A DNA stretch of 64,000 nucleotides, from contig JANJGN010000004.1 of NCBI GenBank assembly GCA_026770705.1, forward strand, positions 177,010,001-177,074,000. The letters run 5' to 3'. The notes beneath the pieces are model-generated. The model had not been told where the DNA came from and made no database searches. It saw only the letters and a list, made by a program, of their open reading frames with translations. Both the position numbers and the translations under genes were made by a program. This DNA comes from Isurus oxyrinchus. Its lineage: Eukaryota. The first letter of the stretch is position 1. Every line of letters starts with the position of its first letter. Positions 1-64,000 of this stretch are shown piece after piece.

Positions 1-699
1 TAAACAAAGATATTGCAGAGCAACATGGTGCGATAGATACTAAGGGCTTGAAGACCCTGGCTCAAATCCCAGCCTCAGATAATGGCACTCAAGCTTCCAC
101 CAGATGTTAAGCTGCTTATCTCGACCAGGCACGCTCAGGTGATAAAATGCCTTGCCAACAAGGCAAGAAAGAACATCATCCGAATTCCATCACAAGTTAT
201 TGTCAACATCTCCTACAAGCTACACCAAGCTCAGAGTATGAGCCTCGCACAAAAGGGATTCTAATAGTAAAATTGGTTTTGGAAAATCTTTTTAAGTGTA
301 TGTTAAATTTAGATCGAGGATGTCCCACTCTCTCTCCGTGGACACTCAGGGAAAACAAACAGTCCTGCGGCCCTAGAACAGCAAACTGCACAGGATAAAA
401 TAACTGCCACAGTGTCCAAGATGTATTTCCTACTCGACTTCCAATATTGTTCCAAGGTGACAACATGCAGCACTAAACGGTCAGTCGTTTTCAATACAGG
501 CAAAGCCAAAAACATGATAACATCATGCGTGCACATGGACACAGTCTCAGTGTCCAGGGTCAGCCCAGATTACGAAGCCATGATACATTAGGTAGAACAG
601 CAGGTGGAATGGTAGGTATCTGGCTTCCTTTAATTTTTAAATTTATGGGGCTAGGGAGGGGGCAGTAAGAAAATAAAAGTCACGACTGCTCAACTCTTC

Positions 700-1868
700 A
701 CGGACAAAATAAAAACAAACCCCTTTATTCAAACACATACTTTGTTCTCTAGTACAGTCACCCTAACCTTAATCAGTTTAAAAATATTCCTCGGGTTCAA
801 GTTTCTATATCGATACCCATCCACAAACAGTATGCTTTAGAATCAAAAAATATACCACAAAAAAGATAATATATTCTGTTCTACAGAATATGCACATTGC
901 TGTATTTTTGTTGCAATTCACAGTAATTATACAGTATAAAAGCTGTTGTGCTGTAGGATACAAGCAAAGTTCAGACTCCAGCAGTTGTTTTCAGAACACT
1001 CAATATAAATACTCATGCTTCAATTTACTTTGTGTTTTTAATATACAGCAAAGAAAAACATGAAAAGTCTGAAAATAAAACAGCCCGTTTACATTTGAGG
1101 AATAGGATTCGTTTTTTTTTATTGTTGAGAAAATCCTTACCCTGCTGAATAAACAGAGACTTCTTACAGTGAGCTTTAGACTAGAGCTTTAGAAGATGGA
1201 GGAGGAATTAATAAGTACCATAATTAATAGGAAGGCAGTCATTTTCTTCAAGGATGCAAATTGAGTCAAGTGGCCTTTTTATTTAGGGCAAGGCTGGGGA
1301 AGCAGAGAAAGCACAACAGTTAGAACTGAGCTCTCTAACACCAACCCGCAATCCCCACCCCCCCCACCTCAATATGCCTAATGGCTGTCAAAGAAATAAC
1401 ACAAGAATATTGGCTTTAGAAAAGAAAAGTATTTGGAGCTCATGGTGCAAATAGTACATGGCCAATGTCTGTTGTGAGCAATTAAACGCTAGAGGGAGAA
1501 AGTGTTTCTCACACTTGGGAAGGCAGGGGAGATTTAAGTGCGACAGTCACGAAACATGATGTCACACTTAGCGCGCAGCAATAAATTTCCCCCCCCACCC
1601 CTCCCCCATCAAGTGAAGTCCAACTTCGTTATCTAACGGGAATTAAATCTGGACACAGATAAAACATTACAATTCAAAAGGATTTCTTGTGCGCCTGTTA
1701 CAAAAAATACAAAACAGTCACCCATTTTATTTTCACTTGGGGGAATTTTCAGATTTTTTTCACCCCAGCCACACAGACATGATATTTGGATATAAAAATA
1801 TGTTCCGAGTTATGAGTTTCAAATTACAACAATAAAAGGTATTATAACAAAGGAAAATAGTCAAGAGT
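700..1868 (-). other. Probable SPCS3 3' UTR with candidate poly(A) signals
   Basis: AT-rich sequence without recognisable TEs downstream of the stop; AATAAA at 1731-1726 and 729-724, the latter followed by GT/T-rich tracts. Confidence 0.55.
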
Positions 1869-2001
1869 TCAATAGTTCTTTGTCATCTCATAGGAATCTG
1901 GAAATGCGGCAGAACTGTGACCTGAACCCGTTACAAGAGGCAGAATTCCAGCGTTTGGAACCACATTCCAGGACAGAGTTAAAGTGATGTTTTCATTTCC
2001 C
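1869..2001 (-). CDS. SPCS3: SPCS3 last coding exon (exon 5)
   Basis: 133 nt after a ttttgacAG acceptor; translates (K)[43 protein letters not shown], matching the vertebrate SPCS3 C-terminus; TGA at 1869-1871; NIT glycosylation sequon retained. Confidence 0.97.
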
Positions 2002-2099
2002 CTGTCAAAAGAAAAATGTTAAATGTACAAATTATATTTTCTTGGGGCTACGCAAGAATTTACACATGCAGGTCAGGTGAATTGTAACTCAGCTCCTGA

Positions 2100-2750
2100 T
2101 TCTCACAAAGTCCCATTCGCCCATCACCACTGGCTCCCAGTCCAGCAATGCTTGTTTCAAAACGTTTACCCTTGGGCTCTAATCCCTCGCTTGTCTAGTC
2201 CCTCCCCGCCTCCAGCCCTTATAAACCTTCAGGAGCATTGGCTGATACCAATTCTGACCTCTAGTGCAGCCTCGACGTTCGTTGTCCCTCCAATGGCAAC
2301 TATGCCTTCAGATGTCTGAGCCCCAACATCTGAATTTCCTTCCCTAATCTCTGCTCCTCAATCTTCCTTCAAAATCGCTCCTTCAAAGCTACTTCTTTGA
2401 CCATTTTGTCTGATTACACTCCTGTGAAGCGCCCTGCGACGTTTTACCATATAAATCTAAGCAGCTGCGATTGCTGTGAATTAAAAGGACCGGCGAGCTT
2501 TAAAAATGGTTGACAAGAAGGTAGTAATTAGGCTGAAAGCAGAAAATCTATATCACTTAACAGCTTGTATTCACATAATGCCTTTTAAGTAATAAACCTG
2601 CCAAGACACTTCACAGGAGTGTTAATGCAAAATTTGATACTGAGCCACATCAGGAGATATTAGGGCAGATGACCAAAACTTGGTCAAAGTAAGTTTTAAG
2701 GAGTGTCTTAAAAGAACAGACAGAGGCAGAGAGTTTTAAGGATGCAAATT
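2100..2750. mobile_element. Two decayed L2-like 3' ends, tail to tail
   Basis: ctcctgtgaagcgccctgcgacgttttac tail at ~2420-2460 (+) and its inverse cacttcacaggag at ~2560-2750 (-). Confidence 0.5.
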
Positions 2751-4269
2751 CCGATTGCTTGAGCAGTATTATTTACATAGGATTACATAGAATAAACAGC
2801 ACAGAGACAGGCCATTCAGCCCATGTTGGCGTTTATGCTCCACTGGAGCCTCCTCCCATCTTTCTTCATCCAAAGTTAGTGTAACCCTCTATTCTCTTCT
2901 CCCTCAGATACCGGTCTAGCTTCTCCTCAAAAGAAAGCACTCCAACACACACAAGTTCTATGCAGTCTATTTTAGAACTTTTAACGCGTAGTGTGCAGAT
3001 ACTGGATCACTTTCAATGCTTGTGTTACTAAATGTTTCACTATCTGCCAGTTATAGGGCTGCCATCATATATATGCAATGTAGATGCCACACATTTTGCA
3101 TGCATTTCTATATCCCAAAAAGTAGACGAAACAAATTAATAAATGTGATCAAAAGTCCACAGCTTCAATGGATATTATCTGTTGCTGGAGCTGTTGGGAA
3201 CTTTAACTTCTACAAGCTCAACAATGGCACCACCATAAGGTCCTTGATGGTACTGCAAGCACTGATGACTGAACATTTGATCCACTACCACTCCCCAACC
3301 TGTAAAGATTCACCCAGGATGTCAGAAAGTACTGATATTTCATCATGCCGATTTAATTAATGACAAAGGTAGGACGGGCAGGCTGGAGAAATGTGGATCA
3401 TTACATCCACATATGCACTGCCTGGCATGAATCTCGATAGCAAGCAGAATGTGAATCCTGGCTGCTTTATCCTATCTCCCTTTCCTTAACCAGGAGAACT
3501 GAGTGCAATTGTTACATTCAGTAATATATTCCTGGCCAAGAGCAACTAATTAACTCAGGACAGACCAAGAGACACAAACTAGCAATGATATGGTGTGGAT
3601 TTTGGGGGGGAGATTTAACCACACCATAGGCTGTTGCAGCAAGAAGATACATGCAACTGCTAAAAATGATCACATATGCCCCTGTATTTTATACACACAT
3701 TTACCACAAGAGTTTATTACCTCTAGTCACCTCTTCATTTATATGATTAATAGTCCAAGCAAGTTAGCTGCAACAATAGCAGAACAGGATGCGGAAATTC
3801 TGAATTCCAAGCAAATATTCTGACATATTAAGCTATTAACAATGCTACCAACAACTAACCAAATTAATTTAGTTTCAGAAGTAATCTAAAACTACAGCCA
3901 AAGGCATTACCTGCAAAAACTGAAGGCCCTTACAATTGTAAGGGACACAAAGATTACACTATAACACTGATGGTATAAACCCAATCTAAGTCTTTGGAAT
4001 GAAGGACAAACACATGCATATACCACCCTCCTGACACCAACTTTCCTGAAAATCAACAATCCCTTCTCCACATCTCTCAGTTAAACCACTACAGATCAAA
4101 ATGTTTTATTTTCCTGGCTCTACTTTTACATCCTGCATTCCACAAAGACGACCCAGTCACAGCTCTGAAAAGACTAATTAATATTCACTTCCTCCACAAC
4201 CAGTGTCAGCAGTGAAGACCAACTACAAGAGGCAGCAACTCACCAAAGCTCCTCCAACAGCACCTTCAA

Positions 4270-5695
4270 ACGGGATAGGGCTTCGCTGGCTAGGCCAGCA
4301 TTTATTGCCCATCCCTAGTTGCCCTTGAGAAGGTGGTGGTGAGCTGCCTTCTTGAACCACTGCAGTCCATGTGGGGTAGGTACACCCACAGTGCTGTTAG
4401 GAAGGGAGTTCCAGGATTTTGACCCAGCCACAGTGAAGGAATGGCGATATGTTTCCAAGTCAGGATGGTGAGTTACTTGGAGAAGAACTTCCAGTTGGTG
4501 GTCCCATCTATCTGCTGCCCTTGTCCTTCTAGTTGGTAGCAGTCATGGGTTTGGAGGGTGCTGTTGAAGGAGCCTTGGTGAATTCCGGCAGCGCATCCTG
4601 AAGATGGCACACACTGCTGCTACTGTGCGTCGGTGGTGGAGGGAGTGAACGTTTGTGGACATGGTGCCAATCAAGCTGGCTGCTTTGTCCTGGATGGTGT
4701 CAAGTTTCTGGAGTGTTGTGGGAACTGCACTCATCCAGGCAAGTGGAGAGTATTCCATCACACTTCTGACCTGTGTCTTATAGATGATGGGCAGGCTTTG
4801 GGGAGTCAGGAGGGGAGTTACTCGGCGCACAATTCTCTTGTAGCCACAGTATTTATAAGGCTAGTCCAGTTCAGTTTCTGGTCAATGGTAACCCCTAGGA
4901 TGCTGATAATGGGGGATTCAGTGATGGTAACACCATTGAACATCAAGGGACAATGATTGGATTTTCTCATGTTGGAGATGGTCATTGCCTGACACTTGTG
5001 TGGCACGAATGTTACTTGCCACCTGTTAGCCCAAACCTGAGTATTGTCCAGGTCTTGCTGCATTTGGACATGGACTGCTTCAGTACCTGAAGAGTTACAA
5101 ATGGTGAACACTGAGCAATCATCAGTGAACATTGCCACCTTTGGCCTTATGTTGAAAGGAAGATCATTGATGAAGCAGCTGAAGATGGTTGGGCTGAGGA
5201 CACTACCCTGAGGAACTCCTGCAGTGATGTCCTGGAGCTGAGAAGGCTGACTTCCAACAACCACAACCATCTTCCTTTGTGGTAGGTATGACAGCAACCA
5301 GCGGAAAGTATCTCTCCACCCCCCCCCCACCGCCACCAAAATTTCCATTTACTCCAGTTTTGCTAGGACTCCTTGATACTACACTCGGTCAAAAGCAACC
5401 TTGATGTCAAGGGCAGTCACTCTCACCTCACCTTGGGAGTTCAGCTCTTTTGTCCATATTTGAACCAAGGCTTTAATGAGGTCAGGAGGCTGGGTAACCC
5501 TGGCAGAACTCAAACTGGGTGTCAGTGAGCAGGTTATTGCGAATCAAATGCTGCTTGATAGCACTGTCGATGACTCCTTCCGTTACTTTACTGATGATCG
5601 CGGGTAGACTGATGGGGCAGTAATTGGCCGGATTGGATTTGTCCTGCTTTTTGTGTACAGGACACACCCGGGCAATTTTTCACATAGCTGGGTGC
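4270..5695 (-). mobile_element. Non-LTR retrotransposon (CR1/L2 group), RT plus 3' tail, frameshifted
   Basis: ORFs 5482-5667, 4818-5348 (AGVPQGSVLSPTIF..FINDLP..FTDD) and 4543-4830; same family at 54365-56490 and as many 3' fragments. Confidence 0.9.
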
Positions 5696-6507
5696 TTCAT
5701 TCTGATTCACATATCCATTATGCAGAGAAAGGGCAGCCTGCTCACAGACCTGCATTTGCACCTTAGGGCGAATCATGGCCTTCAGAAAATTTGGGGTCAG
5801 CCGGTTACAACGTTTCTCCGATTTTTTCTTCCAGTTTAATTCCTTCCCCATCACACTGGCTTTACATAGCAATGCACAGGCCAGAATGCGGAATGAATCA
5901 GATCAATAATCAAGCTGAACAGTGGTCTGGGGAGGAGCACCTGCCCACACCACCCGCTCCCGCCAACCCCCAGCACTGCCACAACACCCTCACCCCTGGA
6001 AAACAGCCCAGATTTAAACACAATATAAAGTCACTATAGTAACTCCTCTCAATTGCAGTTAAGCTCTTGTGTAGATTCAATCTGTAATAGGGTGCTGACT
6101 GTTTGTCCACTCACAAAGGAGGATCAGGCAAGGGAAGCAACTGCATAATCCACTCCTGCATATAGAGAGGAAGAATGCTAAACATACACATGGGCCAGTT
6201 AGGATAATGCTTCCACTTTATCAAAACAGTTTCAGGCAAGAGCCCTACCGAGGCTTTAATCTGTTTTCAGATACTGACAGAGCTGTATTTTGCCAACACC
6301 TATTTTTAGTTCAATTTTTCTACTTGTTGCACTTCTGCCTGTGATGTCTGCAAATCATTTGCTTTGCCTCCCTTGGGAATGATTCTGTCATTCACGCATC
6401 ACAGATAGTGCATTAATTCAAACAGTCATAACTGTTTTAAAGAGCAGCAGTTTGGCAATTACTGCTACATTAAGATACAGATGGATAGATGGGTGGAAAT
6501 TTCTTAC

Positions 6508-6623
6508 TTGAGGCCATTTCCATCATCAAAGAAGAAATATTTTGACTTCACATCTTTCAGGTCCAATTTCGTTTTGTCTCCACGAAGAACAATCTTGTCC
6601 CAGAGAACAACCTGGTTCAGTGC
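6508..6623 (-). CDS. SPCS3: SPCS3 exon 4
   Basis: 116 nt, cAG acceptor and GTAAGA donor; [38 protein letters not shown](K); phase joins exon 5 in frame. Confidence 0.97.
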
Positions 6624-6689
6624 CTGCATTTGCAAGAAGAGTTTAAATAACTTATATACACAACATTGTGACTGGTGCCAGTACACCCA

Positions 6690-6955
6690 GAACATAAGAC
6701 ATATACACAAATTAGGAGTAGGCCGCTCGGCCCCTCGAGTCTGCTCCGCCATTCAATATGATCATGGCTGATCTGACTCAATCCTACATTCCCACCTACC
6801 TCTGATAGCCTTTCACCCTCTTGCTTATGAAGAATCTACCTACCTCTGCCTTAAAAACATTCAAAGACTCTGCTTCTACTGCCTTTTGGGGAAGAGTGCG
6901 CCAAAGGCTTACAACCCTCAGACAAAAAAATTCTCCTCATCTGTCTTAAATGGAA
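6690..6955 (-). mobile_element. CR1 3' end fragment
   Basis: aggagtaggccgctcggcccctcgag tail shared with other CR1 copies in the window. Confidence 0.75.
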
Positions 6956-7879
6956 ACATAATGATACCAAGAAGTTTCATATACTGGAGTTCAGAACAAA
7001 ATGCTGCAAACATTCAGCCCATCAGTCTGCGTCTGTGTGGAGGAAAATTCTGTTGAAGGGTCCGCACCCAAGACATTTTAACTCATTTCTCGCTATAGAT
7101 CGGGACTGACCTGCTGACTGTTTACATCACTTGGACATCACCAATGGAACTCTATTTGGACATTTGTTCCCAAGGATTTATAACTAAGTCTGCTTAAGCT
7201 TCAGAGTTGGCAATTATGCTCCTTTAATTTCAATGGAAGTGAATGAAAATATTAAAGAGTTTACTGATCACTTTATGAAAAGCCAGATACTAACACCACC
7301 AATGCAAAGTTTTTGTTATCCAATTTGACATGCTTTCAACATTAAACTGTCTGCCCTTTTGACAGTTGCAAAGTACATTCCAGAAGTTGTAGAGGGGTAA
7401 GTAAAGCTAATTTACTAGCTTCTGAAGAGTCATTCCAAATGGATTAGTAGTTTATGTGCTGACGAGAGTGGTTCGTAGAGGTCGTCGGTGGTAAATGAGG
7501 AAAACTTCTGGTGGAAGCCCAAAAATCCTAACAGTCTTAACTGCCTTAATGAAATGGGTGTATATGTATTTGAGGTAGAGCCCTAAACAATTCAGACTTT
7601 TTTTAGATCTTGAATTATCAATGGGTTTACAGATAAAACACAGCCAGATTACTTCCCATTTAGCAAAGAGTATCGCAGATCTCAGCTCTTCATTTCAAGA
7701 GCTGGAAGAAAGAGAAAGTGCTCCACCGGCATCTGTTTAAAATCAACCCCTTGAGGTCACTACTATAAAGCAAAATAATATTAGGCAGGAGACCAACATA
7801 GCCTTTGTCATTTACAACCTAGAAGGCAGCTATTTGGCCCAGATATTCCTGCAGTTTCTCTTAATAATTATTTTACAAA

Positions 7880-8272
7880 CGAGTATACAAGTTAGGGCCA
7901 CTCAGTCCTTTGAGACTGCTGCACCATTCAATAAGATCATGGTTGATCTGACTGTAACCTCCTGCCTACCCCCAAAAACCTTTCAAGAAACTATCTAACC
8001 TCTGCCATGAAAACGTTCAAAGACTCTTCTTCCACTGTCTTTTGAGGAAGAGAATTCCAAACACACTCTACCCTCAAAAAATTTCTTTTCAACACTACCT
8101 TAAATGGGCGACCCCTTTATTTTTAAATAGTGACCCCTAGTTCTAGATTCTCCAGCAAGAGGAAACACCCTCTCCATATCCACACTGTCAAGACCCCTCA
8201 GGATCTTATATTTCAATCAAGATGCCTCTTACTCTTCTAAACTCCAGCAGATACAAGGCTAGCCTGTCCAAC
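7880..8272 (-). mobile_element. CR1 3' fragment
   Basis: Similar to the 3' end of the CR1 at 58065-58500. Confidence 0.75.
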
Positions 8273-8274
8273 GA

Positions 8275-8540
8275 GAGGTGGTTGGATAGCGGTGTTGTCA
8301 CTGGATTAGTAAGCCAGAGACCCAGGGTAATACTCTGGGGACCCGGGCAGATGGTGGAATTTGAACTCGGTAAAAATTTGGAATTAAAAGTCTAATGATG
8401 ACCATGAAACCATTGTCGATTGTTATTGAAACCCATCTGGTTCACTAATGTCCTTTAGGGAAGGAAATCGGCTGTCCTTACCTGGTCTGGCCTACTTATC
8501 ACTCCAGACTCACAGCACTGTGGTTGACTCTTAAATGCCT
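8275..8540 (+). mobile_element. SINE, probably tRNA-derived
   Basis: Body (cccatctggttcactaatgtcctttagggaaggaaat...gtggttgactcttaa) recurs inverted at ~39030-39310. Confidence 0.65.
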
Positions 8541-8662
8541 TTAACAGGGAGTGAGCGGGAGAGGGGAGCAGCGGGGCCATTAACGGAGCAAGCGAGAGAG
8601 GGCAGCAGCGGGTCCATTAACAGGGAGCGAGCAAGAGAGGGGAGCAGCGGGGCCATTAACAG
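8541..8662 (+). repeat. ~37-bp tandem repeat (about 3 copies) at the CR1 5' end
   Basis: ttaacagggagcgagc.agagaggggagcagcggggcca repeated. Confidence 0.85.
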
Positions 8663-11600
8663 TGAGAGCACGAGGAGGAGTGAGAGACCATTAAAAAGCA
8701 TGGAGAGCAGCTGATTGGTGAGTAGGATTGGCGAGTATTTCTAGTCTTTAAAGTAAAAGCTCTTTAGTTTGTGTTTAGGTCTCTAGATTTTTTCTTTTTT
8801 CTCTTTTCTTAAAAATAGCTTAAGTATAAAATCGATACTGGTGTGTAAAAATTTAACAATAAAGTGTAAAGAGCAGGGATACTAGAGTAATTTATTAACT
8901 TAACTTAATGTGATAGCTGTGACAGGATGGGTGATGTGTTGCTGCTGCGACATGGGGGAGCTGTTGGAAACCAAGGTGATCCAGAGCGAATATGTTTGTA
9001 GTAAGTGTTTCCAGCTTAAGGAACTTCAGATCTGAGTTAAGGGGCTGGAGTCCGAGCTGCAGACATTGCACCACATCAGGGAGGGTGGGGTGGGGGGAAT
9101 TATCTGGACACATTGACCCAGGAGGTGGTCACACCCCTCAGATTGGATAATTCAAGTTTGGTCTGTGATGAGCAACAGGAGGGTGCGACTGCACGTGAAG
9201 CAGGTATGGGGGCCCAGGGGGTAGCGTTCAAGGATTCTCGGCTCCTGCAACTGTCCAACAACTAGGAAATTCATGCAATCTGTGTGGGTGAGCGTGCGGA
9301 CTGCAGGGAGGCTGAGCGAACTGACCACAGCACCATGGTACAGGGAGTCATTCAAGTGGGATGAGGAAATAGGAATGTAGTGGTGGTAGGGGACAGTATA
9401 ATTAGGGGGATAGATACTGTTCCCTGCAGCCATGAGCATGAGTCCTGAAGGCTGTGTTGCCTGCCCGGTGCCAGGGTTAAGGACCTCTCCTCAGAGCTGG
9501 AGAGGAACTTGGAGTGGGAGGGGAGGGATCCAGTTGTTATCATCCAAGTTGGTAACAACGACATTGATAGGACTAGAAAAGAGGTTCTGCTGAAAGGATT
9601 TGAAAAGTTAGGAGCTAAATTAAAAAGCAGAACCTCCAAGATAATAATCTTGGGATTACTACCAGTGCAATGGGCAAACTGGCATACGGTACATAAAGTC
9701 AAGGAGTTAAATGCATGGCTCAAAGGTTGGTTTGGGGGGGAATGGGTTTCAGTTCCTGGGACACTGACACCAGTAATGGGATAGAAGGAAGCTGTTCCTG
9801 TGGGACAGGCTTCAGTTGAACTGTGCTGGGGCCAGTGTCCTGGCGAATTGAATAGCTAGGACTGTAGAGAGACTAAATGGTGGGGGAGGATGTTCTGGAA
9901 AGGGGATGCGTAGGCTAACAAAGTAAAAGGATAAAAGCAAAAAACTGCAGATGCTGGAAATCCAAAACAAAAATAAAAATACTTGGAAAAACTCAGCAGG
10001 TCTGGCAGCATTTGCGGAGAGGAACACAGTTAATGTTTCGAGTCCGTATGACTCTTCAACAGAATTAAGGAAAAATAGAAAAGAGGTGAAATATAAGCTG
10101 GTTTAAGAGGGGGGGGTGTGGTGGGTAGAGCTGGAGAGGGCCAGCGATAGGTGGAGATAGCCAAAAGATGTCATAGACAAAAGGACAAAGAGGTGTTGAA
10201 GGTGGTGATATTATCAAGGGAATGTGCTAATTAAGAGTAGAAAGCAGGACAAGCAAGCTTCAGATAGCCCTAGTGGGGGTGGGGTGAAGGGAAGGTATCG
10301 AAATAGGCTAAAAGGTAGAGATAAAACAATGGATGGAAATACATTTAAAAATAATGGAAATAGGTGGGAAAAGAAAAATCTATATAAATTATTGGGAAAA
10401 AGGTGGGGGGGCATCAGAAAGGGGGTAGGGATAGAGGAGAGAGCTCATGATCTAAAATTGTTGAACTCAATATTCAGTCCGGAGGGCTGTAAAGTGCCTA
10501 GTCAGAAGATGAGGTGCTGTTCCTCCAGTTTGCGTTGAGCTTCACTGGAACATTAAAGCAGGCCAAGGACGGACATATGGGCATGAGAGCAGGGTGCAGT
10601 GTTGAAATGGCAAGCGACAGGGAGGTCTGGGTCATGCTTGTGGACAGATCAAAGGTGTTTTGCAAAGCGGTCACCCTGTCTGCGTTTGGTCTCTCCAACG
10701 TAGAGGAAACCGCACTGGGAGCAACGAATGCAGTAAACTAAATCGAGGGAGGTACAAGTGAAATGCTGCTTCACTTGAAAGGAGTGTTTGGGCCCTTGGA
10801 CGTTGAGGAGAGGGGAAGTAAAGGAGCAGGTGTTGCACCTTCTGCAGTTGCATGGGAAGGTGCCGTGGGAGAGGGTTGAGGTGTAGGGGGTGATGGAGGA
10901 GTGGACCAAGGTGTCCCGGAGGGAACGATCCCTGCGGGAGGCCGCCAAGGGAGGTGAAGGGAAGATATGTTTGGTGGTGGCATCATGCTGGAGTTGGCAG
11001 AGATGGCAGAGGATGACCTTTTGAAAGCGGAGGCTGATGGGGTGTTAAGTGAGGACAAGGGGGACCCTATCATGGTTCTGGGAAAAAGAGGAAGGTGTGA
11101 GGGCGGATGCGCGGGAGATGGGCTGGACACGGTTGAGGGCTCTGTCAACCATCGTGGATGGAAAACCTTGGTTAAGGAAGAAGGAGGACATGTCAGAGGA
11201 ACTGTTTTTGAAAGTGGCATCATCAGAACAGATGCAACGGAGGCGAAGGAACTGAGAGAATGGGATAGAGTCCTTCCAGGAAGCGGGGTGTGAGGAGCTG
11301 TAGTTGAGGTAACTGTGGGAGTTGGTAGGCTTGTAATGAATATTGGTGGACAGTCTATCACCAGAAATTGAGACAGAGAGGTCAAGGAAGGGAAGGGAAG
11401 TGTCAGAGATGGACCACGTGAAAATGACTGAGGGGTGGAAATTGGAAGCAAAATGAATAAATTTTTCCAAGTCCAGACGAGAGCATGAAGCAGCACCGAA
11501 GCAATCATCGATGTACCGGAGAAAGAGTTGTGGGAGGGGGCCGGAGTAGGACTGGAACAAGGAATGTTCCACATACCCCATAAAGAGACAGGCATAACTG

Positions 11601-12345
11601 GGGCCCATGCGGGTACCCATAGCCACAGCTTTCATTTGGAGGAAGTGAGAGGAGTTTAAGGAGAAATCGTTCAGTGTGAGAACAAGTTCAGCCAGACGGA
11701 GGAGAGTAGTGGTGGATGGGGATTGTTCAGGTCTCCATTCGAGGAAGAAGTGAAGAGCCGTCAGACCATCCTGGTGAGGGATGGAGGTGTAGAGGGATTG
11801 GACCTATATGGCAGCATTGCAGGGCAGCTATTCAGGTATTGATGTCCAGAGTGTAACAGGGAGGAGCAGAGTGTACAAACATTTAAAAACAGCAAATAGG
11901 GTCAAAGATGGAAAAAATGGTAAAAAGGGAAAATTAATGGCTCTTTACTTAAATGCATGTAGTATTCGGAACAAAATAAATGAATTAATAGCATAAATAG
12001 AGGTTAATGGGTGTGACCTTATAGCCATTACGGAAACATGGTTACAAAGAGATCAAAGCTGGAAACTAAATATTCAGGGGCATATGACTTTTCGAAAGGA
12101 CAGGCAGGAAAGAAAGGGTGGTGGGCTAACTTTGTTAGTACGAGATGGAATAAGTACGATAGCAAGAAATGATCTTGGATTGGAAGATGTAGAATCAATA
12201 TGGACGGAGATAAGAAATAACATGGGGAAGATGACACTTGCAGGAGTAGTCTATAGGTCCCCTAACAGTAGTTGTACTGGAGGACAGAATAAATTAGAAG
12301 ATAAATGAGGGCATGTAAAGAAACAGTGCCTTAATCATGGATGAC
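8663..12345 (+). mobile_element. CR1 LINE 5' half (ORF1 Zn-finger/SGNH esterase, ORF2 APE start), interrupted by a Penelope element
   Basis: CCCC..VCSKC motif ~8935-9010; VVVVGDSIIRG, CCLPGARVKD, VIIQVGNNDI esterase motifs 9375-9780; LYLNACSIRNKINEL and GVVYRSP at 11935-12270. Confidence 0.9.
9933..11803 (-). mobile_element. Penelope-like element (RT + GIY-YIG endonuclease), 5'-truncated
   Basis: MGTRMGPSYACLFMG, FLRYIDD, LPFLDL (11045-11635); LVYCIRCSQCGFLYVGETKRR GIY-YIG motif (10649-10948); terminal repeat at 9933-10065. Confidence 0.93.
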
Positions 12346-12619
12346 TTTACAGGATTGTAGAGGCTGGGTCGTTAAGTTTATTCAAGGCTGAGATAGACAG
12401 GTTTTTAATCAGTAAGGAAATTATGGGTTATGGGGAAAAGGCAGGAAAGTGGAGTTGAGGATTATCAAATCAGCCATGATCGCATTCAATGGCGGAGCAG
12501 ACTCAATAGGCCGAATGGCCTACTTCTGCTCCTACCATCTTATGGCAATCAGGCTTGGGCAACAAATGCTGGCCAAGCCAGCAACAGCCACATCGTATGA
12601 ATGAATTTTAAAAAAAACT

Positions 12620-13480
12620 TTCCTCATTAGACAACCTGCCCATTCCTGGTTATTCCTGGTAAACCTTCTCTGCACTGCTTCTTATGCATTTACATCCTTC
12701 CTTAAATAAGGAGACCAATACTGCACACAGTACTCCAGGTGTGGTCTCACCAGTGTCCTGTACAATTTTCCTGGTGATTGAAGTTATCCCGAGTTCCTCC
12801 CTCCCAATTCCCGATTTACAGTTATTTCTGGGATGCTACTTGTGTACTCTATAGTGAAGACCGAGGCAAAGCACCTGTTCAATTTGTCTGCCATCTCCTT
12901 GCTGTCCATTATTAATTCCCCAGACTCACTTTCTATAGGACCAGTGCTCACTTTGTTCATTCTTTTCTCATTTAAATATCTGTTGAAACTCTTACTATCC
13001 ATCTTTGTATTTCTAGCCAGTTTTCACTTGTACTCAAATTTTCCCCTCCTTATTAATCTTGGTCATTCTTTGCTGTTCTTTACATTGTCAATTTTTCTGA
13101 CCAGCCACCTGTCTTTGCTCATGCTTTTTGTTTAAGTTTGATACTGTCTTTAACTTTTTTAGTTAACCACAGATGGTGGGTCCTTCCCTTGGAATGTTTC
13201 TCTCTCATTGCAATGTTTTGATTCTGTGTATTCTGAAATATCCCTTTAAATGCCTGCCATTGCATCTTTACTGACCTGTCCCTTAACTTAATTTGCCAGT
13301 TCACTTTAACTAGCTCTGCTTTCATTCCCACATAAGTGTCCTTATTTAAGTTTAAAATACTATTCTTGGACCTACTCTTCTCTCCCTCAAACTGAATGCA
13401 GAATTCAAACATATTATGATTGCTGCTCCCCAGGGGTGCCTTCACTCTGAGGTTATTAATTAATTATATCTTGTTGAAAG
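12620..13480 (-). mobile_element. CR1 ORF2 fragments
   Basis: PLGSSNHNMFEF..LNLNK and LNRCFASVFT motifs. Confidence 0.85.
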
Positions 13481-13624
13481 TCTTTCTTTTGTTTGTAATG
13501 TTTCTCTACGCTAATATTGTTTTCCTCTCACCCCAGTCTTGAGGCCACACATTTCCAACTTTATGGCACTGTCTGATCATCTCAATTATCCCACATAAGC
13601 AAGTAGCATCAAGTACCTGGAAAT

Positions 13625-16600
13625 TAAGAACATAAGAAATAGGAGGAGTGGGTCATCTGACCCTGCTCTTCCATTCGACAAGTTCTTTTGGTTCAGCTCC
13701 ATCTTCCCTCATTATCCTCAATTTTTTTTAAACCATTCAAAAATCTATCTTGTACATGCTCAATGACTGAACATGCATAATTCTCTGGGATACAGAATTC
13801 CAAAGATTTAAAGCTCTTTGAGGAAATTTCTCATCAGTCCTGAACGATCAATTCTTTATTCCAAGTCAGTGACCATGAGATCTAAACTGTCTAGAAAGGA
13901 AAAGCATCCTGCCAGCAGCAATGCCAAAGAGCTCAAGAATTTTGTGTTTCATTGAAAACACCTCCCATTCTCCTAACCTCTGAGAACACTGGCCTAGTTT
14001 ACTCAATCTCTCCTCAGAACAAGCCTGTCATCCCAAGAATTATTGTACTTCCTAGCTCACTGTTGTCCAATACACTTGCCACATGTGGCAAATCAGCCAC
14101 AGATATGTGGAGAATTGACGCTATTCATTTTAGAGAGTCATAAAATAGGGCATTCTGTTACAGTGGCAGATATGAGTATAGGGTATCACTCGCTAGGCCA
14201 CTATTTATCACCGATCCCTAACTGAGCAATGAAGACCAAACATGTTGCTGTTAGAAAGCAGTCATACCACAAAGATGTCTATCAGAGAATAGTTAAATTG
14301 TCAGATTTCTGATGATCTGGAAGCTTAAAGACCACTTGCTGAATGAACCAAGAAAATGAGTTTGTTCCCTTCTCCCCATTCCTGTTCTCTAAACTGGAGC
14401 ACACTATCAGAAACAGAGTACTTCAGTTAACAGATTGTCACCACTCTTTGAGAGTGTATACAGCAGGCTTGCTTTGTGGAATAGTTGGATTGCGGAACAC
14501 TTTTGAAGCCCTTCTCCTGGCTCTGGCAGCGAATGTATCAGTCTCGATTGCTGGCAATTTAAAACCTCAAATCTATTTTCAAAAGATTGTGTGTTGCTTT
14601 TATTAATACTACATATATTTTGTATCATGTGGTGACCCAACTGCCATAAGTTTAATGAGCATCGAAGTCCTGTTGGACAACATTGCTCTAAGGCAAGCAC
14701 ATCACTCCTTCAGTAAGGAGACTAAAAACTGCACATATTCCAGCCACGGTCTCAGCAAAGCCCTACAAAATTACAGCAAGATTTCTTTACTCTTTTATTT
14801 CAATCCCTTCACAATAAAGTCTAACATACCATTTGTCACCCCAATTGCTTGCTGTACCTGCATGCTAACCTTCTGATCCCTGTATAAGGACAGGCAGATT
14901 TCTCCTCTTCTGTTTTAAATGGATGCCCCCTTACTCTGAGATTATGCCCTCTAGTCCTAGGCTCTCCCACAAGGGGGAACAACCCTGTCAAGCCGCATAA
15001 GAATCTTATATGTTTCAATAAGGTCGCCTCTCATTCTTCTAAACTCTAACGAGTGGAGGCCCAACCTACTCAACCTCTTCCCATAAGTAAATCCCTCCAT
15101 CCCCGGGATCAACCTAGTGAACCTTCTCTGGACTGCCTCCAGTGCCAGTATATTTTCCTTAGATAAGGGGACCCATTTATTACTACTACTAGTTTTCTAT
15201 TAACATCCTGAATCTATGCTAATATATTATCCCAAATCCCTTCAGTAACATTTGACACTTTGTCAAATGCTGTCTGAAAGTCCAAGTACACTTCATCCAT
15301 TGGTTTCCCTTATCTATCCTACTTACATCCTCAAAAATCTCTAATTGATTTATCAAACATAATTTCTCTTTCATAAATCTGTGTTCACTCTGCCCAATCA
15401 ACCTAATAAGTTCTAGCATTTTATCTGCTGATGCCAGGTTATCAGGCCTATAGTTTTTCGTTTTCTCTCTGTCTTCATTCTTGAATAGCAAGGATATGTT
15501 TGCTACCTTCCAATCCTTTAAGATCATTCTAACATCTAAGGAATTCTGGAAGATCAAAGCTAGTGCATCCATTATCTCTGTAGTGACCTCAAAATCCTAG
15601 GATGTAGGCCATCTGGTGCAGGGGATTCGTCAGCTTTTAATCACTACTTTTCCCTTCTTAAGACTAATGTTGATTTCTTTATGTTCCTCAGTACAAATGA
15701 ACACTTGATTCCCCACTATTTATGGAGTTTTGTGTTTCTCACCATGAAGGCGGATACAAAACATTAATTTAATGTCTTTGCCATTTTGTTATTCCTTATC
15801 ATAATTTCTTCTGTCTCTGCCCCGAAGGGACCAAAGTTTACTTTCATTGATCCTCTTCTTATTCCCATACCTATTGAAGCTTTTACAACGTATTATGTCC
15901 TTTGCGAGTTTACTCATATTCCCATTTTCTCTACCAATTCCGTGATCACCCTTTGCTGAATCCTAAAATCCTCCCAATTCTCAGGTTTACTGCTCTTTTT
16001 GGCATTATTCTAAGCCTCTTCTTTTAATCCAATACTATCTGTCACTTCACTGACTAAACAAGAGTCGGCCATTTTATCAATGTGCTTTTTAGCCTTTAAG
16101 GGAACATTTATTTGCTGTGAGTTATTAGTTATTTATTTAAATATCTTCCATTGCTTAGATTTTAATCTAGTTTCCCAATCTATTTTAGCCAATTTACCTC
16201 TCATACCTGCATAATTTGCTTCATTTAGATTAGGAACCTAGTTTTGGACTTAATTAGATCACCCTCAGTCTCAATATAAAATTCTATCATTTTGTGGTCA
16301 CTCTTCCTCAGAGGTTCCTTGAGGACAAGTTTAAATAACTCCATTTTATTGCACAATAAGAATCTTAAAACAGCCTGTTCCCTGCTTGATTCCTTGACAT
16401 ATTGATCCAGAAGATGACCTTGAATGCATTCCATGAACTTGTTCTCTATGCCACTGTCGCAAACTTGTTTTTGCTCACGCTGTATGAAGATTAAAGTCCC
16501 CCATGTGTGCTGTATTACCCTTGTTACATGCACCTCTAATTTCCTGAGTTATACACTGCCCAACACTAAGTAATTTTAGGGAGCCTATAAATTACGCCCA

Positions 16601-17545
16601 TCAGTGTTTTCTGCCCTTTGTTGTTTCTTAGCTTTACCCAAACTGATTCTATGAGTTTCCGAACCAAGATCCTTTTTTTCTACTGTCTAAATCCCATACC
16701 TAATGATAGGGCTAGCAGCACCACTACCCACCCCTCCCCCCCCCACCCCACCACACCCCCAACCACCTCCCCCTCCCCCTTCCCCTTCCATTTTGCCTTT
16801 CTTCTAAAAGGCAAGTATCCTGGAATATTATTAGTTCCCAACCATGTCCCCATAATGGCAAGATCAAACACATTTATTCCCGTTAATTCATTTTTGTTGC
16901 AAATTTTTCATATTTGCATACAGTAACTTCAGTTTAAACTTTTTTTAATTTTTCCTGTTGTTAGCTTAGTCATTAATTGCCCTTTTATCTTTGTAAAGCT
17001 CAGTCATTTCCTGAGTCACTCTGCTCCTTTTTACCTAAATTATTTTTCTGCTCTAAAGCCTAGACTTTTCTCATCACTTTTGTAGGTACCCTTTCCTGAA
17101 TTCTTCCACACTATTCCCCTCCTTCATTAGTTTTAAGTCCTGTCTACCATTTTAGTCATTCAATTTTCTCAACACTACAGCTCCCTATTTCCCCAGCACA
17201 GAATGAAAACCCCTGCCTCCCACACCACCCTTTTAGCCACACATTTAACCCTCTGCTCTGTTTGACACTATGCCAATTCGAGCGTGGATCAGGTAATAAT
17301 CTAGAGATTAATGCCTATGAGGATCTGTATTTTAATTCGGATCTTAGCTCCTCAAACTCTCTCAGGATGTCATTCCTAGTTCTACTCATGCCAATGTTTC
17401 CCACATGGGCAACAGCAAGCTGGATCCTCCCTTTTGCACTCCAAGTTTTTCCCAGTTGTGAGGAGCAGAGGCCTCTAATCCCGGCACAGGGCAGGCAACT
17501 CAATCTTCAAACCCCCAGTCGCGGCTGCAGAGAACAGCCAGACAT
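13625..17545 (-). mobile_element. Old, near full-length decayed CR1 (with nested younger pieces) ending ~45 nt from the SPCS3 exon 3 donor
   Basis: 3' tail at 13625; DWKVANISLLFK/NYRP (15219-15572); PLRKSDHKMIEF (16225-16533); esterase remnant CLPCAG..VAHVGN (17315-17503). Confidence 0.8.
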
Positions 17546-17592
17546 TTTCTAGATTTCTATTGATCAGGATTCCATTTAGAAAACATACTCAC

Positions 17593-17669
17593 ATTATTCT
17601 TAGTTTTGTACTCCGCTGATAAATAAAGGAACAGCTGCTTGACGTTCCAGTCAAATATTGGCTTCAAAT
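17593..17669 (-). CDS. SPCS3: SPCS3 exon 3
   Basis: 77 nt; (D)[25 protein letters not shown]; preceded by an AC acceptor, followed by a GTGAGT donor. Confidence 0.96.
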
Positions 17670-19764
17670 GTTGAATGCAGTTAAAGAAGAAAACATGCAG
17701 CAAGAATACCTTTATCTAACTGGTGGCAAATTCTTACTGCTCAAAAACATTTTTATTTATCAAGTCTAAAAGAGAATTAATAGATTACGCTCCTGTTCCA
17801 TTTAACTAAAGGGTCTTAAGTAGACCAACCATAATCAGGAACACACTTAATTCTGCTTCTGTTCAGCTCCCAGAAAGTGTCATGAACAAAGTCACATCTG
17901 TGATTTGCTGGCTCTTTCCCTTAACAGCTGTAAAAATTTACCCAGAAAGAAAACCCTCGTGGGTATTAAGGATGACCCAGAAAAGCAATTAAATTACAAA
18001 TTCTGGGATGTAATAGCCGCAGCACAGGTATCTTGAACCCATTACTTAGCTGGATTTTTACAAGCACAAAACAAAAAGTGCTCCAAGTGTCCTTCCCCAA
18101 CATTTTGTCAATTTTCCTTATTCATGAGTCTACTAAAAGGTTTTCCAAAGATTGTTGTAAGGATTAGAATGCATAGACTTAGATATACAATTTTGCTCTG
18201 GGCCACTCGAGTAAATGATGCATCAATATAGTAGTTGCTAACAGAGAAAGGAATATGCAAAGAGTGTTGCTGGCAGATTGGATTTCTACCTGAAATTTAG
18301 AAATGCCATGTGGAAAAGCTATGGTTGAGAATTTACAGAGAGGTTTTATGCATATATGATTGAATTTTTACTTACCTCCTAAAGGGATAATGTTATCTGT
18401 CATGCTCTTCACCAGGGCTAAAAACCACAGAACCATTAGAAAAGCAGCCATAAAAAGCCATGTTTCATCCATTGTCATTGTCATTTTAGATATGTTGCAC
18501 TGAAGGTTGAACTCAGTGCTTCAAACAACTCTACATCTACATTTCTTACTGACAGCAAACATTTCCACTTGCCCCATCCCTTTCGTTCTCCTGTCCAACT
18601 CTGTGTTCCCAGCCCCACCTGACCCAAGTCTGGAACTGCGTCCCTTGTAATCCAAACCTGGAAGCCTTGGTAGCAGCTTCACAGGGAATCTACTAATGGT
18701 CTTATTAAACAAAAGCAAATATTTAAGCACTGCTCCAACTTTAAAGGGGTGAATAAGTAAATCAATAATAGTGTCATGTTTTCTTCAAGGTTTTTTGCTT
18801 TTATTCATTCAAAAGAGGGGTGTGTCACTGGCAGGGCCAGTATTCGTTGCCCACTCTTAATTGCCCTCAAGAAAACGGTGGTGAGTCGCCTTCTCGAATT
18901 GCTGCAACCCATCTGGTGTAGGAACATTCAGTACTGTTAGAAAGGGAGTTCAAGGATTTTGAACCAACAACGATGAACAAACAACGATACAGTTCCAAAT
19001 CAGGAAGGTGCGAGACTCGGTGGGGAGCTTGCTGGTAGTGGTCCATACTCCTGTTGCCCTTACCCTTCTAGGTGGTAGAGGTCATGGGTGCAGAAGTGTG
19101 GCGACAAAAAACTGATTTTAGACCCCCTCCCTATAGCAGTGATTGCATGACACGATTATATTTCTTTGCGGCACCAGCAATTCTCAGAACAGCAGTTCAG
19201 TCTATGTCAGTGTACATTATACACAGCAAGAATCTGCTTTAAAAAGATCATTTTGATAATAGATAGACTGATGAATTCTCATCCATATTTAGCATGTTTT
19301 TTTTTCCAAAATTGGCCTGTACCAAACACTTTGTACTAGGATAAGAAAAGAATGCCTAAAGTTTACATTCAAATGTGACAGGATTGCATGCTCTTAGTTC
19401 TGCTCACTGGCGCTTAACTTGGAATGCCTGCTGTCAGCCCTGCTTATGTTAGAATTAAGATGTTCTTTTGACATCAGCTTTCAACATTGCTCCTGCAGAC
19501 TTTAATTAAATGAAGGGGAGAATTCTTTGGCAGTTCAAGCAGTACCATAGCTGTTTACAGATGAGCTTAAACTCCCAGTGCATTAGTCAAACTGCTCAGC
19601 TGCTAGACTTCAGATGCAGCGATGGTTCAGTTTCAGTATAATTTGGGCAGCTTCCCAACACAATCATTGTAACAAAATTTCACTGTGACACCATCACTGG
19701 GCACACGTGTCCCACTCTATAATCTGTAATGTTTTGTTTGTGCAAAATATGTTTCAAAGGATAT
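17670..19764 (-). other. U12-type (minor spliceosome) AT-AC intron, SPCS3 intron 2
   Basis: 5' site ATATCCTTT (19764-19756), branch point TTCTTTAAC (17688-17680), terminal AC (17671-17670); AT-AC splicing restores the reading frame (G|AT = Asp). Confidence 0.95.
18800..19100 (-). mobile_element. 3' tail fragment of the CR1/L2-group LINE
   Basis: Similar to 4270-4560. Confidence 0.75.
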
Positions 19765-19838
19765 CGGCAGATAGGTCAAATGTGATCAATCCCAAGTCAC
19801 TTCTTTCTCTGGGTCCCGTAAAATCTTCCACGTTTTTC
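19765..19838 (-). CDS. SPCS3: SPCS3 exon 2
   Basis: 74 nt after ttttattacAG; [24 protein letters not shown](D); followed by ATATCCTTT. Confidence 0.96.
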
Positions 19839-20869
19839 CTGTAATAAAAATGTTCGAGTCCTTATTATGTAAACCACATTCAAGATACATTATAGTTATT
19901 AAGGATGGTGTGGGAAGTTAATCCCCAAGGTTCAAGTCCCACTCCGTGACTTGAGCATAAAAAATTCATGGCTAAATGCAATCACGATTGCATTGCTTAG
20001 ACTATTTTTGGATTAAATTGTGCCAGTGAGGCACTCTCAATTGGAGCAGCATATTCATTGTTTTAGTGAGCAGACATAGGAGAATCCATTTGTTCAGTGA
20101 GAATCTTATAGTACAGACAGTGGCCATTTGGCCCACCATGCCTTTGCCAGCTCTTAGAAATCACAATTCAATTGCTCCTCCTAGCCAGCTCTTTCACCAC
20201 AGCTCTGCAAACTTTTCCCTTTCCTATGTTGCCACCTATGTTAGAATGCAGCGAGTGATCACTCTTAAGTACCTATACACCTCCACACAGTCTGGACCCC
20301 AAGCAAGTCCGAAAACTACCATTTGAAATCCCACTGGCATAATTTAATCAAGCAACACCAGAACTTTTCCAAGACCTGTCAGGGTGGAAAATTAATTTTA
20401 AGTCGACGATCAAAAGATCTGGCACTGTTTCCAATCCACAAGGTCAGTGTCAATCTTAACCCTGCCAAGTTAAACACAGGCAAGTTGTTTTTTTTTTGCA
20501 AACCAAAGAATATAAATGCATGAATGATTTTACACAACCAAAGTATAGCAGTTACTAAGCAGTACAACCTAAACTTCTATTTTACAAATTTATTCACGAT
20601 AAATTTTGTCCTTCAGTAATCACTGTATGGCATTAACATTCAAGCATAAGCAAGATACCATGGATATGTCACCATTCATTCAATACAGCCACAGTCCCAG
20701 AGGTGAGAGTGACCACCCTTAACAAGGCAACATCTGACCGATAGCAGGGTTAAGGAGCACAGATAAAAACAAAGTTAATGGGGATAAGAGGGAAAACTTT
20801 CCACTGATTGGATTCCGTGGAGCACAAAGGAATTCTTCAGCTAATGAAGCTTCACGTGCCTACTTGCAG

Positions 20870-21375
20870 AAGGACCTGGACAGCATCTAGCCTCGGGTTG
20901 ATAAGTGGCAAGTAACATTCACACAACACAAATGGTGACCAAGTGACCATTTCCAACAAGGCAGCTGGTGCACCTCCTCTTGACATTCAACAGAATTACC
21001 ATCATTAAAACCTCCACCGCTAACATTGTGGGAGGGGGGTCACCATTGACCATAAATGTAACTCAGTCAGTCACAGAAATACTGCAGCTACAAAAGGTCA
21101 GAATCTGGGTATTCTGTGGTAAGTGCCTCACCTTCTGACTCCCCAAAGCTTTCTACCACCTACAAGGCACAAGTCAGGAGTATGGCAGAATACTCTCCAC
21201 TTGTCTGGATGAATGCACTGCACCAATGATACCCAAGAAGCCTGATGCCATCTAGGACAAAACTTGATCAGACTCCTAACCACCTCAACCATTCAGTCCC
21301 CCAACCACCAGGATACCATTGCTGCAATGTGTACCTTCTACAAGATGCACCATCAACTTTTACCAAGGCTTGAGA
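20870..21375 (+). mobile_element. CR1/L2-group LINE RT fragment
   Basis: ctacaaggcacaagtcaggag etc., inverse of 4600-5050. Confidence 0.75.
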
Positions 21376-22034
21376 GCATCTATGGCTTCTCACTATGACC
21401 CATAGAAAAATCAAGTAGCTTACCTTAATCCACAGCTATATGCCTTATACAGTAGGAGAGATGGTGCTTCAAAAAGTGTCCATTAGTCAATGAGCTGATA
21501 ATCCCATTTCAAACAGTTCACATGACATATTGTATTAACAAGTGATGAATTTAACCAGCTACATTTTAGTTCTTTGTAAAAAACTGATGTGGGAGTAGAG
21601 AATTTAAAGCAAAGGCAATTGATTCCTGATGTCAAAAAATTGTTACAAGGAAGATTAAATTCTTTACCCTTGAAAGGACATGAATAACATGAACCATACA
21701 GGAATATGAAGATAACAAGTGGAATGAATTAGAGTTCAAGATAATCTCTTTTAAGTTAAACCTTGAAAGCATAACAAGGCAAAAAATAAATAAATGAATA
21801 GAAGGCAAGTTTAGGATTGACACCGAAATGATTAAATCCTGGAATCGTGTCCTGGGTGGAATAGTGGAAGTACAATTTAAGTCATTCAAAGGTCAGTGGA
21901 TGCTAGGATTGGAGGGGAGGAAATTAAAATTGTAAAGCTCTATAGGAAGTTGAACTAGAGGGACAGAATGGTACCTTGCCCTCATCTGCAACTAGCAAGG
22001 GTCACTGGAGAACACCAGAGCAAATTCCTAGCAA

Positions 22035-23130
22035 TTCATTTGTTTTTGTTCATTCATTCATGGGATGCAGACACTGCTGGTTAGGCCAGCTTTATTGTCC
22101 ATCCCTAGTTGTCCTGGAGAAGGTGGTGGTGAGCCACCATCTTGAACCACTGCAGTCCATGTGGTGTAGGTACACCCACAGTTGTGTTAGGGAGGGGGTT
22201 CGAGGATTTTGATCCAGCGACAGAGAAGGAACGGCAATATTGTTCCAAGTCAGGATAGTGTGTGGCTTGGAAGGACTTATGGTGGGAGATTCAACGATGG
22301 TAATGCCATTGAATGTCGAGCAGAGATGGTTGGAAGGCAAGTATTAGGCTGGTTTCTCAGCTTAGGGTCTCATGTTACCAGGTGAAACAGCAATTAAGAA
22401 CTTAGAGCAACAGTAACATGTGATCAACAATCCAATGAATTAGGTGGATGAATCTACTAGTGCTACCCTACAGCATAGACATCAACATCTTTTCTCAACT
22501 GGCATACTCAGGCAAAAGCTGAAGAGAATCATGTTCTACTAACATCCTGTGGGTTATCCAGAAACTGAACTGAACCAGCCATATAAATACTGTGACTATA
22601 AGAGAAGGTCAGCGGCTGGGAATTCTACAGCAAGTAAAACACCTGACACCCAAAGTCCATCTACAAGGCACAAGTCAGGAGTGTGATGGAATACTCTCTA
22701 CTTGCCTGAATGGGTGCAGCTCCAACAACACTCCAGAGGCTTGACACCATCCAGGGCAAAGCATTCACTCCCTCCACAGCGAATGCACAGTAGCATCAGT
22801 GTGCATCATCTACAAGATGCACTGCAGCAAGTCACCAAGGCCCCACCAACAGCACCTTCCAAACCTACAAATTTCTAGCGCCTTAAAGGACAAGGGCAGC
22901 AGATGCATGGGAACACCACCACCTGCAAGTACCCCTACAAGCCACTAACCATGCTGACTTGGAACTATATCACCATTCCTTCACTGTCACTGAATCAAAA
23001 TCCTGAACTCCCTAACAGCACCATGGATGTTCCTATGCCAAATGGACTATGTTCAAGAAGGTGGGGTCACCATCACTTTCTCAAGGGCAATAAATACTGG
23101 CTTAGCTAGTGGTATCCATACCCTGTGAAA
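22035..23130. mobile_element. Two oppositely oriented 3' fragments of the CR1/L2-group LINE
   Basis: 22035-22335 (-) and 22560-23130 (+) both match the 4270-4900 element. Confidence 0.75.
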
Positions 23131-23407
23131 GTATAAATAAGAATAAAATGATGCCCAGGGAGGCTTTAGCACACTTGCTTCTGTGCACAGATAATCAGAA
23201 AGCTGGAAATTAATGTTCATCCATGGAAATGGTTTATTTAGAAGAGAATATTTGTTCATGTTGACCAGCCTTTTTACTACTTTGTTGTAAAAATAGGGGA
23301 TTATTCTAATTTTTAATCAAGTATGTCAGGAAGCATTCTTGTAACTCTTTTGAGAAACAACTACATAGACCAGCAGGTCCCAGAAGCAACTCAAGGACTA
23401 TGCTGAG

Positions 23408-24095
23408 TAATTCTTTCGAGTACAAACCCATTTCCATCTGTTTCAGATGAAGTTACATTGTTTCATAGTTTTGCCATTGTGAGATTTGAACTCTTGATCT
23501 TGGGGTTACAAACCCAGTACCATAACCACTTGGCTATTTAGACCAAGCTAAGATTGAACAGTGTGCTGTAACTCTTTCGAGTTTTCCATCTGTTCCTATT
23601 CAGATGAAGTTACATTGTTTCATACTTTGCCATTGTGAGATTTGAACTTTTGATTTCTTTTGAATACAAACCCGTTTCCATCTGTTTCAGATGAAGTTAC
23701 ATTGTTTCATAGTTTGCCATTGTGAGATTTGAACTCTTGATACTCTTTCGAGTACAAACCCGTTTCCATCTGTTTTCAGATGAAGTTACATTGTTTCATA
23801 GTTTGCCATTGTGAGATTTGAACTCTTGATCTTTGGGTTACAAACCCAGTACCATAACCACTTGGCTAATTAGGCCAAGCAAAATTGGACAGGTTAGGCT
23901 TGTAACTCTTTCAAGTACAAACACATTTGCATCTGTTTCAGATGAAGTTACATTGTTTCATAGTTTGCCATTGTGAGATTTGAACTCTTAATCTTGGGGT
24001 TGCAAGCCCAGTACCATAACCACTTGGCTATTCAAGCCAAGCCTTAACAACTTGGGGTTACAAACCCAGTACCATAACCACTTGGCTATTTAGGC
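23408..24095 (-). repeat. Tandem cluster of ~140-bp tRNA-Thr(UGU)-like SINE/satellite units (3 full, 3 partial)
   Basis: Minus-strand unit GCTTGGCCTAAATAGCCAAGTGGTTATGGTACTGGGTTTGTAACCCCAAGATCAAGAGTTCAAATCTCACAATGGCA plus tail; A box, TGT anticodon loop and B box present; acceptor stem poorly paired. Confidence 0.85.
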
Positions 24096-26249
24096 TACAG
24101 GCAGTGACCGGGCCAATACTTAACGAGGAAGACACTAGCAAAGCGGGAGATTCTCGCTTTGGAAGTATCTTTTACAGATCAAGACTGTGAATGCAATATT
24201 ACCTCAAATTTAGTTCCCAGAAGTCAAGTACTTTGTCAAAACTGGTTAATTCATGAACCTAACATATAATTGATTAACCGACTGTGGATCTTGGAGGGGA
24301 ACTCGCAAGTGGTGGTGTTCCACTCGTCTGATGCCCTTGTCCTTCTAGGTGGTAGAGGCCACAGTTTTGAAAGTTACTGTTGAAGGATGTCTGGCGAATA
24401 AAAATGATTAAACAATACACCTGTGTACAGTAACATGTTGCATAACTTACTCCTCAATAAAGGTTTTAACAAGTACAGCACGACCATAATCTTATGTTGT
24501 GCACGTATCTCAACACAACAATAGCTTGAAAAATAGCAGGTGGATAGCCTGAAAGTTTCTCCTCCGTGTTGGTTACAAGGAGTAACTTAGTGTCATTGTA
24601 TGATTGGGTTATATCAAATCAAATTAGCTCAGTGTCCACAATGGCAACTGGTGTGGAAAAGGGGAAGATTCATAACAATGCAGTTGGGAGTATGCAGAAG
24701 ATAGAACTGGGGTAGACTGGAGGAGTGTTTTCTAAGATGCAAGTCAGCTTGATGCCAACACTGAACAGTGATTTTAAGAATACGATAGCGTCTTAGAAAC
24801 AAAGTGAAAAAAAGTGTACAAGACAAACAAGTCTTGTTTCTCTTTCCACAGATGCTGCCTGACCTGCTGAGCATTTTTGACACTTATTATTACTTATCAA
24901 AATGTCAAGGATGAAGGAATACAGAGTTGTATATGCAACTCATTAAGTTAGGAGGCACAGTTACATCACAGATAGGATTTGAACAATGGCAAGTAATTGG
25001 AGTTGAGGTGCAGATCAGGTACGATCTAACTGAATGAGGGACAGGTTTGAGGGGCTGAATGGCCTATTCATGTTCCTATCTTTCCTATTAGGATACAGGG
25101 CATCAATGGATGCTATTGACATTTAATGTTCTCACAATGCTGTATTTGTTAATGCCTTTATTAAGGAGTTGATTATGCAACATGTTACTATGCAGTTAAT
25201 GTTACAGTCTGAATAGGTAATTAAGTTTTTAGATAACAGGTACGATTTGTGCACCCATTATCTACAGAATGAATATGGATGAACATTGCTGTGTCCAGTA
25301 CTTTTGTTAATATTTCTCTACATGTTCAGCTACTTCCTACCCGTTCTGCACTACTATCATTTCAAATCTAGCCAGAAACATAGCAGAATTTGAATTTCCC
25401 TCAATTGAAGTTTATCTTTAAGCCGAGCCACAGGAGATTTTACACTATGGGCCCTGGTGTGATGAAACAGCTGAGCAGCACAAACAGTACCTGATACTTT
25501 ACACAATGTTACCTCTGCTACACACGCAAACGCTGCCAGTCTACTGGTTTTCCAAAATATACTCCAATACTTCTTCCACTGACTCAAAAGACTTCGAACC
25601 ACTTAGACAGAATCAAAACAATATCAGCCAACAGCTGCAGCCTTTAAATAAAAAGGCCACCAGCGCAGTCCCCAAGGCAAACCTGTCTGGCATTTTCAGA
25701 TGACCTAGAGAACCGGCCATATAAAATAAGAAACTTAAATTCTGCACACAGTACAGCCTTGATCTGTGGAACAAGGCCAGTGTGTTAGAGACAATCAGGC
25801 ATGCTGAAACAGACAGCTGTTATACCAATCATTAGGGGTGCTGGTGATCTAGTGAGAAGCAGTCAACCATTCTGTGCTTCAACGAAGTTTGCTAACTGGC
25901 ATGGGGGCGTTTGGAAATTATCCACATTCAGGGAAAACACTTCCTGAGCTTCTAAGGAGATCAAAATTGTTTGGTCAAAGCACAGATTGCCTCTTTCCAA
26001 AATACTTGAAATTTTGAAGGTCACCGCAATGAAATGCTACAGTGCTGGAACACAGAAACATATGCATTTCAGGAACCCACTCTCAGCAGGTCATGGATAG
26101 ATATAGACATCCTTCGATATGCCTCGAGCACAATTTCAACATTAGTGTGACTTTGCCAATTCCCAAATCACCTATTCCAATGACTGTTCCCAGCAAGCTT
26201 CATTTAGTCCTAAATTAACTGCTGTTTTTGTGCCTTCAGCCAACTGGAA

Positions 26250-27510
26250 TTGGGCCAAGAATATGTAAACTTGATGTGGAGATATTCGCAGGCTGGAAAC
26301 AGAGGAAAGGTTTATCCCATCACTGAAAATGAAGGGACAGTTTCAAAACATCTACAAGTTTGGTTTACGCTTGGTACATTCCCAACCTTCGAGTCCCTCA
26401 AGCCAGTTCTGCCATTTAATTACAAAGCAGTGACATGAACAAAACCTCTCTTTCAATGCAGCAAGTAGTTTGGAGCTGACATGCATCAGCTGAGTGTGGT
26501 GGAGGCAGAGACAATTGTTGCATCCGAAAGGGAACTGGAGAAGCTCCTGAAGAGAAAAGAAATGCAGGGCTATGGGGAAATTGCGGGAGTTGTTCTTGCA
26601 GGGAGCCAGCACAGACACTATGGGCCGAAAGGTCTCCTTCTGTGCTGTAACCATTCTCTGACTGATCTGTACCTCAACTCTATTTCCCTGTCTGTTCCGC
26701 ATCCCTCGTTAGCCTTACCTAAAAAAAGTATACATCTTGAAAATTTTGCTTTAACCAGCATCCATAGCAATTTTGGGAGGAAGATTTCTATTACCCTTTG
26801 TGTGAAGTGGTGTGTAATTTTTTAGATTAGGTCCCCTTGTTCTGGATGTCCCCCACCAGAGGAAACAGTTTATTTACCTTTTGAATTCCTCATCATTTTA
26901 AGGACTTAGATTGAATCATCCCCCCATCTTCTAAACTCAGGGAGATACAAACAAATTTAATGCAGTTATTGCTGATAAGTTGAGCCTTAGTCTATCTGTG
27001 CTGAAACTGAACGCGTACTGCTTTGGGAGCGGACCCAAACACTGCACAACTTCCTCACCTTTCGTTCCACATTTGAGAACAATGAGAGTTTGGAGCAGGA
27101 GGAGGCCAAAGAGCTCAAGTTTGCTCCATCATTAACATCATGGCTGAAGTTCTACATCAACTCCACTTTCCTGCCATATCCTTTGATCCCCTTTAGTGTC
27201 CAAACATCTTTCCATCCCAGTCTTGAATATACCCATTGACTGAGCACCCATAGCCCTCAGAGATTAAGAATGCCGAAGATTCAAAACCCTCTGAAGAAAT
27301 TTCTGCTCATTTCAGTCTAAATGGCTGCCCCCTTATACTGAGACAATGACTGGTAGTTCTAGATTCTGCAGCCAGGGGAAACAGTGTCTCAGCATCTACC
27401 CTGTCAAAACCTCTAAGAATTTTATACAATTCAATAAGATTGCACCTCATTCTTCTAAACTCCAGAGAGTATTGGCCCACTTTAGTGATCTACACACAAT
27501 ACAGCCTTTT
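26250..27510. mobile_element. Cluster of CR1 3' fragments in both orientations
   Basis: CR1 3' motifs such as gtggtggaggcagagacaattg and ggagcaggaggaggcc. Confidence 0.65.
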
Positions 27511-28989
27511 GTTCCTTCTCTCCTTGGATCACTGTAACATTTATAGTGACCACACTCCCACAATGGTACCAGGGTAGGAAATTCCAAAATATTAACACAG
27601 CAACAATGAACAAATAAAATTTAATGTTCAAGTTAGAATAGTGTGCAATTTGACAAGGTATCAGGTCCAGTGGCAGAGGCAATCAAACAGGCTACTCTGT
27701 CCTGGAAGGAGTCACACTTTCCGATTGGAAAAACATTCAAACAAGTGGCAAGTATTTCATCACATTCTTAACTTGAATCCCGCAGCTGTTGGAAAGACAT
27801 TGAGGTGTCAGTAAACGAGCCACTTGTTACAGAATACCCAGACTCCATCCTGCTTCTGTTTCCACTCTGCTCCTATGGCTGGGTCAGTTAACACTACGGC
27901 TAAATGGTGACCCACAAGATGTCAGAGGACACAGTGAATCCTGACTGGGGAAAGTTGTTGAGCTTTTTTCTTGTTTGAAATAACCACGTCTAGTCAAAAG
28001 CACACCCATTCCACACCATGTGTGATTGCAATGAAAGCTGTTGTATACATGACACAGTGCTGTATTTCCACAAATTCAACAGGCAAACTTAGGTACCACT
28101 AGCTTAGCAAGGAATATGTGCTTAACCCTGCATTCCAGTATAAACTCCAATAACAGCATGAGCTTTAAACATAAGTTAGGTTATAGTTCTAAAAATCAAA
28201 ATAATTTTAAGCATAGGAAGTTGCAGATCAAACTGAAGTTTCTTTTGGTCTGTGGTCCCCATAATATCTCCAACAAGTTGCACATTAATTTTTTAAATAT
28301 TTTTTGGTGAATAAAGAACATCAAAAAAGCTAACAGTCGTTTGATAATACAGAACCTGAGTATTGCTGAAAAAAGACATGCTGTTGAAGCTTCACTAGGT
28401 GGTTAATAGGAAGCTTCCCCTGGTGCCCACTAGTGCCATGCATCCAAAGAAGAAAAGCTTTCCCCTAAATTCCTACCTTTCTACATCTGCTATTGACTCT
28501 CAATTCTCCTTCCATTTACTCCATTTTCATGGTAGAGAATAACATTACCAGTGCAAAAAAAATCATGGTATATATTCCTCAGGAAAACAGACCCAGGGCA
28601 AACCAGTACACAGCCAAAACCTTACACGCTTGTAAAACAACAGAGCCCTATATGGGTCACTATGTGGGCACCGTGTAGCCGGAGTGAAGGGAGGCTGAAA
28701 TGAAAGCATAATTGAAGAGAAGGGGCTTTTAAAAGCAGGGACAAAGACATGGCGTAGGGCACAATGATAGTGGTGACAGGATCAATGGCTAACAAGGGAG
28801 TGAAGACCAAGGAAACTGGTGACAGAGCAGCAGAGGGGCATAATTCTGGAGGGGATTTATGAAGGAGGAGAGTGATTTGAAAGTGAAGACCATGGAAAGC
28901 CAGAGCAGCTTCAAAATAACTGGGACGATGGGAAAGCAAATCTTTAGGTAGGTGCAAACACAAATGTTGATGATCTGGCAAAATTGCAG

Positions 28990-29662
28990 AATGGTTACAG
29001 TGCAAAAGGAGGCCATTCAGCCTGTCATGTCTGCAATGGCTCCTGGTAGGAGCAATTTACCTAGTGCCACTCCCTGTAACCCTGCACCTTCTTTCTTTTC
29101 AGAATACAATCCAATTCCCTTTTGAATCCTCGATTGAACTGACTCCAGCACTCTCAGGTTGTGCATTCCTGATCCTAACCACTCGCTGCATGGAATTCTT
29201 TTTCCTTGTGTTGCTATTGCTTCTTTTATCAATTACCTTAAATCTGTGCCCTCTTGTTCTCTATCCTTCCAACAATAGGAACAGTTTTTCCTTATCTACT
29301 CTGTCCAGACCTCTCATGATTGTGAATACCTCCAGCAAACATCTTCTCAATCTTAAAGCAATAAGATGTAGGAGCAGAAGTAAATCTACTCCGACACTCA
29401 ATAAGAGCATGGCTGATGTGCTAATCCTCAACTCCACTTTCCTGCCTTTTCCCCATAACCCTTGATTCCTTTACGGATTAAAAATCTGTCTATCTCAGCC
29501 TTGAATATACTTAACCCAGCCTCTGCAGTAAAGAATTCCGCAGATTCACTACTGCCAGAGAGAAGAAATTCCTTCTCATCTGCTTAAATGGGTGACCCCT
29601 GGCTCTGAGATTATGCTTTCTGGTCCTAGACTCTCCCACAAGGGGAAACAACCTCTCAGCAT
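28990..29662 (-). mobile_element. Two CR1 3' fragments
   Basis: ERLFPLVGESRTRKHNLR..RRNFFS..VVNLRNSL (29511-29714). Confidence 0.8.
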
Positions 29663-29760
29663 CTAAAACAAAAAATAAAAAATACCTGGAAAAACTCAGC
29701 AGGTCTGGCAGCATTGGCGGAGAAGAATACAGTTGACGTTTCGAGTCCTCATGAGGGTCT
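29663..29760 (-). mobile_element. Penelope terminal-repeat fragment
   Basis: Near-identical to 9963-10045 and 33373-33470. Confidence 0.85.
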
Positions 29761-31139
29761 ACAGTAGCTTTTAGTACTTGAGAGTAAATTCAAAATAGCT
29801 AACCATCAAAACAGTTTACTGATAACAACCCAAGCTTCTGAAATGAATGTAACCGGTTCTGCCATACTAACAAGCAAAGAGATATACAATTCACCATGTG
29901 CTAGCTTTACAAATGTCCAGTTTTCACATCTCCCAACTGGAAGCAATAACATCTCAAGAACCACACTGCAATCAAAGCAGCTTTAAAGCCCTCCAGTTAC
30001 ATCATTCATCCACAGCTACAGTTCAAACCTTTGTAAAACATTTCTCGGTAACGTGTTACAGACTAAGATGTGATAGAAGTGTGCTGCTTACTAAATTAGA
30101 ACACAAGGCAAGCTAAGCAGAATTTCCAGAAAATTCTATTTGTGTTTCAAATTTACACTTTTTCTGTTAAAAGCAGACAAAGAATGACAATTTAAAAAAA
30201 ACACTGCAAGAACACCCATCATGCACAATGTGCATGACTTAAGACTTATGAACATGTGGGAAATTTTTGGCCAATGCATTCACTTAAAAATTAACCATAC
30301 TGAAACACAATATTAAACTGAACGGTATCCCACCCCACCCCTACATTTGAGTTTTGATGAAGGCACGAAATGTGAAGATGCTGCCTGAACTGAGTATTTC
30401 CAGCATTTCTGTTTTTGTTTCGCATTCTCTACCATCGCAACTGCATTTGAATTTCATCCAACCACCACAGAAATCTCCAACATGGGTGATAACAGCAGCT
30501 GCTTCGTGTGTACGTGGACTACAGTAATTGGCAGTTACTACAACGGAAATGAAACCGCAGTTATCCTTTGAAGACGGACAACGACATGTTGCAAAAAAAA
30601 TAAAGTGCAGCTCCAGCATGTCAACACACAGCGCCGAGGTGGCGGCCTTTCCCCTCCCCATACAGGTGTTAAACAGCTACAGCAGGCGATTGTCCCTCCT
30701 GTTGTAAGAAGGTCAATGTTACCATATGGCAGACTGGAGAAAGAGATGTTAACTTCCAGCCCAGTTTACAAATCTCCGGCGCAAGCCTTTGTAATTTTTG
30801 GAACGCGCGGTCCGTTTCTGAACGTATACATTTTAGGCACATGCAAAAGTGGCTGTAAAAGCGCTATCTACGCATTCCTCACAACGGCGGCGAAGATCAG
30901 ACCATTGCAAGCATTCGGGTGATAAATTATTATTTTAAAAAAAAACAGAGGGAAAACATACGAACACCCAGAGAGGGAGAAACAGAAACACGCCCGAGTG
31001 AACTTATATTAGAAAAGCTGGGTAGGGCAATAAAAGGCTGTGGGATCCGTGTAAAACACCAGAGACCAGTGGAAACGTTGAGCAGGAGATAGAACAAAAA
31101 CAGGACGTGGGAAGGGAAAAGGGCACCTGGTATAGCAGG

Positions 31140-32102
31140 TATAGGGGGGGAAGGAGGGGGGGATATGTGGGGGGGGGAAGAGAGGGGGATATGAGGGGAG
31201 GGGAAGAGGGGGGATATGAGGGGAAGGGGGGATAGGGGGAAGGGGGGATAGGAGGGAAGGGGGAGAGGGGGGATAGGAGGGAAGGGGGAGAGGGNNNNNN
31301 NNNNNNNNNNNNNNNNNNNNNNNNNNNNNNNNNNNNNNNNNNNNNNNNNNNNNNNNNNNNNNNNNNNNNNNNNNNNNNNNNNNNNNNNNNNNNNNNNNNN
31401 NNNNNNNNNNNNNNNNNNNNNNNNNNNNNNNNNNNNNNNNNNNNNNNNNNNNNNNNNNNNNNNNNNNNNNNNNNNNNNNNNNAGGGGGGATAGGGGAGAG
31501 GGGGGATAGGGGGAGAGGGGGGATAGGGGGAGAGGGGGGATAGGGGGAGAGGGGGGATAGGGGGAGAGGGGGGATAGGGGGAGAGGGGGGATAGGAGGGA
31601 GGGGGNNNNNNNNNNNNNNNNNNNNNNNNNNNNNNNNNNNNNNNNNNNNNNNNNNNNNNNNNNNNNNNNNNNNNNNNNNNNNNNNNNNNNNNNNNNNNNN
31701 NNNNNNNNNNNNNNNNNNNNNNNNNNNNNNNNNNNNNNNNNNNNNNNNNNNNNNNNNNNNNNNNNNNNNNNNNNNNNNNNNNNNNNNNNNNNNNNNNNNN
31801 NNNNNNNNNNNNNNNNNNNNNNNNNNNNNNNNNNNNNNNNNNNNNNNNNNNNNNNNNNNNNNNNNNNNNNNNNNNNNNNNNNNNNNNNNNNNNNNNNNNN
31901 NNNNNNNNNNNNNNNNNNNNNNNNNNNNNNNNNNNNNNNNNNNNNNNNNNNNNNNNNNNNNNNNNNNNNNNNNNNNNNNNNNNNNNNNNNNNNNNNNNNN
32001 NNNNNNNNNNNNNNNNNNNNNNNNNNNNNNNNNNNNNNNNNNNNNNNNNNNNNNNNNNNNNNNNNNNNNNNNNNNNNNNNNNNNNNNNGGAGGGAGGGAG
32101 GG
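31140..32102 (+). repeat. Polypurine G-rich minisatellite (~17-bp GGGGGGATAGGGGGAGA) broken by assembly gaps
   Basis: Direct reading; N runs at 31295-31482, 31606-32088 and then 32103-32202. Confidence 0.9.
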
Positions 32103-32202
32103 NNNNNNNNNNNNNNNNNNNNNNNNNNNNNNNNNNNNNNNNNNNNNNNNNNNNNNNNNNNNNNNNNNNNNNNNNNNNNNNNNNNNNNNNNNNNNNNNNN
32201 NN

Positions 32203-34145
32203 ACACCAGGACTCCACTCTCCAACCCTGTCTGACCAACACCAGGACTCCCCTCCCCCACTCCCCAACCCTGTCTGACCAACACCAGGACTCCCCTCCCC
32301 CACTCCCCAACCCTGTCTGACCAACACCAGGACTCCACTCCCCAACCCTGTCTGACCAACACCAGGACTCCCCTGCCCCACTCCCCAACCCTGTCTGACC
32401 AACACCAGGACTCCCCTCCCCCCACTCCCCAATCCTGTCTGACCAACACCAGGACTCCCCTCCCCCACTCCCCAACCCAGTCTGACCAACACCAGGACTC
32501 CCCTCCCCCACTCCCCAACCCAGTCTGACCAACACCAGGACTCCCCTCCCCCACTCCCCAACCCTGTCTGACCAACACCAGGACTCCCCTCCCCCACTCC
32601 CCAACCCAGTCTGACCAACACCAGGACTCCACTCCCCAACCCTGTCTGACCAACACCAGGACTCCACTCCCCAACCCTGTCTGACCAACACCAGGACTCC
32701 ACTCCCCAACCCTGTCTGACCAACACCAGGACTCCCCTCCCCCCACTCCCCAATCCTGTCTGACCAACACCAGGACTCCCCTCCCCCACTCCCCAACCCA
32801 GTCTGACCAACACCAGGACTCCCCTCCCCCACTCCCCAACCCAGTCTGACCAACACCAGGACTCCCCTCCCCCACTCCCCAACCCTGTCTGACCAACACC
32901 AGGACTCCCCTCCCCCCACTCCCCAATCCTGTCTGACCAACACCAGGACTCCCCTCCCCCACTTCCCAACCCTGTCTGACCTACACCAGGACTCCCCTCC
33001 CCCCACTCCCCAACCCTGTCTGAACAACACCAGGACTCCCCTTCCCCCACACCAGGACTCCCCTCCCCCCACTCCCCAACCCTGTCCGACACCAACACCA
33101 GGACTCCCTTCCCCCACACCAGGACTCCACTCCCCAACCCTGTCTGAACATCACCAGGACTCCCCTCCCCCCCACTCCCCAACCCTGTCTGAACATCACC
33201 AGGACTCCCCTCCCCCCCACTCCCCAACCCTGTCTGAACATCACAAGGACTCCCCTCCCCCACTCCCCAACCCTGTCTGAACAACACCAGGACCCCACTC
33301 CCCAATCCTGACTGAACAACATCAGGATTCCCCTCCCCAACCCTGTCTGAACAACACCAGGTTTCCCACTCCCCAAAACAAAAACAGAATTACCTGGAAA
33401 AACTCAGCAGGTCTGGCAGCATCGGCGGAGAAGAAAAGAGTTGACGTTTCGAGTCCTCATGACCCTTCGACAGTCGAAGGGTCATGAGGACTCGAAACGT
33501 CAACTCTTTTCTTCTCCGCCGATGCTGCCAGACCTGCTGAGTTTTTCCAGGTAATTCTGTTTTTGTTTTGGATTTCCAGCATCCGCAGTTTTGTTTTGTC
33601 TTTATTCCCACTCCCCAACCCTGTCTGAACAACACCAGGACTCCCCTCCCCCCACTCCCCAATTCCTGTCTGAACAACACCAGGACTCCCCTTCCCCCAC
33701 TCCCCAACCCTGTCTGAACAACATCAGGATTCCCCTCCCCCTCTCCCCAACCCTGTCTGAACAACACCAGGACTCCCCTTCCCCCACTCCCCAATCCTGT
33801 CTGAACAACACCAGGACCCCACTCCCCAATCCTGTCTGAACAACATCAGGACTCCCCCTTCCCCCCACTCCCCAATCCTGTCTGAACAACACCAGGACTC
33901 CCCAACCCTGTCTGAACAACATCTGGACTCCCCTTCCCCCACTCCCCAACCCTTTCTGAACAACACCAGGACACTCCCCTCCCCCTTCACCCACTCTCCT
34001 CCCCCTAACCCTGTTGGAACAACACCAGGACAGTCCCCTCCCCCTTTCTTCCCACTCCCCCACCCTGTCTGAACATCACCAGGTCACTCTCCTCCCCTTT
34101 TTCTCAATCCCCTCCCCCTTTTCCCACTCCCCAACCCTGTCTGTA
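32203..34145 (+). repeat. C-rich minisatellite, 35-46 bp variable unit
   Basis: (cccctcccc)cactccccaaccctgtctgaccaacaccaggact repeated some 40 times, decaying rightwards; relics to ~36340. Confidence 0.97.
33373..33604. mobile_element. Palindromic Penelope terminal-repeat insertion in the minisatellite
   Basis: Perfect inverted repeat 33373-33571 centred on 33472; candidate TSD TTCCCACTCCCCAA (33363-33376, 33605-33618). Confidence 0.9.
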
Positions 34146-34334
34146 CATAACCAAATATTTTCCAGCCCTGTCTGAACAGGATGAGGAATGTGAGAACTCT
34201 GTCAGTACTGGACCAGGAACCCAGCACCCCTCTCCACACCATCCCCCCCACCCAGCCCCGCTCAGCGCTGCCTGAAAAGGATCAGGAAACCCCTAACCCT
34301 TTCTAGGATCATTCAACTGATTCCTCGAACAGGC

Positions 34335-34785
34335 GTTGTTATCTTACAAGAAAAGGTTGGACAAGTTGGGTCTGTACCAATTGGAGTTTAGCACATTGAG
34401 AGGTGATCCTATTGAAACATAAAACATCTCGAGGGAACTTGAGAGAGTGGATGCTGAGAGAGACTCTGGGAGCGGCTGGAACTAGGGGACACAGTTTAAA
34501 AATAAGGGGTCTCCCATTTAAGGTGGAGATGAAAAGAATCTTTCTCTCAGAGGGTTGCGAATCTTTGGAACTCTCTTTCCTGGAGACCAGTGGAGGCAGG
34601 GTCATTGAGTATTTTTAAGGCAGAGGTAGATAAATTCTTGACTAACAAGGGAGCCAAAGGTTATCGGGGTAGGCGGAAAATGGAGTTGAGGCAACAGTCA
34701 GATCAGCCATAATCTCATTGAATGGTGGAGCAGGCTCAATTGGCCTAATGACCTATTCGTGCTCCTAACTTGTGTTTTTTCTTAT
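34335..34785 (+). mobile_element. CR1 3' fragment
   Basis: GTRGHSLKIRGLPFKVEMKR motif plus 3' tail. Confidence 0.85.
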
Positions 34786-34897
34786 GTTTGTACACTAGCC
34801 CCTGTACCCCCCACCCCTCCAACCTTGCCTGAACTGGACTAGAAACCCCTCCCCTCCAATCCTGTCTGTGCAGGACCAGGACCCTCCCACCCACACG

Positions 34898-36033
34898 TGT
34901 CATGCCCAGTAACAGCATGTCATATTCATATCTTTAAACATAGACCGGATTCAGCATTGAATTTTCTAGAACTGCCTTTTCTTTTAAAAATGGATATTAA
35001 AAGGCTGTTAAGGTGCCTGCCAAGGGTCAGGTGACTTTTGCAATTTCTGCACAGACTCAGAAGTATCTCAAGTCTCTGGAAAGTTCCTATTTGAATGACC
35101 AGGGATGGAGATCCTCCCTTGAATGGACATACCAAGATGAAACCATTGGGGAATTCTCGCCTGCCATTGTTTGTGTACTTACTAAAAGTCAAAATCTATT
35201 GAGTCCGAGACTCACTTCATGCTTGAAATTTAACAGAGAACTGTAGAAAAAACAGTACAATCGTAAGTAGGTGTGAATGGCCATCACCAACTCCCCATTG
35301 TATAACAATGGCTTCTAACTTCAAATCATTCTGGGAGGACAAAAGAAGTATTGATCATGTGGTCACCTGATCAAAACTGTCTTCAGATAATTAATCTTTC
35401 TTACTCCAAGCAGCGTGGAGAAACCAGTCAGCCTGCAAACAATACAGCAAGAAACAGCAGCAACAGCAAAGGCAGCAACATCTGTGCCTTAAAACTGGAG
35501 ACTGCAATATTGTAAGGTCTCCAAGCCTGTTCCTTCCCAAGTCCATCAGTACAGAAAATCAACCTCCTAGTAATAAGACGACAAGCAACCAACTCCATGA
35601 CCTGCTGAAAATCCACCTGTTTGAGGGAACCCGGCAATGACTTTGATATACGACTTTGGTGATTTAATTCACCTAGCCACACTTTAAGAGTGGAAAAGAA
35701 CATCTTCTTTACCAGGCTTGCGCCGAGACAAGCCAATCGCATGACTTACAAATGATTTTTTTATTTGTAACTTGTAAAGTGCACTATATTTTCCTCGAGC
35801 GTCTGTGTGTGCGTGTGCATGTGCATGAGTACCGAGTAGGCAACATAGCATTAGATGTTCAGGGTGAACATGTAAATAAATAATACCCTATATTTAAACC
35901 CACAAAGAGCTTGCTGCTGATTATTCAAATTGACCATACACTCAGGGGTTAAGAAACACTCAGTTTCCTTTTCAAAAACAATCTAATTAGGGACAAAAAG
36001 GGAAGGGAACGGAGAGTTTAGTTGTCTGTTTAA
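34898..36033 (+). mobile_element. Putative solo LTR
   Basis: ~1.1-kb non-coding block starting TGTCATG that interrupts the minisatellite relics; AATAAA at ~35875; no clean CA end or TSD seen. Confidence 0.35.
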
Positions 36034-36337
36034 CCTGTCTGTACAGGATCAGGAGCTACCCCTCCCACCCAACCCTGTCTTTGCTGGACCAGGAACCCCG
36101 CCAGCCCTGTCTGTACCTCTTCAGGAACCCCCCAATACTGTCTTCAGGATCAGGAATGCCCCAACTCCATCTGAACAGGATCAGAAACAACCCAACCCTC
36201 TCTGCACTGATCAGGGATCAGCAACCAAAACCCCCCACCCCCACCGCCCCCCGCCACCACCTCAGAACCAGATACTGCCCAAAATCATGTCTGTACATCA
36301 CTAGGACCAGGAGCAACAACCTTCTCCATGCAGGACC

Positions 36338-37745
36338 AGAGAGTGTGAGCATAGAGTGGAGATTACAAAGCCCGAGTCCGATGAGGAACGAGTGCTAACT
36401 TGGGAATTTGGTGCACATGGGATATCTCTGATAAGTTTTTCTCAAGCTTTAATTTAGATTAACAGTCATACTCTGACTTAGAAGTTTAAAACTGTAAACT
36501 AGTCAAAAAACCTAGTTTAACAAAAAAATCTGGCTGGCAGTGGCAGTTATCTGTCCATCAATTGAAAGCGGTTGCCTGAATAGGTGTTAATTACTGTACC
36601 AGGAAGGTGATTTAGCATTTGCAACTTGGGTGTGAGTCACCAGCCCTCTATAAAAACAGACAAGTTATGTAATTGCACGGAATGGGAGCACAGAGTGGAA
36701 ATTACAAGGACTGAGTGTGACCACTGTGATTGACGGCAATCACATCTGCAGTGAGTGCCTGCAGCTTGAGGAACTTCACTAAGAGCTGATGAGCTGGAGT
36801 CCGAGCTTCCAACACTGCAATGCATCCTAGAAGGGGAAAGCTACATGAACACTTGGGTCCAGGAGGCAGTCACCCCTATTTAGGCCAGGTACTTCTGATT
36901 TAGTCAGTGGTCAGGGGCAGGTGGGTGTGACTATGACTGAGGAGGTATGGGGACTCAGAAGGTATCAATGGAGGAGCTACAGCCTCTGCAATTGTTCAAC
37001 AGGTTTGAAGCTCTTGCGTAAAAACAAAAAACTGCGGATGCTGGAAATCCAAAACAAAAACAGAATTACCTGGAAAAATTCAGCAGATCTGGAAGCATCG
37101 GCGGCGAAGAAAAGAGTTGACGTTTCGAGTCCTCATGACCCTTGGGTCAATAATGCAGAGTAACGATACGGGTAATGGTAAACAGAGTGCGACAGGAAGG
37201 GACAGAGTGTATATACATAAGTTTGCAGAAAATATGGTCAGGGTGGGGTGGTTGGTAGGTGATCCCTGATCAGTGCAGAGAGCGTTGGGGTGTTTCTGAT
37301 CCAGTTCAGATGGGGTTGGGGCATTCCTGAACCTGAAGACAGTATTGGGGGGTTCCTGATGAGGTACAGACAGGGCTGGTGAGGTTCCTGGTCCAGCAAA
37401 GACAGGGTTGGGCGGGAGGGGTAGCTCCTGATCCTGTACAGACAGGAAAAATGGTTTTAAATTAGCAGAGGCGAAGGAAGGGAGATTTGGAAATCCAAAG
37501 GTAAAAGTTGAGACAATAGAAAAGTATATCGGTGTCAGTAAAGACAAACTGAGTGGGACAGGAAGGGAAAGAGAGCTTAAAGGTAATAGTACATCAGGGA
37601 GTAAGGACCATGCAGAGAACAGTAGTAAAAAAATAAAATTGAACTCACTTCATCTGAATGCACAGAGCATCTGCAATAAGATAGACAAATGGGTGGTACA
37701 AATAGAGATGAATGGCTTTGATCTAGTCGCCAGTACAGAGTCATA
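36338..37745 (+). mobile_element. CR1 5' fragment (ORF1 Zn-finger remnant, APE start) with internal insertions
   Basis: cacatctgcagtgagtgc..gagctggagtccgagct as at 8990-9060; HLNAQSICNKID at ~37650. Confidence 0.75.
37020..37149 (-). mobile_element. Penelope terminal-repeat fragment
   Basis: Near-identical to the arms of the 33373-33604 element. Confidence 0.85.
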
Positions 37746-38644
37746 GAGTTGGATTTTCACCATCGAGGCAGGTAGCTTGGCACACCGGCCTTGCAAAAAT
37801 GTGCCCCAAGTGGCATGAATTTTGTTCTGGAGGGCGTTGTGGGGTGTGGGTGTGGGTGGTGTTGGCGGATGTGGGATAGACCTGGAAATGCTGATCCTGG
37901 ATACAGATCAGAGGCGGCCACAGAGCCAAGGCGGGCCTGTTAATAGGCAAAACTCTGTTCTCTGGGACTTTGTCCCAGTTGTTTTGCTGAATATTAGGCC
38001 CTCTAGTCACTCCCCTCACACCCCTCACCACACCAACCTACTCCTCATGCCAACCCATGCCCCCACCCATCCCCCAGCAACTCCTCTTATTCTCAATGTG
38101 AACCCATGCCCCTCAGCATCCTCAATGGCCCCTCATATCGTCCATGCCTAACCATGCCCCTCCACCCACTCCTAAGGTTCCTTCATATCCTCCATGCCAA
38201 CTCATGGCCCGCCATTCATCCCCATTGACTCATCACCAGGGAAATTGTGACTGCTCCCAGCCCTACACCCACCCACCCTTGGTTCAAGGAGGAACCCAGG
38301 CAAAGGTGAGTGATGGCGAGTGAACAAATGACCCCCACCCCCATCGCCTCCCACCACCCCCGGGAGCCCCCTTTGCTTGTTGTGCTCCCTGCATGGCAAG
38401 CCCCCAACCTGCCACTGGGTTAATACCCGTGGCGATGGGATGAAACGCTTAAGTATGCATAAATTGCCCACTCATGGGCCTCAATTGGCAGCAGGACAGG
38501 AAAGCTGCCCATGGGCCATCCCACCGCATACGTAATCGGTTTGAAGCCGGGAAGGTGGTGGGGCCCCTACCCGCCACCCTCATGCCCAGTTAAATGCCAC
38601 TCCAACACCAAACCCACCATGGGGGAGAGCATTAGGAGCACTAA

Positions 38645-39885
38645 CAGGGGAGAGCCACTGTTTCCAATGGAATTCCAGTGGGGCTCTAAAGGGCTCAGTA
38701 CTGGGTCCCTTGTTTTTCAGAGTATATATCAATAATTTTTGAGTTAAATGCAGGGAAGTGGTTAAGAAGCTTGGAGATGTTACAAAACCTGACCCTGTGG
38801 GTGACAGTGAGGAAGAAAGCTGCAGGCTTCAGAAAGATAGCAATGGACTGGCCAGGTGGTCAGAAAAGTGGAAAATGGAATTCAAGCCGGCAAAGTGTGA
38901 GATAATGTCTTTGGGGAGGGAAAACAAGGCAAGGGAATATGCAATAAATGCAGTATCGTGGAAAGTGAAGGTGCTCAGATCCCTGAAGCTAGCTGAATAG
39001 GTAGATAAGGTGGTTAAGAAGGCTTTTTTTATTTATTCCTCCATGTGATGTGGGTATCACTGGCAAAGCCAGCATTTTTTGCCCATCATTAGTTTCCCTT
39101 GAAGTGGGAGCTTGCTGGGCCATTCCAGATGGCAGTTAAGAGTCAACCACATTGGTGTGGATCTGGAGTCCCATGTAGGCCAGACCATGTAAGGGGGGCA
39201 GATTTCCTTCCCTAAAGGACATTAGTGAACCAGAAGGGTTTTTACAACATCACCGCCCAAAGTTATTAATCGAATTCAAGTTGCAGCAGCTGCCATTGTG
39301 AGATTTGTACCCATGTCTCTACCTTTTACGCCAAGGTATAGAACATAAGAGCAGGGAAGTTATGTTGAACAGAATAAAATCCTAGTTAGGTCACAGCTAA
39401 AGTACTGTGTACAGTTCTGGTCACCACATTACATGAAGAATGTGGTTGTGCTAGAGAGAGTACAAAGAAGATTTACAAGGGTGTTGCCAGCAATGGAGAA
39501 TTTTAGCTATGAGAAAAGATTGGAGAGGCTGGGGTTGTTTTCTTTAGAACAGAGGATGGAGAGAAGAGATTTAAATATTATGAGGGGTCTGCATAGAATG
39601 AATAAGAACTGCTTCTCTTAGCAGCAAGACCAATAAGCGGGCATAGATTTAAAGTAACTGGTAGAAGGATTAAAAGACGGTTGAGGCAAAATCATTTCAG
39701 CAGAGGGTGCCAAGGGTCTGGAACTCACTGTCAGAAAGGGTGGTAGAGGCAGAACCTGTCATCACATTTTTAAAAATAGTGTTGTAATCTACACGCAAGG
39801 GACTAAGAGCTGGAAAGTGGAATTAGACTGGATCGCTATTTTTAGGTGGCACAGACATAATAGGATGAATGGCCTCCTTCTATAT
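38645..39885 (+). mobile_element. CR1 RT 3' part, with an inverted SINE nested at ~39025-39320
   Basis: WKMEFKPAKC and LERVQRRFTRVLP motifs. Confidence 0.85.
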
Positions 39886-40234
39886 CCTAATTTCCAATGA
39901 GTCTGCCTCAGACTGTGATCAGGGAATGGGATGGATTTGGTGACTAGGGAGCAGAGCTTGTGGCACTCTCTGTGCATCAGCAGGAGCCCAACACTTTCTG
40001 CACAACACCAGGAATTCCGCACCTTGTATATGGCACTGGGAACTCCATTCCCTGCACATGGCACCAGGAATTCTGTTCCCTATTCATAATGCCCAGAACA
40101 CTGCACCCTATGCACTGCATCCTGCGTAAGGCAACATGAGCTCCCTTAAAATACATGCAACACCCTGAATCCAATATACTGGACAACATTTATTGCCCAA
40201 CATCAGGCACTCTATATACAACACCCAGCACCTG

Positions 40235-41230
40235 GTCATGTTCATAGCAAGGGGGGTGGGATATAAAAGTAGGGAAGTCGTGCTACAACTTTACAGTGCA
40301 TTGCTGAGACCACACCTAGAGTACAGTATACTGTTCTGGTCTCCTTACTTAAGAAGGGATATACTTGCAGCAGAAGCAGTTCAGAAAAGGTTCACTAGGC
40401 TGATTCCTGTGCTGAAAGTGTTGTCTTATGAGGAAAGGTAGAGCAGATCGGGACCAAATTCATTGGAATTTAGAAGAATGAGAATTGAAACAGATAAGAT
40501 TCTGGGGGTCTTGATTGGGTGAATACTGAGAAGATGATTCCTTTCATGGGGGGATTCTGGAAGTAGGGTACACAGCTTAAAAATAAGGGATCTCCCATTT
40601 AACGTGGAGGTGAGGAGGAATTTCTTCTCAAAGGTTCGTTAGTCTTTGAAATTCTCTTCCACAGAGACAGTGGAGGCTGGGTAATTGAATATATTCAAGG
40701 AGGAGCTGGACAGATTTTTGATCTTCAAGAGAGTCATAGAATCACAGAATCACACAGTGTAGAAGAGGCCCTTCGGCCCATCGAGTCTGCACCGACATGT
40801 GAGAAACACCTGACCTACCTACCTAATCCCATTTACCAGCACTTGGCCCATAGCCTTGAATGTTATGACATGCCAAATGCTCACCCAGGTACTTTTTAAA
40901 GGATATCAGACAACCCGCCTCCACCACCCTCCCAGGCAGCGCATTCCAGACCGTCACCATCCCCTGGATAAAAAAGTTTTTCCTCACATCCACCCTAAAC
41001 CTCCTGCCCCTCACCTTGAACTTATGTCCCCTCATGACTGACCCTTCAACCAGGGGGAACAGCTGCTCCCTATCCACCCTGTCTATGCCCCTCATAGTCA
41101 AGGGTTATGGGGGGCAAACAAGGAAATGGGGTTAAGGTCACAGTCAGATCAGCCACGATCTTGAACCTTTGAGCAGGCTTGATGGGTCGAATGGCCTACT
41201 CCTCCTTTATTTATGACCTTATGGTCTTAG
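40235..41230 (+). mobile_element. CR1 3' part containing a nested inverted CR1 (40737-41095)
   Basis: LYSALLRPHLEY motif; nested copy flanked by direct repeat AGTCA (40732-40736, 41096-41100). Confidence 0.85.
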
Positions 41231-41302
41231 CTCAAGAAACACGAAAGGAGGCAGCCAGCACCCTCTTCAGAACAAACTGCACCTTTCTCTCTTTCTAATA
41301 TA

Positions 41303-41440
41303 ATACAAAAGCAGCATACTAAGGATGCTGAAAATCTGAAATAGAAACAGAACGTGCTGGAAATACTCAGTAGATTTGGCAGCATCTGTGAAGAGAGAAA
41401 CAGAGCTAGTGTTTCATGTCAATAACCTTTCATCAGTACT
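41303..41440 (-). mobile_element. Older Penelope terminal-repeat fragment with hammerhead-like core
   Basis: Minus strand CTGATGA-AAGGTTATTGACAT-GAAACAC; remainder resembles 9933-10030. Confidence 0.7.
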
Positions 41441-41524
41441 TTCTGTCAATATGTTGCTTCTCGCCCTCTCCACTGCATTCTATCACTCACCGTGTCTTCC
41501 TCACAGTATGCCTCCCTGACAAAT

Positions 41525-41905
41525 CGTAAGAATGTAAAAAATAAGAGCAGGATTTGGTTATTCGGCCCCTTGACCCTGTTCTGCCATTTGATAAGATTGT
41601 GGCTGATCGGTTTGTGGCCTCAACTCCATTTCCCTGCTTGATCCCATAGCCCTTGACCCCATCAGTCAAAAATCTGTCTAACTCAGCCTTGATTATATTA
41701 AATGACCCAGCCTCCACTGCTCTCAGAGAAGAGAATTCCAAACACTAACAACCCTCTGAGAAAAGAAACTCCTCCTCATCTCCACCTTAAACGGGAGAAC
41801 CCTTATTTTTAAACTCTGCCTCCTGATTCTAGATTCCCCCATAAAAGGAAACATCCTCTCAGCATTGACCCTGCTAAATCCCCTTGGAATCTGATATGTA
41901 TTTGA
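41525..41905 (-). mobile_element. CR1 3' fragment
   Basis: AERMFPFMGESRIR..FFSQRVVSVWNSL. Confidence 0.85.
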
Positions 41906-43309
41906 TATGTCGACCATTCCATCCTCCCCTTAATGTATCTTCTCCATGGCTTACTCTTATGATGTTGTCTTCCCTTGGTTCCACTTCACACTGTCTTAAT
42001 TCAACAACTCATCTTCTTCAATGGCTTCTCACCCACCCCACTTGTTCCATCTCTGCCTCATCAGTGCCATGTATAGCCTTGGAATCAACTTCCGGATGTT
42101 TGTTATTGACTCCCAGTTCTTCCTCTCCAATATCACCCTACAGTCCATAACTAACTGACTACTTTCACATCAAGGCATGAATGAACTAGAACTTCTTCCA
42201 GCTGCACATCAAAGCCATGCTGATCAGCTGCCACCAAAGACTAGACATGCTGGTCAACTCTGGGGTTACTCTCAGCCCTGTTAGCCTAGAACTGAGCTTC
42301 AAGCCCCGTGACCTATCCATTACTAAGATGGTCTGTTTCAATTTCTGTTCTAGCCTCATTCTCACTGCTGCTGAATACTTAACCCATGCATTTGTTAACT
42401 CTAGGTATGACCTCTCCAATGCTCCATCCTGCACAAACTCTAAGAATCTTTCACCTCCATCCTATGCAATGCTAAACTGCTCCTCTATCAAGCCGGTCCT
42501 CACCCAATTTCCATCTATTCTTTGTGCCTCCTCTCAATGCAGTGAATTTAAAATTCTTGTTTTGATTCCATGTCTTTGTTTCACTCTACCTCTCCAATTT
42601 CCTCCAATACCCCTTGCTCTTCTGTCTTTAATCTTCTTTCCATCCCTCCTTCCTCCATTGGTGACATAACGTCTACAACCGTCTTGACCCCAGCTTCTGC
42701 AATTCTTTTCATAATCTTCTTGCCATATTTCTCCCTGCCTTCAAAAGTCTTCAAACCTAACCATTTGGTCTCCTCACCCAATACTTCTACTCCTGCCATC
42801 TTTTCTGCCTCTGTGGAATGCCTTAGAATTCCTACATTAGAGACACTTTAGAAATGCAAGTTCTTGTCATGATAACCTGCTTTACATTCTGCTCCCTATC
42901 CTGGACCCTCTTTATGTAATCCTTTCACACCCAGCGCTCTTAATGCCCTTCATCGCCTTGCGCCTTCCCCAGCATCTGCCTCACATATTGACCATTATCT
43001 GTGACCCTTTTTGCACTGAAATCTCTTGTAATGCTTTACTTGACCATTTGATGGAGCTGTGTTAAACTGAAGTATGATAATCTATTCCTGTAAAGATCCA
43101 TCAAGCAGACCCTTAAAATGATAATCCAAGATGCCTTGGTTGGAAGAACATGTGCATCACAAAGCTTTGATGTTACAATTCTAATTCTTGCTTTCAAGTT
43201 CATTCTTGGCCTTTCCACTGCCTATTTCTGTACCTCCAGCCCCTCAACACTTGAGGTCTCCCCTCTCCTCCAATTCTGGCCTCATGTTCATCCCGGTTTA
43301 AAAATGAAT

Positions 43310-43552
43310 AAATAAAAATAATTGGATTAAAAAAACGGTAAAGATGGAGGAGAAAGTTCATGGTCTGAAGTTGTTGAACTTAGTGTTAAGTCCGGAAGGC
43401 TGTAAAGTGCCTAGTCGGAAGATGAGGTGTTGTTCCTCCAGTTTACGTTGGGCTTCACTGGAACAATGCAGCAGGCCAAGGACAGACATGTGGGCAAGAG
43501 AGCAGGGTGGTGTGTTGAAGTGGCAAGCGACAGGGAGGTCTGGGTCATGCAA
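43310..43552 (-). mobile_element. Penelope GIY-YIG C-terminal fragment
   Basis: PVACHFN..QRKLEEQHLIFRLGTLQPSGLN; matches 10430-10640. Confidence 0.9.
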
Positions 43553-46500
43553 GTTGTTGTTGACAGGGTTATTTATTCAAGAATTAAATAAAGGCTTACT
43601 TTGATTGCATGTGCAGTCAGCATGATTAACATGCTAATCTGTGCAATCATCTGAACATATCAACATCTCTTTTCAAAGGGACCCAAACCCTTCATCCTGA
43701 ATTAACATCAATTAGTCAATCTATTTGAAAGGTAACCAGCTCACTGCAGCGCAAGTGCAATTTGTATTCTGGCACAGTTAATGATTTGTTTTCAGGTTTG
43801 TTAAATTAGGGAACAGATGGGCTTATTATATGTGCAGCCTAATAGGTCATAAGCAGACTGACATATGGTTAGTAAGCTCACCGATGCCAGTTTTGACTTG
43901 CCATTGAATATCATCTGTGACCTCAAAATACTGCAAGAATTTCCTCTGAAAAGCAATTAAGGAAACCCTAATAAATTACATTTTTTTTCTAATTTTTCAG
44001 GGAAATTTTCCTCATTTCTTTGGAACCGCACATGCAAGGGAAAATAGTCATGGGATTTGCCCATTCCTCTCGGGTAAGTGCCATGGTACGGAACCCACTC
44101 CTGCCCTTTCCCAAGATTGAAAGACTGATCCCTATCCCAAATTCTGAGGGCAGGGAAATTTGCTGGGACAGACTGCTGACATCTATAACACTGCACCACC
44201 TCGAACCAATCTGTCCTTCCAAGGCGTAAAGAATCCTTCGCAAGATCCAAATGGCCCGAGTATTTTTAAAAAACTAGTAAGCTCACACTGCATTCAGCAT
44301 GGAATCCTTACTCTAGTAAAGCCTGTAGTCCTGAAAGGGATTGCAGCAAGTCCCCACCAGCGCGAGTTAAATGAGAGACTTTCAGTTGCATAAGGCAGGA
44401 ATTTCTTGGGAACTCACCCCAACATGCTCTTGCAATGTGTCTAGAATTTCAAGGTCCAGTCAAAAATATGATAGAATTTCAGCTGAACCATCACCCAACT
44501 CATGTTCCAGAACACTCTCCCTGGCCCAGAGATGAAACTGTAGCTTATGCCTTACAAGAATTTTAGGACCATAATCTTTTTACACTTTCTCCCAATATCC
44601 CATCATTCTTTATACTCATCCTGCTTTTCAATAAATCTCACAAACAGTATAAACAATAAGAACATTAATTTCTTTAGTGCCATTCACCTTAAAAATGTTC
44701 CAAGGAACTTTATAGAGGTTTATTGATAAACAGTTGGGTGCTGAATCAAAGGCATTATGAGGGGTGACCAAATGTTTCATCAAAGACCTGGAGATCAGCG
44801 ATGTTACAAAGGTTCTTGCTGTTAAGGAGAATCTTACAGGAGGAGGTGAAGGGACTTTGGCATAGAGCCTGGATGGCTGAAGGCATGGCTGCCAATGGTG
44901 AGGTGAAAAGAGGGAAATACACATGGGACCAGATTTGGGGAGGGAGTTATAGCAGGTTGGAGCTGGAGCAGGTTGCAGAGATAGGGTGAGGCAAGGCTAT
45001 GAATGGATTTAAACATAAGGATGAGACTTGAAATTGGAGGTGCTGCAGCACTGAGAACCTACGTAGGTCAGCAAGGATGCGTCAGCAGGATTTGGTGCAG
45101 GATGAAATACGGGCAGCTTTGGATGAGCTGGAGTATAGGGATTCAAGAGAATGGGAAACCAGCCAGGAGAGCATGTAACAGCCAAGTCCAGATGTAACCA
45201 GAGCATGGATGAGGATTTCAGCAGAGGATGGGCTAGGAGAGAAGTCAACCGACTTTGAAGAGATGAAAGTAGATTAAATTTTTAATGAAGAATATATGCA
45301 AGTTTGCCTCCAAGCCACACACTGTCTTAACTTGGAACTATATCGCTGTTCCTTTAGTGTTGTCAGATCAAAATCCTGGAACTCCCTACCTAACAGCACT
45401 ATGGGTGTACCTACACCACATGGACTGCAGCGGTTCAAGAAGGTAGCTCACCACCACCTTCTCAAGGGATGGGCAATAAATGCTGGCCTAGCCAGCAACA
45501 TCCACATCCCATGAAAAAAATAGAAAAAAGCTTAGGGTCAAATGGGCTATCTTCAGTCTTCCCAAAATTTAACCGGTTACAATTGACCCTCATCCAAGAC
45601 TAGATATCTGGCACCGAGAAATTACAAACTCATTGCTATTCTGGTGTCCGAAAGAATGACTTAAGAAAACAAATATATTTAAGTTCTCACTGAATTCTCA
45701 GTATATTACTTTAGGAATTGGAACTTTGTTACTTCACAGTTGGAGTATTAATATCCTAGAAAGTCAATGTAGACAGAAACTAGGATTGTTTGAGTCCATA
45801 TGAGGGATAAATTTGCTTTACCTGCCAGGAGAGAATATTAGGGGTGTGGACAATAATCTGGATTTGTTTGTCCAGCAGATTCTGTGCACTGGGAGCTTTA
45901 ATTCATCAAATCCACCCTATATTTGAATGCCATGCTACGTGAAAATTTGTTCCTGTGAGGTATTGATGAACAGTGCAAGCCAGTGTAGCGGGAGCCTGTG
46001 TGAGACTGGTGAGGGCATAATGAGCAGCTGCAGAGAAGGCCCGAGAGCTGCAGCAAGAGCTGAGCAAGACGGGGGTGGGGGGTGCTGGGGTGGCGATAAA
46101 AAGCAAAGGAAGGAAGGCTGAGACAAGCAGCGAGAGTGAAAGTTGAGTGAAACCAGTGGGGGGATAGGAGCTGTGGGGGCGGGGGGGGGGGGTGGGTGGT
46201 GTGCGGTGGGAGGGGGGGGCGGTGGCTTCAGGTTTCAGAGTAGGCACAACATTTTTGAAAAAAGGAAAGAAACTGATTGGATGGTGAGGGGAGATTTGAT
46301 GGAGGCATACATGATTATAACAGATTTAAGGTCAACAGAGGAAAACTGTTCCCAGTAGCTGATGATACAAGGACTATAGGACACAAATTAAAGATTCTGG
46401 ATAAGAAATGCAGAGAGAATGTGAGGAACAACTTCTTTTATGCAGTGTGGTAATGATCAAGAACACACTGCCTCATGGGGGTGTTAGAAGTGGAGACAAA

Positions 46501-47034
46501 TTGGAGCAATGAAGGTTGACTTCCAATGAACTAAGCAAGATTCAAATGAGATATTGGACCAATATTGTACCTGATTGCGGCAACTAGCAACCAATTGTGA
46601 CTTTGGTGATGTTGAACGTGTTGAATGGGAAATCAAAACACAAATAATTGAAAGCTGTCTCTCTGGTCAATGAGGTCAAAAAGCACTTGAGAAAGACAGA
46701 AAGCTGTTGGAACCATTGGAGCTAGCAAGATTGCTATCACTTTCAGAGACCAGAACTACTGAAGTTGAGGCAGCAAATTCCAAGTTCAATTCGTGTGAAC
46801 ACTATTCATTGCTCACATGCCAGGAAACCACCTGCAAAGCAACAATAGCCATCTCACAAACAGGAGTTACAACTTGTTCAAAGAACGTTTCCACTGTGGC
46901 GGTTCTTACCCACACCGGACAGAATACCCTGCTACTGGTAAATAGTGTAAAGCTTGGGCAAAACTCAGTCACTTTGCTCATGTTTGTTGCTCATCAGCAA
47001 AGTCAACAACTAAAACCAATACCAATAGAAGGAT

Positions 47035-48070
47035 GCCACAAAATTGGCTAAGAGTCAGGAAGAAGAGGGTGATTATAGGGGGATGTTTCTGTGGCTGGAA
47101 GTCTGTTTCCAGTGGGGTTCCATAGGGCTCGGTGCTGGGTGCCTTGCTGTTTGTGGTGTCCAAAAATGATTTTGATTTAAATGTAGGGGATTATGTTCAA
47201 GGAGTTCACAGATGACACTAAAATTGGTAGAGGGTAAATAGTGAAGAGGGTAGCTGTAAGTTGCAAGTGGCAAATGGAATTCAACCTGGAAAAGTGTGAG
47301 GTAATGCACTTGGGGAGGGCTAACAAGGCAAGGGATTACACTATGAATGGTAGGACCCTGGAAAGTGCTAAAGGGACCTTGTTGTACATATCAGCAGATC
47401 CCTGAAGGTAGTAGCGCAGGTAGACAAGGCAGTAAAGAAGGCATATGGGATATTTGCCTTTATTAACCAAGACATAGAATACAAGAGCAGGAAGGTTATG
47501 CTGGAGCTGTATAAAATACTGGTTAGGCCACAACTGGAGTACTGTGTGCAGTTCTGGCCACCACATTATAGGAAGGATGTGATTGCACTGGAGAGGGTGC
47601 AGAGGAGATTTACCAGGATGCTGCCTGGGCTGGAGGGTCTGAGCTATGAGGAAAGATTGGATAGGCTGGGGTTGTTTTCCTTGGAGCAGCGAAGGTTGAG
47701 AGGGGACCTGGTAGAGGTGTATAAGATTATGAGGGGCATAGATAGGATGGATAGGAAGGCACTTGTTCTGTTAGTAGGAGTCAATAACCAGGGAGCATAG
47801 ATTTAAGGTAAGAGGTAGAAGTTGAGGGGAGTTGCGAAGAATTTTTTTCACCCAGAGGTTGGCGAGTGTCTGGAACTCACTGCCTGAAAGGGTGGTTGAG
47901 TCAGAAACTCTCGTAACATCTAAGAAGTATTTAGATAATCATTTGCATTGCCATAGCCTCCAGGGCTATGGGCCAAATGCTGGAAAATGGGATGAGCATA
48001 GTCAGATCTTTGTTGACCAGCGTGAACACAATGGGCTGAATTACCTCCTTCTGTGCTGTAGATGTCTGTG
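47035..48070 (+). mobile_element. CR1 RT 3' part
   Basis: LYKILVRPQLEYCVQFWPPHYRKDVIALERVQRRFTRM. Confidence 0.9.
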
Positions 48071-48879
48071 ACCTGCATCACCTGCTCGACTGGAATCATT
48101 TTACTGTAAAAGAAAATTTGTTTTTATTCTAACTGATGCTTTCAACAAGCAAATTACAGATTAGTGTTTGATGTACGATCAATGCACATACCAATGAGCA
48201 AAGAAGTGCTGAGAAGTTGATCCCTATTGACACATCATAATGCTTTTATTGCTAGGCTGTGTTTTGGACTGTAAAACACTCAATTGATACTTAGGCCGAA
48301 TGTTGGCAAGATCTTTTCATAACCAGAGGTATAATTCTGAAGTTGCTGAAAATGAAAGAGTGAAGCTCTTCTTTCAATATTATAAAAGGCACGGCGGATG
48401 CTCTGGTCTCTCCAATTAATGAAGTTTAAACAGAATTGCAGATTTAAAATGTGGGAGTTTCTGAAAATGCAAGCTGCCTAACAATTGTCAATTGCATTGG
48501 AAAACTAAAAGAAGGACTTCACTGACAATATTGCCATCGTTGTACAGGTTTCAATAATAGACTTTGTAGTTTGCTCATTAAAATTAATATTTTTAGAGCG
48601 ACCTGTTCAAGTAGCGTGAGAGGTCTTTGGGTGTGCATCTACTTTTGCCTCTGAAAAATATTTGAACACAGGTCCACAGAGTTTTTACATTGATTCTCAT
48701 TTATTTTGGGTTCCTACTACATGGCTTTCTCAACCTGACACCAGAATTGACAACCTATTCATCTAAATAACCAGAATGATAATAACTAGTTGTGGGAAGA
48801 AATTTTTACCTCAGCAATTTGAACTAAATGAGTGCAGTTTATCATTTTAAATAGTCTGCATTCAGTACCCAAACTATAT

Positions 48880-49029
48880 GGCCTAGAAATTGACTTGCCC
48901 ACTTTTCTTTTAGTGTTTGCAGGCAGGCCATTACAATGAGGTCCGAGACCCATAACTGCTGAGCCTTGTACCTCACTATTCTGGTACGGGGAATGTACCC
49001 TCGCAATTATGCGTCTGAACTTCTAGGCC
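48880..49029. mobile_element. Putative MITE (PIF/Harbinger-like)
   Basis: 150 bp with 12-bp TIRs GGCCTAGAAATT / AACTTCTAGGCC (1 mismatch). Confidence 0.55.
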
Positions 49030-49805
49030 TAGGACTCCAGAATAGACACATGTTAAGTCACCACAGATACCGTGTAAAATCTATAAATATTTATTAAGGG
49101 CTGCGCAGCTCAACACACTGAGAAGATACTTTGGGAACTTAATTTGTGGATCAGTAAGAAGGAAACTCACTAGCAGTCTAAGTGACCACCTAAACCAACA
49201 TAGATTAAAGATAAATGTTCCTCAATTTGCAGCTTTTTTTGTTTCGTGTTGTTTAAATGAAAGAATCAAAGCAGCAGGCAATTTACTGAAAATTAGCTGA
49301 CAATCGAACCGTTACTTGAAAGGAGATTGAACTATTGCAAGAGGACAAATTGTGATAGAAGTGATGCACAATGGCCCCCATTGTTGGGAACCAACACAAT
49401 AGTCATTAGGATTAGGATTGGTACTGCTTAGAAAACATGATAAAAATGTATCAAGAGACAGACAAATAAAGTAACATGGCCAGATGGTATGATGGAATGG
49501 AAAGGCTGTACTTAAGCCAACTTATAATGGGCACAGTGTGCTGCACAAGACCCGAATGAGCTCCTTAAAGTTGACTAGCACATTTAAAGTTTTTATTGGC
49601 AAGTTAAATTTGTTTACTGGCATTCTGATTGCAGCATTAATTTTTGATGCTGTTTGGACCTGATTTTTAATTTTCTTTTGCATTCCAAAATTTAATTTCA
49701 AATCTATTCCTTACAATCACATTGCTTCCAGCTGCTATTTTGCTGCAGGCAAACGGTGGCCAGAAGGGGAATTACATTGGATGTTTTAATGGTGCTCTTA
49801 GGTTA

Positions 49806-51290
49806 CATAAGAACATAAGAAATAGGAACAGGAGTAGACCATTCAGCCCCTTGAGCCTGCTCCATCATTCAATAAGATCATGGCTGATCTTCTTGTGTTT
49901 TGATTTCCACATTCCCATCTAATCCCGATAACCTTTAATTCCCTTGCCTTCCAAGAATCTATCTACCTCTGCCTTAGAAATATTCAATGACCCCACCCCC
50001 CACCTTCTTCTGAGGCAAAGAGTTCCTAGGCCACACAACCCTCTGAGAGAAAAAAGAATTCTCCTCATCTCTGTCCTAAAAGGGTGACCCCTAATTTTAA
50101 AACAGCGCCCCCTAGTTCACAAGAGGAAACATCCTTTCGACGTCCACCTTCTCGAGGCTGTTCAGGATCTTGTACACTTCAATTAAATCACCCCTCACTC
50201 TTCTAAACTCCAGTGGAAACAAGCCCAGTCTGTGCAACCTTTCCTCATAAGACAACCCACTAATTCCAGGTATCAATCTGGTAAACCTCCTCTGAACTGG
50301 CTCCAATGCATTTACTTCCTTCCTTAAATAAGGAGACCAAAGCTGCACACAGCATTCGAGGTGTGGTCACCAATGCCCTGTATAACTGAAGCATAACATC
50401 CTTACTTTTATGTTCAGTCCCTCCCGTAATAAAGGATAACATTCCATTAGCCTTCTTAATTACTTGCTGTACTTGCATACTAACTTTTTGTGACTCATGT
50501 ACTAGAATACCTAGATCCCTCTGCACCTCAGAGTTATGCAGCCATTCTCCATTTAAGTAATACTCTGCTTTTCTGTTCTTCCAGCCAAACTGAACAACTT
50601 CACATTTTCCCACATGAAACTCCATTTGCCTGATTTTTGCCCACTCACACAACCTATCTATATCCATCTGCAACCTCCTCATGTCCTCTTCACAACATAC
50701 TTTCCTACCTGTCACTGTGTCATCTGCTAATTTAGCTATCATGTCTTCACTCCCCACGTCTAAGTCATTGATGTAAATCGTAAAAAGTTGAGGCCCCTGC
50801 TGTGGGACTCCAGTCATCACATCCTGCCAGTCTGAGAAAGATCCATTTATGCATACTCTCTGCTTTCTGCCAGCCAGCCAATCTTCTATCCATGCTAATA
50901 TGTTACTCCCTACGCCATGTGCTTTTATTTTCCCTAATAAACTTTGATGTGGCACTTTATCAAATGCCTTCTGGAAATCCAAATACAGTACGTCTACAGG
51001 CTCACCTTTATCTACTGCGCATGTTATTCCTTCAAAAAACTCCATTGCTTTTCTTTCACAAAACTATGCTGAGTCTTCCCGATTGCCTTAAGCTCTTCTA
51101 AGTGCCTAGCTACAACCTTCTTAATGATGCCCACGACCGACGTCAAGCTAACTGGCCTATAGTTTCTGCCTCCCTCCCTTCTTGAATAGTGGTGTCATAT
51201 TTGCTACTTTCCAGTCAGATGGAAACTTTCCAGAATCTAGCGAATTTTGGAAAATTAACACCTCATTAATTATCTCATTAGCCACCTCTT
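49806..51290 (-). mobile_element. CR1 RT
   Basis: YLDFQKAFDKVPH, GVPQ, YINDLD, KLADDT (50260-51045). Confidence 0.93.
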
Positions 51291-51534
51291 TAGGAGGAGG
51301 AAGAGCACTTCTGGGGGTTGTGGTGGAGTAGAGGGTGGGGGTGGTAGGGGAACAAGCAAACATGTGTCCCTATATGATGCAGGCAACAGTCCTCATCCCG
51401 GAATGATCATTTTGCTGTCCTTTCCTGGGCACTTCAAAAAGAAAATTATCTTCAGCACCTACATTTCTCAGAGGGGGCTGCCGCACTAATTTCCTATTTC
51501 TTAAAGACTAATCTTCATACAGAAAAATAGAAAG

Positions 51535-51726
51535 CAGAACATGCATTTCACAACCTCAGGACATCCCAAAACTCTTTACAGCCAATCAAGTACTCACTGT
51601 TGCAATGTCGGAAATCCAGAAGGCAATTTGCTCCCACAAGCAGCATGGTGTTAATGACCAAATCATTTGTTTTTAGATGTTGATTAAGGGGTTGATAATT
51701 GACTAGGAGACTGGGGAGAACTCCTA
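51535..51726 (-). mobile_element. DeuSINE (SacSINE1/AmnSINE1-like) fragment
   Basis: Minus strand aggagttctccccagtctcctagtcaatt..ggtcattaacac..tgcttgtgggagc..ttggctgtaaagagttttgggatgtcctgaggttgtgaaa resembles the recalled Deu domain and tail. Confidence 0.65.
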
Positions 51727-52404
51727 GGCAGATACAGAGGAATGTTTCAGCATTTGTAAAGCTTAAATATTTGTCAGACTTTTGTCAACAAGGCAAAGTA
51801 ATTATATTTATGCAACGTCTTATCACAACTTTCAGCGATGTCTCAACATATAGTATCTTGAAGGTGTAGTTATTGTTTTTACACAGCACTACTTCGATGT
51901 TCAGGAATGTGGACTTTTGTAGCATATTTCTATCTGCCTGTTCATTGCCACAGCTTCTTTATATATCCAGTATGTTGCATCAATGATAATGCTTTTCTTA
52001 TTTCCACCTGCAAGCTTCAAAGTCCATGACTCTATGAAGGTCTCAATACCATAAGTCATTTGTTTGGATAATGTTAACACCATTCTAAGATCTTAACTTA
52101 TGAAGATGAGTCAGTTCATTCTTGATTTTTGCAACTATGAATAGTATACTGAGAGCAGTAAAAATAGTCATGTCTGTAATATAAATTGTTTTATCAGATG
52201 AGTAACCCAATGCCTATGAGCACGATTAGTACTGTATATTGACCAAAAAAAAACACTCTCCATTACAAATATACCTCAAATAGATTTTAAGCAGGCACTG
52301 TCATGACCACCTGATACTTAATTTATCAAGACCCAACTGTTAAGGGAGCTTCTGGAGCAAGTTAGCGTTCACATGAAAACAGTTAGAGTGACCGACAGGA
52401 AACA

Positions 52405-52597
52405 ATGACTGGTGTGGAAAGCTACCGCTTTTCCCAGGACTTAGCCCATGTTTACTTCACGATATTTTCACTTTTCTGCTTCAAACTATTTGTGAAAATC
52501 AGCCTGGCCATCCTGAGCCACTTCTACATCGTCAAAGGGAACCGCAAGGAAGCAGCGCGGATAGCAGCAGAGTTCTACGGTGCTACCCAAGGGCAAG
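52405..52597 (+). CDS. ASB5: ASB5 (ankyrin repeat and SOCS box 5) first coding exon
   Basis: MTGVESYRFSQDLAHVYFTIFSLFCFKLFVKISLAILSHFYIVKGNRKEAARIAAEFYGATQGQ(G) closely matches the recalled human ASB5 N-terminus; phase-1 donor CAAG|GTAAGT; divergent from SPCS3 as in human. Confidence 0.95.
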
Positions 52598-53524
52598 GTA
52601 AGTTTGGTTCTGGCTGCTCTGCCGAGTCTGTAGTTTAGGCATCGTTTTACCGCCTTTCATTCATGTATTGGGAAAGAGACAGCAACAATAAACAAGGGGG
52701 CATTGCTTGATATGCTGCATGCATTTGATGTCTTCCGCCGTCGCCACACTAAAACTTGTTCCTATGTTTCGATGCAAAAGAGAAACCTCTCACTTCGCTC
52801 ACAATTTTGACTGAGGTCTGGCATTTGTTTCTGACATTCAACATTCCTGCAATGCCTGCCAAGTATTGGTCATGCTGTCCACTGCAGAGCAGTCCTTATT
52901 TTGATATTATGGTTGCCATCCCCACCCTTCTTGCTCTCTGTAAATTATGTGCTATTTTCTGTGCTTTATCTTTGCATTTGTTCAGCCTTTAATCCTGAGG
53001 CTACCATGTGCGAAACGGTGATGAAATATGCAGGAAAAATCCATTCATCATCCAATAGTTAACCAAATTTAAAACTGTGAATGTCATGAGCCATCATTAA
53101 ATATAATCAAGGCATTTATTTAAATTGTTTAAATAATGTATACTATCAATGGTTAACTACAACCCATGTGGGTTGTTTTCTTGCTGTCATGTACCAGAAT
53201 TAATTTATGGTAAACATACTGTATAACATTAAACCAAATTGAAAATAAAGGTTAAAATTACATCAGAGTGTTCATATGACATTCCTCCACTGGAACTTTG
53301 ACCAATTTAAAATTAGCCCCTCTGTTAAAATAGCAGACAGGAATGTCATGTGAATGTGCAAAGCATTTGTACCCTTATGTCCTGACTAGTCAATACCAAG
53401 CTTAAATGTTCAAGTTACCATGAACTAGCAAGTAGTTGATTTGGTGTATTCAGTATTATTACACAAGACAGACCAAAAAAAAATCCAAGGTTATCCAGGT
53501 TTTGTCTGTCAAATTAAAAACAAT

Positions 53525-53652
53525 GGGCTGAATTTTACAACCCCCTCCTGCCGACAGGATTTTCCAGTCCCACTGAAGTCAATGGACTTTTGAATGGCTT
53601 GCCACATTTCCCAGTTCTGTCCCTGTTGTGATAAGGCCATAAAATTCTGCCC
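53525..53652. mobile_element. Putative MITE (PIF/Harbinger-like)
   Basis: 128 bp with 13-bp TIRs GGGCTGAATTTTA / TAAAATTCTGCCC (1 mismatch). Confidence 0.65.
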
Positions 53653-53814
53653 GGATTTGTCAAAAATCGTACAACACCAAAGGAGGTCATCCATCCCACT
53701 GACCCAGCGACGCACTTTCCAGGAGCAACTTAGTTGGTCTGCTCTCCTGTTCTTTCCCAGTATACCTGCATTTTTTTTCTCCTTCAGTTATTTATCCATT
53801 TCCCTTCTGACAGC

Positions 53815-54285
53815 AACGATGGAGGGATTTTCTTATGAGGAGAGGTTGAGTAAGTTGGGCTTGTACTCATTGGAGTTGAGAAGAATGAGAGGCGACCTTA
53901 TTGAAACAAATAGGATTCTTAGGGGGCTTGACAAGGTAGATGCTGAGAGGATGTTTCCCCTTGTGGGAGAGTCTAGGTCCAGAGGGCATAATCTTGGAGT
54001 AAGGGGTCGTCCATTTAAAACAGAGAGGAGGAGGAATTTACTCTCTCAGAGGGCAGTGAACCTGTGGAATTCTTTATTGTAGAGGGTTGTAGAAGCTGGA
54101 TCATTAAGTACCTTCAAGGTGGAGATAGACAGATTTTTAATCAGTAAAGGAATCAAGAGTTATGGGGAAAAGGCAGGAAAGTGGAGTTGAGGATTGTAAG
54201 ATCAGCCATGATTTCATTGAATTGTGGAGCAGACTCGATGGGCCGAATGGCCTACTTCTGCTGCTATGTCTTATAGTCTTATAGT
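53815..54285 (+). mobile_element. CR1 3' fragment
   Basis: SYEERLSKLGLYSLELRRMRGDLIET motif and tail. Confidence 0.9.
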
Positions 54286-54364
54286 CTATGTACCCATCAC
54301 TCTGTCTGGACGCACATTCTAAATCCTAATCATTTGCTGTGTAAAAACAATTTTCCTCTTTTTT

Positions 54365-56495
54365 TTATTCATTCATGGGATTTGGCTCTGCTGGCTAGGC
54401 CAGCATTTGATTGCCCATCTCTAATTGCCCTTGAGAAGATCGTGGTGAGCTGCCATCTTGAACCGCTATAGTCCACATGGTGTAGGTACACCCACAGTGC
54501 TGTTAGGGAGGGAGTTCCAGGATTTTGACCCAGCAACAGTAAAGGAATGGTGATATATTTCCAAGTCAGGAAGTTGAGTGACTTAGCGGGGCACATCCAA
54601 GTGGTGGTGTTCCCATGTGTCTGCTGCCCTTGTCCTTCCAGATAGTGGCTGTGGGTTTGGAAGGTGCTGTCTAAGGAGCCTTGGTGAATTCCTGCAGTGC
54701 CTCTTGTAGATGGTACACACTGTATGTCAGTGGTAGAGGGAGTGAATGTTTGTGGATGTAGTGCCAATCAAGTTGGTTGGCTTTGTCCTGGATGGTGTCA
54801 AGCTTCTTGAATGTCATTGGAGCTGCACTCATCCAAGCAAGTGGAAAGTATTTTATCACACTCCTGACTTGTGCCTTGTAGATGGTGGACAGGCTTTGGT
54901 GAGTCAGGAGGTGAGCTACTCACCTCAGGATTCCTAGCCTCTGATCTGCCCTTGTAGCCACAGTATTTATATGGCTAATCCAGTTCAGTTTCTGCTCAAT
55001 GATAACCATCAGGTTGAAAGTGGGGGATTTAGCAACGGTAATGCCATTGAATGTCAAGGGGCGATGGTTAGATTCTCTCTTGTTGGTGATGGTCATTGCC
55101 TGGCACTTGTGTAGTGTGAATGTTACTTGCCAATTGTCAGCCCAAGCCTGGATATTGTCCAGGTCTTGCTGCATTTGAACATGGACTGCTTCAGTATCTG
55201 AGGGGTTGCAAATGGTGCTTAACATTGTGGAACCATCAGTGAACATCCCCAATTCTGACCTTATGATGGAAGGAAGATCATTGATGAAGCAGCTGAAGAT
55301 GGTTGGGTCTAGGATACTAACCTGAGGAACTCCTGCAGTGGTGTCCTGGAACTGAGATGATTGACTTCCAACAGCCACTACTATCTTCCTTTGTGCTAGA
55401 TATGACTCCAACTCCAAGAGTTTTCCCCCTGATTTCCATTGACTCCAGATTTGCTAGGTGTCATTTATGTCACACTCGGTCAAATGCTGCCTTGATGTCA
55501 AGGGCAGTCACTCTCACCTCACCTCTGGAATTCAGCTCTTTTTTCCATGTTTGAACCAAGGCTGCAATGAGGTCAGGGGCTGACTGACCCTAGCGGAACC
55601 CAAACTGAGCATCTGTAAGCAGGTTATTGTTAAGCAAGTGCCGCTTGATAGCACTGTTGATGACCTATTCCCTCAGTTTACTGATGATGCAGAGTAGACT
55701 GATGGGGCAGTAATTGGCTGGGTTGGATTTGTCCTGCTTTTTGTGCACAGAACATACTTGGGCAATTTTCCACATTGCTGGGTAGATGCCAGTGTTGTAG
55801 CTGTACTGGAACAGCTTGGCTAGGGGCACGGCAAGCTCTGGAGCACAAGTGTTCAGTACTATTGCTGGAATATTGTCAGGGCCCACAGCCATTGCAGTAT
55901 CCAATGTCTTCAGCTGTTCCTTGATGTCATGTGGAGTGAATCGTATTGACTGAAGATTAACATCTGTGATCCTGGGGACCGCTGGAGGAGGCCGAGATGG
56001 ATCATCCACCTTGCACTTCTGGCTGAAGATTGTTGCAAGTGCTTCAGCCTTATCTTTTGCACTGACATGCTGGACTCCCCCATAATTGAGGATAGGGATA
56101 TTTGTGGACCCTCCTCCTCCAGTGAGTTGTTTAATTGTCCAGCACCAGTCTAGAGCTATGTCCTTTAGAACATAGTTAACTCGGTCTGTCGTGGTGCTAC
56201 CAAGCCACTCTTGGTGATGAACGTTGAAGCCCCCCAGCCAGAGTACATTCTGCATCCTTGCCACCCTCAGTGCTTCCTCCAAGTGGTGTTCAACATGGAG
56301 GAGCACTGATTCATCAGTTGAGGGAGGGCGGTACGTGATAATCAGCAGGAGGTTTCCTTGCCCATGTTTGACCTGATGCCATGAGACTTCATGGGGTCCG
56401 GAATCGATGTTGAAGACTCTCGGGGCAACTCCCTCCTGACTGTATACCACTGTGCCACCACCTCTGCTTGGTCTGTTCTGGCGGTGGATCAGGAT
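54365..56495 (-). mobile_element. CR1/L2-group LINE, endonuclease + RT, degenerate
   Basis: ITYRPPS..GGFNVHHQEWLG (APE), AVGPDNIP, NYCPISLL, AGVPQVSIL..FINDLP. Confidence 0.92.
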
Positions 56496-56787
56496 ATACC
56501 AGAGATGGTGATGGTGTTGTCTTTGCTTCTGCTGCCAGTCACCATAAATCTTTGTCCTCTGGTTATCAACTCTTCCGGCACTGGAAACACCTACTATTTA
56601 ATTACTCTATCGAAACTCATCATGATTTTAAACATCTCTATCTCATCCCCTCTTAGCCTTCTCTGCTTGAAGAAGAACCCAAAATTCTCAGTCTGTCCAT
56701 ATAACTGTATTCGCTCAGCCCCAGAACCAATCTAGTAAATCTTTCTGTACCCTTTCCAAAACCTCCACATCATTCCTAAAGTGTGAA

Positions 56788-58062
56788 ACATAGAAACTAG
56801 GAGCAGGGGTAGGCCATTCAGCCCTTCAGACCTGTTCCGTTATTCAATATGATCATGGCAGATCCTCTAGCTCAACACCATATTCCTGCTTTCTGTCCAT
56901 ATCCCTTGATGCCCCTAATATCCAAAAAAAATCAATTTCTTTCTTGAATATGCTTAGTGACCCAGCCACCACAGCCTTCTGTGGTAGAGAATTCCACAGG
57001 TTGACCACCCTCTGAGTGAAGAAATTTTTCCTCATCTCAGTCCTAAATGGCCTACCCCGTCCCCTGAGACTGTGGCCCTAGTTCTAGATTACCCAACCAG
57101 GTGAAACATCCTCCCTGCATCTACCCTGTCTAGCCCTGTTAGAATTTTTTACGTTTCAATCAGATCCCCTCTCATTCTTCGAAACTCTAGTGAATACAAG
57201 CCCAGTTGATCCAATCTCTCCTCATACGACAGTCCTGCCATCCCCGGTATCAGCCTAGTGAACCTTCACTGCACTCTCTCTATGGCAAGCATATCCTTTC
57301 TTAGGTAGGGAGACCAAAACTGCACGCAATACTCCAGATGAGATCTCACCAAGGCCTTGTATAACTGCTGTAAGACATCTCTACTTCTGAACTCAAATCC
57401 TCTTGCAATGAAGGCCAATGTACAATTTGCCTTCCTAATTGCTTGCTGCACCTGCCTGTTTACTTTCATTGACTGGTGTTCAAGGGCACCCAGATCCCTT
57501 TGTACATCCACATTTCCCAATATATCGCCATTTAAATAATACTCTTTCTTTCTGTTTTTCACATCGAAGCATATAACTTCACATTTATCCATGTTATACT
57601 GCATTTGCCATGTATTTTCCCACACAGACAACTTGTCTAAATTGCCCTGAAGCCTCCTTGCATCCTCCTCACAGCTCACAACCCCACCCAGTTTTGTGTC
57701 ATCAGCAAACTTGGAAATATTGCATTTGATTTCCTCATCCAAGTCATTGATATATATTGTGAACAGCTGGGGCCCAAGCACTGATCCCTGTGGTACACCA
57801 CTAGTCATTGCCTGCCATCTTGAAAAAGACCCATTTATTCCCAATCTCGGTTTCGGTCTATCAACCAATTCTCAATCCATGCCAGTACGTTACCCCCTGA
57901 TCCCATATGCTTTAATTTTGCCTACTACCTCTTATGTGGGGCCTTATCAAAAGCTTGCTTGAAATCCAAATCCACTGGTTCTCCCTTATCTACTTTACAT
58001 CCTCAAAAGACTCCAGTAGATTAGTTAGGCATGATTTCCCTTTCACAAACCCATGCTGACTT
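56788..58062 (-). mobile_element. CR1 RT 3' part
   Basis: SGVPQGSVLGPQLFTIYINDLD..KFADDTKL (57266-57868). Confidence 0.93.
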
Positions 58063-58064
58063 TA

Positions 58065-60456
58065 ATTACATAGAGACTAGAAGCAGGAGTAGGCCATTTG
58101 GCCCCTCGAGCCTGCTCTGCCATTCATCCTGATCATCCAACTCAATAGCCTGCTCCCACTTTCTCCCCATATCCTTTGATCCCTTTCACCCCAAGAGCTT
58201 TATCTAACTCCTCCTTGAAAACATACAATGTTTTAGCCTCAACTACTTTCTGTGGTAACGAATTCCACAGGCTCACCACTCTCTGGGTGAAGAAATTTCT
58301 CCTCATCTCAGTCCTAAATGGTCTACCCCATATCCTCAGACTGTGACCCCTGGTCCTGGACTCCCCAACCATCGGGAACATCCTTCCTGCATCTACCCTG
58401 TCTAGTCTTGTTAGAATTTTATAGGTTTCTATGAGATCACCCCTCATTCTTCTGAACTCCAGTGAATATAATCCTAACCGACTCAATCTCTCCTCATATG
58501 TCAGTCCCACCATCCTAGGAATCAGTATAGTAAACCTTTGCTGCATTCCCTTTATAGCAAGTACATCTTTCCTCAGGCAAGGAGACCAAAACTGCACACA
58601 ATATTCCAGATGTGGTCTCACCAAGGCCCTGTACAATTGCAGCAAGACATCACTGCTCCTGTACTCGAATCCTCTGGCTATGAAGGCCAACATACCATTT
58701 GTCTTCTTTACCGCCTGCTGCACCTGCATGCTTACCTTCAGCGACTGGTGTACGAGAACACCCAGGTCTCGTTGCACATTCCCCTCTCTCAATTTATAGC
58801 CATTCAAGTAATAATCTGCTTTCCTGTTTTTGCCACCAAAGTGGATAACCTTGCATTTATCCACATTATACTGCATCTGCCAAGCATTTGCCCACTCACT
58901 CAGCTTGTCCAAATCACACTGAAGCACTTCTGCATCTTCCTCACAGCTCACCATCCCACTCAGCTTTGTGTTATCTGCAAACTTGGAGATATTACATTTA
59001 GTTCCCTCATCGAAATCATTAATATATATTGTGAATAACTGGGATCCTAGAACCGATCCCTGCGGTACCCCACTAGTCACTGCCTGCCATTCGGAAAAAG
59101 ACCCATTTATTCCTACTCTTTGTTTCCTGCCTGACAACCAGTTTTCTACACATTTCAATACACTACCCCAAATCCCATGCGCTTTAATTTTATACTCCAA
59201 TCCCTTATGTGGGACTTTGTCAAAAGCCTTCTGAAAGTCCAAATAAACCACTGGCTCCCCCTCATCAACTCTACTAGTTACATCCTCGAAAAATTCCAGA
59301 TTTGTCAAGCATGAATTCCCTTTCAGAAATCCATGCTGACTCTGTCCGATTCTGCCACTGTTTTCCAAGTGCTCAGCTATTAAATCTTTTATAATGGACT
59401 CTAGAATTTTCTCCACTATTGACATCAGGCTGACTGGACTATAATTCCCTGTTTTCTCTCTGCCTCCCTTTTTAAATAGTGAGGTTACATTAGCTACCCT
59501 CCAATCTGTAGGAACTGTTCCAGAGTCTATAGAATCTCAGAAGATTACCAGCAATGCATCCACTATTTCTAGGGCAACTTACTTAAGTAATCTGGGATGT
59601 AGATTATCAGGCCCTGGGGATTTATCGGCCTTCAATCCCATCAATTTCCCCAACACCATTTTCCTACTAATACTGATTTCTTTCAGCTCCTCACTCTCAC
59701 TAAACCCTGTGTTCCTCAACATTTCTGGTATGTTATTTGTGTCCTCCTTTGTGAAGACAGAACCAAAATATGTATTTAGTTAGTCAGCCATTTTGTTCCT
59801 CATTATAAATTCACCTGTTTCTGACTGTAAAGGACCTAAATTTGTCTTCACCAATCTTTTTCTCTTCACATACCTATAGAAACTTTTACAGTCAGTCTTT
59901 ATGTTCCCTGCAAGCTCTCGTACTCTATTTTCCCCTTCTTAACCAACCCCTTGGCCCCCCCTTTGCTGAATTCTAAACTGCTCCCAATCCTCAGGTCTGT
60001 TGCTTTTTCTGGCCAATTTGTATGCCTCTCCCTTGGATCTAATACTATCTCTAATTTCCCTCGTAAGCCATGGTTTGGCCACCTTTCCTGTTTTACTTTT
60101 GCACCAGACAGGAATAAACAATTGTTGCAGTTCACCCATGCGCTCTTTGAACGTTTGCCATTGCCTATCCACTGACATCCCTTTAAATAACGTTTCCCAA
60201 TCCATCATAGCCAACTCATGCCTCAAACCATCGTAGTTTCCTTTATTAAGATTCAGAACCCTCGTTTCAGAATCAATTATATCACTTTCCATCTTGATTA
60301 AGAATTCTATCATATTATGGTCGCTCATCCCCAAGGGGCCTTACACAGCTAGATTGCCAATTATTCCTTTCTCATTCCACAATACCCAGTCTAGGATGGC
60401 CTGTTCTCTAGTTGGTTCTTCAACCTATTGGTCCAGAAAAACATCCCATATGTACT
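58065..60456 (-). mobile_element. Younger 5'-truncated CR1 with an uninterrupted 427-aa RT/C-terminal frame
   Basis: ORF 58142-59425 (QHGF, YLDFQKAFDKVPH, GVPQGSVLG, FADN instead of FADD). Confidence 0.95.
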
Positions 60457-60487
60457 CCTCATAGTTCCCTTTATTTAGATTCAGGAC

Positions 60488-62240
60488 TTTTACAGTCAGT
60501 TTTTATGTTCCCTGCAAGTTTACTCTCATACGCCATTTTCCCCTTCTTGATCAACCATTTTGCCCACTTTTGCTGAATTCTAAACTGCTTCCAATCCTCA
60601 GGCTTGCTGCTTTTTCTGGCAAGTTATATGTCTCCTTTTTGGATCTAATACTATCCCTAATTGTAATCGATGGTTGAGCCATCTTTCTTGTTTTTTTTTA
60701 TGCCAGACAGGAATGAATAATTGTTATAATTTATGCATATGTTTATTGCCTATCCACCGTCAACACTTTTAATAAGGTTCCCCAATCCATCATTGCCAAC
60801 TCATGCCTCATAGTTCCCTTTATTTAGATTCAGGACCCTAGTTTCAGATTCAATTTCTTCACTCTCCATCTTAATGGACAATTCTATCATTTTATGGTCG
60901 CTCTTCCTCAAGAGACCCTACACAACAAGGTTGTTAATTAATCCTTTCTCATGGCACGATACCCAGTCTAGGATAGCCTGCTCTCTTGTTGGTTCCTCAA
61001 TGTATTGGTAAAAAAAAACATCTCGTACACACTCCAGGAAATCCTCCCAAGCAGTATTATTGCTAGTTTGCTTTGTCCTATCTATGTGTAGATTAAAGTC
61101 ACCCATGAATATAGTTGTACTCTTATTACATGCATGTCTAATTTCCTGTTTAATGCCTTCTCTTACATCTCTGTTACTATGTGCGGGCCTATAGACAACC
61201 CCCACCAACGTTTTCTACCCCTTGATGTTTCTTATCTCCACCCAAGCAGATTCCACATCATGATTTTCTGAGCCAATATCCTTCCCCACTATTGCATTGA
61301 TTTCCTCCTTTACTAACAGTGCTACCCCACCTCCTTTCCCTATTTGTCTGTCCTTCCTAAGTATTGAATACTCCTGGATATTCAGTTCCCATCCTTGATC
61401 CCCCTTGAGCCATGCCTCCATAATTGTAACTATATCATAACTGTTTATATCTATTTGTGCTGTTAATTCATCTATCTTATTGCAAATGCTCCGTGCGTTA
61501 AGACACAATACCTTTAGACTTGTCTTTTTAACCTTGTTAGTCTTCTTAGCTTTATTTTGCACAATGACCCCATTTGTTTTCTGCCCTTGTTATTTCTGCC
61601 TTCCACTTTTGCTTCTTTTCTGTCTTTCATTTCTATCCTTGTTTCCCCCTCCTCTGTCTCCCTGCTCAGGTTCCCATCCCCCTGCCATTCTAGTTTAAAC
61701 CCTCCCCCACAGCACTAGCAACACGCTCACCCCCCCCCACCCCCTCCAACAAGGACATTGGTCCCGGTCCTGTCCAGATGCAACCCGTCCTGTTTGTACT
61801 GGTCCCAGCTTTCCCAGAACTGGTCCCAATGTCCCAGAAATCTGAATCCCTCCCCTCTACACCATTTCTTCAGCCTTGTATTCATCTGATATATCCTGTT
61901 ATTTCTACTCTCGCTAGCACATGGCACTGGTAGTAATACTGAGATTATTACCGTTAAAGTCCTACTTTTTAATTCACATCCTAACTCCTTATATTCAGCT
62001 TGTAGGAGCTCATCCCTTTTTTCACCTATGTCATTGGTACCAATATGTATCTTGACCACAGACTGTTCACCCTGTCCCTTCAGAATGTCCTGCAGCCTCT
62101 CCAAGACATCCTTGACCCCGGCACCGGGGAGGCAACATGCCATCCTGGAGTCTCTTTTGCGGCCACAGAAATGCCTGTTTGTTCCCCTTACTATTGAATC
62201 CCCTGTCACTATAGCCCTGCCACTCTTCTTTCTCCACTCT
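60488..62240 (-). mobile_element. CR1 5' part (ORF1 esterase, APE endonuclease)
   Basis: IVTGDSIVRG..CCLPGAGVKD..HIGTNDI..DGLHL (61727-62287); CLNARSICNK, GVVYRP, MGDFNL. Confidence 0.93.
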
Positions 62241-63711
62241 TGTGGTGCCCAGAATTGGACAAAATGCTCTAGCTGGTGACGAACCACTTATGTAGATCTA
62301 TTGTAACTTCCTGGCTTTTATATGTCTGTATTTTTGGAGACCAAGTTCCCATATGCTTTGTTAATTAATGTGTTAACCTCTCCTGCCACCTTCACAGAAT
62401 TGTGCACAAGTACCCCCAGGAATCTTTGTTCTTGCCCTGTCCCCCTCCTTTAAAATGATATCTTTAGCTTATATTGTCCCTCCTCATTTTTCCTTCTAAC
62501 TCTTTACTGCACTAAATTTTATCTGCCTTGTGTCCACCCATTCCAACATCCTGTCTATGTCCTCTTGAAGCCTATTACTACCTTATTTATTGTTTACTAC
62601 ATTTACAGGCAGGGTGGCCAAACCCTGGTCAAAATTTACAGGACACTTTAGCTTGCAAGGGCAGATCTGAAAGAGTGGGAGATGTTGGATGGGGGTGGGG
62701 GTGGGGGGGGGGGGGGGGGGTGGCGGGGGCCGCTGTCGGGGGGGCTGTTGCCAAAGTTGTTCAAGTCAGAGATTGGAGAGCATAGCGCGCTGCTCATGTG
62801 CGTGTGCATACTATGTTGATGGGAAGCTCTAACCTCTCAGTTACAGGACAAACAGCATCCCAGATGCAGGCAGCCCAGGATACAGGACAACCACCCTGAA
62901 TTTGGAATGATCCAGTGAAATCCAGGACAGTCAGTTGCCCTGCTTCCAAATTTCGTGCTCTCTGCAAATTTCAGAATTGTTCTCCGTATTCCCAAGTCCA
63001 AGTCATTAATGTACATCAAAACTGCAGTGGGCCTAGTACTTAACCTTGGTAAACTCTACTATACACTTGTCTTCATCCTGAAAAAGCAAGACATCACCAT
63101 ATGTCATTGGTTTCTATCCCTTAGTTAATTTTATATCCATGCTTCCACTGCCCTTTTATCCTATGGCCTTCAATTTCCCCAACAAGCTTATAAGAATCAT
63201 AGAGTCATAGAGGTCTGCAGCACAGAGAAAGGTCCTTTGGCCCATCGAGTCTGCGCTGGTCAAATAAGTACCTAACTATTCTAATCCCATTGACAGCCAA
63301 CATGCAGCATCTGCGGAGAGCGAAAAATAGAGCTAATGGTTCAGGTTGATAACCTCTCCAGCTCTTTCTGTTTTTAGTTCAGATTTCCAGCAGTGTTCTG
63401 CTTTTGTTTTGGTTGTGGAACTCCATGCTAATCCAGTTCTACAACTACCCTGCAGGACCTCTTCTAAAAATCCATTGGTCATGTGTGATCGATATTTCAC
63501 ACACCGCCCTATACATTCACTCCCTCCACTACTGACACACAATGGCAGCAGCATGTACCATTTACAAGATGCACCATGGCAACTTGCCAAGCTTCCATCA
63601 ACAGCACCTTCCAAACCCATGACCTCTACCAATTAGAAGGACAAGGGCGGCAGAAGTATGAGAACATCACCAGCTTCAAGTTCCCCTCCAAACCACACAC
63701 CATCCTGGTTT

Positions 63712-64000
63712 TGGGCAGGAGTCCTCTCCCAGTTCAACAGATCCTTTTACCCATCTCCAATATTCTCCCTCCACCTGGACCCCTCCCTCTGGATTCTTAC
63801 CTTCTCTTGATCTTTTCATTGAGAACTGTCGGCGCGACATTAGTCGTCTCAATTTCTCTGCTCCTCTCACCCATTCTAACCTGTCTCTCTCTGAACTTAC
63901 TGCACTCCATTCTCTCAGGTCCAACCCTGACATTGTCATCAAACCCGCTGACAAGGGTGGTGCTGTTGTTGTCTGGCGCACTGACCTCTACCTCGCGGAG
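63712..64000 (+). mobile_element. Penelope-like element, RT N-terminal region running off the window
   Basis: Plus frame reads PPSGFLPSLDLFIENCRRDISRLN..LRSNPDIVIKPADKGGAVVVWRTDLYLAE; IKPADKG is typical of PLE RTs. Confidence 0.88.

Follow-up and report, generated by a model that had tools for sequence, protein, structure and literature searches.

A 754-bp composite of tRNA-Thr-headed SINE copies in SPCS3 of Isurus oxyrinchus, probably joined in a single insertion by a Tx1 LINE

The tandem cluster of tRNA-like units in SPCS3 is best explained as a single 754-bp retro-insertion made up of several independent, young copies of a tRNA-Thr SINE, a reading to which we assign a probability of about 0.68. 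The likely agent is a Tx1 LINE, which would have primed at TAC/A (the slash marks the junction) and then jumped end to end over at least four RNAs. The cluster lies in the window, the whole stretch of 64,000 nucleotides of Isurus oxyrinchus DNA that was analysed. The locus itself is ordinary for its SINE family, and multi-template joining, a known accident, appears to be the usual outcome in this Tx1/SINE family.

All six pieces claimed in the first-pass annotation are present within 1 base of the places given there, and the local tandem cluster is real (Table 1). The numbering follows a 141-nt copy from the TSD-flanked singleton L021, to which the six SINE pieces are 93-99% identical over aligned bases. 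The A box, the TTTGTAA loop, the B box and the CATCTG-AAA-CAGATG hairpin are present as described, with a TTTGCAA-type loop and TGC in the copy at 23902. The reported echo of the head in the tail is genuine as well, since head positions 26-50 and tail positions 111-135 are identical at 18 of 25 nt.

Table 1. Pieces of the composite insertion in minus-strand order, with positions in the 141-nt reference in brackets
Feature	Window position	Strand	Remark
Whole insertion, 754 bp	23342..24095	-	Sense to SPCS3; missing in related organism
SINE 5' half (6-50)	24051..24095	-	A box and anticodon arm; 3'-truncated
8-nt junction piece	24043..24050	-	Below searchable length
Full SINE copy (1-141)	23902..24042	-	Most diverged (93%); anticodon TGC
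Linker 1	23881..23901	-	TTTT at end; sequence also at a site of a different dispersed repeat (GTGGTTAC/AAGCC...)
SINE head and first body (1-138)	23742..23880	-	
Second body (51-136 plus A)	23655..23741	-	91-nt module common to Tx1 3' end; 51-136 itself at 23656-23741
Third body (51-141)	23568..23654	-	Diagnostic hairpin-loop insertion, 80G, 9-nt deletion
Linker 2	23549..23567	-	Passenger 3' flank travelling with the multimer
Full SINE copy (1-141)	23407..23548	-	
52-nt passenger	23355..23406	-	Identical to single-copy DNA on C12 after a SINE-free GGTTAC site
14-nt SINE/LINE tail remnant	23341..23354	-	Last TAC coincides with target TAC (priming end)

The location of the cluster in SPCS3 stands, since two of the three exon pieces tested, which lie downstream, match Pfam SPC22; the next SPCS3 exon starts near 19838. 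The more precise placement in intron 1 is only likely. The visible window did not reveal exon 1, which may lie within positions 31144-34132, where G-rich and 43/87-nt minisatellite arrays stand around N stretches. A high-copy repeat, which we take to be CR1-like, has left two fragments in inverted orientation, one on either side of the cluster, at 22874-22941 and 24290-24356, 1.35 kb apart. These fragments are also found in the relative and are ordinary.

The insertion can be delimited from an empty site. In a related organism, one 522-nt contig in each of the runs X6 and X10 joins 24096 to 23341, so that the 754 bp are missing. The empty site reads TGTAC/AAGAATG, and only TA overlaps both junctions. 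A search for a long TSD of the block, extending to 4 kb and allowing 3 mismatches, found none, which the TA overlap of the empty allele explains. The motif at 23341 had been listed as a spare copy of the target, whereas the empty allele identifies it as the true 3' (priming) end of the insertion. Repeated insertion at GTAACTCTTT had also been proposed and is contradicted by the same data: GTAACTCTTT belongs to the element as its 3' end, and the linkers are no copies of the empty target, TGTAC/AAG.

The two linkers were described earlier as related, but they are two unrelated pieces from different loci. Linker 1 has four other exact matches, all in SINE-free copies of one repeat, and it stands behind a SINE at no other locus, so that no pre-assembled source array is seen. 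It is likely the 3' flank of a source SINE copy. Linker 2 is found at three other loci on other chromosomes (C8, C10 and C20), each time behind a SINE body. The 80G and the 9-nt deletion precede it at C8 and C10 too, while the C20 copy is without the 9-nt deletion. Downstream of linker 2, two of these loci have a Tx1 piece truncated at different points and one has a SINE. The 52-nt 3' passenger, which originates from L103, occurs behind a SINE at four other arrays (C5, C28 twice, and C10) with different upstream pieces. Such free recombination of modules is predicted by the joining of separate RNAs. No source locus with a SINE and a continuing flank was found for the three passengers, as linker 1 and the 3' passenger map to SINE-free sites and linker 2 only to other composites; this counts against the read-through origin proposed for them.

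On sequence grounds, the unit is a 141-nt, dispersed, young, tRNA-derived SINE (SINE2) with a tRNA-Thr(UGU) head. The earlier proposal of a tRNA-Thr origin and a putative Pol III-type head (A and B boxes) was supported. The Rfam tRNA model scores 37.5 bits on one window copy (E 1.5e-5, gathering 29) and 22.6-22.8 bits on two others, and an ungapped alignment of the SINE head with a genomic tRNA-Thr(TGT), counted by eye, has about 49 of 75 nt in common and extends across the 50/51 boundary. ARAGORN calls no tRNA gene in the cluster. This count of zero, together with mismatches in the acceptor, anticodon and T stems, led to the rejection of a functional tRNA cluster or split tRNA. The halves do not form a split gene either, since the 3' halves are repeated bodies shared with a LINE and largely inherited as multimer subfamilies. 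Pre-tRNA trailers were dismissed as the source of the body, because the eight tRNA-Thr-like loci read (of 87 matches; 5 called by ARAGORN) carry other trailers.

A search with a 24-nt word from the head gave 20,331 exact matches in the 4.98-Gb genome and 0 for a reversed control. Among 241 full units, the median departure from the majority sequence is 4 of 141 positions. The reported absence of poly(A) is correct. In addition, the SINE is without any run of four T, and in the absence of such a terminator Pol III is expected to read through into the flank. The fold is modest, with z of -2.3 for the body and -1.65 for the whole unit, and the tail pairs with the T arm. The SINE tail has no Rfam ribozyme match, and a hammerhead core is absent by eye. 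Marks of retrotransposition consist of TSDs at 28 of 61 loci and, for the window copy, of the empty allele, with no long TSD.

These 61 loci come from an unbiased sample, drawn as the 100 head matches that come first on C1 (0-18 Mb), after six overlapping stretches were dropped. Of the two arrangements considered, dispersed singletons and clusters, both exist: some single copies have TSDs, and 129 of 160 heads (81%) are in loci with at least two heads, a share that leans high because larger arrays are likelier to be caught by an exact word. Gaps of up to 2 kb separate 38 of 99 neighbours, where 1.1 are expected, and all 38 pairs are on the same strand. The largest arrays are three loci with 13-17 heads. 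TSDs were called at 13 of 26 single or dimer loci and at 15 of 35 arrays (16 before L049 was dropped as a tail match), against 11 of 588 in the control; the other 20 arrays show none at the SINE edges. The 28 called TSDs measure 11-17 nt in 27 cases and start with (T)TAC or TAT in 22. TAC is common to the target and the element end, as microhomology priming would give.

Local amplification had been suggested for the window, whose three full units turn out to be 3.6-8.0% apart, while random copies are 5.5% apart. Full units differ by 5.1% within a locus and by 4.9% between loci. Adjacent units are 5.9% apart across a local TSD (0 of 17 near-identical, that is, within 1.5%; background 5.5%) and 5.3% apart across other linkers (0 of 24 near-identical). 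Neighbours as divergent as random copies argue against tandem duplication, and a SINE-derived satellite (sSat) was rejected on the same range of 5.3-5.9% against the 5.5% background. At least two rare variants are common to 5% of within-array pairs and to 0.2% of pairs between loci, which points to some duplication or re-use of one source.

The linkers (n=74) comprise 32 copies of the local TSD, 7 with T-run ends by a set rule, and 35 others. Local-TSD linkers number up to eight per locus and occur between unlike units (L074, L076, L097 and others). Among 13 hand-picked loci scanned, full U6 copies are present inside arrays at L002:1400-1506, L007:1653-1759 and L015:845-951. Copies of tRNAs with short flanks and no CCA also occur inside arrays, at L097:3410-4387 (one twice) and L030:2611-2683. 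At L029, a coding sequence, presumably histone H2A-like, lies about 30 nt after the array, directly behind a SINE pair.

The first-pass annotation saw no recognisable LINE tail. In fact, a young Tx1 LINE of this genome has the 3' 91 nt of the SINE as its own 3' end. Several arrays hold long pieces that end in AAAAGATT and are followed by SINE 51-141, and this junction between LINE and body has 2,178 exact matches. Among the best 25 copies of the LINE end, 22 continue into SINE position 51 onwards and 3 stop within 51-61. The breakpoint noted in the window is, by these 22 copies, the SINE/LINE boundary. At L138:636-4547 (minus strand), the LINE has an open 1,303-aa ORF2 with the Pfam domains Exo_endo_phos (APE) and RVT_1 (RT), and this apparently intact frame suggests recent Tx1 activity. 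ORF2 is 53% identical to the Xenopus TX1 149 kDa protein (YTX2) over 99% of residues 1-800 (E 5.8e-267), and the partner LINE is, by protein similarity, a member of the Tx1 clade. Moreover, one TSD encloses the SINE or SINEs together with a 7-kb LINE at L139, L144 and L145.

The breakpoint recurs, as had been asked of it: in the C1 sample, 68 of 251 pieces begin at 51 and 137 at 1. Pieces that seem to start at reference positions 26-35 are body repeats, misaligned owing to the similarity of head and tail. The variant 127G is found in 59 of 118 bodies followed by another body and in 8 of 290 terminal bodies, a skew which indicates that body repeats are mostly inherited multimer forms. Their junctions join 138 to 51 in 35 cases and 136 plus A to 51 in 11, out of register with the head-tail similarity. 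Dimers within single TSDs at L039, L054, L064 and L073 confirm that multimeric forms of the unit occur. The Tx1/SINE target appears to be a loose TAC/A motif (22 of 28 TSDs) plus a frequently used repeat site ending in ATCTTCTTAAC, and no strict target emerged. The recurrent site in another repeat (GCTGTGCAACTAC/ATCTTCTTAAC) was seen at L043, L048, L052, L062, L067, L075, L079, L093 and L096. ATCTTCTTAAC also opens the full-length LINE, where it is perhaps a relic of an ancestral target.

The direction of tail sharing can be read from the module itself. The shared 91 nt open with a tRNA T arm, B box and 3' acceptor strand and hence came from the SINE side; judged by this tRNA-derived content, a SINE-to-LINE transfer is probable, and the LINE likely took its 3' tail from the SINE and not the reverse. 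At the other LINE end, GAGTTC precedes the 5' start at 238 places. The 11-mer of positions 51-61 was present there in 30 of 30 read (in a head in 11, a body in 10, the LINE 3' UTR in 7, other in 2), a count for which the search selected the last 6 nt; L146 is without the 11-mer. The LINE 3' module starts with the same 11-mer, and in two LINE copies unrelated DNA follows right after AAAAGATTATCA. ATCAAGAGTTC, present at both LINE ends, would be the fossil TSD of an event in which a Tx1 ancestor entered a SINE multimer. The SINE body downstream would have been retained as the new 3' end of the LINE, and the fossil duplication may now serve as a short terminal repeat for template switching.

In the proposed mechanism, Pol III transcription would run past the SINE into the 3' flank of each source copy. 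The Tx1 reverse transcriptase would then prime at TAC/A through 3' UAC microhomology and jump end to end over four or more different RNAs. If priming occurs at the 3' end, the 5' half piece would be copied last. For the TSD-separated arrays elsewhere, the likely course is either re-priming after the target overhang has been copied, in one event, or a later cut at the same site. Several observations count against the scheme: few linkers end in a T-run (7 of 74), the window block is without a long TSD and 20 of 35 arrays without one at the SINE edges, the C20 copy of linker 2 is not of the deleted type, and rare variants are shared within some arrays. For the R2 enzyme, longer cDNAs are put down to template jumping in the accessible text of PMC11194090. 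A wider proposal is offered tentatively, with the odds somewhat against it: this would be a vertebrate Tx1 whose normal product is a multi-template concatemer. Within a single insertion it would copy SINE, LINE, U6 and tRNA RNAs in series, prime anew on the target duplication that it has made, and transfer strands by means of an 11-nt terminal repeat; its 3' recognition tail would stem from its own SINE, against the textbook LINE-to-SINE direction.

The same joints could be formed in RNA, if a cellular RNA ligase (RtcB-type) first joined the RNAs and Tx1 then reverse-transcribed the multimer once. The local target DNA copied in 32 of 74 linkers needs a DNA step, which makes this unlikely. Linker 2, which joins LINE pieces cut at different internal points, speaks against it too, and the LINE 5' start joins at the same 11-nt word in three contexts, which fits homology-guided switching. 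Ligation would nevertheless agree with the full-length U6 whose U-run abuts the SINE 5' end in L002, with the TTTT at the end of linker 1, with the captured passengers being Pol III RNAs (U6, tRNAs), and with the U6/L1 chimera as described in PMC6789731. Separate insertions that stack over time, each regenerating a TAC/A target, are likely true for part of the family: the local TSD is repeated between unlike units in L074, L076, L097 and others, the SINE end is GTTAC, and such a course is proposed for tandem SINEU-3 in the available text of PMC4494074. As an account of the window, stacking is quite unlikely, because the window linkers bear no resemblance to the empty site and the relative lacks the block as a whole. 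TAC/A is also very loose, and its repeated use would require a feedback that is hypothetical here.

Local tandem duplication through slippage or unequal crossing-over, giving a SINE-derived satellite, is very improbable; for the window, the divergence of the units and the tracing of the linkers refute it. Even though TRF reports periods of 89 and 162 in the cluster, head and tail are similar at 18 of 25 nt, and near-identical repeated blocks exist in L076, L097 and L126, neighbours are no closer than random copies and the spacers derive from other chromosomes. The body junctions lie out of register with the head-tail similarity, and the 127G pattern indicates inherited multimers.

A single retro-insertion joined from separate RNAs remains the preferred reading, and it has parallels in known systems. 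Tandem SINEs and template jumps are already known; the scale and the tail direction look new. The crocodilian SINEU-2/-3 with Tx1-Mar are likewise described as mobilised by Tx1, with tandem copies around a TSD and 5' additions by template switch or jump (PMC4494074, accessible part). As described there, SINEU has a snRNA head and uses one transposon as target, and no LINE with the same 3' end is given for SINEU-1, whereas the present family has a tRNA-Thr head, a LINE with the same 3' end, a loose TAC/A target, and arrays that reach 13-17 heads and together hold 81% of sampled heads. The layouts TSD-(SINE-TSD)n and TSD-(SINE)n-TSD, both outlined for blood-clam arrays, are also found here, and in introns too (PMC11481361). 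The clam arrays concern about 3% of SINEs and have highly similar units attributed to unequal recombination in the text seen, in contrast to the divergent neighbours and foreign flanks of the present arrays.

Head-to-tail multimers are also common in the mammalian Dip, B2 and Ves families, where Dip multimers make up 49% of copies with up to 8 units (PMC8466645); Dip multimers are treated in PMC10702118 as well. The available portion of PMC8466645 presents these elements as A-tailed and leaves their origin open, whereas here there is no A tail and the pieces are traceable. U6/LINE-1 (PMC6789731) and LINE-1 chimeras (PMC11838501) likewise have small Pol III RNAs placed 5' of a retro-copy in one insertion. 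As far as the accessible text goes, LINE-1 chimeras are occasional two-part events in mammals and the R2 results (PMC11194090) were obtained in vitro, whereas multi-part products dominate a natural family here. The shark SINEs HE1, SacSINE1 and SINE2-1_CM are also tRNA-derived elements of cartilaginous fish; by their tabulated description they are set apart through CR1-type partners, in contrast to Tx1 here (PMC3747384). The accessible literature yielded no paper on a Tx1-paired tRNA SINE from cartilaginous fish, but a named entry in Repbase Reports may exist. The main text of the Zenon paper (PMC13343379), as available, mentions Tx1 0 times.

How non-LTR reverse transcriptases finish their insertions, and by what route multimeric SINEs and chimeric retro-copies come about, be it template jumping, RNA ligation or later stacking, has so far been argued from rare events. 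The present family is young, has an intact ORF2, shows such products in most insertions, and offers traceable flanks and empty sites in a close relative, so that these questions become testable at scale. It is a candidate natural model of a jump-prone reverse transcriptase.

The LINE is itself found in long runs. At C2:61831275-61890208 (L170-L178), nine LINE 5' junctions lie on the same strand, about 7.36 kb apart, and each is preceded by the same 37-nt spacer and SINE positions 1-61. Together these loci make up about 60 kb of Tx1 copies, nearly full-length and arranged head to tail. Shorter runs of LINE junctions with 7-kb spacing are present on C4, C7, C8 and C9.
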